Shown here one piece after another: positions 1 to 64,000 of a stretch of DNA of 64,000 nt. The stretch spans positions 256,001-320,000 of the forward strand of contig CAVTTN010000002.1 of assembly GCA_963737655.1 (NCBI GenBank), written 5' to 3'. The notes under the pieces are model-generated. The model was given only the letters and a program-made list of their open reading frames with translations, did no database searches and was not told the origin of the DNA. Both the position numbers and the translations under genes were made by a program. The stretch is from an uncultured Planctomycetota bacterium. GTDB lineage: Bacteria > Planctomycetota > Planctomycetia > Isosphaerales > Isosphaeraceae. Each line of letters begins with the position of its first letter. Positions within the stretch are counted from its first letter, which is position 1.

Positions 1-131
1 TCATGCTGATCTTCATCTTCATCCGGGTCCTGCCGGTGATCTCGATCGCCGAGATGCGCGAGCTCGTCGTCGAGACGGCCGAGGAGCACGGCACGGCCCA
101 CGGCGAACCCACCGTCGCGGTCACGTCCTGA
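1..131 (+). CDS. actC: Alternative complex III subunit ActC (NrfD-like), 3' end only
   Basis: Frame from nt 3 reads ...FIRVLPVISIAEMREL..., like ActC C-termini; TGA 129-131; directly upstream of actD-E-F. Confidence 0.7.
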   Translation, partial: MLIFIFIRVLPVISIAEMRELVVETAEEHGTAHGEPTVAVTS

Positions 132-145
132 GAGGAGCCCCGACG

Positions 146-694
146 ATGAAGCCCCGACCCCCGGCGCCTCTCTACGGCCTGATGGCCGAGTTCGAGGACA
201 CCGACCTCCTGATCCGGGCCGCCTACAAGGCCCGAGAGGACGGCTACCACCGGATGGACGCCTACACCCCCATGCCCGTGGACGGCCTGGCCGAGGCGAT
301 CGGCTTCACGAAGAACCGATTGCCCGCCCTGATCTTCTTCGGAGGGGCCACCGGCGCCATCCTCGGGTTCGCCATGCAATGGTACTCGGCCGTGATCGAT
401 TATCCCCTGCTCGTCGCCGGCAAGCCCCTGAATAGCTGGCCGCACTTCATCCCGATCACCTTCGAGCTGACGATCCTGATGGCCGCGTTCTTCGCCGTGT
501 TCGGGATGCTCGGCCTGAACGGATTGCCGAAACCCTATCACCCGGTCTTCAACGTCCCCCGGTTCGAGATGGCGTCCCGGAGCCACTTCTTCCTCGTCCT
601 CCACTCGGACGACCCGAAGTTCGACCGCTCGGCGACGAAGGTCTACCTCGAAGGGCTGGAAGGGGTCACGGGCGTCTATGAAGCCGAAATGTGA
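146..694 (+). CDS. actD: Alternative complex III subunit ActD (DUF3341)
   Basis: YGLMAEF...DAYTPMPV..., two TM helices, FIPITFELTIL motif; operon position. Confidence 0.85.
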   Translation: MKPRPPAPLYGLMAEFEDTDLLIRAAYKAREDGYHRMDAYTPMPVDGLAEAIGFTKNRLPALIFFGGATGAILGFAMQWYSAVIDYPLLVAGKPLNSWPHFIPITFELTILMAAFFAVFGMLGLNGLPKPYHPVFNVPRFEMASRSHFFLVLHSDDPKFDRSATKVYLEGLEGVTGVYEAEM

Positions 695-704
695 GGACCG
701 CTCG

Positions 705-1298
705 ATGATCGCCTCTCGAGCCCGCCGACCGGCCCGCTTCGCCCTCGCCCTCTCGGCGATGGCGATCGTCGGCTGCCATGCCGACATGTACGACCAACCG
801 AAGTTCGAGACCTACGCGCCCAGCACCCTGTGGAAGGACGGCTCCTCCTCCCGCCCGCTCGTCCCGGGGACGATCGCCCGGGGCGAGCTCCGGGCCGACC
901 GCCTCAAGTTCACCGGCAAGGGCAGGGACGGCAAGCCCGTCGACGAGTTCCCCTACCCGATGACCGAGGCGAAGATCAAGCGAGGCCAGGAAAGGTACAA
1001 CATCTACTGCACCCCCTGCCACGGGGCCACCGGGGACGGCCGGGGGATGGTCGTCCTCCGGGGGATGGCGCCTCCTCCCGCGTTCCATGACCAGCGGCTC
1101 CGGGATGCCCCGGTGGGACATTTCTACGACGTGATCACCAACGGCTACGGCAAGATGTACCCTTACGCCGCGAGGATCCCGGTGGACGACCGCTGGGCCA
1201 TCATCGCCTACGTCCGGGCGTTGCAGCTCCGCAAGAACGCCCGGGTCGAGGACCTCTCCGCCGACACCAGGACGCGCCTTGAGGGGGCCCCGCGATGA
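705..1298 (+). CDS. actE: ACIII monoheme cytochrome c lipoprotein ActE
   Basis: Lipobox-like IVGC followed by DMYDQPK; CTPCH heme motif; DRWAIIAYVRALQ; GAGGA before ATG 705. Confidence 0.85.
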   Translation: MIASRARRPARFALALSAMAIVGCHADMYDQPKFETYAPSTLWKDGSSSRPLVPGTIARGELRADRLKFTGKGRDGKPVDEFPYPMTEAKIKRGQERYNIYCTPCHGATGDGRGMVVLRGMAPPPAFHDQRLRDAPVGHFYDVITNGYGKMYPYAARIPVDDRWAIIAYVRALQLRKNARVEDLSADTRTRLEGAPR

Positions 1299-2473
1299 CC
1301 GCCGCACCCGGGCTTCCCCCGATCCTCCAGAGGCTCCGCCTCTTCGCCCTGGTCGCCGCCGTCGCGGGGCTGGGGCTGTGCGCCCTGGGGTTCCTCCTCG
1401 ACCCGTTGCAGTTCTACCGATCGTACCTGATGGCCTATTCGGCCTGGGTCGGCATCGCCGTCGGCTGCATCCCTTTGATGCTCCTGCACAACCTCGTGGG
1501 AGGCGATTGGGGCTACCCGATCCGTCGGCCCCTGGAGGCCGGGGCGCTGACCTTGCCGCTGATGGCCGTCCTGTTCCTGCCGATCGCCCTGGGGGCCCGG
1601 TCGATCTATCCGTGGACCAACCCCTCGTTGTTCCTCCATCACGAGTCGATGAAGTCGAAGCAGGGCTATCTGAAGCTGGGCTTCTTCGAGATCCGGGCGG
1701 CCGTCTACTTCATTTACTGGATCGGCCTGGCGCTGCTGCTCCGGTGGTCGTCGATGGGCCGCGAGAAGACCGGCCAGCCGTTGCCCGGCCCGTTGATGAC
1801 GGCGATCAGCGGCCCGTGCCTCTTCCTCTGGGTCCTGTCGATCTCGTTCGCCGCGACCGACTGGATCATGAGCCTCGAACCGGAATGGTCCTCGACGATC
1901 TTCGGCGCGATGTGGATGATCGGCCAGGGCCTGGCCAGCTTCGCGATGATGGTGGCGATCCTCAGCCTCACGATCACCCGGGGGAACCGGCCCGACGCCG
2001 CCTCCCCGGGCCAGCTCGGCGACCTCGGCAACCTGATGCTGGCCTTCGTGATGCTCTGGACCTACATGCATCTGTCGCAATTCCTGATCATCTACGCCGG
2101 CAACCTGAAGGAAGAGATCCCCTGGTACAACGCCCGGTCGCGAGGCGGCTGGCAGTGGGTGGCCACCCTGTTGTTCCTCTTCGAGTTCGGCCTGCCGTTC
2201 CTGGTCCTCCTGTTCCGCGAGGTGAAGCGGAAGGCCCAATCGCTGGGGCCGGTGGCGCTTCTGATCGTGATCATGCAGCAGGTGGCGGCATACTGGCTGG
2301 TCCGCCCGGCGTTCTCGCCCGAGAAGTTCTCGCTCCACTGGCTGGACCTGGCGGCTCCGGTGGGCCTCGGCGGGCTGTGGATGACCGCGTTCCTCTGGAT
2401 CCTGGGCAGGGCGCCGCTGGTCCCCGGCTATGCGCCCTCGCCCGCCGACGTCGAGCACGGGGAGGGGCACTGA
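1295..2473 (+). CDS. actF: ACIII membrane subunit ActF
   Basis: About 10 TM helices; DWIMSLEPEWSSTIFG and SQFLIIYAGNL.EE..WY motifs. Confidence 0.85.
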   Translation: MTAAPGLPPILQRLRLFALVAAVAGLGLCALGFLLDPLQFYRSYLMAYSAWVGIAVGCIPLMLLHNLVGGDWGYPIRRPLEAGALTLPLMAVLFLPIALGARSIYPWTNPSLFLHHESMKSKQGYLKLGFFEIRAAVYFIYWIGLALLLRWSSMGREKTGQPLPGPLMTAISGPCLFLWVLSISFAATDWIMSLEPEWSSTIFGAMWMIGQGLASFAMMVAILSLTITRGNRPDAASPGQLGDLGNLMLAFVMLWTYMHLSQFLIIYAGNLKEEIPWYNARSRGGWQWVATLLFLFEFGLPFLVLLFREVKRKAQSLGPVALLIVIMQQVAAYWLVRPAFSPEKFSLHWLDLAAPVGLGGLWMTAFLWILGRAPLVPGYAPSPADVEHGEGH

Positions 2474-2474
2474 C

Positions 2475-2900
2475 ATGAGCCACGAACCGCCGGCCGGAGG
2501 CCCGCCCGACCCCGGGCAGGCCCACGAGCCGAACACCGTCCCGATGAAGCCGCTGATGATCTTCGTGGCCTTCCTCGTCGGGGCCACGGCGATCGTCTAT
2601 GGGGTGATCCGGCTCCAGTTCGTCTACTACCGATCCGAACGGCCCGTGCCGACCGAGAGATCCGAACGGCTGCCCGCCCTGAAGGACGCCGGCCCCGCCC
2701 GCCCCAAACTCCAGGACGCGCCCGATTCCGACATGGATGCCTACCGCGAAACGCAGCTCGCCGAACTCCGCGCCGAACGATGGATCGACCGCAAGGCGGG
2801 CGTCGCCGAGATCTCGATCGACGAGGCGATGTCCATCCTCGCGAAGAAGGGCCTCCCCGCCCGGGGCTCCTTCTCCTCCGCGAAGCCCGGCGAGAAGTAA
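2475..2900 (+). CDS. ACIII-associated single-TM protein (ActG-like)
   Basis: One TM helix, P.P.LQ..P and WID......ISIDEAM motifs; lies between actF and sco. Confidence 0.55.
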   Translation: MSHEPPAGGPPDPGQAHEPNTVPMKPLMIFVAFLVGATAIVYGVIRLQFVYYRSERPVPTERSERLPALKDAGPARPKLQDAPDSDMDAYRETQLAELRAERWIDRKAGVAEISIDEAMSILAKKGLPARGSFSSAKPGEK

Positions 2901-2912
2901 GGAGTCCGCCCC

Positions 2913-3749
2913 GTGATCGCGCGAACCCTTCCGATCGGCCTGGCCCTGCTCGTCCTGTCCGCACCCCTGGCGCGGTCGGTCGAGACGCCGTCGGATGCCT
3001 CGGACGACCTGACCGCCCGGGTCGGCTTCGATCAGAAGATCGGGGCGCAGGCCCCGCTCGACGTCCGGCTCAAGGAAGACTCGGGCCGGGCCGTCCGGTT
3101 CGGCGAGGTCCTCTCCGGCCGCCCGATCGTCCTGGCCTTCGGCTACTTCGAGTGCCCGATGGTCTGCAACGAGGTCATCAACGCCATCACCCGGACCGCC
3201 CGGGCCCTGAACGGCACGGTCGGCAAGGATTATGACGTCGTCTTCGTGAGCATCAGCCCGCTCGAAGGCCCGGAACGGGCCCGACTGGCCAAGGCGAGGG
3301 TCGTCCGCCGGTACGACCGCCCCGGTACCGACGCCGGCTGGCACTTCCTCACCGGCGAAGATCCCGAGATCCACCGCCTGGCCTCGGCCCTGGGCCTCCG
3401 CTACACCTACGACGAAAAGACCCGGCAATACACCCACCCGGCCGGCGTGATCGTCCTGACGCCCGATGGCCGGGCGTCTCGCTACATCTTCGGGATCGAC
3501 TTCCCGCCCAGGAACGTCCGCCTGGCGCTCACCGAGTCGTCGGGCGGGAAGCTCGGCACGGTCGTCGATCAGCTCGTGCTGTACTGCTACCGCTACGACT
3601 CGGCCACCGGCCGGTACACGCTGGCGGTGATGAACCTCGTCCGCATCCTCGGGACCCTCACGGCCGTGACCCTCGCCGGGTCGATCGTCGTGATGATCCT
3701 TCGCGACCGCCGCCGGCAGTCCGCCCCGGCCGGCGTGGGCAACCCCTGA
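2913..3749 (+). CDS. SCO1/SenC copper chaperone
   Basis: ECPMVC (CxxxC), WHFLTG, conserved His in YTHPAG; precedes coxB. Confidence 0.85.
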   Translation: MIARTLPIGLALLVLSAPLARSVETPSDASDDLTARVGFDQKIGAQAPLDVRLKEDSGRAVRFGEVLSGRPIVLAFGYFECPMVCNEVINAITRTARALNGTVGKDYDVVFVSISPLEGPERARLAKARVVRRYDRPGTDAGWHFLTGEDPEIHRLASALGLRYTYDEKTRQYTHPAGVIVLTPDGRASRYIFGIDFPPRNVRLALTESSGGKLGTVVDQLVLYCYRYDSATGRYTLAVMNLVRILGTLTAVTLAGSIVVMILRDRRRQSAPAGVGNP

Positions 3750-3775
3750 CCGTCCCGGAGCGAGCAAGCCCACCC

Positions 3776-4749
3776 ATGTGGAACGTCCCTCTCTTCCCCG
3801 ATCAGGCCTCGACGCTCGCCGGCCGGGTGGACGTCGTCACGTTCGTCCTGCTGGGCGTCTCGGCCTTCTTCACCCTCCTGATCTTCTGGCAATTGCTCTA
3901 TTTCGGGATCAAGTTCCGCGCCGGCTCCGCGGCCAGCCGGGCCGGGCGGGTCAACGCCAATCACAAGATGGAATACGCGTGGATCGGCGGGACGTTCGCC
4001 CTCTGCGTGTTCCTCTTCCTGGTCTCCGCCCAGGTCTTCTACGACCAGTACGTCCCCCCGCCCGACGCGATGGACGTCTCGGTCGTCGGCAAGCAGTGGA
4101 TGTGGTACGTCCAGCATCCCGAGGGCCGGAGGGAGACCAACGAGCTGCACGTCCCGCTCGGCCGGGCCGTGAAGCTCAACATGATCTCGCAGGACGTGAT
4201 CCACAGCTTCTACGTGCCGGCGTTCCGGATGAAGCAGGACGTCTTGCCCGGCCGCTACACGTCCACCTGGTTCCAGCCCACGAAGACCGGCGAGTTCTAC
4301 CTGTTCTGCGCCGAGTATTGCGGGACCAATCACTCGTTGATGGGCGGGAAGGTCGTGGTGATGGAGCCGGCCGACTACGAGGCGTGGCTCTCCCGCCAGA
4401 CCGACGGCGGCTCCGGCGGCCCGGTCGCGGGCGGCTCGATGGCCTCGGTCGGGGCCCGGCTCGCCCAGCGGTATCACTGCAACGACTGCCACGGCCAGAA
4501 CACGACGGCCAAGGCGCCGTCGTGGGTCGGCATTTTCGGCAAGAACGTCCCGGTCAAGGACGGATCGGGCGTGAGGCTCGTGAAGGTCGACGAGCGGTAC
4601 ATCCGCGACTCGATCCTCACCCCCCAGGCCGAGGTCGTCGCCGGCTACGAGCCGAGCATGCCGAGCTTCAAGGGACAGATCAGCGAGGATGACCTCATGC
4701 AGATCATCGCCTACATCAAGACGCTCGGCCGGAAGACCGGGGGGATGCA

Positions 4750-4753
<4 letters not shown>
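3776..4753 (+). CDS. coxB: Cytochrome c oxidase subunit II with fused cytochrome c (caa3-type)
   Basis: DVIHSF and [12 protein letters not shown]uA ligands; C-terminal CNDCH heme motif. Confidence 0.95.
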
Positions 4754-7088
<2,335 letters not shown>

Positions 7089-7092
<4 letters not shown>

Positions 7093-7439
7093 CCACGACC
7101 CCCACCGAATCGGCCCATTCCGCGACGATCGAGACTCATCTCGACGTCCACATCATGCCGGTGCGCACGTACCTGATCGTCTTCGGCGTCCTGATCGCCC
7201 TGCTGGCCACGACGATCGGCGCGGCGTTCCTGCCGATCGGCGATTTCAGCCTGCCGCTGGCCCTGGGGATCGCCGCGACCAAGGCGATCCTGATCATGAT
7301 GTACTTCATGCACCTGAAATTCAGCAGCCGCCTGACCTGGATCTTCGCCGGGGGCGCCTTCTTCTGGCTCGGCCTCCTGATCGTGATCACCCTGGGCGAC
7401 TACCTCTCCCGAGGATGGCTGGCCGTGGACGGGAAGTAA
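7089..7439 (+). CDS. coxD: caa3-type oxidase subunit IV
   Basis: Three TM helices; IA..KA.LI..YFMHLK motif. Confidence 0.8.
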
Positions 7440-7479
7440 TCATTCGGACGGACCAACCGCCAGGACATTCAGACGGACC

Positions 7480-7637
7480 AACCGCCAAGACGCCAAGATC
7501 GCCAAGGGACGGAGAAGAGGAGAAAAGCCGAGAAGAGGAGAGAAGGCGAGAGAAGACGACAAGAGAATTCACGAATTCTTACTTTTTCTCTCTTCTCCTC
7601 TCCTCCGTCCCTTGGCGATCTTGGCGTCTCGGCGGTT
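7480..7637. repeat. Long palindromic intergenic repeat between convergent genes; possible bidirectional terminator
   Basis: AACCGCCAAGACGCCAAGATCGCCAAGGGACGGAG ... CTCCGTCCCTTGGCGATCTTGGCGTCTCGGCGGTT arms; ~25-bp tandem duplication at 7441-7491. Confidence 0.75.
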
Positions 7638-7649
7638 CGTTTTTTCCGA

Positions 7650-8885
7650 TTAAGCGGTCCAATCCGCCGAGCCGTCCCCCCGATACGCAAGGTTCCCGAG
7701 CTGCGCCGCCGAGGCCGCCGCCACTCCGGCCTCGACCGGCGCGTTGGGCACCTGTCGCGAGCGGACGCAGTCGATCCAGTTCGTCAGGTGGAGCAATTCG
7801 CCGTCGGGCTTGTCGTAGAAGTCGCGACCCCTCGCCGGATCGCTGCCCAGGATCATCGACTCGACCTTCCCCTTGCCTCGCTCGGGCGTGATGACGAACC
7901 CGCCGCGATCGGCCGTGAGCGTGCCCTCGGTGCCCATGAACTCGGCCATCGCCCCGTTGCGGGCGTTCGAGAACGTCCCCTCGAAGTAGACCTGCACGTC
8001 CTTCGGGTACCGCAAGAGGCACTGGATCGTATCGGGCGTCTCCCAGATCCCGGCCGAGGCGAAATGGTTGCCGATCGTGACCGCCCGCTCGGGGCGATCG
8101 ACGCCCATGAACCAGTGGGCGACGTCGATCCAGTGGACCATCAGATCGGTGAGCAACCCGCCGCCGAAATCCCAGAACCACCGCCAGTTGCGATAGCGGT
8201 ACTCGTCGAACGGCTGGTCTTTCGCATTGCCGAGGAATGCCTTCCAGTCCAGGGCTTTCGGGTCGAGCGACCCCGCGCCCGGCTTGGCGAACCGATCGCC
8301 CGTGTTGCGGTTCCACGTGAGATGGGCCTTGAAGACCCGGCCGATCCGCCCGGAATCGATCAGCCGCTTCGCCTCCTGGAGATGCGGCATGCTCCTCTGC
8401 TGCATGCCGACCTGGACGACCCTCCGGCCCCTGTCCTTCGCGGCGATGACCTTCGCCCCTTCGGTCAAATCGTGTGTCAAGGGCTTCTCGACGTAAACAT
8501 CCTTGCCGGCGTCGCACGCGTCGATGGTCATCGGCACGTGCCAGTGGTCGGGCGAGCCGATCAGGACGGCGTCCACGTCCTTGCGGTCGAGCAGCTCGCG
8601 GTACTCCTTCACCGCCAGCGAGTCGGCCCCGGCGATCTTCCGGGCCGACTCGCGATGGGCCTCGTTGATGTCGCAGACGGCCACCAGCTTCACGCCCGAG
8701 ACCGTCGCCAGGCTCCTCATGAGGGTCTGGCATCGGCCTCCGGTGCCGAGGCAGGCGACCCGAATCGTGTCGTTGGCGAGGTAGCCTCGGGCACTCTCGA
8801 CGGACGAGGCGCCGATCAGGGCCGTCGTCCCGGCCACGCCCATGCCTTCGAGAAATCGGCGGCGAGTCTCCGCAATCGGTCGCAT
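7650..8885 (-). CDS. Gfo/Idh/MocA oxidoreductase with Tat signal
   Basis: TRRRFL signal; PDHWH, KDVYVEKP, QVGMQQRS, NWRWFWDFGGG. Confidence 0.9.
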   Translation of the reverse strand: MRPIAETRRRFLEGMGVAGTTALIGASSVESARGYLANDTIRVACLGTGGRCQTLMRSLATVSGVKLVAVCDINEAHRESARKIAGADSLAVKEYRELLDRKDVDAVLIGSPDHWHVPMTIDACDAGKDVYVEKPLTHDLTEGAKVIAAKDRGRRVVQVGMQQRSMPHLQEAKRLIDSGRIGRVFKAHLTWNRNTGDRFAKPGAGSLDPKALDWKAFLGNAKDQPFDEYRYRNWRWFWDFGGGLLTDLMVHWIDVAHWFMGVDRPERAVTIGNHFASAGIWETPDTIQCLLRYPKDVQVYFEGTFSNARNGAMAEFMGTEGTLTADRGGFVITPERGKGKVESMILGSDPARGRDFYDKPDGELLHLTNWIDCVRSRQVPNAPVEAGVAAASAAQLGNLAYRGDGSADWTA

Positions 8886-9001
8886 CGGAAAGGCCCCGGG
8901 GAGAGGTCGTCGGCCGCCGCCGACCCCCGGCCGGCCCCTAGGCCCGACGAAGATCGTACCGTATCAGACCCCGAAGCCCCTGTCGATCGGCCGACGCCTC
9001 G

Positions 9002-9739
9002 TCAGGCGAGCGCCGGGCCTGTATGCTTCCGTCGTCGCCGGTTCCACCACGCCCCGATCGGCAGGCCCAGCCCGAGCAACGCCATCGACCCCGGCTCGGG
9101 CACGGCGTTCGGCTCCACGGTCACCAGGCCGGCGTTGAACGAGAAGCCGACGGTTCCGTTCGCGTCGTAGAACGTGGTCGGATAGGACGAGGCCAGGCCG
9201 ATCGTAAACGTATCCCCTACGCTGGCATTATGGATCTGAAGATTCAAGGTCAGGAGGAGTGAGGACGAGGTCGAGGAGATCGGCACGTCCGAGAAGTCGT
9301 TCGTCGAGTCCGTGGCGTTGAACTGGTCATTCAGGCTGCTGTCGGTCCCGTTGAAACTTCCGCTGGTCGAATTGACGACCTGCCCGATCGCGGATTGACC
9401 GGGGGCCGGGGGCATCGGAGGGAAATCCTGGCCGGCGCTGTTCATGTAGAAGACATAGCCGGGATTGCCCAGCTCATCGTCGGTCTGGGTCGGGAAATTG
9501 AGGAATCCGCCCTGGTTCGAGATGCTGGGCTGGATCAGCAGGCCAAGGCTGAACGTATTCAGGTATTCCGTCCCCGAAGAAGCGTGGATGATCACGTTCA
9601 CCGAGGCGGTGCCGTCGCCGGTCGTCGGATCGACGTGGATGATCGCGTCGGTCGGGACGTCGATCACCAGGTCGGCTCGGGCAGAAGCCGAAAGACCGAT
9701 CGCGAGGGACACCGCAGCCCAGAGGGATCGTCGAATCAT
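9002..9739 (-). CDS. PEP-CTERM exported protein
   Basis: Signal peptide; C-terminal AVPEPGS + TM helix + RRRRK. Confidence 0.85.
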   Translation of the reverse strand: MIRRSLWAAVSLAIGLSASARADLVIDVPTDAIIHVDPTTGDGTASVNVIIHASSGTEYLNTFSLGLLIQPSISNQGGFLNFPTQTDDELGNPGYVFYMNSAGQDFPPMPPAPGQSAIGQVVNSTSGSFNGTDSSLNDQFNATDSTNDFSDVPISSTSSSLLLTLNLQIHNASVGDTFTIGLASSYPTTFYDANGTVGFSFNAGLVTVEPNAVPEPGSMALLGLGLPIGAWWNRRRRKHTGPALA

Positions 9740-9893
9740 GGCGATAAATTCCCGCCGGGGAGGCTTGGGGAGGCTCGGGCGTCGTCGGCCGTCGCGTCGG
9801 GGTAGGGACCAGGCATGGCATCATCCTACCTCGCGCGGCGCGTTTCTCCAAGGCGTTCGGACGTGTATGATGCCAGCCGTCATCAATCCCCGG

Positions 9894-11318
9894 TCACGCC
9901 AGGATGTCCCGGACGATCTCGCCGTGAACGTCCGTCAGCCTCATGTCCCGGCCGCCGAACCGCATCGTGAGCCGCTTGTGGTCCATCCCGAGCAGGTGGA
10001 GCATGGTGGCGTGGAGGTCGTGGACCTCGACCTTGTCCTCGACGGCGTGATAGCCGTAGTCGTCGGTCGCGCCGTGGATCGTCCCGCCCTTGATCCCTCC
10101 GCCGGCCAGCCACATGGTGAAGCCGAACGGGTTGTGGTCGCGGCCGTCGGAACCCTGGGCCATCGGCGTCCGGCCGAACTCGCCTCCCCAGACGACCAGG
10201 GTCGAATCGAGCAGTCCGCGGCCCTTCAGGTCGATCAGGAGGCCGGCGATCGCGCGATCCACGGCCCGGGCGTTGTTCTCGTGGCCTTCCTTGAGGTTCG
10301 AATGCTGGTCCCAGCGGTCGCCGCCGACGGTGGGGCAGAGCACCTCGACGAACCGCACGCCTCGCTCGACCAACCGCCGGGCCGTCAGGCAATTCCGGGC
10401 GAACAGGCGGGCCGGCGGGTAGGGATCTTCGAGCCCGTAAAGCTCCTTCGTGGCCTTGGTCTCGCCGGAGATCGCGGTCAATTCGGGGACGGCCGTCTGC
10501 ATCCTCGCGGCCAGCTCGTCGTTGGCGATCGCGGCCTCGATCGCGTCGTGAGGGCCGATCCGCTCGACGACCCCGCGATCGAGCAGCTTCAAGAGCGCCC
10601 GCTTGCGAGACTGACCGGGTCCGGGCGTCACGTTGGCGATCGGGTGCTCGCCCGTCTTGAAAACGGACCCCTGATAGGTCGCCGGCAGGAAGCCGTTGCC
10701 GAAGCAATCGGCCCCGCCCGGGGGGATCAGGCCGCAGCTCAGCACGACGAACCCCGGCAGGTTCTCGCTCTCGCTGCCCAGGCCATACGTGACCCACGAC
10801 CCGTGGCTCGGCCGACCCTGGAGGCCCGAGCCGGTGTGCATGAAGTAGTTGGCGGCGGTGTGCTCGGAGAAATTCGCCGTCATCGACCGGACGATCGCCA
10901 TGTCATCGACGCACTTCCCCACGTTCGGGAAGAGGTCGCTCACGGGGATGCCGCTCCGGCCGTACTGGCGGAACTTCCAGGGGGACTTCAGCACCGTGCC
11001 GACGTTGTTGAACTGGGTGGGCTGGACCTTGGCCTGGATCGGCTGGCCGTGCTCGCGGTCGAGCCGGGGTTTCGGGTCGAAGGTGTCCATCTGCGACGGC
11101 CCGCCGTCCATGAACAGGAAGATCACGCTCCGGGCCTTCGCCGGGAAATGGGTGGGGCGCGGGGCGAGCGGGTCGGTTCGCGACGAGGGCTCGGCGGCCC
11201 GGCCCGATTTCGGGTCGCCCCACAAGGCCGCCAGCGCGAGCATGCCGAACCCGTTGGCCGACCGGGCCAGCATCTCGCGTCGATTCATCGGAACGGGCTG
11301 ATATCGTCCACAATGCAT
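9894..11318 (-). CDS. DUF1501 protein
   Basis: NRREML Tat-like leader; FLFMDGGPSQMDTFDPKP, GEFGRTP, GRDH. Confidence 0.9.
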   Translation of the reverse strand: MHCGRYQPVPMNRREMLARSANGFGMLALAALWGDPKSGRAAEPSSRTDPLAPRPTHFPAKARSVIFLFMDGGPSQMDTFDPKPRLDREHGQPIQAKVQPTQFNNVGTVLKSPWKFRQYGRSGIPVSDLFPNVGKCVDDMAIVRSMTANFSEHTAANYFMHTGSGLQGRPSHGSWVTYGLGSESENLPGFVVLSCGLIPPGGADCFGNGFLPATYQGSVFKTGEHPIANVTPGPGQSRKRALLKLLDRGVVERIGPHDAIEAAIANDELAARMQTAVPELTAISGETKATKELYGLEDPYPPARLFARNCLTARRLVERGVRFVEVLCPTVGGDRWDQHSNLKEGHENNARAVDRAIAGLLIDLKGRGLLDSTLVVWGGEFGRTPMAQGSDGRDHNPFGFTMWLAGGGIKGGTIHGATDDYGYHAVEDKVEVHDLHATMLHLLGMDHKRLTMRFGGRDMRLTDVHGEIVRDILA

Positions 11319-11328
11319 GGCGGACCTC

Positions 11329-11422
11329 CGTAGGGTGCATGAGATGCACCAACAAGCCGCGGCCGTCGGCCGGGAACCGACTGCAAACTCGGGGGGAATT
11401 GGTGCATTTCATGCACACTACG
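11329..11422. repeat. GTAG-type REP doublet (REPIN-like)
   Basis: CGTAGGGTGCATGAGATGCACC ... GGTGCATTTCATGCACACTACG inverted pair; same core recurs at 62692-62719. Confidence 0.7.
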
Positions 11423-14400
11423 GGATGAAAACGAATTCCTTGACGTTGAAGAGCACGTGGCACAGGTCGGCCCAGGCGGAGGGGTCATCGGCCCGGTCGC
11501 CGAGGAATTCCAGGGCCTCGGCGCGTTCCTCGGCGGTCGGTTTCCTCGCGAACGCCGTCTCGTAGACGTCGTCGAGCCGTTCGGAGGGCGAGCGAGTCCG
11601 ACCGCCCATCGTCTTCTTCGCCCAGAGCTTCGCCTGGGCGGCGACGAACGGGTCGTTCAGCAGGGTCAGGGCCTGCGCCGGGACGTTCGAGACGTTCCGC
11701 CGGCCCATCGTCGAGGCCGGCGCCGGGAAGTCGAACGCCAGGAGCATCGGCGAGAGGAAATTCCGGCGGACGTTGAGGTAGAGGCTCCGGCGACCGTCGC
11801 CGTCGAGCGGCCCCGAGTGCCCGGGTCGGCCGCGGCCGTCCATGAACGGGGTCAGGTGGGGCGCCACGCTCGGCCCGCCGAGCTTCGGGTCGAGCCGGCC
11901 GGAGGCCGAGAGCATCGCGTCGCGGACCGCCTCCGCCTCCAGCCTGCGGACGTTCATCCGATGCCACGATCGATTGCCCGGGTCGAGGCGTTCGCCCTCG
12001 GGATCGAGACGTGAGGACATCTGATAGGCCCGCGAGAGCATGATTTCCCGATGCATGGCCTTCAACGACCAGCCCCGGCGGACGACCTCCGAGGCCAGCC
12101 AGTCCAGGAGCGCCGGGTGGCTCGGCGGCTGGCCCATCAGGCCGAAGTCGTCGGGCGTCTTCACCAGCCCCTCGCCGAAATGCCCCTTCCAGAGCCGGTT
12201 GACGATCACCCGGGGGGTCAGCGGATTCGAGGGGGCCAGCATCCGCCTGGCCAGTTCCAGCCGTCCGCTGCCCGACGCCGGCGCGGGCTGATCGGTCCCG
12301 GCGAGGACTTCGAGGAACCTCCGGGGGGCGACGTCTCCGGGCGTCTTCGAGTTGCCCCGGATCAAAATGCGTTCATCCTGGCCCGTGCCGTCGCAGACCG
12401 CCAGGCCGATCGTCGGCGACGGGATCGCCGCCTCGATCGCCCGGTAACGAGAGAGCAGGGGGGCGACCGTGGCGGGGCTTTCGAGCAGGCCGTTCGCCAT
12501 CATCGAGGCCACCAGGGTCGTCCGCGCCGGCCCGGAAGGCCCGGAGCCGAGCCGGCCGTGATTCCAGTCGGCCAGGGCCGAGGCCATCTCGTCGGCCAGC
12601 GATTCGTCGGTCGTCGAGGGAGCGGGCGGGGGGGGCGGCAGCGGCCCGAAATCGGCGAAGACGATCCGATCCACGGCGAGATATCCATCCCCCGGCAGCA
12701 TCCGCGTCCCCCCGCCGGAGAAGTCGGCCGCCGCGCCGTCGGCGAGTTCGAGGAAGGCGTCGTGGCCGATCCACATCGACACGTCCAGGACGTGCCACGC
12801 CGGCCCCGTCGTGTTCACGGCCCGGGTCAGGCCGCCGTAGATCGGGTCGCGGATCTTCTCGAACCCGTCCACCACGACGTTGATCCGGCCCGACTCGCCC
12901 CAGGCCAGCAAGGCGATGGCCTTCTTCGTGATGCGGAACGTCCGGGATCTCAGGACGCCCTGGAGGCGGTTCGAGACCAGGCCGCTATGCGCCACCCCGG
13001 GCGTCTCGGGGACCACGCCCGAGGCCGAGACCCGCGACGCGCCGACCGGGGAGGGCCCCGGGCCGAACGCCTGGCCGGACACGAACCAGTTGGCATACGT
13101 GGGCCCGTCGAATTCCTCAAAAGCCTCGCCGTTCGGCGTCGCGCCGGGGTCGGTCGACTGGGGCCAGGACCTCGCCCATCGGGTCCATCGCCCGAGCGCC
13201 GGCTCCTCCAGCCCCATCCGCCTCGCCACGGCGGAGACGCGCCTTTCGAGGGAGTCGGGAGGCTCGGCCCGGTCGCTGAAGACCACGTGATCGAGGCTGA
13301 TATTGCCCCAGGGGCCGGGGTCGCGATCCACGACCTCGATCCGCGCCGACCGCCCGCGCCACGGCCTCGCGTCGAAGGCGTGCGGGCTCATCCGGTTGTC
13401 GTCGTGGCCCGTCGCGGAGAGGACGGGCTTGCCGTCGACCACCAGGTTCACGCACGTCTTGCCCGCGTGCGACCCTCCGCCGATCAGGAAGTGAATATAG
13501 TCCTGCTTGATCGGGAATTCGGGGGAGACGAGCGTGCCGGTCAGGTAGTCGCGATCGGTCACGCTGCCGACCACCCGGCCGTTGTGCGAGCCGACCAGCC
13601 CCCGGCCCTTCGAGGCCACGTCCCCCTGATAATCGGGCACGGGCAGGCGGATCGGCCCGGCCCCGAAGGCGGGCCCGTCGGCCTTCCAGCCCTTCTCGGC
13701 GTAGCTCTCCGACTCGAAGTCCTCGAACAGGACGTCGGCCGGGTCGTCGAGCGGGGAGGTCGGCGAGAGGGCCTCTCGCGACGCCTTCAGATAGGCCAGC
13801 GCCCCGGCCTTCGGCAATTTCGGCCTCGTCGCGGAGACGATCTCTCGCTTGAGCGCCTCCAGCTCCGACGCCTTCCCCTCGATCCTCCCGGGAGGGTCGA
13901 GGAACGCATGCTGATATCGGGTGCTGCGGACGAACCCGGCCAGCGAGTAATAGTCCCGCTGGCGGATCGGGTCGAACTTGTGGTCGTGGCAGCGGGCGCA
14001 GGAGACCGTCAGCCCGAGGAACGTCTTGCTCAGGACGTCGATCTCGTTGTCCAGCCTCAAGACCTCGTCGTCGCGGACGTCCACCGGCGAGTGCGTCCCC
14101 TCGCCCAGGAGGTAGAACCCGGTGGCGAGCAGGGATTCGTTCGTGCCGTCCTCGGGATTACGCCGCGGGTTCGGCAGGAGGTCGCCCGCGACCTGTTCGG
14201 TCAGGAATTGATCGTAGGGGAGGTCGGCATTCAGGGCACGGACGACGTAATCCCGATATTTCCAGGCGTCGGGGATCTCGTAGTCGAATTCGTGGCCATA
14301 GGTCTCGGCGAAGCGGACCAGGTCGAGCCAGTGGCGGCCCCAGCGCTCCCCGTAATGGGGCGAGGCGAGGAGGCGATCGACGACCGTCGCGAAGGCGTCG

Positions 14401-15038
14401 GGCGAGTCGTCGGCGAGGAACTGGCGGACCTCCTCGGGCGAGGGCGGCAGGCCGATCAGGTCGAACGTGGCGCGGCGGATCAGGGTGGCCTTGTCGGCCG
14501 GGGGGGCCGGCTTCAGGCCCTTCGCCTCCAGGTCGGCGAGGAGGAATCGGTCGATCGGCCCGAGCGGCCAGGCCCCGTCCTTCACCGTGGGCGGATCGAC
14601 CCGGCGGATCGGCTGGAAGCTCCAGTGCTTGGCCCGTTCCTCCAGGTTGAACGGCTTGACCTTCGGGCCGGAAGCCTCGGCGGGGGGCTTCGCCGCCTCC
14701 TCGGGCCAGGGGGCGCCCCGCTTCACCCAGTCGGTCAGCACGGCGATCTCGGCTTCGGGGAGCTTCGACTTCGGCGGCATCTGGAGGAGGTCGCCATAGT
14801 TGATCGCATCGACGAGAGGGCTTTCGTCGATCTTTCCCGGGACGACGGCCGGGCCGCCCTTTCCCCCCGCGAGCGCCCCGGCTCGGGAATCGAGCCGGAG
14901 GTCCCCCTTCTGCTTCTCGGGGCCGTGGCATTTCTGGCACCGCTCGACCAGGATCGGCCGGACGTTCTTCTCGAAGAATTCGAGGTCTGCCGGGTCGATC
15001 GATCCGATCGAGGCGAGGATCGCGAGCGTGGCCAGCAT
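11418..15038 (-). CDS. Planctomycete cytochrome c / DUF1549 / DUF1553 protein
   Basis: FFEKNVRPIL..CQKCH, HWSFQP, YGERWGRHWLD, CARCHDHKFDP, PSHPALLDWLA, QALTLLN. Confidence 0.9.
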   Translation of the reverse strand: MLATLAILASIGSIDPADLEFFEKNVRPILVERCQKCHGPEKQKGDLRLDSRAGALAGGKGGPAVVPGKIDESPLVDAINYGDLLQMPPKSKLPEAEIAVLTDWVKRGAPWPEEAAKPPAEASGPKVKPFNLEERAKHWSFQPIRRVDPPTVKDGAWPLGPIDRFLLADLEAKGLKPAPPADKATLIRRATFDLIGLPPSPEEVRQFLADDSPDAFATVVDRLLASPHYGERWGRHWLDLVRFAETYGHEFDYEIPDAWKYRDYVVRALNADLPYDQFLTEQVAGDLLPNPRRNPEDGTNESLLATGFYLLGEGTHSPVDVRDDEVLRLDNEIDVLSKTFLGLTVSCARCHDHKFDPIRQRDYYSLAGFVRSTRYQHAFLDPPGRIEGKASELEALKREIVSATRPKLPKAGALAYLKASREALSPTSPLDDPADVLFEDFESESYAEKGWKADGPAFGAGPIRLPVPDYQGDVASKGRGLVGSHNGRVVGSVTDRDYLTGTLVSPEFPIKQDYIHFLIGGGSHAGKTCVNLVVDGKPVLSATGHDDNRMSPHAFDARPWRGRSARIEVVDRDPGPWGNISLDHVVFSDRAEPPDSLERRVSAVARRMGLEEPALGRWTRWARSWPQSTDPGATPNGEAFEEFDGPTYANWFVSGQAFGPGPSPVGASRVSASGVVPETPGVAHSGLVSNRLQGVLRSRTFRITKKAIALLAWGESGRINVVVDGFEKIRDPIYGGLTRAVNTTGPAWHVLDVSMWIGHDAFLELADGAAADFSGGGTRMLPGDGYLAVDRIVFADFGPLPPPPPAPSTTDESLADEMASALADWNHGRLGSGPSGPARTTLVASMMANGLLESPATVAPLLSRYRAIEAAIPSPTIGLAVCDGTGQDERILIRGNSKTPGDVAPRRFLEVLAGTDQPAPASGSGRLELARRMLAPSNPLTPRVIVNRLWKGHFGEGLVKTPDDFGLMGQPPSHPALLDWLASEVVRRGWSLKAMHREIMLSRAYQMSSRLDPEGERLDPGNRSWHRMNVRRLEAEAVRDAMLSASGRLDPKLGGPSVAPHLTPFMDGRGRPGHSGPLDGDGRRSLYLNVRRNFLSPMLLAFDFPAPASTMGRRNVSNVPAQALTLLNDPFVAAQAKLWAKKTMGGRTRSPSERLDDVYETAFARKPTAEERAEALEFLGDRADDPSAWADLCHVLFNVKEFVFIP

Positions 15039-15078
15039 GCCGGGGTCTCCGAGGGTCCGCGTCTCTCTCGATTCGAGT

Positions 15079-15933
15079 TTATCCGAAGACGGCTTCCAAC
15101 GCCCGCCTCATGACGGCCGGGTCCGGCTCGCGGCCGGTCCAGAGGCGAATCCCGATCACGCCCTGATTGACGAGCATGCCGAGCCCGTCGATCGCGACGG
15201 CCCCGCGACGCTCCGCCTCGGCGATCAGGCGGGTCCGCGGAGGGTTCGGGATCACGTCGCAGACGAGCATCCCCGGCCGGATCGAGTCCGCAACGATCGG
15301 CACCTCGGCATCCACGTCCGGGAACAGGCCGATGGAGGTGGCGTTGATCACCAGATCCACATTCTCGGGGATTCGATACATTCCGACCCACGGAACGAAC
15401 TGCGACGCCACGCCGGTCCGCTCGCGGATCGCCGAGGCGAGCGATTCGCCGCGGTCGGCCGAGCGGTTCACGACCGTGATCGAGGCCACGCCGGCCATCG
15501 CCAGCTCGACGCCGATCGCCCTCGCGGCGCCTCCGGCCCCGAGGATCGCCGCGTTCGCGCCTTCCACCTTGCGGACGGCCTGGACCGACTGGAGGAAGCC
15601 CTTGCCGTCGGTGTTGTCGCCGATGGCCCTGCCGTCGCGGAGGATCACGCAGTTGACCGCGCCGATCTTCTCGGCGGCCGGCGAGAGTTCATCCAGGGAT
15701 TCGATCACGGCGACCTTGTGGGGGATCGTGCAATTGAACCCTCGCCAGCCCATCGCCCGGGCGCCCTGGACGGCCGCCTTGAGCCCTTCGGGCCGGACCT
15801 CGACGGTCAGGTATCGCCAGTCGAGGCCCATCGCGGCGAACGCGGGCTCGATCATCGCCTGGGTCGGGTTCTCGGCCACGGGGAAGCCGAACACGCCCAC
15901 GAGCTCTTGCTTGAACGACCGCGAATCGGACAT
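15079..15933 (-). CDS. aroE: Shikimate dehydrogenase family protein
   Basis: GFNCTIPHK, GAVN, NTDGKG, GAGGAARA, NATSIG, DGLGMLVNQG. Confidence 0.88.
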   Translation of the reverse strand: MSDSRSFKQELVGVFGFPVAENPTQAMIEPAFAAMGLDWRYLTVEVRPEGLKAAVQGARAMGWRGFNCTIPHKVAVIESLDELSPAAEKIGAVNCVILRDGRAIGDNTDGKGFLQSVQAVRKVEGANAAILGAGGAARAIGVELAMAGVASITVVNRSADRGESLASAIRERTGVASQFVPWVGMYRIPENVDLVINATSIGLFPDVDAEVPIVADSIRPGMLVCDVIPNPPRTRLIAEAERRGAVAIDGLGMLVNQGVIGIRLWTGREPDPAVMRRALEAVFG

Positions 15934-15948
15934 CGGCGGCGCCTCGGG

Positions 15949-17400
15949 TCAGGCCAGGATCGGCTGGACGACCTGTCCGGCCACGTCGGTCAGCCGATAA
16001 TCGCGGCCGTTGAATCGATACGTCAGCCGGGTGTGGTCGAGGCCCAGGAGGTGAAGCATGGTGGCGTGAAGATCGTTCACGCTGACCCGGCCCTCGATGG
16101 CCTTGTGGCCGAATTCGTCGGTGGCGCCGTGATGGACGCCCCCCTTCACCCCGGCCCCGGCGAGCCAGGTGGTGAAGGCGTGGGGGTTGTGGTCGCGGCC
16201 GGTCCCGCCCTTCTGGACGATCGGCAGCCGGCCGAACTCGCCGTTCCAGACGATCAGGGTCGAGTCGAGCAGGCCGCGCGACTTGAGGTCGGTCAGCAGG
16301 GCGGCGATCGGCCGGTCGGTCTCGGCGGCGAACCCGCCGTGGTTCTTGACGATGTCCTGGTGGCCGTCCCAGGAGCGTTCGTTCTCCATCCCTCCGCTGT
16401 AGATCTGGACGAACCGGACGCCCCGCTCGACCAGCCGCCGGGCCATCAAACACTGCTTGGCATAATGGCCGCATTTCGGGTCGTCGATTCCGTAGAGGGC
16501 CCTGGTCGCGGCGGTCTCCCCGGCGAAGTCGAGCGCCTCGGGCGCGGCCATCTGCATCCGATACGCGAGTTCATACGACTCGATCCGGGCGGCCATCGCG
16601 GCCTCGCCGGGGGATGAGTCTTCGAGGTGGTGCCGGTTCAGCTTGCCGAGCAGGTCGAGCTGCGAGCGTTGTTCGGAATCCGAGAGGCCGCGGGGGCGTT
16701 CGAGGTTGTCGATCGGCGGCCCCTGGCCGTTCAGCGCGGTCCCCTGGAACACGCCCGGCAGGAACCCGGCGCCCCAGTTCTGGGCGTGGCCCTTCGGCAC
16801 GCCTCGGCCCAGGGTGTCGTACATCACGACGAAGGCGGGCAGGTTCTGGTTGTCCGTGCCCAGGCCGTAGGTGACCCACGAGCCGACGCACGGGAAGCCC
16901 ATCCGGCTCATCCCGGTGTTGATCTCGAACAGGGCCGGGGCGTGGTTGTTCGTCTCGGTGAAGCAGCCGTGGAGGAACGCCATTTCGTCCACATGTTTGG
17001 ACATCTCGGGGAAGATCTCCGAGGCCCACGCGCCCGATTGGCCATGCCTCGCGAACTTGAAGGGCGACTTCATCAACGGCCCGACCTGCTCGGTGAAGAA
17101 CCCCGTGTTCTTGTCGAACCCCGGGAGCTCCTGGTCGTGCCGTCGTTCGAGCTCGGGCTTGTAGTCCCACGTATCGACCTGGCTCGGCCCGCCGTTCATG
17201 AACAGCCAGATCACCGACTTCGCCTTCGCCGGGAAGTGCGCGGGGCGGGGCGAGAGCGGGTCCAGGGGCTCGCCCGCGAGCAGCCCGGCGCCGTCGAGCA
17301 GCCCGGCCAGGGCGAGCATGCCCATCCCCGAGCCGGTCCGCCTCAGGAAGTCGCGGCGAGAGGCGAACCGGCGGTGGGCGGAGGCGAAACGATGATCCAT
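15949..17400 (-). CDS. DUF1501 protein
   Basis: SRRDFL Tat signal; FMNGGPSQVDTWDYKP, GEFGRLP, GRDH. Confidence 0.9.
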   Translation of the reverse strand: MDHRFASAHRRFASRRDFLRRTGSGMGMLALAGLLDGAGLLAGEPLDPLSPRPAHFPAKAKSVIWLFMNGGPSQVDTWDYKPELERRHDQELPGFDKNTGFFTEQVGPLMKSPFKFARHGQSGAWASEIFPEMSKHVDEMAFLHGCFTETNNHAPALFEINTGMSRMGFPCVGSWVTYGLGTDNQNLPAFVVMYDTLGRGVPKGHAQNWGAGFLPGVFQGTALNGQGPPIDNLERPRGLSDSEQRSQLDLLGKLNRHHLEDSSPGEAAMAARIESYELAYRMQMAAPEALDFAGETAATRALYGIDDPKCGHYAKQCLMARRLVERGVRFVQIYSGGMENERSWDGHQDIVKNHGGFAAETDRPIAALLTDLKSRGLLDSTLIVWNGEFGRLPIVQKGGTGRDHNPHAFTTWLAGAGVKGGVHHGATDEFGHKAIEGRVSVNDLHATMLHLLGLDHTRLTYRFNGRDYRLTDVAGQVVQPILA

Positions 17401-17431
17401 CGGCGGGGCCTCGCGACCGGGGATTCACGTC

Positions 17432-20400
17432 TTATTCGACGTACAGGAATTCATTCGACGCCATGAGCACCTGGCAGAGGTCGGCCAGCGATCGGATCTC
17501 CGCGTCCTCCTCGCCCGAGGCGGCCCGGGCCGAGGATTGCGCGCCGAGGAAGCCGATCGCGTCGGCCTTCTCGACCGCGTCGGGCTTCCGGCCGAACGCC
17601 AGGAGGTAGGCGCGGTCTACCTGCCCTCCGCGATCGTCGCCGGCCGTCTTCACCCGGTTGGCGAACGCCTCGGCCCAGTCGCGGACGGCCGGGTTGTTCA
17701 TCAGGTAGAGCGATTGCGGGGCCACGGTGGTGGTCCCTCGCGCCGGGAGTCCGGTCAGGCCGTCGGGGGCGTCGAACAGGATCATCATCGGGATCAGCTT
17801 CGACCGCTTGACCGTGAAATAGACGCTCCGGCGGGTCATCCGCTCGTCCAGGGTGCCGGGGCCGAACATCCGGCCGTCGAGCTTGCCCGAGACGAACAGC
17901 ATCGAGTCGCGGATCGCCTCGGCCTCCAGCCTGGTTTTCGGGTGCCTCCAGACGAGGAGGTCGTCGGGGTCGATCGCGGTCTTCGCCGGGTCGTCGGCCG
18001 ACGACTCCGCGTAGGCCGCGCTCATCACGATGAGTTTATGGATCGGCTTGAGCCGCCAGCCCTCGCGGATCAGCTCGGAGGCGAGCCAGTCGAGCAGCTC
18101 GGGATGGGTCGGCGGGGCGCCCTGGCGGCCGAAATCGCTCGGCGTGGCGACGAGGCCGCGGCCCATGTGGTGCTGCCAGAGCCGATTGACGATCACCCGG
18201 GCGAGCAAGGGGCCGGCGCCCGCCTGGTCGTCGGTGATCCAGCTCGCCAGGGCCGTCCGGCGGTAGGACGTCCGCCAGCCCTTCGGCGGGTCGCTCTTCC
18301 AGTGCGATTCGGCGTCGGGCGTGTTCATCAAGACTTGCAGGTATCCCGGCGCGACTTCCTCGGCCTTCTGGTTCGGGTCCCCCCGGCGGAGCAGGTGGGT
18401 CTTCTCGAGGAAGTCGCCGCCCTGGGTGTGGAGCCGGACGGCGGGCAGGCCCTCGGTCGAGATCAGGGCCTTGACCCCGTTCGGCTTCGGCCGGGCCTTC
18501 TCGTGCTCGTCCAGGGCCTCCTTCAAGCCTCGCCATTCCGGGTCGATCGTCCGGTACCAGGCGAGCAACGCGGAGGCCTGATCGGCGGTCCTCTCGGCCG
18601 GGGGTTTCGCGAGGATCGCCGACAGGTTCGCGGGGATGCCGTCGCGGGTCAGGCCGACGGGCCGGGGGGAATCGGTGGCGCTCAGGCGGAACCGGCCGAA
18701 GTTGTGGCCGGCGTTGTTGCGGAAGTCGAGGGTGAAGGTGAGGGTGCAGCCGCCGTCGGGCCGGACGTCCCCGGCGAGCTCGAAGACCGAAGCATGGTCC
18801 TTGCCGAACTGGGGATCGACGGCCCACCCGCTCGTGGGATTCGCGTCGATCGCCGCCGAGATCGGCAATCCGGGCTGCTCGAAATCGGCCTTCGGGTTGA
18901 TCAGCGGGGCCGGTTCGGTCTTGCCGATCCCGTATCGAGGGCCGATCGTCAGGCGAAGGTCGGTCAGCGCGAAATTGCCGTTCGGGGCGCGGCCGGGGCC
19001 GCCGTGGGGCAGGTCGTGATCGCTCAGGGGCTCGACCCGGATGGCCGTGATCGTGGGCAGATCGCTCGCGGCGGTGAGGGTGTAGGTGTCGAACTGGGCG
19101 TTCGGGCCGCCGACCTTGATCGAGCCGTCGGGCTGCTTCGCGAACGTCGCGCCGCCCGTGGATTCGAGCTTCGAGGGGTCGAGGATCACCCAGCGGGGGC
19201 CGTCGGCCGATTTCGGCCGGTTGGCCTCCCACCGGGCCAGCCGCGAGGGCAATTCGTCCTTCTCGAATCTCTCCAACGCCGCCACATAGGGGGCGTGCTC
19301 GGCCTCGTGCTTCGCGACCGCCTTTCGGAACCCGTCGGGGTCGAGGTTCAGGTCGATCTCGCTGCGGACGGTGGTGGTGAACGTGGACACGAATCGATAA
19401 TAATCCCGGGTCGGGATCGGGTCATATTTGTGATCGTGGCAGCGGGCGCAGCCGATCGTCAGGCCGAGGAAGGCGGTCCCGGTGGTGTTGGCGATGTCGT
19501 CGAGCTCGTCGTACCGCTCCTTCTCCACCTGATTGGCCGTGATCTGCGTGCTGTGGACCCCGGCGGCGAGGAACCCGGTGGCCTTCAGCGCCAGGGGGTC
19601 CTCGGGCGCGATCTCGTCCCCGGCGATCTGGAGGCGGGTGAACCGGTCGAACGGCATGTCCTGGTTGAACGCCTCGATCACGAAATCGCGATACGTGTAG
19701 GCGGATGCGCGGTCATAGTCGTGCTCGAACCCGTGACTCTCGGCGAACCGGGCGAGGTCCAGCCAGTGGCGGGCCCAGCGTTCGCCGAATCGAGGGGACG
19801 CGAGCAGGCGATCGACGACCTTTTCCCGGGCCCCGGGCGACGCATCGGCCTCGAACGCCTCGACTTCCTCGGGGGTCGGCGGCACGCCGGTCAGGTCCAG
19901 TGTCAATCGACGGATCAGGATGCGTTTCTCGGCCGGGGGGTTCGGCTTCAGCCCCTTCGCGACGAGTTTTTCGAGCAAGAAACGGTCGATCGGGTTCCGG
20001 GCCCGGGACCCATCGCCGACGATGGGCGGCTCGACCCGCTTCAACGGCTGGAACGCCCAGTGTTTCTTGCCGGCCTCGATGTCGATCGGCTTGGCAACCT
20101 TCGCCGCCGGTCCGGTGCGGGGGTCGGGCGCCCTCGTTTGACCCAGTCGGTCAGGACGGCGATGGTCTGGTCGGGAAGCTTGCCCCTGGGGGGCATCTGG
20201 ACGGCCGGATCGGCGTAGCGGACGGCCTCGATGAGAAGGCTCGCCTCCGGGTCGCCCGGGACGAGGGCCGGTCCGGTGTCCCCGCCCTTCTTCCAGCCCT
20301 CCCGGGTGTCGAGAAAAAGGTTCCCCCGCAGCTTCTTCGCCCCGGCCGAGTGGCACGAGTAGCAATGCTCGACCAGGATCGGCCGGACCTTCGACTCGAA

Positions 20401-20490
20401 GAACGCGAGGTCTTCCGGCGACGGCTCGGAGGCCCAGGCGCTCGAGGAGAGGGCGAGTGCGAGCACGGCGACGACTCGGAATGCCTTCAT
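17432..20490 (-). CDS. Planctomycete cytochrome c / DUF1549 / DUF1553 protein, frameshift near 20130
   Basis: Signal peptide and CYSCH domain (20041-20490 frame) join HWAFQP...CARCHDHKYDP...PTHPELLDWLA (17432 frame). Confidence 0.85.
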
Positions 20491-20629
20491 GAGAGCGGAT
20501 TCCAGGTCGGGGGGAGGGCAGGGGCGGGCACGATCCGAGGGCGGGGCATCCGGAAGTATAGCGGACGACCCGGGACGAGGGAAGCGGCTTTCGGATGTCG
20601 TCCGGGACGGGACCTCGCCCCGCTTCGCC

Positions 20630-21199
20630 TCACGAGCCTCCGGCCAGGGATTCCAGGAGCTTCACGGTCTCCGGCCCGTCCCACTCCATGGAGCCTTCTT
20701 CCCGCTTGACGATCCGGCCGTCCGGGGCGATCAGGAAGGTCACGGGGATGGCGTCGCTCTCGTAGACCTTGGGCGGGGGGCCGGCCGCGTGGAGGATGGT
20801 CAGGGGCAGGCCGTGCCTCTCCTGAAACCCCTTCGGCGCGGCGATCCCGCGATCGATCGAGACGCAGAGGAACGCCACGTTCTTCAGCCTGGGGTTCTCG
20901 GCGAGCCGGGCGATCGAGGGGATTTCCTCGAGGCAGGGCGGGCACCACGTCGCCCAGACGTTCAGGAAGATCGGCCGGCCCTTGAACGCGGAGAGATCGA
21001 CGGGCTTGCCGTCCAGGTCGGTGAGCTTCCACGAGTAATCGGCCGGGCGGAGCGAGGGGACTTGCTGCCGGACCTGGCGGAAGATCAGGAACGAGGCGAG
21101 GAAGGCCAGGGCGACGACGAGCAACATCGTCGCCCCGGAGCTCGCGGGGGCCTTCGGGGGAGTCGGAGGCGGAGGCCCTGGGGTCTCGGGCGAGTCCAT
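20630..21199 (-). CDS. TlpA/ResA thioredoxin-like disulfide reductase
   Basis: N-terminal TM anchor; NVWATWCPPC..EIP. Confidence 0.88.
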   Translation of the reverse strand: MDSPETPGPPPPTPPKAPASSGATMLLVVALAFLASFLIFRQVRQQVPSLRPADYSWKLTDLDGKPVDLSAFKGRPIFLNVWATWCPPCLEEIPSIARLAENPRLKNVAFLCVSIDRGIAAPKGFQERHGLPLTILHAAGPPPKVYESDAIPVTFLIAPDGRIVKREEGSMEWDGPETVKLLESLAGGS

Positions 21200-21200
21200 G

Positions 21201-24200
21201 TCAGTCGCGCTCCCGGGTCCGGGCCACCGGGGCGAGCAGGTTCTCGACCGGCGCGTAATCGTCGCTGAGGATGATCCCCCGGGATCGGATCGCCAGGGAC
21301 TTCATGTCCACCTCGGGGTAGACCTCGGGCGTGACCTGATCGCCGGGTTCGCCGCCCCGACTCCTCCGGAAGAAGTGCGGGTCGTCGATCCTCCGGCCCA
21401 GGTCGTTGAGGTCCAGCGGCTTCTTGGAGGCGACGACCACGAAGGTCTCGCGCTCGCCCTCGCCCGGTTCGCTGGCGGTGCCGAAGACGTAGGTGTGGGC
21501 GAAGCTCTTCTTCGCGGTCTCGACCCACGAGCCGAGGAACGCGCCCACGGCGCGGGCGTCGGCCACGCCGTCGGCGGCGACCTGGGCGAGCCGATCGTAG
21601 TCGCTGGCGAAGGCCAGGTCGGCCTCGGCGGCGACGCGGGCCCAGGCGGCCAGGCGGTCCGGCGGGAGCTTCTTGAGCGAGTCGATCTTGGAGAGCGCCT
21701 GGAGGGAGGTCTCGGCCATCTCCTCGACGGTCCCCCGCTCGGGGATCTTCGCCTCGGCCAGGGCCTTGACCACGGCGGCGCGGATCAGGGCGGGCTGGTT
21801 GGGCGTGCCCTTGGCCGCCGCCTCGCCGGGCTTCTCGGCCTTCTTCGCGGCCTCGCCCGCCTTGCCCTTGGGCGGCTCCTTGGGCCACGGCAGGGCCGCG
21901 TCGGCCGCCTTCCTCGCGACCTTCGAGGTGTCGATCCCCCGCTTCTTGTCGTCCATCGCCAGGACGACCTTCTCGGCCAGCTTGTCCGAGTCCGCCGCCC
22001 CGGCCGCCTTGAGCGCCTTCTCCACCGCCGCGACCTCGGCGTGATAGAGGAACGAGAAGATCGACCGATAGTCCGACTTGTAGATGTCGATGATGTTGAT
22101 CATGTACACCCCGTCCTCGGACAGCATGGCGGCGATCCGGTCGTTGAACTCCTTGGTCGTGAGGTGCCAGGGGACGGAGAAATCATTGAAGGCGTCGCCG
22201 AAGATCAGGTCGTACTTCTCGCCCTTGTAGTGGGTGACGTACTGGCGGGCGTCGCCCCAGGTGGTCTTGATCGTGGTGTTGGCGGGCAGGAAGAGGGCCG
22301 CGTGGTTGGCCTTGGTGACGGCCGGGTCGATCTCGGCGACGTCGGCCGCGGTCTTCGGGTAGACCTCCTGGAGGTAGCGGGGATAGGTGTACGATCCCCC
22401 GCCGAGGAACATCGTCCGCAGCGGGACGTCCTCCGACTTCGCCAGCTTCAGCGTCTTCATCCTCGCCTCGACGACCCGGCGGGTCACCAGGGCGTAGATG
22501 TGCTCGTAGTCGTAATCGAGTTCCTCGGGGTGGTTCTCGATGTAGTAGCCGTGGATCAGGTTGTCCAGGACGAGCGTCCTCTTGCGGTTGCCGTCGTCGC
22601 GGAGCTGGTTCTCGATCTTGATGTAATAATAATTACTTTCGTCGATGTAAGCCTTCTCGGCGCGGGGGTCGTTCGGCTCGCCGGCCTCCTCGCGGAGGCC
22701 CCAGCTCTGCCCCTGGCTCAGGAGGAACTTGCGGGCGTTCTGCGCCGGCTTGAAGGTCCAGGAGGCGGGCAGGAGGGCCGGGGCGAAGGCGATCACGCAG
22801 AGGCCCAGCGGGATGCCGGCCCACGCCGCGTGCCAGATCGACCCCAGGACGGTGGCCGAGATGGCGAGGGTCGTCGCGAGGATCAGGATCAGGCCCTTGG
22901 TCCCGAAGACGTCGATCAGGAAGAAGCCGGCGAGGAACGTGCCGAGGATGCTGCCGACCATCCCCCAGGCGTAGACCTGGCCGATCGCCTGGCCGGTCCC
23001 CTTGGTCCGGGCCCTCACGCGGTCCACCGCGAGCTTGGCGACCACGGGGCCGACCGTCCCCATCGCCAGGCTGGGCAGGAGGAACACCGTCGCCACCCAG
23101 AACAGCACGCGGAACCCCCAGGGGAACCCCGCCATCGTCGAGGCTTCCATCAGGAACGAGTCCCGGTCGTCCTCCCGGAACTTCACCTCCCGGCCGATCA
23201 TCAGCGACTCGATCGGGTTGCGAATCCCCTTGACGACCCAGTGCGGCGGGTATTCGGCCAGGAGGATCATCGCCGTGAGGACCGAGGCGACCAGGAACAG
23301 CCAGCTCGCGTGCTTCTCCTCGCGGACGTGGTTGGCGATCCGCCCGCCCAGCCAGTTCCCCACGCTCAGGCCGCCGAGCAGCACGCAGATCACGCTCGTC
23401 CAGCCATAGATGCTCGAGCCGAGGTGGCGCGTGACGAGCCGGCCGGCGACCATCTCCAGGGACATGAACGTCAAGCTCGCCACGAACGACAGGGCGGCGA
23501 GGTCGCCCAGGCGGACCCGGGCGAACGGGCCGCTCTGCATCTCGGCCTCGGACGGCGGGAGCTCGGCCGCCGGGACCGATTTGAGCCGTCCCACCAGGCT
23601 CGCGGCGATCCCGAAGGTCAGGAGCTGCCCGGCGAGCGTCGCGAAGTTCACCTTGATCTCGGCCACGACGATCCCGGGCCAGTTCTGGAGGCCCAAAATC
23701 GACTCGAGCGACCCGATCGCGAGCAACAGGGCGGCCGCGAACGCCGCCAGGCCCAGGCCGCCTCGCTTGAGGGCGACCATCACGACCGAGACCAGCAAGG
23801 CCACGCCCCACGACCCCAGGGCCATCGCGAAGAGCCAGGTCATCGCGGTCGCCAGCGTCGGGTTGCGGCTCGCCTCGGTCGTCCCCCGGTTCAGGATCAG
23901 GTCGAGCAAGCCGCTGCCCAGCGCCAGGACGGCCAGGCCCAGCCCGACCGAGAGCAGGACCAGGGCGACTCCCCGGCCGGTCAGCCCTTCCTCATCGACG
24001 AGCACCAGGCCCACGATCAGGAGGCCGGCGGCGACGAGGTTGACGATCGTGGAGGTCGGCGCCGCGTAGATCAGCCAGTAGCCGGCCAGGAACGTCCCGG
24101 CGATCGAGCCGACGGCGCCGAGGAAATAGATGTCGCCGATCGCCCCTCCCGCCCGCTTCGCCTGCTCCACCGCCATCTTGGCCATGACCGGCGAGATCAT

Positions 24201-24578
24201 CCCCAGGACCGTCCCGGGGATCAGGAAGTCGAGCGAGACGACCAGGATCGTCCCCACGCCCAGGGGCAGCGAATTCAGCCCGGGGAGGAACCCGACCACC
24301 GTATTCATCCACAGGCAGCCCAGAGTCAGCGCCGATCCCGGCGCATAAAGCGGGGCGATGGCCCGGCTTGGCTCGATCCGGTCGGCCAATCGCCCGCCCA
24401 GGACGTTGCCCAGGCAGATCCCGCCGAGCATGATCCCGATCACGGTCGTCCAGACCGGCAGCGACGCGCCGACATGACGGGCCACGAGCCGGCTCGCCAC
24501 CAGCTCCAGGACCATGATGCAAAGGCTGCTGAAGAACGCCAGAAGATAGGGCACAACGCGGACGGCTCGGCCGTTCAT
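21201..24578 (-). CDS. Fused multi-TM (MFS-like) / spermidine-synthase-like methyltransferase
   Basis: Two similar TM blocks (M.LE.VA.RL...H.G.S...WT.VI); FLGGGSY, EIDPAV, GDAR, YDLIFGDAF, LSDDYAPVE. Confidence 0.8.
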   Translation of the reverse strand: MNGRAVRVVPYLLAFFSSLCIMVLELVASRLVARHVGASLPVWTTVIGIMLGGICLGNVLGGRLADRIEPSRAIAPLYAPGSALTLGCLWMNTVVGFLPGLNSLPLGVGTILVVSLDFLIPGTVLGMISPVMAKMAVEQAKRAGGAIGDIYFLGAVGSIAGTFLAGYWLIYAAPTSTIVNLVAAGLLIVGLVLVDEEGLTGRGVALVLLSVGLGLAVLALGSGLLDLILNRGTTEASRNPTLATAMTWLFAMALGSWGVALLVSVVMVALKRGGLGLAAFAAALLLAIGSLESILGLQNWPGIVVAEIKVNFATLAGQLLTFGIAASLVGRLKSVPAAELPPSEAEMQSGPFARVRLGDLAALSFVASLTFMSLEMVAGRLVTRHLGSSIYGWTSVICVLLGGLSVGNWLGGRIANHVREEKHASWLFLVASVLTAMILLAEYPPHWVVKGIRNPIESLMIGREVKFREDDRDSFLMEASTMAGFPWGFRVLFWVATVFLLPSLAMGTVGPVVAKLAVDRVRARTKGTGQAIGQVYAWGMVGSILGTFLAGFFLIDVFGTKGLILILATTLAISATVLGSIWHAAWAGIPLGLCVIAFAPALLPASWTFKPAQNARKFLLSQGQSWGLREEAGEPNDPRAEKAYIDESNYYYIKIENQLRDDGNRKRTLVLDNLIHGYYIENHPEELDYDYEHIYALVTRRVVEARMKTLKLAKSEDVPLRTMFLGGGSYTYPRYLQEVYPKTAADVAEIDPAVTKANHAALFLPANTTIKTTWGDARQYVTHYKGEKYDLIFGDAFNDFSVPWHLTTKEFNDRIAAMLSEDGVYMINIIDIYKSDYRSIFSFLYHAEVAAVEKALKAAGAADSDKLAEKVVLAMDDKKRGIDTSKVARKAADAALPWPKEPPKGKAGEAAKKAEKPGEAAAKGTPNQPALIRAAVVKALAEAKIPERGTVEEMAETSLQALSKIDSLKKLPPDRLAAWARVAAEADLAFASDYDRLAQVAADGVADARAVGAFLGSWVETAKKSFAHTYVFGTASEPGEGERETFVVVASKKPLDLNDLGRRIDDPHFFRRSRGGEPGDQVTPEVYPEVDMKSLAIRSRGIILSDDYAPVENLLAPVARTRERD

Positions 24579-24852
24579 TCGGCAAGCGCTCCCGGATAAA
24601 CTGGGGCTTCGGGGCTGGGAGAAGCGTCTACCCTAGCGTACCCGGATTCCCAGGGCAATCGACCAGCGTCCGGCGAGACGGCCGTTTCCTCCTCGTCCCG
24701 ACCGCGAAACGGGGCACGGCCTCCGCACGAACGACCTTGAGGCCTTCCGCAACGGGCGATAGGATCTCGGCCCGCACACGATCGCACCGACCAGGCTGGC
24801 CTACGCGCGGTTCGGAGGATCGACTCGTCCCGACCCTCGGACACTGGTGAGC

Positions 24853-26786
24853 ATGGACGCTTCCCTTCAACGACGCCCCGCCGCGATCCCTCACCGCGTC
24901 CTCGTTCCGGCGAACGCCGGGCCGGACCCCGGCTCGCGGACCTCGCTCCGGACCTCGCTGGCCCAGGGGATCTGGCTCGGACTCCTCGGGGCGTGGCTGG
25001 AGCTTGGCGTGGTCCTCGGCCATCGGCGGCTGGTGGGCCAGGTCACCGACGTCTCCCGACGGCTCCACTGGTTCCACGTCCCCCTCGGCGTGATCGCCCA
25101 TCTTGCCCTGTTTATCGGATGGTTCGCCCTGGCGGTTTTGATCCGTCGCCGCCAACCGCTCTCGAGCCGGCGGGACCTCGTTTCCACGATCCTTGCGTGG
25201 TATCTCGCGGTCCTTTCGCCGTTGCTGGCGATCGAGGAATTCTACTGGCCCTGCGCCACGTGATGGCCGCGCTGTTCGCCCTGAAGATCGCCCCGGTGTG
25301 GAGGGACCGACGCCCGGCCATCCTCCGACGGACCCTGCCGATCCTGGGAACGGCGTCCGCCTTGCTGGTGATCGGCGGATTCGCCTGGCCCTCGTGGCAG
25401 GAGGCGCGGTCACGGGCCGTTCTGCCTCCGATCCGGGCCGGCGCCCCGAATGTCCTCCTGATCGTCCTGGACACCGTCCGCGCCGACCATTTGAGCCTCT
25501 ACGGCTACCACCGAGACACCTCGCCCCGGCTCCGAACCCTGGCCGATCGGGCGATCACGTTCGATTTCGCCCGCGCCTCGGCCCCCTGGACCCTGCCGTC
25601 ACATGCCACGATGTTCACCGGCCGCTGGCCTCACGAGCTTTCCGTCGACACCGATCGCCCGCTCGACGCCACCCATCCCACCCTCGCCGAACACCTCGCC
25701 CGCCACGGCTACCTGACCGGCGGCTTCTCCGCCAATACCTATTACACCAACGCCTGGCACGCCATCGACCGAGGTTTCGCCCACTACGAGGATTCCGTCG
25801 AGAACCGGACGTTCTCGGTCCAGGAAACCCTGAGGACCGCGGCGGTTTTCCGCCGCCTGATGCCCTTCGCCGTCCGCCTCCATCTCTGGAAGACCCGGGG
25901 CGACACCTCAAGGCGGATTCCCGCGTCCGAAATCCGCCAGAACACGCTCGCCTGGCTCGATGCCCAGCCGGCCGACCGGCCGTTCTTCCTGTTCCTGAAC
26001 TTCTTCGACGCCCACGACCTCTATGAAATCCCCCAGGGGTTCCAACCCCGGTTTTCGACGGCCGATCGGGCAACCGTCGAGCAAGCCAACCGCGTCTATT
26101 TCAAGAACATGAAGCCCGGGGGCGACAAAACGCTCGCGGCCGAGGCCGGCAAGCTGCTGATCGACGTCTATGACGATTGCATCGCGTCCATGGATGAGCA
26201 AGTCGGCCGGCTTCTGGACGACCTCGACCGTCGCGGCCGGCTCCGCGACACCTGGGTGATCGTCACGGCCGATCACGGCGAGTTCTTCGGCGAAAAAGGG
26301 CGATTCGGCCACGGATCGGGCCTCGATCGCGGAGTGATCGACGTCCCCCTCCTGATCGTCCCGCCCCGAGGAGGCTCAGGATCGCATCGAATCGCCGCCC
26401 CAGTCAGCCTCCGAGACCTCCCGGCCACGATCGCCGACGTGACCGGACTCGCCAACGACTCACCCTTTCCGGGCCGATCGCTCCGCCGAGCCTGGCACCC
26501 CTCCCCGGGAACCAGCCTCGACGACGTTCCGCTCTCGGAATTCAAGGCATTCGAGGGGCCCATCCCCAGGAGCGAGAAGAACCCGGCCGATCGGTTCGAC
26601 GCGGTGATCGTCTCGGGCGATCGCATCTACCACAAAAACCGGACCCGGCCCGACGAACTGTTCGACATCCACGACCGAGACGAGGCCCTCAATCTCGCCC
26701 CCCGGCCCGACTCCAGGGCGACCCTGGATCGGCTCGGCAAGTTGCTCCAAAACCTGTCGCGAAACGCCTCGATCGAGCCTCGATGA
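24853..26786 (+). CDS. Membrane-anchored sulfatase-like hydrolase/transferase, frameshift near 25255
   Basis: TM N-terminus; PNVLLIVLDTVRADH, PWTLPSHATMFTG, FFDAH, TADHGE. Confidence 0.82.
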
Positions 26787-27563
26787 CCGAACCCCCAACC
26801 GATCCCCCGCCCCAGGGTGACACTCGGGCCATCGACAAGTGCCGGCGCCATCCAGACAAATTTACATGATCGCCCGGAATCGAAACGTCCGCACGCCTCG
26901 CCATCCCTCGCCCGACAACGCAACGACCCACTCCCGGACCCCAGGTCCATGCCCCGACCCAACCCAATAGCCCCCCTCACGGCCCACCTCCGAATCTCGG
27001 AAATCGAAGCCCCAACGACGCCACCCGCACGTACCAAACCATCGAAAGCCACCCCCACCCCCGATCACCCAATCCCCGAGGACGCCCCTCCCCAACGGCC
27101 CCTCGAACGCTCCCCGGACAATCCGCCACTCCCGACGAAAACACGGCGGCGAAGCTCCAAAACCCGATCGGCGCAAGCCGTTCCAGGCTCAACCTTTGCT
27201 CGTCAAATCTCAACTAATTCAAAAATCAACAAACATGGCCTGGCACAAGTGACTGCGCGCTAGAAATCCCTGCAAAAACCGCCCTCCGGCGCGTTTTTCG
27301 GGAAAAAGTGTAGTCAACTTCCGCGAAATTCTCGATCGCACATCTCCATGAGGAATAAAATTTGAGCAATCAAACGAATCAATCAGATTCCGACCCAAAA
27401 ATCCAAAACACCGGCAATCCCCAGCGCGCCAACCGCCCGCAAACCCCACCCCACCCGACTCTCTCCAGCCAATCCCCCGAAAACCCCAGACCACCCAGTC
27501 TCGCAGCACCAGTGACCATTCAGAGAGTCATCGTCGGGGATTGAGGCTCATGTGGCATGCTTG

Positions 27564-27628
27564 CGGTGCATGGCACTGGTGAGCATTTCTGGGTGCCACT
27601 GGTCGTACTCGACCAGTGCCATGCGCCG
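27564..27628. repeat. Nested inverted repeat upstream of the array promoter
   Basis: 27564-27580 matches the reverse complement of 27612-27628 at 16/17; alternative hairpin CACTGGTCG-TACT-CGACCAGTG at 27597-27618. Confidence 0.6.
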
Positions 27629-27674
27629 TCGTTGCAATCGGCGAAGCAACGAGGAGAGAATCCCGAAAAAATCC

Positions 27675-27769
27675 TTGCAAGGCGAACTCCCCGCCGGCAA
27701 AATCAATCACCGGTCCGAGATTATCCATCCGAAACGACGTGATAAACCGCATCATTTCGGACGTATAAT
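27675..27769 (+). promoter_or_regulatory. Candidate cassette promoter(s) Pc
   Basis: TTGCAA(27675)-17 nt-CAAAAT(27698), and a perfect TATAAT at 27764-27769, 45 nt upstream of the first core site and facing the array. Confidence 0.5.
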
Positions 27770-27799
27770 CCCGCAGATTCGGAGATTCTGCGTCACTTT

Positions 27800-27821
27800 C
27801 GATGTCTACTTCATGTTAGGC
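27800..27821 (+). other. attI-like integron recombination site
   Basis: GTTAGGC (GTTRRRY) at 27815-27821 opens the first cassette with no attC palindrome upstream; degenerate inverse box GTCTACT at 27804-27810. Confidence 0.6.
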
Positions 27822-27840
27822 GTCCTGCAAATCGTGGTGC

Positions 27841-27993
27841 CTATAGCGATATCTTTCCGGTCAGGAGCATCCAACTCCGAATCAGGGTCAGGACGAGACA
27901 CGTCAACATCCCCGCCCAGGCCCACCGGAACGTCGGCCGCCACTCCGGCCGTAGTTCTTCCATCGCCCACTGCCGTCTCAGCCAAGCGACCAT
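27841..27993 (-). CDS. 50-aa Trp-rich single-TM peptide, inverted in cassette A (copy 1, 27816-28090)
   Basis: MVAWLRRQWAMEELRPEWRPTFRWAWAGMLTCLVLTLIRSWMLLTGKISL*; fills the cassette; GAGG lies upstream in the attC bottom strand. Confidence 0.45.
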   Translation of the reverse strand: MVAWLRRQWAMEELRPEWRPTFRWAWAGMLTCLVLTLIRSWMLLTGKISL

Positions 27994-27996
27994 GAC

Positions 27997-28096
27997 GCCT
28001 AACCTCGCGCTGCAGCGGACCCGCAACCGCCGCCACGATTGTTGTAGTCTCAACACAACTCAGGCGGGTGCGGGCCGCTGAGCTTGGTCGTTAGGC
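27997..28096 (+). repeat. attC site 1
   Basis: GCCTAAC-5nt-GCTGCAGC...GCTGAGC-6nt-GTTAGGC; R''/L''/L'/R' layout with one extra-helical base. Confidence 0.93.
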
Positions 28097-28754
28097 GGCT
28101 CAGGAGTCGAAGCCTTCGGTCGTGCTCGTCGTCGGCCTCGCCGGTCGCGCCTCGGCTCGACGACGCCATCGGTCGGGCCCCTGGAGTCGGCCTCGGCGGT
28201 GGTGCGCGTCGTCGCCCTCGCCGGCCGCGCCCCCGAGGTCGGGCCCGTCGGCCGGCGCCCCCCTTGCCAACGCCGTCGGTCCGTGCCAGGATCGTCGGTG
28301 TCGGCGCGTGGGGCGTCGCCGGGGCGCCGCCTAACCCGGCGCTGCAGCGGACCCGGCCCGCGGTCGACGATCACTCTCCTCTCAATCTCGCCGGGCGCGG
28401 GCCGGTCCGCTGAGCTTTGTCGTTAGGCGGCTCAGGAGTCGAAGCCTTCGGTCGTGCTCGTCGTCGGCCTCGCCGGTCGCGCCTCGGCTCGACGACGCCA
28501 TCGGTCGGGCCCCTGGAGTCGGCCTCGGCGGTGGTGCGCGTCGTCGCCCTCGCCGGCCGCGCCCCCGAGGTCGGGCCCGTCGGCCGGCGCCCCCCTTGCC
28601 AACGCCGTCGGTCCGTGCCAGGATCGTCGGTGTCGGCGCGTGGGGCGTCGCCGGGGCGCCGCCTAACCCGGCGCTGCAGCGGACCCGGCCCGCGGTCGAC
28701 GATCACTCTCCTCTCAATCTCGCCGGGCGCGGGCCGGTCCGCTGAGCTTTGTCG
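28091..28754 (+). repeat. Cassette B, two identical tandem 332-bp copies, no convincing ORF
   Basis: 28091-28422 equals 28423-28754 by eye, including attC. Confidence 0.88.
28329..28428 (+). repeat. attC site 2
   Basis: GCCTAAC...GCTGCAGCGGACC...GGTCCGCTGAGC...GTTAGGC. Confidence 0.93.
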
Positions 28755-28760
28755 TTAGGC
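28661..28760 (+). repeat. attC site 3 (identical to attC2)
   Basis: Same sequence offset by 332 bp. Confidence 0.93.
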
Positions 28761-28770
28761 GGCAGAGGCC

Positions 28771-29052
28771 ATGCACTACGTCGTCGCCCTTCTACCTGCC
28801 GTTGTTCTCATGGCCGCACTCATCGTCGCGGTTGTCTCGGCTCGCCGGCTCAAGCCGTGTCCATCATGCTGTCGGCGTGAATTGCGTTGCGTCAACTTCG
28901 TCAAGGCCACTGTCATCACCGACGACCGGCGTGCCCCGGACTCGTGGTCGTTCCATGCGTGTCGGGCATGCGGCGCAGCGTTCAAGCTCCATCGCGGCCG
29001 GTGGTCAAGCGTCGAAGATCGCGAACGCCACTACTTCGGCGGAGCCGCCTAA
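28771..29052 (+). CDS. Cassette protein: N-terminal TM helix plus zinc ribbon
   Basis: GAGG RBS; CPSC...CRAC; stop TAA lies in the attC R'' (GCC TAA C). Confidence 0.75.
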   Translation: MHYVVALLPAVVLMAALIVAVVSARRLKPCPSCCRRELRCVNFVKATVITDDRRAPDSWSFHACRACGAAFKLHRGRWSSVEDRERHYFGGAA

Positions 29053-29148
29053 CCTCGCGCTGCAGCGGACCCCGCACCGCCGCAACGGTTTATGCTATGA
29101 TTCAACGTCGCTCGGGCGGTGCGGGTCCGCTGAGCTTCGGCGTTAGGC
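29047..29148 (+). repeat. attC site 4
   Basis: GCCTAAC...CCCGCACCGCC / GGCGGTGCGGG...GTTAGGC. Confidence 0.93.
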
Positions 29149-29167
29149 GTCCTGCAAATCGTGGTGC

Positions 29168-29320
29168 CTATAGCGATATCTTTCCGGTCAGGAGCATCCA
29201 ACTCCGAATCAGGGTCAGGACGAGACACGTCAACATCCCCGCCCAGGCCCACCGGAACGTCGGCCGCCACTCCGGCCGTAGTTCTTCCATCGCCCACTGC
29301 CGTCTCAGCCAAGCGACCAT
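29168..29320 (-). CDS. 50-aa TM peptide, cassette A copy 2 (29143-29417)
   Basis: Identical to copy 1 at offset 1327. Confidence 0.45.
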   Translation of the reverse strand: MVAWLRRQWAMEELRPEWRPTFRWAWAGMLTCLVLTLIRSWMLLTGKISL

Positions 29321-29323
29321 GAC

Positions 29324-29423
29324 GCCTAACCTCGCGCTGCAGCGGACCCGCAACCGCCGCCACGATTGTTGTAGTCTCAACACAACTCAGGCGGGTGCGG
29401 GCCGCTGAGCTTGGTCGTTAGGC
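29324..29423 (+). repeat. attC site 5 (identical to attC1)
   Basis: Same sequence as 27997-28096. Confidence 0.93.
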
Positions 29424-29440
29424 GGCGGAGGCTTTGTCCC

Positions 29441-30211
29441 ATGACGATGTTTCGGGCATTCTCAGGCTTCGCTTGCCACGGCGAGACTGTGGCGTCTAAC
29501 AACCGAGAAGCCTGCACGAACGGCCATAGCCGGCTGGGAATCCCGATCTTGTACTTCGGTCAGGCTCGCGGTGCAGAGTACCAGTGGATTCACTTCAACG
29601 AGAATGACCTGCCCGGGACGGAGATGGAACTCGAACGGGCGGTCCAGATGAATCCCGAAAGCACCCTCATTTTGGGAGACGAGGTAAACGCGCGGATGGG
29701 CGCCAAAGATTACGCTGCGGCCTACGTCCATTGGTTCAACTGGCTCAAGGAGCGTAGTCCGGTCACAAGGCTTTCAACCTGCGGGTTCGAGGCCAACCAC
29801 AATCCGTTTGTCTTCGCGGAAGAATTCATCATCGAAGCGCGGAAGACCGTTTATGTCGATGAGTTTCGCTTCAACGCGGCGTTCGCTGTTTCTGGCGACC
29901 TGGGCGCTTTTGATTCGTATCTTGGACAGGCTCAGACGTTCGCGAACAGCCACGGCTACCGGAACAAGTACTGCATCGGCTCATTCTTCTCCGATCCGGG
30001 GCTGAGTGCGGACCAACTGCGGAAGGCAATGCAGTTAATTCATCGACAGGGGACGATCAAGGAAGCCGTGTACTGGAGCTTTGAGAGTCATACGACCGCC
30101 GTGCATAACCCGCTCGCGGAGTACGACGGCAACCAAGTTCCGCGATTGAACCTCCTCGGCAGAACTTTTGCCCAAACCGTCCGAGACATCGCTGAGGGGA
30201 CTTCGATCTGA
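29441..30211 (+). CDS. Cassette hypothetical protein, possibly a glycoside-hydrolase-like barrel
   Basis: GGAGG RBS, 256 aa, lower GC; LILGDEVN resembles the clan-A NE motif (weak). Confidence 0.6.
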   Translation: MTMFRAFSGFACHGETVASNNREACTNGHSRLGIPILYFGQARGAEYQWIHFNENDLPGTEMELERAVQMNPESTLILGDEVNARMGAKDYAAAYVHWFNWLKERSPVTRLSTCGFEANHNPFVFAEEFIIEARKTVYVDEFRFNAAFAVSGDLGAFDSYLGQAQTFANSHGYRNKYCIGSFFSDPGLSADQLRKAMQLIHRQGTIKEAVYWSFESHTTAVHNPLAEYDGNQVPRLNLLGRTFAQTVRDIAEGTSI

Positions 30212-30269
30212 AAAATCTAGGAATGCCATTCAGCGTCAGTTCAATTTAGCGGCTCCGGCCGATCCGCCT

Positions 30270-30649
30270 CTTCGTGAACTCTTTGGCTGGGAACGGCCAT
30301 CGACGCGCAACACTACCCCAACCCCAGGCTTTGTGGCCGGGCAGCGGCGAGGTCCGGGTAGCAAACCGACGGATTCAAGAGCGGCGGACGAGGCGCGGGC
30401 CGAGAGGGGAGTCGGTTACGTTTGCAGTCTCTTCGACGGGAACATCCCCGCGAGTCGGCTCGCGGGGCGTCGCCAATGACCGGATCACGACCTCTCGGGC
30501 CAGGCTAACCTACGGGCAGGGAGCACCAAGGTGGAGACGGCCGGGAGGCCCGCGCCACACTCAGGCTACGCCGCGCCGGGTCGGCGGGCAAGTCGTCCCC
30601 GACCCCCGTTCACGCCCCGTCGGGAGCGGACGAAGGCCGCAGGATGGTT
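30270..30649 (-). mobile_element. Non-autonomous IS110 derivative (both ends plus putative bridge RNA, no transposase) inserted in attC6
   Basis: Junctions GCCT|CTTCGTGAACT and GGATGGTT|AACCTTGCGCTGCAGCGG; 30426-30649 homologous to 33762-33985. Confidence 0.8.
30420..30620 (-). ncRNA. Putative bridge RNA, copy in the non-autonomous element
   Basis: Target match CTAACCT 30505-30511; donor match CTCTTCG 30429-30435; boundaries approximate. Confidence 0.6.
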
Positions 30650-30710
30650 AACCTTGCGCTGCAGCGGACCCCGGCCACGGGCCGCGCTTTCTCATTCTCA
30701 CAAGCTCGGA
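30650..30710 (+). repeat. attC6 left-arm remnant (right arm deleted)
   Basis: AACCTTGCGCTGCAGCGGACCCCGGCC, then interrupted by the AAAAGGGGAC element. Confidence 0.75.
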
Positions 30711-30888
30711 GGGTCAAAAAGGGGACGGGAGGGTCAAAAAGGGGACGGAGCGAATAAATTCAGCTTTTTGCATTTTGCCGCGTCTCATCCAGGCCGAACT
30801 TATTCACTCCGTCCCCTTTTCGGCCCCACGTCCCCTTTTCGGCCCCACCGTCCCCTTTTCGGCCCCACTCCGTCCCCTTTTCGGCCCC
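30708..30888. repeat. AAAAGGGGACGGAG inverted-repeat element with tandemly amplified ends
   Basis: ~30-bp imperfect IR; 20-bp unit x2 on the left, CGTCCCCTTTTCGGCCCC x4 on the right. Confidence 0.75.
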
Positions 30889-30889
30889 G

Positions 30890-31599
30890 GCCAAGACGAC
30901 CCGGAGGCGCTGGCGGAATTGGCCAAGGGGCGGCTGCGGGCCAAGATCCCGGCGCTGCGGCTGGCGCTTCGCGGGAAGGTGACCGAGCACCACCGCTTCC
31001 TGCTGCGGCTCCTGCTGGACCACTACGAGGCGCCGGAGGCCCTGATCGGCCGACTGGGGAGCGGATCGACCGGGTGCTGGCGCCGTACGCCGAGGCGGTG
31101 GAGCGGCTGGAGACGATCCCCGGGGTCGGCCGCCGGGTCGCCGAGATCGTCGTCGCGGAGCTGGGCGTGGAGATGGGGCAGTTCCCGACGGCTCGCCACC
31201 TGGCGAGCCGGGCCGGGATGTGCCCCGGGAACAACGAGAGCGCCGGCAAGCGCCGCAGCGGCAAGACGACCAAGGGGAGCCGCTGGCTACGGACGGCCCT
31301 GATCCAGGCGGCGCACGCGGCGGGCCGGAGCAAGGCGACGTATCTGGGGTCGGGGTACCGTCGGCTGGCATCGCGGCGCGGGGCGAAGCGAGCGGCGGTG
31401 GCGGTGGGCCATACGCTGCTGGGGATCATCTACGAAGTCCTGGGCCGGGGGACGACCTACGAGGATCTAGGCCCCTGCTACCTGGAGCGGTTGGAGCCCG
31501 AGCGATTGACCCGGCAACTGGTCAGGCGCTTGGAACGGCTCGGCCACAAGGTTACATTGGAACCCAACGAGGCGGCCGCGTAGGGCGCATTTTCAGAAC
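30890..31599 (+). pseudogene. 5'-truncated, frameshifted IS110 transposase (second lineage) with its 3' end
   Basis: TIPGVG, FPTARHLAS.AGMCPGNNESAGKR, LERLGHKVTL; TAG 31583; end ATTTTCAGAAC|AGGC. Confidence 0.88.
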
Positions 31600-31618
31600 A
31601 GGCGGCGGAGGACGGCGT

Positions 31619-32191
31619 ATGGCGAAGGCTCGTGTATCGGACGTCTTCTCCGCGTATCGCCTCTCCGGCGAGCCTATTCCCGGCGATGTCGCGATCCTCC
31701 TGAAACAAGCGGAGGAACTGGCCGAGCGCTCGGGGATCGAGCTGAACTGGAAGAAGGTCTGGTCCCCATGGTCCGATACGAGCTATCTCACCAAGTCGGA
31801 CCGCCAGAACCCAGATACCATGGCCAACGTCCGGGCGATTGCGGATGTGTGCAAACTGGTCGCATTCGTCGCCGCGACCGACGAGGATGAGTGCATCGGC
31901 TACTGGCGAGGTCCGCGCATGCGTCCGGTCAAGAACTCCCCACTCGTCCTCTTCGACAACGAGGGGCAATTCACGCTATGCGGCTCCAGTTTCACCGAGG
32001 CCGTCTTGTATCAGGCCCCCGACGAGGAAGGATTCGCCGAGTTGAGGGATTGGTTCCGCTCACTCGGCATTGAGGTGCAAGCGGAGAGCATCGAGGATCT
32101 CGCGTGCAACACAGATGACCCTGCCCCCGACAAGCTGCACCACGAATTATACGAGCGATACCTGGGCCTGACGCCCGGCGCCTCCCCGTGA
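31619..32191 (+). CDS. Cassette protein, SUKH/SMI1-KNR4-like immunity-type (tentative)
   Basis: GGAGG RBS; IGYW...PLVLFDNEGQ; stop supplied by the IS end. Confidence 0.55.
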   Translation: MAKARVSDVFSAYRLSGEPIPGDVAILLKQAEELAERSGIELNWKKVWSPWSDTSYLTKSDRQNPDTMANVRAIADVCKLVAFVAATDEDECIGYWRGPRMRPVKNSPLVLFDNEGQFTLCGSSFTEAVLYQAPDEEGFAELRDWFRSLGIEVQAESIEDLACNTDDPAPDKLHHELYERYLGLTPGASP

Positions 32192-32343
32192 ACTCTTCGC
32201 GCCGGCGGTTCGGCATCGGTTGATACTATGTGGGCGTGATCATCGATCGGCCCGCATCCCCCCCGGCCCCCGCGACGACGGGGACGGCCCGATCCGGCTC
32301 GGCGGGGCTTGCGGCCGGGCGCCCCGCCTCCGACCCGTCGCCC

Positions 32344-33696
32344 TCACGACGGCGGCGACGGCGGCGACTTCGCCACCAGCTCGTAGCCCAGCGACCTCGC
32401 CTTGCGCCGCAGCGAACGCTCCTGCTTCCGCCTCACCTCCGCCTCGTACTCCGCCAGCGACCTCGACACGTACTCCTCGCCGTGCCTGAGCAGCCGGTAC
32501 ACCAGCCGCGACAGCTTGTGCGCCGTCGCCGTGATCGCCCCCCGGCCGCCGATCCGGCCCTTGATCCGCCGGTAGAACTGGCCCGTCGCCGTCGCCGTCC
32601 GGCCCGCCGCCTGCGCCGCCATCCGCAGCGCCTGACCCACCCGGTTCTTGCCCTTGCGGGGCGTGCGACGCCGCTCGGTCTTGTTGCTCCGGTCGGTCCG
32701 CGGGCAGAGGCCCAGCCAGCTGGCGAAGTGCTTCTCGCTCGGGAACCGCCCCACGTCGCCGCCGAGCTCGGCCAGGATCACCGTCGCCGTCGTCGCGTCG
32801 ATCCCCTCGATGGCCGTCAGGTCCACGCCCATCGCCCGGGCCAGCTTGGCCGGGGCGTCGAACCGCACGTCGTTGGCCTTGCGGCCGCGACGCCGCGGCC
32901 TCGGGGCGACCGGCTCGCCCCCGGAGCGGTCGGGCAGGCGGTCCAGCTCCTCGGCGATCCGGGCGTCGCACTCGTCGACCTGGCGGTGGAGGTAGTGGTA
33001 CAGGTCGGACGCCTGCTTCAGGGCGAACAGGTGCTCGGGCCGCCAGGTGCCCTCCAGGGCCCGGGCGATCTCCGCCTCGTCCCGGGCGCACTGCTCGTGC
33101 CGCAGCGCGGCCAGCTTCGCCGGGTGGCGCTCGCCGGCGAGGATGGCGGCGATGATCGCCGTGCCGGTGACGCCCGTGATGCTGCTGACGACCTCGGTCA
33201 GCTTCACATTCATCTGCTCCAAAGCCTTCTGCATGTGCTGGACGTGGTGCGAGGCGTACCGCACGAGCATCTGCCGCTGCCGCCAGTAGCCGCGCAGGGC
33301 CAGGACGGCCCCGGGCGGGCGGAAGGACGGGCGGAGCAGGCCGCAGGCGTGGAGGCGCTGGAGCCACTGGCAGTCGAGCCGGTCGGTCTTGGGCCGGGCG
33401 CCGCAGTGGCTGGCCTGGCTCGGCTCGATGAGGAAGACCTCGAAGCCGCGCGATTCGAGCAGCTCGAACAGGGGGATCCAGTAGACGCCGGTGGACTCCA
33501 GGACCACCGAGGTGACGCCCTCGGCCCGGAACCAATCGGCCAGGGCGTGGAGGTCGGCCGAGCAGGCGCCGAAGGTGCGGACCCGTCCGGGCCCGACGCA
33601 GGCGACGTGGTTGTCGGAGTGGACGTCGACGGCGGCGGCGTGGGGGTGGACGACCGGCAGGGACGCGTCGGGATCGGGGGGCGTGCGGCGACTCAT
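32344..33696 (-). CDS. IS110 DEDD recombinase/transposase, 450 aa
   Basis: AVDVH, LESTGVYW, KTDRLD (DEDD); IEGID, FPSEKHFASWLGLCP....S. Confidence 0.95.
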   Translation of the reverse strand: MSRRTPPDPDASLPVVHPHAAAVDVHSDNHVACVGPGRVRTFGACSADLHALADWFRAEGVTSVVLESTGVYWIPLFELLESRGFEVFLIEPSQASHCGARPKTDRLDCQWLQRLHACGLLRPSFRPPGAVLALRGYWRQRQMLVRYASHHVQHMQKALEQMNVKLTEVVSSITGVTGTAIIAAILAGERHPAKLAALRHEQCARDEAEIARALEGTWRPEHLFALKQASDLYHYLHRQVDECDARIAEELDRLPDRSGGEPVAPRPRRRGRKANDVRFDAPAKLARAMGVDLTAIEGIDATTATVILAELGGDVGRFPSEKHFASWLGLCPRTDRSNKTERRRTPRKGKNRVGQALRMAAQAAGRTATATGQFYRRIKGRIGGRGAITATAHKLSRLVYRLLRHGEEYVSRSLAEYEAEVRRKQERSLRRKARSLGYELVAKSPPSPPS

Positions 33697-33749
33697 GGCG
33701 AGGGCTCCGGCGGGTGGGGGGCCAAGCCGTCGCGGGCCGAGAGGGGGTC

Positions 33750-33960
33750 CGGGGACGAGGTAGTCTCCCCGACGGGAACGTCGCGGGGCCGTGTTGACAC
33801 GGCGCCGCGGGTCACCAATGATGGGGCCACGGCCTCTCGGGCCATGCTAACCTGCGGGCGGCGAGCACCAGGGAGATGACGGCCGGGAGGCCCGCGACGG
33901 CGTGCCCCAGCGTATCGCGCCCGGTGGTCGGGGCCACCCCCGGTTCACGTCCGTCGGGGA
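33750..33960 (-). ncRNA. Putative bridge RNA in the upstream non-coding end
   Basis: Target match CTAACCT 33847-33853; donor match CTCCCCG 33765-33771; conserved stems; boundaries approximate. Confidence 0.65.
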
Positions 33961-33985
33961 GCGGTCGGAGACGGCGCGGAGAGTT

Positions 33986-34080
33986 AACCTCGCGCTGCAG
34001 CGGACCCGGCCCGCAGCGGCGACTTCCGCGTTACCGTCGTCTGCCCGGCGGTGCGGGTCCGCTGAGCTTCGTCGTTAGGC
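33986..34080 (+). repeat. attC7 (R'' split by IS110)
   Basis: AACCTCGCGCTGCAGCGGACCCG...CGGGTCCGCTGAGCTTCGTCGTTAGGC. Confidence 0.9.
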
Positions 34081-34104
34081 GCCGGCTACGGGAAAGGCTG
34101 ATTA

Positions 34105-34299
34105 ATGTCTGGTACGATCCGAACGGCCCTCTCCGCGGTCCTCCTGCTTATGGCGGCGGCCTGCCTCTTCCTCTTTCTCGCAGCCCGGGAGGCACCTCGC
34201 GATAGCTGGCGGGCATTTGGGATTATCTACGGCGTCGTGGGTCTCTCGTGTCTGCTCGGGGCGGGATCGTTGCTCTGGTCGAAGCGTCCTCGCGGATAG
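34105..34299 (+). CDS. Cassette small two-TM protein (64 aa)
   Basis: Starts 24 nt after the core site; two hydrophobic helices. Confidence 0.65.
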   Translation: MSGTIRTALSAVLLLMAAACLFLFLAAREAPRDSWRAFGIIYGVVGLSCLLGAGSLLWSKRPRG

Positions 34300-34384
34300 C
34301 CCCGCGCACCGGCGGGCCGCGGCGAACTCTTTGAATCATCCGCCTATCCTCGGCGGGCCGGCCCGCCGAGAATGATCACCGGGC
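34294..34384 (+). repeat. Highly degenerate attC
   Basis: Overlaps the stop codon; CGGGCCGGCCCGCCGAG resembles the attC2 right arm CGGGCCGGTCCGCTGAG; cores decayed. Confidence 0.4.
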
Positions 34385-34420
34385 GGTCGCGCGGCGTTCG
34401 ATCCAGGGAGGCGTCTGGGG

Positions 34421-34843
34421 ATGAATGACGAAGACACGCGGGTCTTGTTCGAGGAGCCGCAGATCCTGGCGGTGGCTATCTTCGTCGCCCTGCTCGTGGT
34501 CGCGATCCTCATGATCCCCTGCTTCTACATTTCCCGTCGCCGGGAGACGAGGGTCCTGGCGGGCGTCGGTGCCTCCATGTTCGCGATCGCGGCGGTCGTT
34601 TATGGAGACCTGGCGTTCACTCGCTGGGCACTTTACGATGGCGGCCATGGTCGCTCCCCCGGGACGGCCCCGTTAAAGGATTGGCTTGTATTCGCGGCAA
34701 TCAATGCGGTCCTGGCGATCGTGGGCTCAATTCCTGGCGGGGTGCTGGGCTTGGCCATCGGGTTGCTGATCGAGCGAAGGCACCGAAGACGAACCGGAGC
34801 GAACAAGTCGCCGATCGAGCCGTCGGACGCCGCCTCCCCGTGA
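34421..34843 (+). CDS. Cassette three-TM membrane protein
   Basis: GGAGG RBS; ends GCC TCC CCG TGA within an IS end. Confidence 0.7.
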   Translation: MNDEDTRVLFEEPQILAVAIFVALLVVAILMIPCFYISRRRETRVLAGVGASMFAIAAVVYGDLAFTRWALYDGGHGRSPGTAPLKDWLVFAAINAVLAIVGSIPGGVLGLAIGLLIERRHRRRTGANKSPIEPSDAASP

Positions 34844-34915
34844 ACTTTGAACGGGCGCATACTGTCGAGGACTGATGGTATGTTCGAGCGATTCCGTGCG
34901 CGCATGACGTCCCCT
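34836..34915 (-). mobile_element. Solo IS110 end at a former attC R''
   Basis: GCCT|CCCCGTGAACTTTG...; homologous to 35159-35190 and 37674-37755. Confidence 0.7.
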
Positions 34916-34971
34916 GCCCCCCCGCATTCGTCGGGTGTGATCCTCACGGGGGGCGGAAAAGGGGACGGAGG

Positions 34972-35114
34972 TGCTCTGTAGAAAACCCTCTTGAGAATGA
35001 GGAAAACGAGTAGGTCCGACTTCAGTCGGGCCTACAAAATAAGACCTTCTTGTAGGCCCGACTGAAGTCGGACCTACTCGTTTCCTTCTCCATCACCGGG
35101 TTTTCTACAAAGCA
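34972..35114. repeat. 143-bp palindromic REPIN/MITE-like element flanked by 9-bp direct repeats
   Basis: TGCTCTGTAGAAAACCC...GGGTTTTCTACAAAGCA; inner GTAGGTCCGACTTCAGTCGGGC doublet; GGACGGAGG at 34963-34971 and 35115-35123. Confidence 0.75.
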
Positions 35115-35158
35115 GGACGGAGGGAATTCTGAGCTTCCCGAGCCACTGAAGGCCGCCT

Positions 35159-35190
35159 CCCCGTGAACTTTACACGGGCGTATACCATCG
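35159..35190 (-). mobile_element. Solo IS110 end, truncated
   Basis: GCCT|CCCCGTGAACTTTACACGGGCGTATAC. Confidence 0.65.
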
Positions 35191-35322
35191 GGCGAGGAAA
35201 AGGGGACGGGGCGAGGAAAAGGGGACGGGCGAGGAAAAGGGGACGGAGCGGAATGCCACGAAGTTAGTGGTAAATCCCGAACTGGAGAAGGGGACGGAGA
35301 ACTGGAGAAGGGGACGGAGGGA
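35190..35322. repeat. Tandem AAGGGGAC end repeats
   Basis: GGGCGAGGAAAAGGGGAC x3; GAACTGGAGAAGGGGACGGA x2. Confidence 0.75.
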
Positions 35323-35351
35323 ATTACGAGGTTACTGTGTCGTCAAAGATC

Positions 35352-35451
35352 GCCTAACCTCGCGCCGCATCGGACCCCGCACCGTCGCGACCTCCTTCGT
35401 GTTATCATGACTCACTCGGCGGTGCGAGTCCGCTGAGCTTGGTTGTTAGGC
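35352..35451 (+). repeat. attC site 8
   Basis: GCCTAAC...CGCACCG / CGGTGCG...GCTGAGC...GTTAGGC; slightly decayed L''. Confidence 0.88.
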
Positions 35452-35559
35452 GGCGACAAACACGACCCCCACTTGAGGCTTGAAACGGTGAGCCAATCGG
35501 GCGTCAAGTCTCCCTGAGGGGAACATCGAAACGCGACGACCACTCTTGCGAGGGCTGAT

Positions 35560-36321
35560 ATGGCGAGCACCCAACGCACGATTGTTGAGGCGGAAGTCAA
35601 GAAGCCGTCTCCGGACTGGACCGCGGCGATCGACAACCTGAATGCCCTGACCATGGTCGAGATGCTTCCCACCCTCGCCGGCCTGGCTCCATCGATCCGC
35701 AAAGAGGTGGTGAGCCAGGCCTGGAAGCTGCTCTCCGTCCAGCGCGGCTGGAAGGACTGCTACGAACGCATCGAGTTCGCGGCCGAGGTGGTCACGGAAC
35801 AGAAATTCAAGCAAGACGACACCAGGGCCCCCGCCGGCCAGATTCAGGACGCGACCAACTTCCTGGTCGCCCTCCTGAAACCGGCGAAGAGTCAGGCGGT
35901 GCAGGTCGGCTTCACCTCCGCAGATGACGCAGCGATCGCCGCCCTGCAGGAGATCATCCCGACGACGATAGCCGTCGGGCTAGAATTCGCCGGCAGCATC
36001 TTTTCACGGTCGGGCTCCTTCCGGTTCACCGCGCCGAAGCAGGGCGAGGCGACCGCGTCCGACTCGAACGTCCCCGTGCCGACGGGGACCGGGGCCGTGG
36101 GGTCGTATCACACCCACCCGGAGACAACGCGCAACTCCGAGAACTTTTCGCCACAAGACATGATGATCTGCCGTGGAAATGAGCAAATTCATCTGCCACC
36201 GCGCGTGTTCTACCTCGGCACCCCCAGCGGGAAGATCAAGAGGTTGATCCCGCCGGCCCTGCTCACCGGCCAGGACAAGGAGAATTTCGGCCTGCTTGGC
36301 AAGCTCACGATCCTTCGGTAG
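35560..36321 (+). CDS. Cassette protein with C-terminal JAB/DUF4329-like domain
   Basis: F.SADDAA.AAL...EFAG.I...YHTHP...FS..D (E-HxH-S-D JAMM pattern). Confidence 0.7.
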   Translation: MASTQRTIVEAEVKKPSPDWTAAIDNLNALTMVEMLPTLAGLAPSIRKEVVSQAWKLLSVQRGWKDCYERIEFAAEVVTEQKFKQDDTRAPAGQIQDATNFLVALLKPAKSQAVQVGFTSADDAAIAALQEIIPTTIAVGLEFAGSIFSRSGSFRFTAPKQGEATASDSNVPVPTGTGAVGSYHTHPETTRNSENFSPQDMMICRGNEQIHLPPRVFYLGTPSGKIKRLIPPALLTGQDKENFGLLGKLTILR

Positions 36322-36328
36322 GCGGGTG

Positions 36329-36455
36329 AAAAGGGGACATCCCGGAATGGCATGAAGTCTCCGGCGAGCGAAACAGGGACGAAGTCGGGCCTACTCGTCT
36401 CGATCCTTCGAACGGGTTTTCGACGGGGCACTCCTGACCTCGTTTCGCCCCTTTT
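36329..36455. repeat. Partial AAAAGGGGAC/REPIN element
   Basis: AAAAGGGGAC...CCCCTTTT ends; GAAGTCGGGCCTACTCG and GGGTTTTC right-arm pieces. Confidence 0.55.
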
Positions 36456-36512
36456 GGTATGATCCACGGTTTCTGGGCGGTGCGGGTCCGCGGAGCTTTG
36501 GCCTTCGGAGGC
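36456..36512 (+). repeat. attC right-arm remnant
   Basis: TATGAT...GGGCGGTGCGGGTCCGCGGAGCTTTGGC...AGGC, similar to the attC4 right half. Confidence 0.6.
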
Positions 36513-36524
36513 GGGAGGTTCCTC

Positions 36525-36914
36525 GTGGGAATGGAATGGGCGGACTGGCGACCGGACGCTGAGGATCTGGATTTTCGGGGCATTACCTCGCGCTATTCCG
36601 ACATTCCCGGGCTCGTTCTTGACGAGTCTCGCGTGCCGGAGGCCTTCCGCCATCTCCTCCCGCTGGCCAGGCACTGGGCCGTGGGCGATGACCGCGAGCG
36701 GGCCAACCTGATGTGGCTCACGGACACCGAAGAACTCCGACGATTCGTCGATGCCGTCTGGACTCAGTTCGAGGCGATCGATGCCTGGTGCGGATCGCGT
36801 CGCGGCCTCGTCCCGGTCCCCGACGAGGTGGTCCTCTTCGATATGATGCTGGAGGCGGCGGCGGACGCCGTGGCCATCCACGCCGATGAACCGGATGAAG
36901 CCGCCTCCTCGTGA
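36525..36914 (+). CDS. Cassette hypothetical acidic protein (129 aa)
   Basis: GGGAGG RBS before GTG; ends GCC TCC TCG TGA within an IS end. Confidence 0.7.
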   Translation: MGMEWADWRPDAEDLDFRGITSRYSDIPGLVLDESRVPEAFRHLLPLARHWAVGDDRERANLMWLTDTEELRRFVDAVWTQFEAIDAWCGSRRGLVPVPDEVVLFDMMLEAAADAVAIHADEPDEAASS

Positions 36915-37004
36915 ACGAGTCTGGCCCGGGCGGCCGAATCCTCGCGGATCGTCCCTGCGACCGTTACGGCGGGGCTTGACATGGTCGGTTGGGCCGGGGA
37001 AGGA

Positions 37005-37172
37005 AAGGGGACATTCTTGCTCTGTAGAAAACCCGGTTCGCAGAGGTTTATCGAGTCGGTCCGACTTCGGTCGGGCCTACAAAAAGGCCTTATTTTGCAG
37101 GCCCGACCGAAGTCGGACCGACTCGATTCCTGACTCACACCGGGGTTTTCTACAGAGCAAGAACGTCCCCTT
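37005..37172. repeat. 168-bp palindromic REPIN/MITE-like element
   Basis: AAGGGGACATTCTTGCTCTGTAGAAAACCC ... GGGTTTTCTACAGAGCAAGAACGTCCCCTT. Confidence 0.8.
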
Positions 37173-37338
37173 GAAGGGCTTTCAATCTTTCCGACATGAC
37201 GCTTGCATGGCCAACAAAGGAGGGATAATTTCAAAGGGCGTTGACGCGTGTACGGAGCGAGGGCATAAGCCACCATTCTGCTTTTGGTCCGTCCAAGTCT
37301 TGTTCGGCGAAAACGAACCGCAAGCCAGGGGGGACGCC

Positions 37339-37681
37339 ATGCCGGTCAGCATCTGGCTTGAGCCTGTGAACGATAGGCCCTCGCATGATTACACGGGGCC
37401 GAGGGGTAAGATCGAATTACACGACGGCCAAGAAGTCCTGATCGGTAGACACCCTCACTGCGGAGTCGTCCTCTTCAGAGATAAAGTCGCGCAACCACTG
37501 CGTCATCTCGCAGCGTGATGGTGTCGCGGTGATCGAAGATTTAAGATCGAGATATGGCATCTCTGTGAATGGCCTACGCTTCGAGAAAGCGAGCCTCGCC
37601 CCAGGCGACCTGGTCATCATCGGCGATTTTGAATATATCGTGCGAGACATCCACTCCGAACTCGTCGGAGCCTCCTCGTGA
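37339..37681 (+). pseudogene. Stand-alone FHA-domain gene, frameshift near 37490
   Basis: LIGR...C..., then R.HC...IEDL.S.YG..VNG...L.PGD..IIG in the shifted frame; ends GCC TCC TCG TGA. Confidence 0.7.
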
Positions 37682-37755
37682 ACTTTGCACGGGCTTGTAC
37701 TGTCAAGGATTGATGGCGTGTTCGAACGATTTCATGTGTGCGCGTGAGGCCCCTG
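37674..37755 (-). mobile_element. Solo IS110 end
   Basis: GCCT|CCTCGTGAACTTTG...; homologous to 34836-34915. Confidence 0.7.
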
Positions 37756-37892
37756 AACCACGCGTGGGTCGGATGAGCTTCGCACGGGTTCGGCGCCGGT
37801 CCGGGGTGGGCGCCGCTCCTCCGCCCTGGCGATCTTACCAGGGCGACGGCTTGAGGCGGAGAATGGGGTCATGAGTGCTCGGAGGGCGGGCC

Positions 37893-38219
37893 GTGTCGGT
37901 CAACTTGCACCTATCGGTTACTGTCCGGGGTTACGACCCCTCGCGTGCCGGGGCGATCGGGCGCGAGGTGCGCGACGTGATCGAGTCGGAGGACCTCGGG
38001 GAGCAGCTTCCCCCGCTGGTCGAGACGTCCGACGGGTTGGGTCGGGTCCTGACCTCCCGCACGGATCGAGACGAGCCGGTCATCCTCAGTCGCGCCTTTC
38101 TGTGGGCACCGGGTTTCCTCCAGGCCCTCCGGCTCGCGGCCGAGCGAGGCAACGGAGGGCCCTGCGAAGTCGAGTTGGACTGCACTGATGCCGACGAGGA
38201 CGACCCGGAAGCCGATTGA
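37893..38219 (+). CDS. Hypothetical protein, probable last cassette
   Basis: GGAGGG RBS before GTG; followed by GCCC|CTTCGTGAAC (38228-38241), a variant IS end. Confidence 0.5.
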   Translation: MSVNLHLSVTVRGYDPSRAGAIGREVRDVIESEDLGEQLPPLVETSDGLGRVLTSRTDRDEPVILSRAFLWAPGFLQALRLAAERGNGGPCEVELDCTDADEDDPEAD

Positions 38220-38408
38220 GGCCGGGTGCCCCTTCGTGAACGATTTCGGCCCGGACGCTCGAACCCGCGCGGATCGACCCTGCGACCCTCTCGGCGGGGC
38301 TTGGCATGGCCGGTTAGGCCGTGTTAGCATGGAACGTCCGAGAGGAGAGAGGGCCCCCCGCTGGGGTTGCGGCCCGGCCTCGTCGCGATTCGGTCCGGAG
38401 GGGGCGTC

Positions 38409-40637
38409 ATGGCTGACTCACTGCGAATCCCGGTCCTGGCCCTCGCGCTGATGATGGGCGCGTCCGCCGCGATGGCCGACGATCCGCCTCGCCCGGACGG
38501 CCCGAAAGCCAAGGCGCCCGGACCCTCGAAGACGTCCCCGAGAACTTCGTCCCGCTCCACCCGCGGACTACCGAGGACCAGCAACGGATCGAGGCCCTCC
38601 GCCTCTATTCCTCGGCCCGGGCCTTGGAAGACCGCCACCAGTTGACCGAGGCGCTGGACCTCCTGGAGCAGGCCCGCAAGCTCGACCCGGATTCTCCCGC
38701 GGTCCTCCGGCGGATCAGCCGGCTGGATTTCGTCCTGGGCCGCGTCGATCAGGCGGTGGCCCACTCGCGGAGGGTCCTGGAGCTGGACCCGGGAGACACC
38801 GACACGCTCTCCCTGCTCGTCGCCCACTACCTCGAACGCAAGAGCGACCCCGCCGCCGCCGAGAACCTCTTGAAGAAGGTGGCGACCAGCCCGAAGCTGG
38901 ACAAGACCTCCGCCGGCTACTACCTCGTCCAGCGCGACCTGGGGGACATCTACGCCGACCTCCTGGACAAGCCCGACCAGGCCGCCGACGCCTACGCGAA
39001 GCTGATGGACGCCCTGGACGACCGCGCCGCCGTGGCCCTGTCGGCCATCGACAAGAAGCGAATCCTGGAAGACGACGAGGCGGGCTCCTACCTGAAGTTC
39101 GGCGAGGTATTCCTCCGCGCCAAGAAGTTCGGCCTGGCGATCCGGGCGTTTCAACGAGGGCTGATCTACCGCCCCGACCATCCCCAGATCCCCCGATTCC
39201 TGGCCGAAGCCCTGCTCCGAGGGGGCCGGGTCGACGACGCGCTGAAGACCCTCGAATCGTTCCTCCGCCGCCAGCCCACGGGCGTCGAGCCGTATGAGCT
39301 GCTCGCCGAGATCCTCACCGAGCTGAAGCAGGTGGACCAGATCCTCCCGAGGATCGAGGCCGCCGCCCAGGCCGACTCCAAGAACCTCCGGCTCCAGTTC
39401 CTCCTGGTCGATCGCTACCGGGCTTCGGGCCAGGAAGAGAAGGCCGACGCCCTGTTGAAGACCCTCCTGGCCAACCAGTCCGACCCCCAGGTCTACGCCG
39501 CCCTGGCCGCGTCGTACCTCAAGGAGAAGAAGGCCGAGGAGCTGGTCCGCCTCCTGGGCGAGGCGCTCGACGAAGCCCGGCGGACTCGACGCCGTGAAGC
39601 CGCAGGTCGATGCGCTCTCCGAAGACCAGGCGCTGGCCGCCCAGGCGCTGGACTCCGGCATCAAGCTGCTGGGCGAGAACCCGCCGAGGCTCTCCGACGC
39701 CTCGCGAAAAATCCTCGCCTACATCGCCGGCAAGGCCAAGCAGACCGATCGGCTCGTCCGCATCGATCGGCTGGCCGTCAAGAACGCGCCGACGCCGCAG
39801 AACTATCAGGAACTCTTCTTCGACCTCTTCCGGGCCGATCGCCACGACGAGGCCGAGGCGGCGATGGACGAATACCTGGCCAAGTTCCCGGTCGAACGGA
39901 CGAGCCGGACGGTCCTGCTGCTCTCGAAGAACCGCTACTTCGGCGGCAAGATCGAGTCGTCCCTGGAGGCGGCCCGGGAGGCCCAGAAGCTCGACCCGGG
40001 GGATCGCGACGTCCTGGAATTCCTCGGCTACGTCCTGTCCAAGGTCGGCAAGGACGACGACGCGATCGCCCTGTACGAAGACATGCTGCGTCGGTTCGCC
40101 AATGACGAGGACGCGGTCAAGAAGGCGCGATCGGGCCTGTCGACGGCGTTCGTGAACAAGGGGAACTTCGCCCGGGGGGAGGCGGAGCTGGAGATCCTCC
40201 TCCAGAAATTCCCCGAGGACCCCGGGGTGAACAACGACCTGGGCTACCTCTACGCCGACCAGGGCAAGAACCTCGAACGGGCCGAGATCATGATCCGCAA
40301 GGCGGTCGAGGAGGAGCCCGAGAACGCGGCGTACCTCGACAGCCTGGGCTGGGTCCTGTTCAAGAGGGGCAAGATGAAGGAGGCCGTCGAGCCCCTGGAA
40401 AAGGCCGCGAAGAGCGAGCGGGTGGATACCACGATCTGCGAGCACCTCGGCGACGTCCTGTTCCGGCTCCAGGAATACGGCCGGGCCAAGGAGTTCTGGA
40501 CCCGGGCGGAGGGGTACGCCACCAAGGCCCAACCGCCGGACAAGCGACTGGCCGAGATCAAGAAGAAACTGGCCGACCTGGAAAAGCTCGGACCGACCCG
40601 CTCCGACGCGGCCAAGGGCCCCGCCGACCGTCCCTGA
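38409..40637 (+). CDS. Exported TPR protein, frameshifts near 38520 and 39570
   Basis: Signal peptide; TPR helices; NNDLGYLYA...AYLDSLGW...EHLGDV. Confidence 0.8.
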
Positions 40638-40763
40638 ACGCCCGATCGACCGTCGATTCCCCTCCGACCCCGGGCGAGCCGATCGCCGCGAAGGGCCGGA
40701 GGTCTCCTCGTCTCGCCGGCCCCCGACCCCGGCCGGGCCGGCCTTCCCGGAGAGAACCCGTTC

Positions 40764-41501
40764 ATGGCTGGGCACTCACACTCCGCCAACATCGCCCACC
40801 GCAAGGGCGTCGTCGATGCCAAGCGAGGCAAGCTCTTCAGCAAGCTCTGCCGGGCCATCTACGTGGCGGCCAAGAACGGCGACCCCAACCCCGACGCCAA
40901 CATCCGCCTCCGCTACGCCATCGACAAGGCCCGCTCCTACAGCTGCCCCAAGGAGAACATCGAGCGGTCGATCAAGAAGGCCAGCGGCGAGCTCGGCGCC
41001 GAGAATTTCGAAGAAGTCATGTACGAGGGCTACGGGCCCGGCGGGGTCGCCGTGATGTGCTCGGCGCTGACCGACAACCGTAACCGCACCGCCGGGGAGC
41101 TCCGCAAGGCGTTCGAAGTGGCCGGAGGCAACCTCGGCGCCACCGGCTGCGTCTCGTACCTGTTCTCGTACAAGGGCCTCTTCCTGATCGACGCCAAGCA
41201 CGCGACCGAGGACCGTCTGATCGAGGTCGCCCTCGAAGCCGGCGCCGACGACGTCCACCGGGCCGGCGACTACTTCGAGGTCACCTGCGACCCCAAGGCA
41301 TTCGACGCCGTGCAGAAGGCTTTCGAAGAGGCCCGGATCGCCGCCGAATCGGCCGAGACCACGTACATCCCGGCCAATTACGTCGACCTCGACGGCGACA
41401 ACGCCAGGAGGATGCTCAAGCTCCGCGACGTCCTCGAAGAGAACGAGGACGTCCAGAACGTCTACGCCAACGACAACCTCCCCGAAGAAGCGATGGCCTG
41501 A
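40764..41501 (+). CDS. yebC: YebC/PmpR family protein
   Basis: MAGHS...NI.HRKG..DAKRGK, YEGYGPGG, TDNRNRT. Confidence 0.95.
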   Translation: MAGHSHSANIAHRKGVVDAKRGKLFSKLCRAIYVAAKNGDPNPDANIRLRYAIDKARSYSCPKENIERSIKKASGELGAENFEEVMYEGYGPGGVAVMCSALTDNRNRTAGELRKAFEVAGGNLGATGCVSYLFSYKGLFLIDAKHATEDRLIEVALEAGADDVHRAGDYFEVTCDPKAFDAVQKAFEEARIAAESAETTYIPANYVDLDGDNARRMLKLRDVLEENEDVQNVYANDNLPEEAMA

Positions 41502-41653
41502 GGCCACGAATCCCCTTCGCGTCCCATGCCCGAGCGAGCCTATCCGACCCTAGATTTCCCGGTTGATGACGGCATGCCCACGAGGACGCGGGCATGCCTC
41601 GCGGTCGCGATCCGCCGAAGCCGTCCTCCCTCCCACCCGCGAGACCCGCACCG

Positions 41654-42826
41654 ATGCCCGCCCCGACGTTCGTGAAGGCCGACCGGCTCCAGAAGCTCCC
41701 GCCCTACCTGTTCGCCGAGATCGACCGGAAGAAGAAGGCCGCCATCGCCGCCGGCAAGGACGTGATCAACCTCGGCGTGGGCGACCCCGACCGACCCACC
41801 CCGCGGCCGATCATCGAGAGCCTCCAGAAGCACGTCGAGAACCCCGCGTTCCACCAGTACGCCCTCGACCAGGGCGCGCCCGAGCTGCGGCGATCCATCG
41901 CCGGGTTCATGAAGCATCGGTACGACGTGGACGTCGATCCCAACGCCGAGATCCTCCCCCTGATCGGCTCCAAGGAAGGCATCGCGCACTTCCCCTTCGC
42001 CGTGATCAACCCGGGAGACGTGGCCCTGGTGCCCGACCCGTGCTACCCGGTCTATCGCTCCAGCACGCAGTTCGCCGGCGGCGAGGTCCACCCGATGCCG
42101 CTGCTGCCGGCCCAGGGCTTCCGCCCCGACCTCGACGCCATCCCGGCCGACGTCTGGAAGAAGGCCCGGCTCCTCTTCCTCAACTACCCGAACAACCCCA
42201 CCGGCGCGACCGTCGATCGCGGGTTCTTCGAGAAGGTGGTGGCGCTGGCTCATGAGCACGACCTGATCATTGCGCAGGACGCCGCGTACAACGAGATGTA
42301 TTTCGAGACCCCTCCGCCCAGCATCCTCGAAGTCCCCGGGGCGAAGGACGTTTGCGTGGAGTTCCACAGCCTCTCCAAGACGTTCAACATGACCGGCTGG
42401 CGGGTCGGGTTCGCCGTCGGGGGCGCCCCGATGGTGGCCGCGCTCGGGCAGGTCAAGGCGAACACCGATTCGGGCATCTTCACCGCGATCCAGTTCGCCG
42501 CGAAGACCGCCCTGGACGAGTACGACACGATCACCCCGCCCCTCCGGGCGACGTACAAGGAGCGCCGAGACGCCTTCGTCGCCGCCTTCCGCAACATCGG
42601 CTGGGACGTCCCCTCGCCCAACGCGACGTTTTACATGTGGATTCCATGCCCGAAGGGCCATTCCTCCACCGACACCTGCGCCAGGCTCCTGGACGAGGCC
42701 GCCGTGGTCACCACGCCCGGGATCGGCTTCGGAAAGAGCGCCGAAGGCTTCATCCGGGCCACCCTGACCGTCGAAACGCCCCGACTCGTCGAGGCCGTCG
42801 AGCGGATCGGCAAGCTCTCGTGGTGA
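41654..42826 (+). CDS. dapL: LL-diaminopimelate aminotransferase (class I PLP)
   Basis: RL..LPPYLFAEID, GSKEGI, NYPNNPTG, EFHSLSKTFNMTGWR. Confidence 0.8.
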   Translation: MPAPTFVKADRLQKLPPYLFAEIDRKKKAAIAAGKDVINLGVGDPDRPTPRPIIESLQKHVENPAFHQYALDQGAPELRRSIAGFMKHRYDVDVDPNAEILPLIGSKEGIAHFPFAVINPGDVALVPDPCYPVYRSSTQFAGGEVHPMPLLPAQGFRPDLDAIPADVWKKARLLFLNYPNNPTGATVDRGFFEKVVALAHEHDLIIAQDAAYNEMYFETPPPSILEVPGAKDVCVEFHSLSKTFNMTGWRVGFAVGGAPMVAALGQVKANTDSGIFTAIQFAAKTALDEYDTITPPLRATYKERRDAFVAAFRNIGWDVPSPNATFYMWIPCPKGHSSTDTCARLLDEAAVVTTPGIGFGKSAEGFIRATLTVETPRLVEAVERIGKLSW

Positions 42827-42909
42827 ATTCCTCCGTTCCTCCGCGGAGGACACCCGAGGGACGCGGATGGGATCGAGCTGTGACGGCGTCGGGCCAGGGA
42901 CATCGATCG

Positions 42910-42984
42910 TCGGCAACCGCGGAGTTCGCAGAGGCGGGAATCAAGGTTTTTGATTCCATGATCTGCGGAATCTGTGGTTGCCGA
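42910..42984. repeat. Intergenic palindrome (REP-like)
   Basis: TCGGCAACCGCGGAGTTCGCAGA ... TCTGCGGAATCTGTGGTTGCCGA. Confidence 0.55.
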
Positions 42985-43098
42985 AGACCCTCCACGAATC
43001 CCTCGTCGTGAACAAGGGACGTCACATCGACCCAAATTCAAAATCCAGCTGCGCCTCTCCGTGTCACCCGCGGATCTATCCCCCTGCGCGACCCTCCG

Positions 43099-44009
43099 AT
43101 GGCCAAGGTCTACGACGCCTCCTCGAAATACCTCCTGGAGGCGGACCCGGAATCCTGGCTCCGCCTCTTCGGGATCGCGCCGACGGGTCCGGTGTCGGTG
43201 ATCGACGCCGACCTCTCGACCATCACGAGCGAGGCGGATAAGGTCCTGAGGATCGGCGGGCCGTCTCCCTGGCTGGTCCACGTCGAGATGCAGGCCGCCC
43301 GGGACCGCGAGCTCGCCCGCCGCCTCCTGCGGTATCACGTCCTGCTCGACCTGAAAGAGGGCGTGCCGGTCCACTCGGTGGCCGTCCTGCTGAGGCCCGA
43401 GGTGGACGGCCCCGACCTCTCGGGCACGCTCCACCTGGGCTCCCCGGCGGGCCTCGGCGGCCTCCGATTCGAATATCAGGTGGTTCGCATCTGGGAGCGG
43501 CCCGTGGGCCCGATCCTCGCCGGAGGGCCCGGGACGCTGCCCCTGGCGCCGGTCTGCGACGTCCCGACGACGGAGGTCCCCGACCTCCTCGCCCTCCTCG
43601 CCGCCCGGTTCCGGGACGAGGTCCCGCCCCGGCTCGGCGGGAGCTCTGGACGGCCACGCGAGCCATGCTAGGATTGAGGTTCGAGAAGGCGGAGATCGAC
43701 GCCCTCATCCAGGGAGTCCGGGCCATGATCATGGGGATTCGGGGGATCGAGACGTCCTCCTACTTCCAGGAAATCTTCGGGAACGGCCGCGCCGAGGGCC
43801 TCGCCGAGGGCCGGATCGAAGGCCGAAACGAAGGCCGGATCGAGGAAGCGAAGGCCATCCTCCTTCGTCAGGGTCGGGCCCGATGGGGCGAGCCCGACGC
43901 CCCCATCGCCCAGCAAATCGAGGCCCTCAACGACCTTGACGCGATCGAATCCCGGCTCGATCGCATCCTCACCGCAGCCGATTGGCACGACCTGATCCCG
44001 AAAGCATGA
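43099..44009 (+). CDS. Rpn/YhgA-like PD-(D/E)xK protein, frameshift near 43635
   Basis: EADKV...HVEMQ; C-terminal EGR.EGR repeats and DUF4351-like tail. Confidence 0.65.
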
Positions 44010-44046
44010 GCATCGACCCAATAGACCGCGAGATCGCGAGGCCCCG

Positions 44047-45189
44047 ATGGGTCAGCTCGCCCTGATCGGCCTGGGATCGAACCTGGGGGACCGCCGGGCG
44101 ATCCTCGCCCGGGCCGTCCAGGCCCTCCGCGACTCGCCGGGATTGGCGGTGGTCTCCGTCAGCCGCCTGCACGAGACCGACCCGGTCGGCGGGCCGGCGG
44201 GGCAGGGGCCGTTCCTCAACGCGGCGGCGGCCCTGGATTGCTCGATCTCCCCATTCGAGCTCCACCGAATCCTCCGAGAAATCGAGGATCGGGAAGGCCG
44301 GACCCGCACCGTCCGCTGGGGCGAACGCACGCTCGACCTCGACCTCCTCCTCTTCGGCGATCAGATCCTCGACACGCCCGGATTGACCATTCCCCACCTG
44401 AGGATGGCCGTCCGCCGGTTCGTGCTCGTCCCCCTCGCCGAGATCGCCCCGGCGGCCCTCGACCCGCTCAGCGGATGGTCGATCGCCCGGCTGCTGGCGA
44501 ACATCGAGAGGCGCCCGGGGTACGTCCCCTTGCCGGAATGCCTAAACACACAACCATGCGATAGACCGGATTCCATCCGAAATCGACTGATGCGAACATC
44601 CCTCTTTACCCTGCTGAGCCGGCAGTTCGATCCCCTGAGGCTCCTGGACGAAGAACCGGAAAGGCGGAGGGTGGGCGGTCTCATCGAGCCCGTCCTGACG
44701 CTGTCCGACCTCCACCGGGATCGGTGGGCCAGCCCTTCGCATCCGGATCGGTGGTTGCTCACGGACGACTGGTTCCCGGATCGGTTGCGCGAGGTTGATT
44801 CGCTCCGGGAATCCCCGGAAATCCTGACCTCCACGACCGCCATCGCCGCCGCCGCGTATCCCTCGATCCAGGCGACGTTCCTCCCGGTCGCCTATGACGA
44901 CGCCGACGCCCCTCTCGCCCCGATCCCCGTCGAGTGGCAACGCGAATCGGGCCGATGCCACACCGGCCCTCCCCCTGCAACCCCTCGACTGCGAATCCGG
45001 GGGCTCGAGGCACGGACGCTCCGAAAGCAACTCGGCCAACTCCCTGCCGATGCATGCTCGCGCGAACTCGGCCAAATTCCAGAGATCCAAACTCTTCTTG
45101 ATGACGCCAGAGATCGCGACGAACAAACGATCACCGACGAGATCCTCGCGGCCTGCCTGGCGAGCCGGGCCGCGGTCCATCCGGTTTGA
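44047..45189 (+). CDS. folK: HPPK with long C-terminal extension
   Basis: GLGSNLGDR, ET.PVGG, FLNAA, RWGERTLDLDLL, RRFVL.PL.EI. Confidence 0.9.
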   Translation: MGQLALIGLGSNLGDRRAILARAVQALRDSPGLAVVSVSRLHETDPVGGPAGQGPFLNAAAALDCSISPFELHRILREIEDREGRTRTVRWGERTLDLDLLLFGDQILDTPGLTIPHLRMAVRRFVLVPLAEIAPAALDPLSGWSIARLLANIERRPGYVPLPECLNTQPCDRPDSIRNRLMRTSLFTLLSRQFDPLRLLDEEPERRRVGGLIEPVLTLSDLHRDRWASPSHPDRWLLTDDWFPDRLREVDSLRESPEILTSTTAIAAAAYPSIQATFLPVAYDDADAPLAPIPVEWQRESGRCHTGPPPATPRLRIRGLEARTLRKQLGQLPADACSRELGQIPEIQTLLDDARDRDEQTITDEILAACLASRAAVHPV

Positions 45190-45394
45190 TCCTTTCCCTT
45201 CCCAGGTTCACGTTGCTGCCTCCGGAATCGGCGGAATCCTCGATCGGAAGACGTTGACCACGATGACCACGCACTCGGTTTGGTCGGCCTTCTCGTCCCG
45301 GTTCTCCTCGGGGCCATGTCCCTGGCGGGGAAATCCTTTATAATTCCTCCACGAACCGGGCGAGTCTCGCGAGGGTCGGACGAGGGTGAGGCCG

Positions 45395-45910
45395 ATGGCC
45401 AAGAAATCCGTGAGCAAGCCCAAGACCAAGACCAAGGCCCCGGAGAAGCCGAAGGGCGACGACGGGTTCCACGTCGTCGCCCGGAACCGCCGGGCCCGGT
45501 TCGAGTTCGACCTGATCGAGAAGATCGAGGCGGGGATCGTCCTGACCGGCACCGAGGTGAAGTCGTTGCGGAACGGCAAGGCGAACCTGGAAGACTCGTA
45601 CGCGGGGCTGGAGCACGGCGAGGTCTGGCTTTATGGGTGCGACATCCCGGAGTATCTCCAGGCCAACCGGATGAACCATAAGCCCAAGAGGCCCCGGAAG
45701 TTGCTCCTCCACCGGAGCGAAATCCAGAAGGTCGCGGCGAAGTCCTCCGAACGCGGCCTGACGCTCGTCCCCCTGCAGATCTACTTCAAGAAGGGCATGG
45801 CCAAGGTCGAAATCTGCATCGCCAAGGGACGCAAGACGTTCGACAAGCGCAAGGCGCTCAAGAAGCAGGACGCCAAGCGCGACATGGACCGCGCCATCCG
45901 TCGGGGTTGA
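45395..45910 (+). CDS. smpB: SsrA-binding protein
   Basis: NRRARFEF, EAGIVLTGTEVKSLR, RKLLLH, GRK.FDKR. Confidence 0.95.
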   Translation: MAKKSVSKPKTKTKAPEKPKGDDGFHVVARNRRARFEFDLIEKIEAGIVLTGTEVKSLRNGKANLEDSYAGLEHGEVWLYGCDIPEYLQANRMNHKPKRPRKLLLHRSEIQKVAAKSSERGLTLVPLQIYFKKGMAKVEICIAKGRKTFDKRKALKKQDAKRDMDRAIRRG

Positions 45911-45924
45911 AACCTTCCCGTCTC

Positions 45925-47448
45925 TCACCGACGGGCGTCGAACAGGATCTGGGCCAGCCGGGCGCGATCGGGCGTCTTCCAGAGGTGAAGCCCCGCCAGG
46001 CTATCGACGCGCCGAGGCGGCCGGGATCGCTCGGGCGAGAGCGGGACCGCAGGCCCGAGCCGGGCGATCCGGATCAGGTCTCGCGGAGTCAGGCCGGGAC
46101 TCGCCGCCTTCAACACCGCCACCACGCCCGCCACGTAGGCCGCCGCGTCCGAGGAGCCGCCCGAGACCTCCCCGTCCGAGAAATAGGCCCGCGAATCCTG
46201 GATGACCGCGTCGGGCTTCGGCCTCCGGTCCAGGGTCGGGCCGACCGAGGAGGACGGGTCGGCATCGCCCACGGTCAGCACCAGCGGATGGTCGGCCGGC
46301 GGGTAGATCTCCCCCTCGCCCGAGGCGTCGAGGAACTCGATCGCCGCCGTCGGGGTCGTCGAGCCCGGGGGCAGGAACGACTCGCGAGACGCCGAGACCA
46401 GGACGCGAATCCGGTCGTCCGCCGTGAACCGGCCCCGTTTGGCCCGGACCCGAATCCGATAGGCGTAGTCGGGATCGGTCCGAACTCGCGGGCTGGCCGG
46501 GAGATTCGTCAAGACGACCCGTTCCCTGGGATTCCGGGTTTCCTCGGGACCAAGCTCCCCGGGCCGGGAGGTCTGCTCCTTCTCGCCCGAGCCGACGCGC
46601 CTGCCGGCCGGGTCCTCGACGAAGACGTCGAGGTCCTTGTCGGTCCCGGCGTCCTCCTCCTCGCGGTAGTCGTTCCAGGTCAAGGTGATCGTGACGGCGT
46701 TCTCATCCAGGTAATTCCGGAAACGGAGGGCGGCAATGTCCGAGCCGCCCCTCAGCCGGAGGAAGCCGTCGTTCAGGATCCTCACCGGACCGTTGTACAC
46801 ATGGCCGCCGAAATTCCCCGCCGCGTTGACCCAGAGGATTCCCGAGTCGATCGCCTCGGAGACGATCTGATCAATCGGCCCCCGGCCATCGCCGTTGCCG
46901 CCCCCTTCGAACGATCCGCTGAACAGGATCACATCGACCTTGTGCTCCATCGCGAACCGGACACCCCGGCGCAACATGGTGGGTCCATTGGCGTTCAGGA
47001 GATAGAACTTCGGCCCTCCTCGGTGAGACCCGGTCATCGCCCAGACGATCTGGGCCATGACCCGGCCGTGACGGTTGCCCGGCTCGAACCCCTTGCGATA
47101 CTCCGGGTCGCCCAGGCCGAACCGGCGGATGAAGTCGGGGTCGTAATGTTCCACGACCTCCGCCGAGTTCGGGAGATAGGGCCCGCCGTCGGCCATCCCG
47201 TCGAAGCCGTAATCCAGGATCGCGACCTTCACGGCCTCGATCCCGGCGAAGTCTTCATAATCCGGTGAGAGGCCGAACCGCTTGCGGGCCTCGCGGGCCT
47301 CGACCAGGTGCGAAGCCCCTCGCCGAACCGGGGTTGCGTCGTTTCGAACCGCCTGGGCCCACCCCGAAGCGGTCGGGGCGAGCCAGGCGATCAGCAAGGC
47401 GGGGACGAAGCCCGTCCACCCGGATCGACCGAGGAGGGAAGGCGGCAT
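45925..47448 (-). CDS. Exported S8 (subtilisin-like) serine peptidase
   Basis: AILDYG (D), HGRVMA (H), NAAGN, KPD, GSSDAAAYVAG (S); signal peptide. Confidence 0.8.
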   Translation of the reverse strand: MPPSLLGRSGWTGFVPALLIAWLAPTASGWAQAVRNDATPVRRGASHLVEAREARKRFGLSPDYEDFAGIEAVKVAILDYGFDGMADGGPYLPNSAEVVEHYDPDFIRRFGLGDPEYRKGFEPGNRHGRVMAQIVWAMTGSHRGGPKFYLLNANGPTMLRRGVRFAMEHKVDVILFSGSFEGGGNGDGRGPIDQIVSEAIDSGILWVNAAGNFGGHVYNGPVRILNDGFLRLRGGSDIAALRFRNYLDENAVTITLTWNDYREEEDAGTDKDLDVFVEDPAGRRVGSGEKEQTSRPGELGPEETRNPRERVVLTNLPASPRVRTDPDYAYRIRVRAKRGRFTADDRIRVLVSASRESFLPPGSTTPTAAIEFLDASGEGEIYPPADHPLVLTVGDADPSSSVGPTLDRRPKPDAVIQDSRAYFSDGEVSGGSSDAAAYVAGVVAVLKAASPGLTPRDLIRIARLGPAVPLSPERSRPPRRVDSLAGLHLWKTPDRARLAQILFDARR

Positions 47449-47492
47449 GGGTCCTCGTTCCTCACAAGTCCAATCAAGGGCCGGAGATCGGT

Positions 47493-47981
47493 CTACCAGC
47501 AGAACCGGCGATAGCCGAAGCCGAAGCCGCCGAAACCACCGTAACCGCCGTAGCCCAGACCATAGCCGCCGAAGCCGCCGTAGCCGAACCCGGGATATCC
47601 GTAGCCGTAACCTCCATAGCCTCCATACCCGTAGCCGCCGTAGCCCCCGAATCCGCCGAAGCCTCCGTAGCCCAGGCCCAGGCCCAGCCCGCCATACCCG
47701 AGGCCGAAACCGAAGCCGCGGAAGCCCCCGAAGCCGCCGTAATGACCCAGCCCACCCCATCCGAAGCCGTGATGGTAGCCCCCGAAGTGGTGCCAGGCCT
47801 GGGTCGGCCCCTCGGCGTCCATCTCGGCCGACCTCGGCGCGTCCGACCTGGCCAGGGCCGAGGCCGTCGCGGTCCCGGGCGAGAGGTTCCGCCTGGGCCC
47901 GAATTCCGAATCCATCTCGCCCGCGAAGGCCGGGGAGGCCAGCAGGGCGGTCGTCGCGAGGAAGCCGAAGAAACGAGTCAT
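47493..47981 (-). CDS. Secreted Gly/Tyr/Phe-rich low-complexity protein (162 aa)
   Basis: GGAGG RBS, signal peptide ending PAFA, acidic pro-region, ~100-aa GYGG/GFGG core. Confidence 0.8.
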   Translation of the reverse strand: MTRFFGFLATTALLASPAFAGEMDSEFGPRRNLSPGTATASALARSDAPRSAEMDAEGPTQAWHHFGGYHHGFGWGGLGHYGGFGGFRGFGFGLGYGGLGLGLGYGGFGGFGGYGGYGYGGYGGYGYGYPGFGYGGFGGYGLGYGGYGGFGGFGFGYRRFCW

Positions 47982-48106
47982 GGTGTCCTCCTGAACCGGA
48001 AAGGGTTCCACCTCAGAGTCCCCACCCGAATTGTACCCTCCAGGGCGGCCTTCGCCAAAAGCAAACCTGTGAATCCTGATGCGTTGTACGCGACGCCCGA
48101 AAATAC

Positions 48107-48135
48107 TTGACATGGAACCTAATCACCCTTAAGCT
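48107..48135 (+). promoter_or_regulatory. Sigma70-type promoter for marR-pirin-wrbA
   Basis: TTGACA-17 nt-TAAGCT. Confidence 0.7.
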
Positions 48136-48176
48136 GATGAGGTCCAATCGATCCACGGACGATCCATGGGGTGGTC

Positions 48177-48656
48177 ATGAGCGGAGAGCTTGGCAGGGAG
48201 TTGAAGAAGAGGGGTCCGTTCGAATCGCCCGAGCAGGAAGCCATGCTGAACCTGTTCCGCACCCACGATCGGTTCTCCCTGCGATTCGCCCGGCTGTTTC
48301 GAGAGCATGGCATCACCCCCTCGCAATACAACGTCCTGCGGATCCTGAGGGGGGAAGGGGCCCCGCTGCCGAGCCTGGAAATCGCCCAACGGATGGTCAC
48401 GGCCGTCCCCGGGATCACCGGGCTGATCGATCGCCTCGAATGCCTCGAACTGGTGGCCCGGGACCGCTCGACCGAGGACCGCCGGATCGTCTTCGTGGCC
48501 ATCACCCCGAAGGGTCGGGAGGTCCTCGACCGGCTCGACGGCCCGGTCGCCGAGCTTCATCGGTCCCTCCTGGGACACATGACCCTCCTGGAAGTCCACG
48601 AATTGAACCGATTGCTCGAAAAGGCCCGGAAACCGCTCCCGGACGCCGAGGACTGA
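48177..48656 (+). CDS. MarR family regulator
   Basis: ITPSQYNVLRILRG, ITGLIDRLE, DRR.V.V.IT..G. Confidence 0.9.
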   Translation: MSGELGRELKKRGPFESPEQEAMLNLFRTHDRFSLRFARLFREHGITPSQYNVLRILRGEGAPLPSLEIAQRMVTAVPGITGLIDRLECLELVARDRSTEDRRIVFVAITPKGREVLDRLDGPVAELHRSLLGHMTLLEVHELNRLLEKARKPLPDAED

Positions 48657-48730
48657 GGCGAAAGACCCGGTACTTTTTTCGGATCAATGGTCGATTGGTC
48701 AATCATTCAGGTTTCAACAGGAGACGTGCC

Positions 48731-49429
48731 ATGCTTCGCGTTCGCCGGTCCGCCGAGCGAGGCCATCTTGACCACGGGTGGCTGGACACCTACCACACGT
48801 TTTCGTTCGGGAGTTACCATGATCCCCGCCACATGGGGTTCCGATCCCTGAGGGTCATGAACGAGGACTGGATCGCGGGAGGGCGAGGGTTCGGGACGCA
48901 TCCCCATGAGGACATGGAGATCGTGACGTACGTCCTCGAAGGCGGTCTGGCGCATCGCGACAGCCTGGGGACCGGCAGCACGATCGTCCCGGGCGAGCTC
49001 CAGAGGATGACCGCCGGGACCGGGATCGCCCACAGCGAGGCCAACGCGTCCCCCGATCGTCCGGTGCATCTGTACCAGATCTGGCTCTACCCCGAGAGGG
49101 ACGGCCTGGAACCGTCCTACGAGCAGAAGGCGTTTCCCGAAGAGGAGAGGAGGAACCGGCTTCGGCTGGTCGCCTCGCCCGACGGGTCGGACGGATCGCT
49201 CTCGGTCCGCCAGGATGCCCGGCTTTACCTCGCTTCTCTCGACGACGCGGTCTCCGCCACCATGCCGCTCAAGGAAGGCCGTCATGGGTGGGTGCAGGTG
49301 CTCCGGGGGTCGATCGAGCTGAACGGGCAGGCCCTTTCCGCCGGGGACGGCGCCTCGGCCAGCGAGGAGCGATCGCTGGAGATCACGTCCCGGGGTCCGT
49401 CGGAAGTGCTCGTTTTCGACCTTTCTTGA
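48731..49429 (+). CDS. Pirin family protein (YhhW-like)
   Basis: [28 protein letters not shown]. Confidence 0.92.
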
Positions 49430-49478
49430 TCGATTTCGTCCGTCATTCCGCCCCAAAGTCCTCGTCAGGAGACTTGCG

Positions 49479-50090
49479 ATGAAGGTCCAGGTGGTGTTCT
49501 ACAGCATGTATGGCCACATCTACCGGATGGCCGAGGCGATCGCCGAGGGGGCCCGGCAGGTGGAGGGGGCCGAGGTGTCCCTGTTCCAGGTGCCGGAGCT
49601 GGTCCCCGAGGAGGCCCTGGAGAAGAGCGGGGCGAAGGGGGCGAAATCCGCCTTCGCTCACGTCCCGGTGATGGAGCCCGAGACCCTGGCCGAGGCCGAC
49701 GCGATCCTGTTCGGCACGCCGACGAGGTTCGGCAACATGTGCGCCCAGATGAGGCAGTTTCTCGACCGGACCACGTCCCTCTGGCTCCAGGGCCGCCTGA
49801 TCGGCAAGGTCGGCAGCGTGTTCGCCAGCACGGGGAGCCAGCACGGCGGGCAGGAGACGACGATCACGAGCTTCCACACCACGTTGTTGCATCATGGGAT
49901 GGTGATCGTGGGGGTTCCCTACTCCGAGCCCCGGCTGGTGGCGATGGACGAGATCAGCGGAGGGACGCCCTACGGGGCCACCACGCTCGCCGGGCCCGAC
50001 GGCCGTCGCCAGCCCAGCGAGAACGAGCTGGCGATCGCCCGGTTCCAGGGCCGGCATGTGGCCGAAATCGCCCGGAAGCTCCATTCGTGA
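49479..50090 (+). CDS. wrbA: NAD(P)H:quinone oxidoreductase
   Basis: [27 protein letters not shown]. Confidence 0.95.
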
Positions 50091-50222
50091 GATCGTACGC
50101 CCCGCTCCTCGCGAGAGGATGGAGCGAAAGGGACGAGGAGGGCCCGAGGCTGGACCTTACGGCCGGTCCCGGCGTCTTCTATAATGATCCGGGTCGACCC
50201 CTCCCGTCCTGGATTCCCGCCG

Positions 50223-53081
50223 ATGAGCGTCGCGGATTCGACCTACAACCTCGATGAGGCCCTCCACGATCGCTTCGGATTGGAGCGGTTCCGTCCCGGC
50301 CAGCGCGAGGCGATCGTCGAGGTCCTCGCCGGCCGGGACGTCCTTTGCGTGATGCCCACCGGCGGGGGCAAGAGCCTTTGCTACCAGCTTTCGGCCGTGC
50401 TCCTGCCGGGCGTCACCCTGGTCGTCAGCCCGTTGATCGCGTTGATGAAGGACCAGGTGGACGCTTTGACCGTCCGGGGCATCCGCGCCACCTTGATCAA
50501 CAGCACCCTCGACGCGAACGAGCAGGCGGCCCGGATCGCCGAGGTCGAGATGGGGCGGTATGACCTCGTCTACGTGGCCCCGGAGCGGTTCCGCAGCGGC
50601 CGGTTCGTCGAGATGATGAACCGGGTCAAGCCGGCGCTGCTCGCGGTCGATGAGGCGCATTGCATCTCCGAGTGGGGCCATGACTTCCGACCCGATTACG
50701 CCCGGCTCGGACTCGCCCGGAAGGCCCTGGGGATGCCGCCGTGCATCGCCCTGACCGCCACCGCGACCGACCAGGTCCGCCGGGACATCGCCGACCAGCT
50801 GGACCTCCGCGACCCCGCCCAGTTCGTCACCGGGTTCGACCGCCCGAACCTTTCGTACCGGGTGATCGAGGCGAGGAAGGACGTCGAGAAACTCACCGCG
50901 CTGGCCCAGGCCCTGGAACGCAATCCGGGTGCGGCGGTCGTTTATGCGAGCAGCCGCAAGAAGGTGGAGGAAGTGGGCAACTTCCTCGGCCGAGAGCTCC
51001 GTCGAGAAGCCGTGATCTATCACGCCGGGCTCGAACGAGACGCCCGGACCGAGGCCCAGGAACGCTTCATGAGCGGCCGGGCCGATGTCGTGGTGGCCAC
51101 CAACGCGTTCGGGATGGGCGTCGATAAGTCGAACATCCGCGCCGTGGTCCACTTCAACATGCCGGGAACCGTCGAGGCCTATTACCAGGAAGCCGGCCGC
51201 GCAGGACGCGACGGCCTGCCCGCCGAGTGCGTTTTGATCCATGCCCCGGGCGATCGCTACCTCCAGGAGATGTTCATCGAGAATGAATATCCCCCGCCCG
51301 ACGCGGTTTATCGCGTTTACGACTATCTCCGGGGCATCGAGGCCGACCCGATCGAGTTGACCCAGAGCGAGATCAAGGAAGCGGTCCCCCTCGATCTGAA
51401 CGAGACGGCCGTGGGAACGGCGTTGCGCATTCTCGAATCGGCCGGGGCCCTGGAACGGTTCTCCCCTCGCGAGAACCAGGCCATCATCCGGATTCAATCG
51501 GTCCCCGAGGAGGGGAGGCTAGCCGATCGGGTCTCGTCCTCGGCCCACGTGCAGAAGATCGTGATGACGGCCCTTGAAGGGCTCGTCAATCGGCGGATCG
51601 GCGAGCCGGTGTACTTCCATCCCGACGATTTTGCCACGAGCCTCGGCCTCGATCGATCGGCGTTAACGCGTGCTCTCAAAAATCTTTGCGCCGAGTTGCC
51701 GATCGATTACATCCCGCCCTTCCGAGGCCACGCGATCCGCGTCTTGAACCGCTCCCGGAAGGCCCGCGACCTCAAGATCGACTTCTCGACGCTCCAGAAG
51801 AGGAAGAACCAGGAATACGACAAGCTAGAGCGCATGATCAAGTACGCCGAGGCCCGCGCGTGTCGGAGGGCCTACATCCTCCAGTACTTCGGCGATCCCG
51901 AGGTCTCCCGCTGCGGCCGGTGCGACAACTGCGGGGTCTCCCCGACCGACCATCCTTCGCAGACGGCGTCCGTGGACACTCCGGCAGGCCGCGAGGTCCT
52001 GCAGAAGGTGCTTTCGGGCGTGGCGCGGTCGAAGGGGAAATTCGGCAAGACCGCGGTGGCAAAAATGCTCGTCGGTTCTTCTTCGGAGCAAATTGAACGC
52101 TCCGGTTTGATGAAATTGAGCACTTTCGGCATCCTGGCCGGCTCCGGGTTCACTCAGAAGGAGGTGGTCGAGATCCTCGACGCCCTCCTGGCGGGCGGAT
52201 TGGTCGAAGCGGAGGACGTCGATCGGTTCCGGCCGGTGGTCAAGCTCTCGGAGGCGGGCTGGACGTGGATCAAATCGACGACCCCGCCCTCGGTCGAGCT
52301 TGCCCTGACCCCTTATCTTGCGGAAAAGGTCCGAAGCGGGGGGCTGGAACGGCTGACTCCGGCCGCGAAACCGCCGGAACCTCCCCCCCAGACGACGGCC
52401 GATTTCGACGCCGACGCCGATGCCTCGGGGTGGGAGCCGCCGTCCGCGGCCAACGGCGACCCTCTGTACGAGACGCTCAAGGCGCTCCGCCTCCAGTGGG
52501 CGAAGGCGGCGAACGTCCGGGCGTTTCAGGTCTTCTCGAACCGGGTGCTGGAGGAGCTGGTCCGGCTCCGGCCGACCACGCCCCGGGACCTGGCGGCGAT
52601 CAAGGGGATCGGCCCCTCCACCCTGGAGCGATACGGTTCCGGCCTCCTCGACGCGATCCGAGGGGGCGGCCCGGGGTCGCCTCGGGGTGCCTCGCCCTCC
52701 CCTTCGCCCAGGCCGAGCGGCCCCGAACCCGAATTCGCCGAGCCTCCGCCGCTTCCCCGCCCTCCGCAATCCGCATCATCCTCCTCGGCAACGGCTTATG
52801 TGCCGACCGAGGAGCTGACCTGGAAGTTGCTGGACCGGGGGTTTTCGGTCGAGGAGGCGGCGGCAATCCGGGGGTTGGAGTCCTCGGCGATCCTCCGCCA
52901 TGCCTCGTGGATGCTCAAGAAGGGCAAGCCGGTGCCGGTGGCCTCGTTCCTCGACCCCGAGAGGGCCGCTCTCTGGGACGCCTGGCTCGCCCGGTCCGGG
53001 GAGGTGGCCCCGGAGAGCGACCCCCTGGCGGCCAGTTTGTGGGCTTTATTCGTCCAGTGCCGGCGGCTTGGCGGTGAATGA
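50223..53081 (+). CDS. recQ: RecQ family helicase with HRDC domain
   Basis: MPTGGGKS, VDEAHCISEWGHDFR, QEAGRAGRDG, Zn-binding CRR...C..CD.C, HRDC. Confidence 0.9.
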   Translation: MSVADSTYNLDEALHDRFGLERFRPGQREAIVEVLAGRDVLCVMPTGGGKSLCYQLSAVLLPGVTLVVSPLIALMKDQVDALTVRGIRATLINSTLDANEQAARIAEVEMGRYDLVYVAPERFRSGRFVEMMNRVKPALLAVDEAHCISEWGHDFRPDYARLGLARKALGMPPCIALTATATDQVRRDIADQLDLRDPAQFVTGFDRPNLSYRVIEARKDVEKLTALAQALERNPGAAVVYASSRKKVEEVGNFLGRELRREAVIYHAGLERDARTEAQERFMSGRADVVVATNAFGMGVDKSNIRAVVHFNMPGTVEAYYQEAGRAGRDGLPAECVLIHAPGDRYLQEMFIENEYPPPDAVYRVYDYLRGIEADPIELTQSEIKEAVPLDLNETAVGTALRILESAGALERFSPRENQAIIRIQSVPEEGRLADRVSSSAHVQKIVMTALEGLVNRRIGEPVYFHPDDFATSLGLDRSALTRALKNLCAELPIDYIPPFRGHAIRVLNRSRKARDLKIDFSTLQKRKNQEYDKLERMIKYAEARACRRAYILQYFGDPEVSRCGRCDNCGVSPTDHPSQTASVDTPAGREVLQKVLSGVARSKGKFGKTAVAKMLVGSSSEQIERSGLMKLSTFGILAGSGFTQKEVVEILDALLAGGLVEAEDVDRFRPVVKLSEAGWTWIKSTTPPSVELALTPYLAEKVRSGGLERLTPAAKPPEPPPQTTADFDADADASGWEPPSAANGDPLYETLKALRLQWAKAANVRAFQVFSNRVLEELVRLRPTTPRDLAAIKGIGPSTLERYGSGLLDAIRGGGPGSPRGASPSPSPRPSGPEPEFAEPPPLPRPPQSASSSSATAYVPTEELTWKLLDRGFSVEEAAAIRGLESSAILRHASWMLKKGKPVPVASFLDPERAALWDAWLARSGEVAPESDPLAASLWALFVQCRRLGGE

Positions 53082-53219
53082 ATGGCTTCGGAGGGAGTGG
53101 GGGCGGTTGATTTCGTAAATGTTGAGGCGCATAATCGACGCCTGGGTCGCACCCAGGGCGTTCCGGGCGGCGATCGAGGCGAGAATCGACCGGGGAATCG
53201 GCCGGCGGAGAGGTTCGGG

Positions 53220-53948
53220 ATGGCAGCGTCGGTAATGATCGAGGCCGTGTCGCTCCACAAGCAGTTCGGCCACTTCCTGGCCGTCCGCGACGTGAGCTTC
53301 CAGATCCCCCAAGGGCAGGTGGTGGCGTTCCTCGGCCCCAACGGCGCGGGCAAGACCACCACGATGAGACTCCTGACGGGTTTCATGGCCCCGACTTCGG
53401 GCTCGGCCCGGATCGCCGGGATCGACGTCCAGCACGACCGCCTCGCCGCCGCCGAGCAGCTGGGCTATCTCCCCGAGAACGGCCCGCTTTACCTGGACAT
53501 GACCCCTCTGGGCCTCCTCAAGTTCTTCGGCTCGGCCCGGGGGATGACCGGCCCGGAGCTGGCCTCCCGGATCGACGCGGTGGTGACGCTCTGCTCGCTC
53601 GGGACGGTGGCGAACAAGCCGATCGGCAAGCTCTCCAAGGGGTATCGCCAGCGGGTCGCGATGGCCCAGGCCCTGTTGCACGACCCCGAGGTTCTGATTT
53701 TGGACGAGCCGACCTCGGGCCTGGACCCCAACCAGATCCAGGGGGTCCGCCGGCTGATCCGCGACCTGGGTCGATCCAAGACGATTTTGGTTTCCACCCA
53801 CATCCTCCAGGAAGTCGAGCCCGTGGCCGACCGCGTCCTGTTCCTCCACGAAGGCCGGATCGTCTTCGACGGCACGCCCAAGGAACTGGTCGGCCCGGGG
53901 AAGAGCCTGGAGGAGCAGTTCCACCGCCTGACGGCCCAGCCCTCCTGA
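53220..53948 (+). CDS. ABC transporter ATPase (GldA-like)
   Basis: GPNGAGKT, LSKGYRQR, ILDEP. Confidence 0.9.
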   Translation: MAASVMIEAVSLHKQFGHFLAVRDVSFQIPQGQVVAFLGPNGAGKTTTMRLLTGFMAPTSGSARIAGIDVQHDRLAAAEQLGYLPENGPLYLDMTPLGLLKFFGSARGMTGPELASRIDAVVTLCSLGTVANKPIGKLSKGYRQRVAMAQALLHDPEVLILDEPTSGLDPNQIQGVRRLIRDLGRSKTILVSTHILQEVEPVADRVLFLHEGRIVFDGTPKELVGPGKSLEEQFHRLTAQPS

Positions 53949-53999
53949 GCCGAGGCCCGGCCCGGCGGGATCCGATCGCATGTCGAGGAGAGGACGAAG

Positions 54000-56759
54000 G
54001 TGACCAAGCTCGAAGAGAAGCCCCGAGAGGCCGCCGGATCGCCGGAGCCGCCTCCCCGGCGATCCGCCCCGTTGCGGCTCCACGTCCTGGGCGCCATCCT
54101 GGCCCGGAACTTCACCGGATATTTCAGCAACCCCGCCGGTTATGTCTTCATCGCCTTCTTCGTCCTGGCCGGAGGTCTCGCCGAGTTCTGGCAGGCCGAG
54201 TTCTTCGCCAACAACCTGGCGAATCTCGGCCCCTTGAACGTCTGGATGCCGTTCGTCCTCCTGTTCTTCATCCCGGCCATCACGATGAGCGTCTGGGCCG
54301 ACGAGCGGAGGCAGGGGACCGAGGAGCTTCTGCTGACCTTGCCGGCCCGGGACGTGGAGATCGTCCTGGGCAAGTACCTGGCGGCGCTGGGGATCTACAC
54401 CGTCGCCCTCGGCTTCCTCGCCCTCGGGCTGATCAGTCTCCTGCTGCTCCTGGGAAGCCCGGACCTCGGCGTGTTCGCGGCGAACATCCTGGGTTACTGG
54501 CTGGTGGGGGCCATGCTCCTGTCGTTCGGGATGGTCGCCTCGATGCTCACGTCCAACGTGACCGTGGCGTTCATCCTCGGGGCGGTCCTCTGCTCGGTCC
54601 CCGTGGTGACCAAGCTCCTGGGCTCCCCCACGGCCGGCTCGACCCGCCGGTTCATCGAGTGGCTGTCGGTCTCCGAGCAGTCCCGCGAGTTCGGCAACGG
54701 CGGCGTCTCCCTGGCGGGGGTCCTCTACTTCGTCACCCTGGCCGCCGGGATGCTCTATCTCAACGTGATCCTCCTGGGCCGCAGGCACTGGGCCGGAGGG
54801 CCCGACGCCCCGAAGCGCTGGACCCACTCGGCCGTCCGGTTCGGCTCGATCGTCCTGGCCCTGATCAGCCTGGACGTCCTGGCCCACCGGGTCCTCGGCT
54901 CCTGGCAGGTCGATCTGACCGAGGAACGGCTCCACTCGCTCTCGCCCGTCACGCGGTCAATCCTCCGCAAGATCCCGAGCGATCGTCCGGTGCTGATCCA
55001 GGCCTACATCAGCCCCGAAGTGCCCCGGGAATACGTCCAGACCCGCCTGGACCTGATCGACACCCTGCAAACCTACGCGGCGATGGCCGGCGACCGGATT
55101 CGCCTGAAGATCTTCGAGGTCGATCGCTACAGCGACACCGCCCGGGACGCCGAGAAGCGGTTCGGGATCACGCCGAAGCGCGTCCCGACCTCCGACGACG
55201 CCCGGCAATCGTCGAAGGAAATCTATCTGGGCGTGGCGTTTACGTCGGGCCCCGAGGAAGTCGTCGTGCCGTTCTTCGACCGCGGCTTGCCGGTCGAATA
55301 CGAACTGACGCGCTCGATCCGGGTCGTTTCGGGCGAGAAGCGGAAGCGGGTCGGCATCCTGGCGACCGACGCCCGGCTCCTGGGCGGGATCGATTTCCGG
55401 TCGATGGGCCAGGACCCGGAATGGGCGGTGGTCACCGAGCTGAAGAAGCAGTACGACGTGACGAGCGTGGCGGCCGACGCCCCGATCCCCGGCGACCTGG
55501 CGGCCCTGGTGGTGGCCCAGCCGTCGAGCCTGACCCAGAGGCAGGTCGGCCAGTTGACCGAGTACGTGCGGAAGGGCGGGGCGACGCTCCTCCTGATGGA
55601 CCCGTTCCCCCAGTTCGACCCGTCGCTCGCCCCCACCGAGCCCAAGACCCCGCCCGGAGGCGGCTTCGGCGGCCCTCCGCCCGAGCCCAAGGGCGACCTG
55701 GGCCCGTTGCTCGACGTGATCGGCGTGGACTGGCCGGCGACGGAGATCGTCTGGAACCGTTATAACCCGCATCAACAACTGGACGTCCCGCCCGAGATCG
55801 TCTTCGTCGGCCCCGGCAGCGGGGCCCGGCCGGCCTTCTCCGAGGACCCGAGCACCTCGGGCCTCCAGGAGGTCGTGTTCCTGTTCTGCGGGACGTTCCG
55901 GCCCCGGCCGTCGGCCTCGACCGAGTTCACGTCCCTGTTGAAGACGAATGACCGAGGCGGGACGATGGGTTACGAGGACCTCGTCCGCCGGGGCGCGTTC
56001 GGGATGTCGGGCCTCCAGAGGGATCGGCCCTACGTCGAGGGGCTGACCTCCTACACCCTCGCCGCCCGGATCACCGGGACACTCCCGCCCGAGCCGGCGG
56101 CCCCTCCGGCCGCAGGCCAGCCCCGGCCGAACCCGAAACCCTCGGCCAAGGCCAACGTGATCGCCGTGGCCGACCTGGACTTCATCGCCGACAACTTCTT
56201 CGAACTCCGGCGGAAGACCGTCGAGGCCTGGGATGCCTTCGACTTCGACAACGTCAGCTTCATCCTCAATTGCGTGGATGAACTCTCCGGGGACGACCAG
56301 TTCATCGCCCTTCGAAAGAAGAGGGCGAGGCACCGGACCCTCCGCCGCGTGGAGGAGCAATCCGAAAAATTCGTCAAAAAAGCCCAGGAGGAGTCGAGGA
56401 AGGCGGAGGACGACGCTAAGTCACAATTGGAAGAGGCCCGCAAGAGGTTGGAGGACCAGGTCGAGGAGATCCGCAAGAGCAAGGAATACGACGAAAAGAC
56501 CAAGGAAACGATGGTCGAGTATCGTCGCGAGGTCGAGAGCCGCCGCCTGGCCGTCCGCGAGGCGGAGATCGAGGACCGCAAGCGTCGGCAGATCCAGGAA
56601 AGCCTGGACCGCAAGGACGAGGCGATCCTCCAGATCCGCAACAACATCCGCCGGATGGCCTTGCTGATGCCCTTGCCGGCCGTCCTGCTCGGGGCGATGG
56701 TCTCCCTGGCCCGAGCGGGCCGGGAGAATCGCGGGGCCAACCCCAATCGCCTGGCCTGA
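54000..56759 (+). CDS. ABC-2 permease fused to GldG-like domain
   Basis: ERRQGT.ELLLT.P, DLTEE..HSLS, periplasmic domain, coiled coil. Confidence 0.8.
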   Translation: MTKLEEKPREAAGSPEPPPRRSAPLRLHVLGAILARNFTGYFSNPAGYVFIAFFVLAGGLAEFWQAEFFANNLANLGPLNVWMPFVLLFFIPAITMSVWADERRQGTEELLLTLPARDVEIVLGKYLAALGIYTVALGFLALGLISLLLLLGSPDLGVFAANILGYWLVGAMLLSFGMVASMLTSNVTVAFILGAVLCSVPVVTKLLGSPTAGSTRRFIEWLSVSEQSREFGNGGVSLAGVLYFVTLAAGMLYLNVILLGRRHWAGGPDAPKRWTHSAVRFGSIVLALISLDVLAHRVLGSWQVDLTEERLHSLSPVTRSILRKIPSDRPVLIQAYISPEVPREYVQTRLDLIDTLQTYAAMAGDRIRLKIFEVDRYSDTARDAEKRFGITPKRVPTSDDARQSSKEIYLGVAFTSGPEEVVVPFFDRGLPVEYELTRSIRVVSGEKRKRVGILATDARLLGGIDFRSMGQDPEWAVVTELKKQYDVTSVAADAPIPGDLAALVVAQPSSLTQRQVGQLTEYVRKGGATLLLMDPFPQFDPSLAPTEPKTPPGGGFGGPPPEPKGDLGPLLDVIGVDWPATEIVWNRYNPHQQLDVPPEIVFVGPGSGARPAFSEDPSTSGLQEVVFLFCGTFRPRPSASTEFTSLLKTNDRGGTMGYEDLVRRGAFGMSGLQRDRPYVEGLTSYTLAARITGTLPPEPAAPPAAGQPRPNPKPSAKANVIAVADLDFIADNFFELRRKTVEAWDAFDFDNVSFILNCVDELSGDDQFIALRKKRARHRTLRRVEEQSEKFVKKAQEESRKAEDDAKSQLEEARKRLEDQVEEIRKSKEYDEKTKETMVEYRREVESRRLAVREAEIEDRKRRQIQESLDRKDEAILQIRNNIRRMALLMPLPAVLLGAMVSLARAGRENRGANPNRLA

Positions 56760-56829
56760 GTGGATCTCCTCCTCCCCAAGACCAAGACCAAGACTTCTCG
56801 CATCGGCCCGGCCCCGGGATGGATTGACG

Positions 56830-58374
56830 ATGACTGATTTCCGCAAGACCCTGGTGTTCGTCGCGGTCGCGGCCGTCCTCGGCGGCTCGGCCTTGCTCGC
56901 CTCGATCGAGAGGGACCGCTCGTCCGAGGAGTTCCGGGACCAGGGGCAGCCGTTCTTCCCGGACTTCCGCGACCCGGCCCAATGCACGTCCCTGGAGGTC
57001 GTGGACGTGGACCCGGTCACGGCCGCCCCCCGGACCTTCAAGGTCATGCTCAAGGACGGCCGCTGGGTGATCCCCTCGCACTACGACTACCCGGCCGACG
57101 CCAAGGACCGCCTGGCCCAGACCGCCGCCCGGGTGATCGACCTTCGCAAGGACACGATCCGCTCGGACCGGGTCGAGGACCAGAAGACCTTCGGCGTCCT
57201 CGACCCGACGGACCTGAAGCTCACCTCGCCGGAGGGCGTGGGCAAGCGGATCACCCTGAAGGATCGCTCCGATCGCGTGCTGGCCGAGTACATCATCGGC
57301 AAGGACGTCCCGGGGCATAACGGCCAGAAGTACGTGCGAAGACCGAGCCAGGCGAGGACTTACGGCGTGGAAGTCAAGGCCGAACCCTCGACCCGCTTCG
57401 CCGACTGGATCGAGACCAACCTCCTGAAGCTGGAGGCGTCGCGGCTCCGCTCGGTCACGTTCGACAACACCAAGGTCGACGCCCGCCAGGGCCGGATCCT
57501 GCCCGGGGAAACCCTGAAGATCGAGAGGGCCGACGCCTCGGCCCCCTGGACGATGGCGGGCCTGGCCCCGACCGAGGAGATCGACCCGGCGAAGAGTTCC
57601 TCGCTGAGCTCGACCCTGGGCGACCTGAAGATCGTCGGGGTCCGGCCCAAGCCGGCGGGCCTCACGGCCGAGCTCAAGGCGGCCGGGGGCGAGGGCATCC
57701 GGCTCGACCGGACGGCGCTCAGCTCCCTGGCCCGTCGGGGGTTCTACTTCGCCGACGGTCGCCTGCTCTCGAACGAGGGGGGCCTGTTCGCCTCGACCGA
57801 CGAGGGGATCGTCTACGCCCTCCAGTTCGGCGACGTCACGTTCGCCGAGGGCGAGGCGCTGTCGGCCGGCTCGGAAGACGAGAGCGCCGCCGGGGCTGAG
57901 CCGGATGAGAAGGCGAAATCCAAGGACCCCAAGGCCCCGCCCAAGAAGGGGGACGGGGCCATCGAGAGCCGGTTCCTGTTCGTCCGGGCGCAGTTCGAGC
58001 CCGACCTGATCGCCAGGCCCGAGGAACCCCCGGCCGACGGCGAGCTGCCCGCCGAGCCGTTCCAGACGACCCCGGCCGAGCGTCAGGCGGCCCAAAGGAA
58101 GATCGAGACGGCCAGGGCCGAGTATCAGCGAAAGCTCGACCAGGGAAAGACGAGGGCCGCCGAACTCTCCGGACGGTTTGCCGCATGGTATTATGTCGTG
58201 CCGGGAGACTCGTATCGCAATCTCGTCCTGAATCGAGCCAGCCTGGTCCATCCCAAGCCCGATCCAGCCGCCCCCCCCACGGGCGGCGGCTTCCCGATGC
58301 CCGGCCCCGGCGGCCCATTCGGCGGAGGCCATCCCTTCGGCGACCTCCCCGCTCCCTCGGGCCGGCCGCGATAA
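56830..58374 (+). CDS. DUF4340-like protein
   Basis: N-terminal TM, W.I.SH..YPAD; follows the GldA/FG-like genes. Confidence 0.65.
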   Translation: MTDFRKTLVFVAVAAVLGGSALLASIERDRSSEEFRDQGQPFFPDFRDPAQCTSLEVVDVDPVTAAPRTFKVMLKDGRWVIPSHYDYPADAKDRLAQTAARVIDLRKDTIRSDRVEDQKTFGVLDPTDLKLTSPEGVGKRITLKDRSDRVLAEYIIGKDVPGHNGQKYVRRPSQARTYGVEVKAEPSTRFADWIETNLLKLEASRLRSVTFDNTKVDARQGRILPGETLKIERADASAPWTMAGLAPTEEIDPAKSSSLSSTLGDLKIVGVRPKPAGLTAELKAAGGEGIRLDRTALSSLARRGFYFADGRLLSNEGGLFASTDEGIVYALQFGDVTFAEGEALSAGSEDESAAGAEPDEKAKSKDPKAPPKKGDGAIESRFLFVRAQFEPDLIARPEEPPADGELPAEPFQTTPAERQAAQRKIETARAEYQRKLDQGKTRAAELSGRFAAWYYVVPGDSYRNLVLNRASLVHPKPDPAAPPTGGGFPMPGPGGPFGGGHPFGDLPAPSGRPR

Positions 58375-58600
58375 TCGCTCTGACCGGGCTCGATCCGATC
58401 CATTCGCAGGATCCTCTCCTCTCCTGTTGCTCGCGGCGTCTCCCCCCTCTCGGGCCATCCGGCCTGGGTTCCCAGGTACCGTGTCTTGAGGAGGTCCCGA
58501 TCATTCCCCTCCCGAACCCCACATCGTCCCCCTCTCGCATCCCGCGACGAGGCCCTTCCCCAGGACCGAATCCCCACCCGTCCAGCCCGAGGGAGCACCG

Positions 58601-59779
58601 ATGAGGCCCTTGCGCGTCGTCACGATCGGCCATTCCTACGTCATCGGCCTGAATCGAGCGGTGATGGATCGGATCGCCCGCCGTTCCGGGATCGAGCTGA
58701 CGGTCGTGGCCCCGAAGGCCTTTCATGGCGACCTTCGCCCGGTCGTCCTGGATGAAGCGGGCGAGAACACGCCGTACCGGCTCGTGGGGGTCGAGGCGAG
58801 GCTGACTCGCTACATCCACCTGTTCTATTACAAGCACCTCCGCGAGCTGATCCAGCGCGATCGATTCGACCTGGTCCACGCCTGGGAAGAGCCCTACATC
58901 CTGGCCGGCTACCAGATCGCCCGGGCGGCCGCCGCGGCGAAGTCTCGCTACTTCTTCCGGACCGCCCAGAGCCTGCCCAAGGCCTACCCCCCGCCGTTCG
59001 TCTACTTCGAGCGGTACTGCGCCCGCAATGCCGTCGGCTGGGTGGCCGGAGGCCGGATGGTCCAGAGGGCCCTGCAAGTTCGGGGCGGCTATCCGGCCAC
59101 CTCCGAGGTCATCACCCTGGGCGTGGACGAGGAGGACTTCCATCCCGATGAGGCCTCCGGCGCGGCCAAGAGGGCGGAGCTGAACTTCCCCCCCGGGCCG
59201 ATCATCGGCTTCCTCGGCCGGCTCACGGCGGCCAAGGGCCTGGACGTGTTGATGACGGCCCTGGAGAAGGTGCCCGGCCCGTGGAACCTCCTGGCCCTGG
59301 GCAGCGGGGTCTACGAGGCCAAGATCAATCGATGGGCGGCCGAGCGCGGCCTGTCGGATCGCGTCCGCGTCCTCCTCGCCCGTCACGAGCACGTCCCGGC
59401 CTACATCCGCGCCATGGACATGCTCGTGGCCCCGAGCCAGACCACCCCGAACTGGAAAGAGCAGTTCGGCCGGATGCTGATCGAGGCGTTCGCCACCAAG
59501 GTCGCCGTGATCGGCTCGGACTCCGGCGAGATCCCGTTCGTGATCGCCGACGCCGGCCTGATCGTCCCCGAGGCCGATCCGAACGCCTGGGCCGAGGCGA
59601 TCTCCGAGCTCCTGAATGACCCGGCCCGCCGCAACGCCCTGGCCGAGGCCGGCCTCGATCGGTTCCACAACCACTACAACTCCGCCCGGGTCGCCGATCG
59701 CTACTTCGACTTCTACCACCGGCTGATGGAGGTCCCTCTGCCCTCGGTCGGCGCCGAATCGGTCCCGGGGCTCGCCTGA
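58601..59779 (+). CDS. GT4 glycosyltransferase
   Basis: GRL...KG, WKEQFGRMLIEA, SDSGEIP. Confidence 0.88.
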   Translation: MRPLRVVTIGHSYVIGLNRAVMDRIARRSGIELTVVAPKAFHGDLRPVVLDEAGENTPYRLVGVEARLTRYIHLFYYKHLRELIQRDRFDLVHAWEEPYILAGYQIARAAAAAKSRYFFRTAQSLPKAYPPPFVYFERYCARNAVGWVAGGRMVQRALQVRGGYPATSEVITLGVDEEDFHPDEASGAAKRAELNFPPGPIIGFLGRLTAAKGLDVLMTALEKVPGPWNLLALGSGVYEAKINRWAAERGLSDRVRVLLARHEHVPAYIRAMDMLVAPSQTTPNWKEQFGRMLIEAFATKVAVIGSDSGEIPFVIADAGLIVPEADPNAWAEAISELLNDPARRNALAEAGLDRFHNHYNSARVADRYFDFYHRLMEVPLPSVGAESVPGLA

Positions 59780-59917
59780 GCCCCGGGGCCGAGCGACAGG
59801 GACGGGCCCAGGAGTCAGGCCCGGACCCTTGCGAACCCCGCCCCGAGTCGAGTAAATTGGGGCGGTCCGCCCCGGAGGGGCGGGGTCCGAAGCGTGACGC
59901 AAGGGGTCGAGGCGACG

Positions 59918-60514
59918 ATGGGTTCCGATCAGATCGGCGGAGGACCTTCCCCCGGGGGAGGCCGGATCAGGCATCTCCTGTCGGCCCTCGTCCGCAACCA
60001 GCCGGGCGTCCTCGCCCACGTCTCCGGGATGCTCGGCTCTCGCGGGTTCAACATCGATAGCCTGGCCGTCGGCGAGACCGAGGACCCGCACCTCTCCCGG
60101 ATCACCTTCGTCGTGAAGGGGGATGACCGCGTCCTGGAGCAGGTCCGCAAGCAGTTGGAGAAGATCGTCACCGTCGTCCGGGTGATCGACATCTCCCGCG
60201 AAGACTTCGTCGAGCGCGACCTGATGCTCCTGAAGATCGACGCCCCTCCCGAACGGCGGACCGAGATCCGCGGGCTCGTCCAGGATTTTCGCGGCCGGAT
60301 CGTCGATTACGGGACCGATCAGCTCATGATCGAGATTTCCGGCCAGGAAAAGAAGATCGAGGCGTTCATCGAGCTGATCCGCCCCTACGGCATCCGCGAG
60401 CTGGTCCGGACCGGCCGGATTGCCCTGGTCCGCAGCGGGTCCAGCGGCTCGGCCGACGACGCCGACGCCCCGGACGAGCCCGAAGCGGCGGTCGTCGGCC
60501 ATTCCAACCTGTGA
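59918..60514 (+). CDS. ilvN: Acetolactate synthase small subunit
   Basis: NQPGVL...RGFNIDSLAVG, ERDLML.K, ELVRTG. Confidence 0.92.
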   Translation: MGSDQIGGGPSPGGGRIRHLLSALVRNQPGVLAHVSGMLGSRGFNIDSLAVGETEDPHLSRITFVVKGDDRVLEQVRKQLEKIVTVVRVIDISREDFVERDLMLLKIDAPPERRTEIRGLVQDFRGRIVDYGTDQLMIEISGQEKKIEAFIELIRPYGIRELVRTGRIALVRSGSSGSADDADAPDEPEAAVVGHSNL

Positions 60515-60670
60515 GTCCAGACCCCGAGTGACCCCGGCCGTCGGCTGTCAGCGAGCAGCCCCGGCCGGACGGGGCCCCGGAACCCGCCGAGGCCCCGAAG
60601 GCTTCCCCGCCCCCCTCTCCGGCCGAGGGCCGATCGCTGCCCGCCCCTCGGCCCGCGCAAAGGTCCGCCG

Positions 60671-61675
60671 ATGCCGGCCACGATGTTCTACGACCAGGAC
60701 GCCGACCTGGGCTTGCTCAAGGGCAAGACGATCGCCATCATCGGCTACGGCAGCCAGGGACATGCCCAGGCCCAGAACCTCCGCGACTCGGGCTGCGACG
60801 TGATCGTCGGCCAGCGCCCCGGTTCGGCCAATTATGACCTCGCCGTGAAGGACGGTTTCCAGCCCGTCAGCGCCTCCGAGGCCGCCTCGCGGGGCGACCT
60901 CGTCAACCTCTTGCTGCCCGACGAGGTCACGGCCGAGGTCTACGACCGCGACGTCAAGCCCAACCTCAAGCCCGGCGACCTGTTGCTCTGCTCCCACGGG
61001 TTCAACATCCACTTCGGCCAGGTCGTCCCGCCGGTGGGCGTCGATAGCGCCCTGGTCGCCCCGAAGGGGCCGGGCCACCTCGTCCGCAGCGAGTTCGTCA
61101 AGGGAGGCGGAGTCCCCTGCCTGATCGCCTTCGGCGAGGGATGCTCCGAAACCGGCAAGAAACTCGCCCTCGCCTACGCCAAGGGGATCGGCGGCACCCG
61201 GGGAGGCGTCCTCCAGACCACCTTCGCCGAGGAGACCGAGACCGACCTGTTCGGCGAGCAGGTGGTCCTCTGCGGAGGCGTCAGCGCCCTGGTGAAGATG
61301 GGCTTCGAGACCCTCATCGAGGCCGGTTACCAGCCCGAGAGCGCCTATTTCGAGTGCCTCCACGAGCTGAAGCTGATCGTGGACCTCATGTACCAGGGCG
61401 GCCTGAACTACATGAGGTACAGCATCTCTAACACGGCCGAATATGGCGATTACACCCGGGGCCCCCGGATCGTCAACGAGCAAACCCGGGCCGAGATGAA
61501 GAAGATCCTCGGCGAGATCCAGTCCGGCCAGTTCGCCCGGGAGTGGATCCTGGAGAACAAGGCCGGGCGGCCCGGCTTCCTCGCCACCAAGAGGCGGGAA
61601 CGTCAGCACCCGGTCGAGGAAGTCGGCAAGAGGCTCCGCTCGCTGATGACCTGGATCGATTCGAAGACCGTGTGA
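60671..61675 (+). CDS. ilvC: Ketol-acid reductoisomerase
   Basis: [31 protein letters not shown]. Confidence 0.97.
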
Positions 61676-61694
61676 TCGCGACGGCGGGACGGCA

Positions 61695-61728
61695 ACCACC
61701 TTCCGCGCTTGGAAACGCGGAAGATGGT
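61695..61728. terminator. Hairpin between convergent genes
   Basis: ACCACCTTCCGCG / CGCGGAAGATGGT stem; no U-tract. Confidence 0.4.
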
Positions 61729-61751
61729 GCCCCGCTCCACCTCGCCGACGA

Positions 61752-62263
61752 TCAGGCGACGCACTCGGCCAGTTCCTCGGCCTTGGGGGCCTGCATGGCG
61801 GCCATCGCCTCTTTCATCTTCGCGTCCATCTGTTCCGGGGTGAGGTCTTCGACGTGGGTGGCCAGCGACCAGAGGTGGCCGGCCGGGTCCTGGATCTTGG
61901 CGAAGCGATCGCCCCAGAACATGTCCATCGGCGGCATCAGCACGGTGGCGCCGGCCTCGACCGCCCTGGCGAACGTCGCATCCACGTCCTCGATATAATG
62001 ATGGATCGTCACCGGGGAGCCGCCCAGGGCCAGGGGCTCTTCGGACCCATCGACGGGAACTCCTCGGAGAGCATCACCAGCGAATCGCCGATCTTCAGGG
62101 TCGAATGCATGATCAGGCCCGTCTGCGGGCAGGTCATCCGGTGCATCTCCTTCGCACCGAACGCCTTCTCGTAGAATGCCACCGCGCTCGGGGCATCCTT
62201 CGCCGTCAGGTACGGCGTGATCGCGTGCTGACCATCCGGGATCGGCTTCACACCATCGGCCAT
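61752..62263 (-). CDS. VOC/PhnB-like glyoxalase, frameshift near 62035
   Basis: VKPIPDG..ITPYL...FY..AFGA, then DMFWGDR...DP.GH.W. Confidence 0.85.
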
Positions 62264-62430
62264 GACACCCTCCTGGGCGAAAAGGGATCGATCCTTGGGT
62301 CCTGACCACCTGTGCATCAGGACCGGGATCGAGCGATGAACAGACCACAGATCGGACGGGATGTCAACGTCCGTTCAGTCCTTTTTCGCGATTTTCGGGA
62401 TTTCGGGCGGAACCGAACGGAGGGCGAATC

Positions 62431-62661
62431 ATGGCCGAGATCGCGGAAAAAGTCCCAGAGAGCGTCCCCGGAAGGTTTTACGTCGATCGCACATGTATCG
62501 ACTGCGACCTCTGCCGCGAGACCGCGCCCGGGAATTTCGCCCGAGAAGATCGTCAGGGGTACAGCTTCGTGACCCGCCAGCCCGCCAACCCGGCCGAGGA
62601 AGCCGCCTGCCGGGCCGCCCTGGAAGAATGCCCGGTCGAGGCGATCGGCTGCGACGGATGA
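62431..62661 (+). CDS. Ferredoxin
   Basis: CIDCDLC...CPVEAIG. Confidence 0.88.
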   Translation: MAEIAEKVPESVPGRFYVDRTCIDCDLCRETAPGNFAREDRQGYSFVTRQPANPAEEAACRAALEECPVEAIGCDG

Positions 62662-62691
62662 TCCGGTGCTGGAACGGCACCGACCACGAGA

Positions 62692-62719
62692 CCATCGGGT
62701 GCATTTCATGCACCGATGG
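62692..62719. repeat. Single REP-like hairpin, same family as 11329-11422
   Basis: CCATCGGGTGCATTTCATGCACCGATGG. Confidence 0.55.
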
Positions 62720-62724
62720 CGATG

Positions 62725-64000
62725 TCAGTCGCCGTTCAGGACCGCCATCGCGGCGTTCCTTCCGTTGATCCCGATCACGCTGCCTCCGGGGTGGGTGCAG
62801 GCCCCGCAGAGGAACAGGCCGTCCATGGGCGTTTTGGATTTAAGTCGTTGGTCCCAGAGATATTGCGGCAGGCATTCCCCCTGGAAGATGTGGCCGCCCG
62901 AGAGCCCGACCCTCGCCTCGATGTCCGGCGGGCCGAGCACCTGGACGGCCTCGATCGCCTCGGGCCAGTTCGTCACGAATCGGCCGATCGAGTCGAGAAC
63001 AGCCTTCTGAACGTCCCCTCGCCGCGAGTCCCAATCGCCGTTTATGAACGAATTTGGCACATACTGGGCGAAAACGCTCATCGTGTGGCGACCCGGAGGG
63101 GCCACGCTCGGATCGACGGCCGTTTGAAAGTACAGCTCGGTCCAAATTCGTTCGGGTATCCGGCCCGATTGGGCCGTCCGATGCGCCGAGTGCCATTCCA
63201 TCTTGCTCAAGGGCGTATTGATCTGGCCCCGATGATGCGGCTGATCGGTTCCGGGGAGGCAGGCGAAGTTCGGCAATTCCCGGAGGGCCAGGTTGAGTTT
63301 CGCGGTGCATCCAAGTTGCGGGATGGATTCGACTTGCGACTTCCACGCCGGGTCCGCCATGTCGCCCAGAAGGCTCAAAGTCCGCCGAGGGTCGGCGTTG
63401 GAGACGACGCATCGGGCCTCGATCCGGTCGCCGCCCTCCAGCTCCACGCCTCGCCCCGGCACGACCCTCGCCACGGGGGCCTCGGCAAGGATCACGGCGC
63501 CGGCCTCCCGGGCGGCTTCGGCCAAAAAGAGCGAGACGCGGCCCATCCCGCCGTGGACATAGCCCCAGCCCCCGGGGACCCCTCCGAGGCGACCCGACTG
63601 GTGGTGGAAGTGGATCGAGGCCGTGCCCGGATCGTGCGGGCTCGCATTGGTCCCGATCACTCCCTGGCCAAGATAGGCCATCTGGAGGCGTTCGTCGGAC
63701 AGGAAATGCTCGACGTACTCGACCATGGACCACTCGAAGAGCATCTTGATTGCTTCGGAATCGCCTCGGAGGCGGCCTTCGAGCTGCTCGCGAGACGGGG
63801 CGGGGCCGATCCAGACGTCCCGGTCGTCGTCGGGGCGGAGGGCGTCGCGGAGCCGCCGTTTCACGTCGCCCATCGCCCGCCAGCCGTCGAAATCCCTGGG
63901 GAACTTCCGGCGGATCTCGGCCTGGCAGCGGGCGTCGTCGTCCCAGAGCTGGACGTGGCTGCCATCGTCGAACGGGACGAACAGCCCGGCGTCGGCGAGG
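62725..64000 (-). CDS. Phytoene-dehydrogenase-like FAD oxidoreductase (5' end outside window)
   Basis: GGMG.VS, DPSVAP.G.H, GGHIFQG, GACTHPGG.V.G..G.NAA. Confidence 0.85.
   Translation of the reverse strand, partial: LADAGLFVPFDDGSHVQLWDDDARCQAEIRRKFPRDFDGWRAMGDVKRRLRDALRPDDDRDVWIGPAPSREQLEGRLRGDSEAIKMLFEWSMVEYVEHFLSDERLQMAYLGQGVIGTNASPHDPGTASIHFHHQSGRLGGVPGGWGYVHGGMGRVSLFLAEAAREAGAVILAEAPVARVVPGRGVELEGGDRIEARCVVSNADPRRTLSLLGDMADPAWKSQVESIPQLGCTAKLNLALRELPNFACLPGTDQPHHRGQINTPLSKMEWHSAHRTAQSGRIPERIWTELYFQTAVDPSVAPPGRHTMSVFAQYVPNSFINGDWDSRRGDVQKAVLDSIGRFVTNWPEAIEAVQVLGPPDIEARVGLSGGHIFQGECLPQYLWDQRLKSKTPMDGLFLCGACTHPGGSVIGINGRNAAMAVLNGD

What the first reader, a model, noticed from the sequence alone, without database searches (positions are those of the whole stretch)
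30266..30660. Transposase-less 380-bp element whose donor guide has co-varied with its own terminus
Seen: it is inserted at the same GCCT^AAC position of attC6, has both ends and no transposase, and keeps a diverged but collinear copy of the non-coding region. The target 7-mer is unchanged (CTAACCT, 30505-30511). The donor 7-mer is CTCTTCG (30429-30435) and its terminus is CTCTTCG (30268-30274), versus CTCCCCG/CTCCCCG in the intact IS, so the same two substitutions occur at both positions. The adjacent hairpin differs in sequence but still pairs (CCCCGCGAG/CTCGCGGGG). Inference: this is natural covariation supporting guide function, and a MITE-like unit that brings its own guide RNA and borrows recombinase in trans.
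Basis: partly seen in the sequence, partly recalled or inferred. Interest (0 to 1): 0.85.

Follow-up and report, generated by a model that had tools for sequence, protein, structure and literature searches.

The report
Gene-less jumping element carrying guide RNA
A 380-base mobile element with no gene of its own sits at the same base of 28 integron recombination sites in this bacterium and carries a guide-RNA copy that matches its own end, so it most likely jumps by borrowing the enzyme of a neighbouring RNA-guided insertion sequence.

Summary
Confirmed. The element is 30270-30649 (380 bp, read on the minus strand). The genome holds 28 copies, all 380 bp, in one orientation at GCCT^AACCT-type attC sites in 8 cassette regions; one cassette occurs both empty and filled. 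Six intact copies of an attC-targeting IS110 element are co-resident. The element is a left end, a two-loop bridge-type RNA and a right end, with no ORF family. Its donor guide equals its own terminus in 28 of 28 copies, and a distant relative changed both together again (TGAAG). Across recombinase relatives the guide matches the terminus in 38 of 46 guide sets (permuted mean 7). The minis form their own old clade, not a fresh deletion of the resident IS. Right-hand guides are unresolved; expression and mobilisation are untested; the guide/terminus change may predate ORF loss. Closest precedent: MITEPpu9/ssr9 of ISPpu9, whose published end differs from its IS at the same donor positions but which was not read as a bridge RNA. 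No look-alike in earlier scan notes; attC-targeting IS110/IS1111 elements were noted on other genomes.

The parts
30270..30649 (-). Whole non-autonomous element, 380 bp (left end at 30649, right end at 30270)
   Evidence: 28 copies of 380 bp with the same two junctions
30266..30269 (-). Right part of the target site with core (GCCT on +; reads core AG + GC in element orientation)
   Evidence: GCCT in 26 of 28 copies, GACT 1, TCCT 1
30650..30700 (+). Left target (AACCT) and left half of the attC site; the right half is missing here
   Evidence: AACCT in 28 of 28 copies; sequence; not closed by the attC pattern
30270..30274 (-). Left donor 5-mer CGAAG at the element's right end (IS: CGGGG)
   Evidence: matched by own guide in 28 of 28
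30274..30279 (-). Sub-terminal motif GTTCAC of the right end; inverted partner at 30608-30613
   Evidence: the pair changes together in relatives, e.g. GTTCCT/AGGAAC, GTTTCT/AGAAAC, read by eye
30316..30325 (-). G-rich motif also present in right ends of related full-length elements; function unknown
30391..30558 (-). Predicted bridge-type RNA core: closing stem, target loop, donor loop
   Evidence: model R1 match 110 bits (model built with this sequence); covarying stems in 33 sequences
30429..30435 (-). Left donor guide CGAAGAG
30446..30467 (-). Variable hairpin of the donor loop
   Evidence: folds; sequence differs but pairs in other minis
30505..30511 (-). Left target guide AGGTTAG (reads attC R'' CTAACCT)
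   Evidence: 75 of 89 relatives match their left flank, permuted mean 6.6
30529..30538 (-). 5' arm of the target loop, candidate right target guide (partial match to AGGCGG)
   Evidence: weak column concordance only; inferred
30536..30548 (-). Patch CCTCCCGGCCGTC identical to the resident IS RNA, absent from other mini lineages
   Evidence: 25 of 28 copies carry it, 3 carry the older form
30608..30649 (-). Left end: core AA, right donor CCATCC, hairpin, inverted motif GTGAAC
   Evidence: same anatomy as the ISPpu9 A box
32184..33985 (-). Intact IS110 element in the next-but-one attC: likely helper (recombinase 32344-33696, RNA 33728-33898)
   Evidence: Pfam DEDD_Tnp_IS110 + Transposase_20; IS621 match E 5e-11; 6 intact copies

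Best explanation
A non-autonomous IS110 (bridge recombinase) element. It keeps both IS ends and a bridge-type RNA but no recombinase gene. Its RNA binds the 450-aa recombinase made by the co-resident attC-targeting IS110 (inferred). The target loop (AGGTTAG) selects attC R'' sites, exactly as the IS does; the donor loop (CGAAGAG) selects the mini's own right end, which differs from the IS's at two of five positions, so the mini should depend on its own RNA. It leaves as a circle joining right and left ends over an AA core (inferred from RE-LE joints in relatives and from ISPpu9/IS621) and inserts between core positions 1 and 2 of AG without target duplication. Shown here: anatomy, copy number, fixed ends, site, guide-DNA agreement. 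Inferred: transcription, protein binding, circle, trans-mobilisation.
For: 28 of 28 copies 380 bp, same site and orientation, 10 haplotypes, 15 identical; only one pair shares both flanks; one cassette is found empty (C2:6787901) and filled (C2:1971064) with an identical 150-bp left flank. Six intact recombinase ORFs with the same target guide; the RNA model finds 35 places in the genome, 28 minis and 7 IS copies, none other. Guide = terminus 38 of 46 (permuted mean 7.0, max 16 of 2000) and 46 of 48 (mean 25.6, max 35); target guide = flank 75 of 89 (mean 6.6). L031 mini has TGAAG in both guide and end. Ends and RNA are better kept than spacers between minis (G003: 0.93/0.89/1.0 vs 0.74/0.70; L031: 0.82/0.76/0.87 vs 0.66/0.66). 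0 of 36 occupied sites have the guide-mismatched AACCC, 13 of 27 empty ones do (about 4 distinct cassettes). In IS621 donor-guide mismatches are generally poorly tolerated (PMC11208160 section 10); ISPpu9's ssr9 module forms transposase-made circles (PMC12288879).
Against: No expression or activity data. No right donor guide could be read, and the right target guide only weakly. Family-conserved RNA columns are not significantly less variable among five minis (8 of 43 vs 41 of 124, Fisher p 0.08). The whole element folds no better than shuffles (z -0.81). A recombinase fragment (aa 308-353, 83%) lies just upstream of a mini-type TGAAG end in G002, so the private donor may be inherited from an autonomous ancestor. 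Permutation tests treat kin as independent. No sigma-70-like promoter found.
Confidence: 0.8

Rival explanations
1. The mini is mobile but its RNA is a passenger: the helper IS's own RNA recognises the mini's ends despite two mismatches, and the guide/terminus match is inherited from an extinct autonomous parent.
For: Recombinase fragment beside a mini-type end in G002; column-level selection test not significant; young deletion derivatives that share their parent's donor exist (L255, L248).
Against: A further matched change inside the mini clade (CGAAG vs TGAAG); RNA better kept than spacers; donor mismatches poorly tolerated in IS621; no GAAG donor among tnp-linked guide sets other than G000 loci where an IS merely lies downstream of a closed mini.
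Confidence: 0.1
2. The RNA's main role is regulatory, as proposed for Ssr9: it titrates the recombinase or an antisense RNA and damps the IS; mobility is secondary.
For: Ssr9 anneals to Asr9 and was proposed to lower tnp expression (PMC8450116 passages); minis outnumber intact IS 28 to 6.
Against: Regulation does not need a donor guide that tracks the element's own end. Not exclusive of the best explanation.
Confidence: 0.06
3. A dead deletion derivative amplified passively by integron cassette duplication or homologous recombination.
For: One pair of copies shares both flanks, and one 512-bp mini-bounded segment is duplicated between arrays; an integron integrase is present.
Against: The remaining copies have unrelated flanks, an empty/filled pair exists, the same element sits in different attC sites of another species, and it is not nested in the resident IS clade.
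Confidence: 0.03
4. The helper is the second, distantly related IS110 type in this genome (C2:4847312; fragment at window 30900-31601).
For: It exists with a 480-aa open frame and also sits at GTTAG^GC-type integron sites.
Against: Its non-coding region is not matched by the RNA model; only 38% identity over 118 aa to the first recombinase; different ends.
Confidence: 0.02

Closest known systems
MITEPpu9 / ssr9 of ISPpu9, Pseudomonas putida KT2440 (PMC12288879: abstract, sections 4, 13, 17, part 1 of 18, passages, supplement part 2 and passages; PMC8450116: passages)
   Same: IS110-family element without transposase, bounded by copies of the IS ends, carrying a small RNA similar to the IS leader; AG core, left end with hairpin, tandem IS-plus-mini arrangement (as in L031); its B' end (…GATAGAAG) differs from the IS B end (…GATGAGAG) at the positions that are the left donor here.
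   Different: Targets REPs, not attC; 8 copies vs 7 IS; in the parts read Ssr9 is treated as a regulatory or hitch-hiking sRNA, never as a bridge RNA, and no guide-terminus match is examined. Protein-level kinship with ISPpu9 was not tested.
IS621 bridge RNA system (PMC11208160: passages and section 10; PMC13626964: abstract and discussion)
   Same: DEDD + Tnp-serine recombinase, RNA in the long left end, target loop before donor loop, left guides identical to the top strand up to the core.
   Different: Here the left-guide arm lies 3' in each loop (5' in IS621); core AG/AA with unequal second base; three-way junction; sub-terminal inverted motif with the left copy ~35 bp inside; natural element without recombinase.
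IS1111-attC group: ISKpn4, ISPst6, ISPa25 and their seekRNAs (PMC11187229: passages; Tetu & Holmes 2008 and Post & Hall 2009 seen only as references)
   Same: RNA-guided insertion at one fixed position of attC; top-strand match before bottom-strand match in the RNA.
   Different: Their non-coding region is downstream of tnp; here it is upstream. No non-autonomous member in the passages read. Same insertion base not tested.
PATE-like protein-less IS200/IS605 derivatives encoding omega RNA (known to me from scan note e1-5512423 and recall; paper not read)
   Same: Protein-less mobile element that brings its own guide RNA and uses proteins in trans.
   Different: There the RNA guides a TnpB nuclease, not the recombination that moves the element.

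Membership tests
IS110-family bridge system (helper IS) | DEDD RuvC-like domain plus Transposase_20 domain with catalytic serine | tested here: met
   Pfam both above cut-off; aligns to IS621 over both domains; motifs present in 6 of 8 copies; residue roles recalled
IS110-family bridge system (mini) | Structured RNA with two guide loops in a non-coding end | tested here: met
   9 of 15 pairs with compensatory change; 96% cells paired vs 85.8% shuffled, 37-50% when slid (structure derived from the same alignment)
IS110-family bridge system (mini) | Left target guide matches insertion site | tested here: met
   28 of 28 copies; 75 of 89 relatives
IS110-family bridge system (mini) | Left donor guide matches own right end | tested here: met
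   28 of 28; 38 of 46; 46 of 48
IS110-family bridge system (mini) | Right target and right donor guides pair with top strands | tested here: inconclusive
   best columns z 4.1 (27 of 46) and z 5.1 (51 of 81), no continuous diagonal, kin not independent
IS110-family bridge system (mini) | RNA is expressed and bound by the recombinase; circular intermediate | not testable with these tools
   RE-LE joints with AA core seen only in relatives L222, L228, L031
IS110 group vs IS1111 group | Long non-coding region upstream of tnp (IS110 group) | tested here: met
   RNA 33728-33898 upstream of ORF 33696; upstream in the relatives
IS1111-attC group | Non-coding region downstream of tnp and long sub-terminal inverted repeats close to both ends | tested here: not met
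   RNA upstream; inverted motif only 6-7 bp and ~35 bp inside the left end
Non-autonomous MITE-like element | No coding capacity for the mobilising enzyme | tested here: met
   125-aa antisense frame has no Pfam hit at E 1 and is broken in G003
Non-autonomous MITE-like element | Many same-length copies at independent sites with a co-resident autonomous partner | tested here: met
Classical MITE | Terminal inverted repeats and target-site duplication | tested here: not met
   empty/filled pair shows no duplication; ends are not inverted repeats
MITEPpu9-like (ISPpu9 clade) | Recombinase and RNA homologous to ISPpu9/Ssr9 | not tested
   only end anatomy compared; no ISPpu9 sequence was obtained

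The most novel reading that the evidence does not exclude
IS110 recombinases have a class of RNA-only parasites: long-lived ORF-less elements whose bridge RNA carries a private donor address, so that each is moved only by its own RNA while competing for the helper's protein; they can out-copy the helper (28 vs 6), take up patches of the helper's RNA (25 of 28 copies) and be re-aimed, in L031 possibly at the helper's own right junction. Ssr9/MITEPpu9 would be an unrecognised second case.
Probability: 0.45. Interest if true: 0.8.

Novelty: new variant of a known kind. Interest (0 to 1): 0.64.

Why it matters
It is a natural experiment showing one bridge recombinase apparently serving two RNAs with the same target but different donors, i.e. 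natural orthogonal donor programming and a 380-bp minimal self-guiding cargo. It gives a direct reinterpretation and test of Ssr9. It describes a bridge-RNA family with left guides on the 3' arm and an upstream position, with dozens of naturally re-aimed variants. In the host, 29 of 56 complete attC sites are occupied by the mini or its helper, which should alter cassette shuffling (inferred).

Tried and rejected
Rfam: 24 matches at E up to 1 in 27000-39000, none at gathering score, none on the element. Promoter/terminator scan: 0 and 0. Antisense 125-aa frame: rejected. Right donor guide and handshake pairs: no clean diagonal; the right-arm parse was unreliable and not used. Search for further mini-type ends in 121 family genomes: 20 other genomes matched the 14-mer; of the 21 loci from those genomes only L274 (G003 mini) and L276, L282 (G002 relics) look like element ends and only L274 has the RNA, the rest look like chance. 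Ssr9 could not be examined: no viral-contig match to an A-box motif, neither 7-mer in the PMC8450116 supplement text; figures with the sequences are not held. Literature searches for a prior description: (0 papers); only the ISPpu9 papers bear on it; most subscription papers and ISfinder were not searchable. bioRxiv 2025.10.25.684509 was seen as abstract only.

Full report
Observation. The element is 30270-30649, 380 bp, between GCCT and AACCT. The intact IS at 32184-33985 has the same two junction types and a 450-aa ORF on the minus strand with both IS110 Pfam domains and a match to IS621 (E 5e-11). I read both elements on the minus strand. Mini and IS share 206 of 303 aligned columns over the left end and non-coding region. 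Only five bases of the terminal 7-mer belong to the element; CT is target and core. The attC here is a half site: after 30700 it is replaced by a repeat and a fragment of a second IS110 type.

Copy number and site. BLAST of the genome gave 28 copies at 87.7-100% identity, all 380 bp, 10 haplotypes with 15 identical copies, in 8 regions of contig C2. All 28 are followed by AACCT; 26 are preceded by GCCT, one by GACT, one by TCCT. Only one pair shares both flanks; one cassette occurs filled (C2:1971064) and empty (C2:6787901) with an identical 150-bp left flank, which shows insertion without duplication. A pattern for complete attC sites found 56: 27 empty, 22 with a mini, 7 with the IS; six more minis and one IS lie at attC starts that the pattern did not close. 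None of the 36 occupied sites has AACCC in place of AACCT; 13 of 27 empty ones do, but these are about four distinct cassettes (rough Fisher p 0.009 on my hand-collapsed counts). The IS has 8 copies, 6 with the full ORF and 2 internally deleted. One integron integrase lies beside the largest array; the window's array has none. Most close recombinase relatives lie in records labelled Planctomycetota, so the host is probably a planctomycete (inference).

The RNA. Iterated profile search found the same non-coding element upstream of the recombinase in most of 79 related loci. In 33 sequences RNAalifold gives 15 pairs, 9 with compensatory changes; 96% of cells pair against 85.8% in shuffles and 37-50% when slid (the structure comes from the same alignment). 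Two similar loops each end in CCCG-N6-AG. The first N6 tracks the left flank: 75 of 89 distinct guide sets, permuted mean 6.6, maximum 16 of 2000. The second tracks the element's right end: 38 of 46 sets among distant relatives, permuted mean 7.0, maximum 16 (of 79 loci 68 were parsed, 6 failed the parse, 5 had no upstream hit; four of the eight misses are cut contigs, one is a group whose other copies match by eye), and 46 of 48 in the near clade, permuted mean 25.6, maximum 35. Kin are not independent, so these are not probabilities. Left junctions carry AA in 78 of 81, right junctions AG in 47 of 48, and right-to-left joints in L031, L222 and L228 carry AA: donor core AA, target core AG, exchange after the first base (inferred). 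The left-guide arm is the 3' arm of each loop, the reverse of IS621 (PMC11208160) and the order reported for IS1111 seekRNAs (PMC11187229), although the RNA is upstream of the ORF. Right guides were not resolved. The whole element folds no better than shuffles; Rfam has nothing.

The mini lineage. A same-genus genome (G003, 77% complete) has four matches, one whole at 83% and three cut by contig ends, all at attC starts. L031 holds an 84%-identical IS followed directly by a mini whose guide and end both read TGAAG, a further matched change. In a tree of 87 RNA regions the five mini rows form one clade (100/99, branch 0.27) outside the clade of the resident IS, so this is not a recent deletion of its neighbour. 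Ends and RNA are more alike among minis than the two spacers, but a column test on family-conserved positions was not significant (p 0.08). 25 of 28 copies carry a 13-base patch identical to the resident IS where the other three and G003 have the older form, most simply gene conversion from the helper (inference). The RNA model finds 35 places in the genome, 28 minis and 7 IS copies, and no autonomous element with the mini's donor. The one GAAG guide set flagged 'tnp downstream' consists of G000 loci, where all minis are closed 380-bp units. Against exclusivity: in G002 a recombinase fragment precedes a mini-type TGAAG end; this is either a broken autonomous parent or a deletion in an IS-mini tandem like L031. 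Independent young deletion derivatives that keep the parent's donor exist (L255, L248) and show how such minis can start.

Mechanism. Shown: fixed ends, one site, guide-DNA agreement on the left arms, intact helper. Inferred from IS621 and ISPpu9: the mini RNA is transcribed, binds helper recombinase, forms a circle and inserts at attC R''. Because its donor differs from the IS donor at two of five guide positions and such mismatches are generally poorly tolerated in IS621, the mini should need its own RNA. Confidence 0.8. Rivals: passenger RNA with helper-RNA mobilisation (0.1), mainly regulatory RNA (0.06), passive amplification (0.03), second IS110 as helper (0.02).

Prior knowledge. ISPpu9 has an ssr9 module, registered as MITEPpu9, that forms transposase-dependent-type circles and is proposed to hitch-hike (PMC12288879). 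Its A box has the anatomy of the left end here and its B' end differs from B at the donor positions. In the parts I read (listed under Closest known systems) Ssr9 is not interpreted as a bridge RNA; it is described as same-sense and partly complementary to the antisense RNA of the leader (PMC8450116 passages). attC targeting by RNA-guided IS is known for the IS1111-attC group, which this element does not belong to by RNA position. Seven literature searches found no description of a non-autonomous element with a self-matching donor guide; coverage excludes most subscription papers and ISfinder, and figures or supplements that I could not see (Ssr9 sequence, Durrant's supplementary element tables) may bear on this. 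Earlier scan notes: no look-alike by sequence, nothing relevant in this genome, other attC-targeting IS110/IS1111 elements elsewhere.

Verdict. Real, recently amplified, non-autonomous bridge-RNA element; new variant of a known kind; interest 0.64.

Noticed in passing
window 30900-31601 and G000:C2:4847000-4848550: A second, distant IS110 type; its leader has CGTGTTAG and CAGAACAG matching its left flank (CACGTTAG) and right end (CAGAACAG), followed by GCGGCGG, i.e. it seems to target the GTTAG^GC crossover of attC R'/attI. The window's attC was thus hit at both ends by different IS110 types.
   Followed up: partly
G000:C2:1679246-1679757 and 1976982-1977493: An identical 512-bp segment (attC body plus next cassette gene) bounded by two minis occurs in two arrays with different outer flanks: cassette movement with break points at the minis rather than at the IntI crossover. 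One case.
   Followed up: partly
L031:1820-2210: Mini inserted at the right junction of its IS; its target guide ACGG(TT)GGAG resembles the IS right end ACGGGG plus core, as if re-aimed at the helper. The record's taxon label may be a binning error.
   Followed up: no
window 34832, 35155, 36903, 37670, 38228: Orphan right-end relics of related elements (GCC[T/C]C[C/T][C/T]CGTGAAC) at former attC R'' positions, with other donor 5-mers, cut off by AAAAGGGGAC-type repeats.
   Followed up: no
window 30700-30890, 34950-35330, 36330, 37000-37170: REP-like AAAAGGGGAC.../GTCCCCTTTT repeats and long palindromes that coincide with deletions in the array; similar repeats cut IS copies elsewhere in the genome and in G002.
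   Followed up: no
window 27815-28104 = 29142-29431; 28071-28370 = 28403-28702: Duplicated cassettes; the 332-bp short cassette with an AACCC attC recurs in several arrays and is never occupied.
   Followed up: partly
L135, right end: The 11-bp donor unit GTTCATGGGGA is repeated four times in tandem at the right end of a related IS.
   Followed up: no
L255 (G064), L248 (G088), L166: Independent internally deleted elements that keep ends and RNA with the parent's donor.
   Followed up: partly
window 30316-30325 and right ends of relatives: Conserved G-rich motif followed by TGCGC about 45 bp inside the right end; no explanation.
   Followed up: no

Follow-up and report, generated by a model that had tools for sequence, protein, structure and literature searches.

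An IS110-group element in a planctomycete genome is very probably an attC-targeting bridge recombinase and probably lends its enzyme to a transposase-less passenger with its own predicted bridge RNA

The window, i.e. the whole 64,000-nucleotide stretch of DNA analyzed here, contains an autonomous IS110-group element (32182-33985, − strand, both junction dinucleotides counted) that is very probably an attC-targeting bridge recombinase. With somewhat less but still good confidence, the whole mechanism is regarded as that of an ISPpu9-like IS110 bridge recombinase accompanied by a passenger of 382 bp. According to this model, an internal promoter would generate an RNA of ~176 nt from the upstream end of the element, and this RNA would load the recombinase. 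Covariation shows that the CT core, together with the AACCT following it in the attC R'' box, is what the 7-nt target guide reads, and that the 7-nt donor guide reads the downstream end of the element itself. The left end would probably be read mostly by the protein. The + strand of the window, which lies opposite the transposase gene, would act as the 'top' strand of IS621. It would be cleaved 3' of the core, both in the target (CT) and in the circular donor (TT), and then exchanged, and the other strand would be copied or repaired from the exchanged one, so that one junction would read CT and the opposite one TT. The 382-bp element is interpreted as a non-autonomous passenger in which both ends, the promoter and a complete bridge RNA with a separate donor address are preserved, so that it could be moved by a borrowed recombinase; the resident enzyme, once loaded with the passenger RNA, would move it.

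The autonomous element measures 1802 bp, as initially annotated, if one junction dinucleotide is counted, and 1804 bp with both (CT at 32182-32183, TT at 33984-33985). In the genome assembly, which consists of one 7.6-Mb contig and two small ones and is 87.7% complete by markers, six full and two internally deleted copies were detected. All eight are inserted at the same single base of an attC R'' box, in the same orientation and with the junctions GC-CT-CCCCG...GAG-TT-AACC. The recombinase proved to be intact, as had been claimed: its gene (32344-33696, − strand) is an open frame of 450 codons whose product matches PF01548 and PF02371 and scores above the cut-off of NF033542. Of its presumptive catalytic residues (D24, E67, D105, D108 and S337), the last four line up with those of IS621, and D24 is located within the first motif. 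The protein thus possesses the DEDD RuvC domain and the Tnp domain with a catalytic serine that are typical of the IS110 family. One of its motifs reads GLCP....SN where SG is expected. The non-coding ends are unequal, 289 bp upstream of the transposase gene (33697-33985, the length first annotated) vs ~160 bp downstream; a long upstream non-coding end and a protein of 395-455 aa are both features of the ISPpu9-like group. The downstream terminus of 16 bp (32182-32197, − strand), the equivalent of a B box, ends in the match to the donor guide. At 33943-33948 (+ strand), the left end has a conserved hexamer in subterminal position that recurs inverted as GTGAAC at 32188-32193, and a 14-bp repeat with one mismatch is found at offsets 7 and 0 (32191-32204 and 33972-33985), which is lost in the passenger and in most relatives. 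Lone downstream ends within the window had no partner scaffold.

The two guides, AGGTTAG for the target (33847-33853, − strand) and CGGGGAG for the donor (33765-33771, − strand), each occupy the 3' side of the respective loop. The initial annotation had recognized them from the other strand as CTAACCT and CTCCCCG, the latter also at 32182-32188, each 7-mer adjoining an RCGGG motif, and these positions were reproduced. Both 7-mers occurred together in the upstream end in 0.14% of 20,000 shuffles. Covariation was studied in 79 loci from genomes and 80 from metagenomes, taken from the best 80 of 213 and the best 80 of 519 relatives, respectively, and in further loci of relatives; the upstream ends of all these have one scaffold in common. 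With the left end placed by guide-independent motifs and one element taken per distinct guide, the target guide matched the flank at five of five positions in 27 of 43 distinct guides and at four of five in 10 more, five of the 43 being contig-end artefacts counted as misses. Shuffled guide-flank pairings gave a mean of 0.73 perfect matches and a maximum of 5 in 10,000 trials; as homologues share descent, these shuffle statistics are too optimistic. The donor 7-mer was identical to the downstream end at six of six positions in 52 of the 68 loci in which both were located. Several of the donor-guide misses listed are mis-anchored guides. The variants CGGGGAG, TGGGGAG, TTGGAAG, TTAGAAG, TTAGTAG and TTGCAAC each track their own end, the end having been chosen in this comparison by its resemblance to the guide, and donor guides are less variable than target guides. 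Comparison of homologues thus shows by covariation that, in this lineage, the 7-nt target guide goes with the insertion site and the donor guide with the element end; that the 7-mers would change with target and terminus rather than stay constant had been predicted beforehand. A structured non-coding end with guides covarying with target and donor is a trait of the IS110 family.

Only one guide half per loop had been seen in the single sequence. At the family level this holds for the donor loop, where no diagonal beyond the core was found against the left end in 72 sequences. For the target loop it has to be modified, since a putative second half on its 5' side (33870-33879, − strand), a poor match in the present element, pairs weakly with the other flank in 41 sequences (diagonal z 3.3, 4.3 and 3.9; 20, 22 and 22 paired vs 10-11 expected, with an extra register one base off). 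A putative handshake dinucleotide lies 3' of the target guide (33845-33846, − strand), of which only the first base matches here. Among the homologues, its second base equals base +2 of the left end in 40 of 77 cases vs 19.7 after shuffling, but a control offset also exceeded the null (29 vs 18.7), therefore the handshake signal is partly kinship.

The predicted bridge RNA (33726-33901, − strand) is ~176 nt long, closed by a 13-bp stem between its 5' and 3' ends and composed of the target loop followed by the donor loop. Folding of 33724-33905 gave a z of -3.98. Because the RNAalifold consensus was poor on a gappy alignment of 55 rows, the structure was set by hand, with a closing stem of 13 bp, a stem and a hairpin for the target loop, and the stems of the donor arm. 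It was built from single folds and then counted, and thus leans towards the sequences folded; with this reservation, 95.3% of the cells were paired in 41 homologues, and double changes were seen at 19 of 36 pairs. When slid, the same structure was paired at 42-48%. A putative −10 box, TACGCT (33909-33914, − strand), would place the start of the RNA ~85 nt from the left end, and 46 of 52 homologues have a TAnnnT box ahead of the closing stem, compared with 12.3 after shuffling. Inspection by eye across the predicted circle junction revealed no evident canonical promoter. A putative outward, antisense promoter (TTGACA-17-AATGAT, 33794-33822, + strand) lies within the bridge RNA and is directed towards the attC site and the next cassette. 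This promoter motif is present in five of the seven autonomous close relatives listed and, with TTGACG, in a sixth, while both 382-bp elements listed lack it. A scan of the window with Rfam yielded no family at gathering score. Two readings were discarded. An RNA on the + strand was rejected, because the − strand is the one that agrees with the conserved −10 box, with the closing stem and with guides whose 3' end carries the core. The GGCCTC...GAGGCC stem in which the initial annotation had placed the target match is present in the letters, but its pairing in 41 homologues (81.6%) does not exceed that of shuffled columns (83.5%).

The element splits the seventh attC of the window, as annotated, if a truncated attC at 30650 is counted. 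The rest of the interrupted site (AAC...GTTAGGC) occupies 33986-34080 (+ strand), its GCCT part remains at 32180-32183, and an attI-like site (27800-27822, + strand) stands at the head of the cassette array. The sole integrase above the TIGR02249 cut-off is encoded beside another array (G000:C2:6777135-6778073). That the occupied sites are integron attC sites is indicated by their R''/R' complementarity, their bottom-strand hairpin folds and attI-like sites upstream of the arrays. One cassette, carrying the 382-bp element in its filled form, was found both filled and empty in the genome. The empty site reads GCCT AACCT without duplication, and the 7-mer CTAACCT is indeed the attC sequence across the insertion point. 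All 36 scaffold copies of the genome are inserted at one attC base in one orientation, which together with the filled/empty pair corresponds to the IS110 habit of one target site, one orientation and no target duplication.

Occupation reaches 36 of ~68 attC sites (a scan for attC arms gave 71 rows, three of them on the opposite strand or doubtful) and follows the guide. Sites with AACCT were filled in 36 and empty in 18 of 54 cases, while none of 13 sites with AACCC, a single guide mismatch, was filled; counted by attC cluster, the figures are 34 of 48 and 0 of 4 (p=0.011). It is conceivable, albeit rather doubtful in our opinion, that attC is picked chiefly because of its hairpin or because it becomes exposed as a single strand, the 7-mer determining only the register. 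This would agree with the finding that none of the 37 CTAACCT words outside attC in the genome was used and with the frequent occurrence of relatives in palindromic repeats. However, the AACCC sites are empty despite the same hairpin, the guide AGGTTAG also occurs in elements at non-attC sites (L100, L117, L121, L180), and a sequence of 9 nt nearly accounts for the choice of site: GC precedes 34 of the 36 filled sites and only six of the 37 words outside attC. Structure or exposure may contribute alongside the guides, as both explanations are compatible. A linear target site without the attC arms would read GCCTAACCT. The preceding GC is itself poorly accounted for by the RNA. The R' end likewise reads GTTAGGC, with other bases before it, and has received no insertions. 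After insertion, four of the seven R-box pairs of the attC hairpin are left.

Target core (CT) and donor core (TT) differ, and all 36 insertions read CT on the left and TT on the right, the product that an exchange of the window + strand alone would give. The initial annotation had considered a core that is either mismatched or 1 nt long. As part of the whole mechanism and with the same good confidence, a mismatched dinucleotide with a product as for one-strand exchange is favored, and changes in the donor-loop dinucleotide accompany those at the left junction (z 3.5). A count of 84 homologous loci in which both junctions were available, multi-copy elements included, yielded 38 asymmetric AA/AG, 23 AG/AG, 14 AA/AA, one reverse and eight other junctions. 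A core of one base, or a blunt exchange, with both strands swapped is retained as an alternative that we consider unlikely. The single T common to both cores would account for the 36 junctions equally well, but both guides cover two core bases, the donor-loop dinucleotide follows the second of them, 23 relatives with the same scaffold have a perfect AG/AG core, and the crossover of ISPpu9 takes place at AG (accessible parts of PMC12288879 and PMC8450116).

Reading the + strand of the window as the 'top' strand of IS621 suits the CT core, its fixed second T, the 3' cut and the handshake-like bases. In the sections available of PMC11208160 and PMC11208158, the top strand of IS621 is cleaved 3' of CT and its bottom strand is noted as unligated, and a partly accessible source on CazIS110 describes insertion chiefly via the top strand. 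The one-strand asymmetry proposed here agrees with both. In transposase sense, the complement of the top strand precedes the bottom-strand match along the RNA, as in the seekRNAs of IS1111 and unlike IS621 (PMC11187229, in part). The loop order of the IS621 type that had been suggested for the present element has to be corrected accordingly: the target match does come before the donor match, but in transposase sense the order within the RNA is that of the IS1111 seekRNAs and differs from that of IS621.

A further attC carries, at the same base, the transposase-less element of 382 bp (30268-30649, − strand). The initial annotation was silent on it; one copy lies 1.5 kb from the autonomous element. 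Its 28 copies fall into 10 variants and all share this attC base; 15 of the copies are identical, from which recent movement can be deduced. Its longest stop-free frame (127 codons, opposite strand) did not match a transposase. With common ends and many independent sites it has the properties of a MITE, but it retains the left end, the −10 box and the full scaffold. The predicted bridge RNA (30392-30558, − strand; fold z -3.59) contains a target guide AGGTTAG (30505-30511, − strand) identical to that of the resident and a donor guide CGAAGAG (30429-30435, − strand), where the resident has CGGGGAG, that matches the passenger's own end (30268-30274). From the gene content it is inferred that the passenger probably borrows the resident recombinase.

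Other explanations of the 382-bp element are conceivable. With the autonomous element working as described, the passenger may be a MITE of the usual kind that the resident RNA mobilizes via wobble, its own RNA being a leftover or a regulator (sponge). Two G-T wobbles, with GG of the resident guide opposite AA of the passenger, would suffice for this, the antisense promoter motif is present in the resident and missing from the passenger, and, according to the available text on ISPpu9, Ssr9 binds Asr9 and transposition does without Ssr9 (PMC12288879, PMC8450116). We nevertheless judge this explanation rather unlikely. At both changed positions, the donor guide of the passenger fits the passenger end, in each of the 10 variants as well as in a second genome, G480, which contains the same passenger with 83% identity in attC sites. 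Moreover, the whole scaffold is better conserved than the adjoining DNA (between G000 and G480, 18 differences in 167 positions of the bridge RNA vs 44 in 155 of promoter and filler, p=7e-5). Alternatively, the passenger could have been spread by a cognate transposase of its own, now lost or unassembled, with the resident enzyme unused. It is only ~75% identical to the upstream end of the resident, the similarity at the opposite end hardly extends past 16 bp, and a cognate transposase could be missing since the assembly is 87.7% complete. In another genome, G482, a broken autonomous copy has the similar end TGAAGAG, so that the passenger may owe its address to a relative since lost. On the other hand, the recent movement of the 15 identical copies, the presence of the resident element's transposases as the only close ones in the 7.6-Mb contig and the two small ones, and the position of the passenger beside CGGGGAG-ended elements in both G000 and G480 make this history improbable.

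Returning to the preferred interpretation, in which the passenger RNA loads the resident recombinase, a more far-reaching version can be formulated, whose chances we regard as even. The 382-bp element would be a parasite consisting only of a guide RNA; its own bridge RNA would be transcribed, load the resident recombinase and readdress it to the passenger ends, in an IS110 clade characterized by gene-flipped geometry, a strand-recording core mismatch and an independent, perhaps repeated, arrival at attC. If so, exchange would be one-sided, as the resident RNA reads the passenger end by G-T wobble while the passenger RNA meets A-C mismatches. This one-sidedness would explain the ratio of passenger to helper of 28 to 8. 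The Ssr9 RNA of Pseudomonas putida might also be a bridge RNA.

The closest known relative in organization is ISPpu9, whose protein of ~440-450 aa belongs to the IS110 group and, judged by eye from the supplement, is co-linear with the one studied here (common runs ESTGVYWIP, LDCQW, MQKA..QMN, WR.EHL and GVDLTAI). In the accessible parts of PMC12288879 and PMC8450116, ISPpu9 is described with a 43-bp A (left) box, a 16-bp B (right) box, an AG crossover, an internal promoter whose start was measured ~85 nt from the end, and an antisense promoter. The same plan of 43-bp A box, 16-bp B box and internal promoter is found here, but the left junction is AA instead of AG, the core is mismatched, and the target is attC, while ISPpu9 targets REP. 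ISPpu9 also has an RNA-bearing MITE, MITEPpu9, with a right box that differs only in the last 7 nt, and its RNA Ssr9 is treated in the same texts as a regulator or hitchhiker, a sponge for antisense RNA having been proposed. The present passenger differs from MITEPpu9 in being only ~75% identical to the resident upstream end and in outnumbering the resident 28 to 8; the comparison with Ssr9 is based on primers. Guides of ISPpu9 and Ssr9 are not mapped in the text covered. A scan of viral contigs for ISPpu9 motifs found none, and no Pseudomonas entry was among the 90 plasmid rows viewed out of 384 and 202 records.

RNA-guided targeting of attC is already established for ISKpn4 and ISPst6 (PMC11187229, in part). 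Elements of the IS1111-attC group (ISKpn4, ISPst6, ISPa25, ISPa21) and the present one are all RNA-guided DEDD recombinases acting at one attC end, a likeness at the level of that end. In the available text, the IS1111-attC elements have subterminal inverted repeats of 11-13 bp, extended by 7 and 3 bp, and their RNA lies downstream of tnp, while here it is upstream (PMC11187229). Their proteins comprise 330-350 aa compared to 450 aa, and by eye the present protein is unlike those of ISKpn4 and ISPa25. Because of the downstream RNA and the different protein of the IS1111-attC elements, the element is assigned to the IS110 group, which bears out the initial suggestion of a separate lineage, its protein and ends being ISPpu9-like. 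With IS621 it shares the upstream RNA with target and then donor loop, the CT-type core with invariant second T (PMC11208160 and PMC11208158, in part), the handshake-like bases 3' of the guide and the alignable catalytic residues. With respect to the transposase gene, however, the geometry is reversed, it is the 7-mers on the 3' side that form the strong guides, with no second donor half detected, and the predicted promoter is internal, whereas that of IS621 forms at the circle junction (same papers). Group IIC-attC introns likewise insert into the attC bottom strand, in the interval between gene and site and against cassette transcription, and have an outward promoter. They rely on retroelement chemistry, without DNA recombinase or bridge RNA (PMC3001079, in part).

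In the literature covered on IS110/IS1111, bridge RNA, attC, MITEs and Planctomycetes (mainly non-subscription sources, without ISfinder), a description of this lineage was not found. The same holds for a separately addressed guide-only element, although the supplements of bioRxiv 2026.08.14.744561, a source seen in part, could list such elements. Within this scope, the lineage and its separately addressed guide-only passenger appear to be new relative to ISKpn4/ISPst6 and MITEPpu9. Guides are thereby mapped for a large IS110 clade (at least ~8,000 proteins), whose RNA was not found mapped in the literature searched; the clade would offer a recombinase that can be programmed through 7-nt guides and has a predicted internal promoter. 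A second RNA-guided lineage would have reached attC, and the occupation of 36 of ~68 sites matters for the expression and excision of cassettes. Judging from the passenger, bridge RNAs may be able to spread without an enzyme and to compete for one. Furthermore, the natural core mismatch provides a readout for the question of one-strand vs two-strand exchange in IS110 insertion.

Relatives of the protein number at least ~8,000 at E below 1e-50, and those named include Planctomycetota bins. In a quick tree of 102 rows, two of them long and frameshifted, the protein falls into a clade of eight rows (SH-aLRT 100), all with AGGTTAG. Members L080, L083, L085 and L197 reside in attC and L180 elsewhere, while L001 and L002 are truncated where their contigs end. 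The repeats AAAAGGGGAC are taken by us to be REP-like. Outside the tree, L188 and L202 are ~61% identical, have another scaffold type and are also inserted in attC; a second origin of attC targeting is therefore likely.

Integron core sites appear to attract more than one lineage of IS110 elements in the source genome. A second, distant IS110 (34% identical) is represented in the window by its 3′ half only (30889-31598, forward strand), and a complete copy is located at G000:C2:4847050-4848545. The complete copy revealed a similar target-loop scaffold with the guide GTGTTAG, its end is matched by the word CAGAACAG within its leader, and it is inserted in the opposite orientation at GTTAG-GC of an attI-like site. 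Judging from the sequences, integron core sites are thus targeted by two IS110 lineages in this genome. Four relatives (L078, L079, L138 and L150) carry the guides TTGTTAG or ATGTTAG and are inserted at GTTAG-GC; attC R′ or attI are possible targets of these elements.

Three copies of the resident, the autonomous ISPpu9-like element of the window, comprise 1786 bp and have an upstream end shortened by 18 bp (G000:C2:1974591-1974872, 6780326-6780607 and 6786091-6786372). In all three, the target guide is followed by CT rather than CA, so that the handshake dinucleotide matches again. Lone, diverged downstream ends (GCCT-CCYCGTGAAC) were identified in the window (34834, 35157, 36905 and 37672), elsewhere in the genome (G000:C2:1118573 and 5893733) and at locus L245. 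They follow cassette-like sequence and have no partner scaffold. These ends may be old remnants or the products of one-junction events.

The passenger, a transposase-less element with its own bridge RNA, occurs in pairs of copies that share the attC without the upstream gene, the gene without the attC, or both (G000:C2:1678864/1976600, 1679756/1977492 and 1673103/6786653). Such pairs may have arisen by homologous recombination between copies that shuffled cassettes, or by array duplication. L188, L190 and L201 are derivatives of another subclade that lack a transposase but retain the bridge RNA together with both the left and the downstream end. Short non-autonomous forms seem to be recurrent in this IS110 clade.

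Several attI-like regions are located at the heads of cassette arrays (window 27500-27830; G000:C2:1672760, 1969515, 5884730, 1121649, 5881623 and 5876295), distant from the single integrase gene. Within the window, short promoterless or non-coding cassettes are duplicated exactly, both in tandem and dispersed (28095-28760; 27822-28090/29149-29420), and the AACCC-type attC is that of the repeated cassette. One cassette gene (35560-36321, forward strand) encodes a DUF4329 domain, while a Pfam scan of five other cassette ORFs gave no match. Runs of AAAAGGGGAC(G), along with palindromic repeats of considerable length (30712-30890, 35195-35320 and 36990-37170), break up the array and truncate the attC at 30650; they are either REP-like or assembly noise.

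According to supplementary Tables S1 and S2 of PMC12288879, the B and B′ boxes, right-end boxes of the ISPpu9/MITEPpu9 system, differ only in their last 7 nt, the very stretch that was mapped as the donor-guide match in the window's element. The motif CCCGA-ATGAGAG inside an ssr9 primer listed in that supplement matches B, not B′, and the A′-B circle is given as approximately 1800-fold more abundant (PMC12288879). The primer sequences suggest that Ssr9, the RNA of MITEPpu9, may serve as a bridge RNA whose address is the B box.
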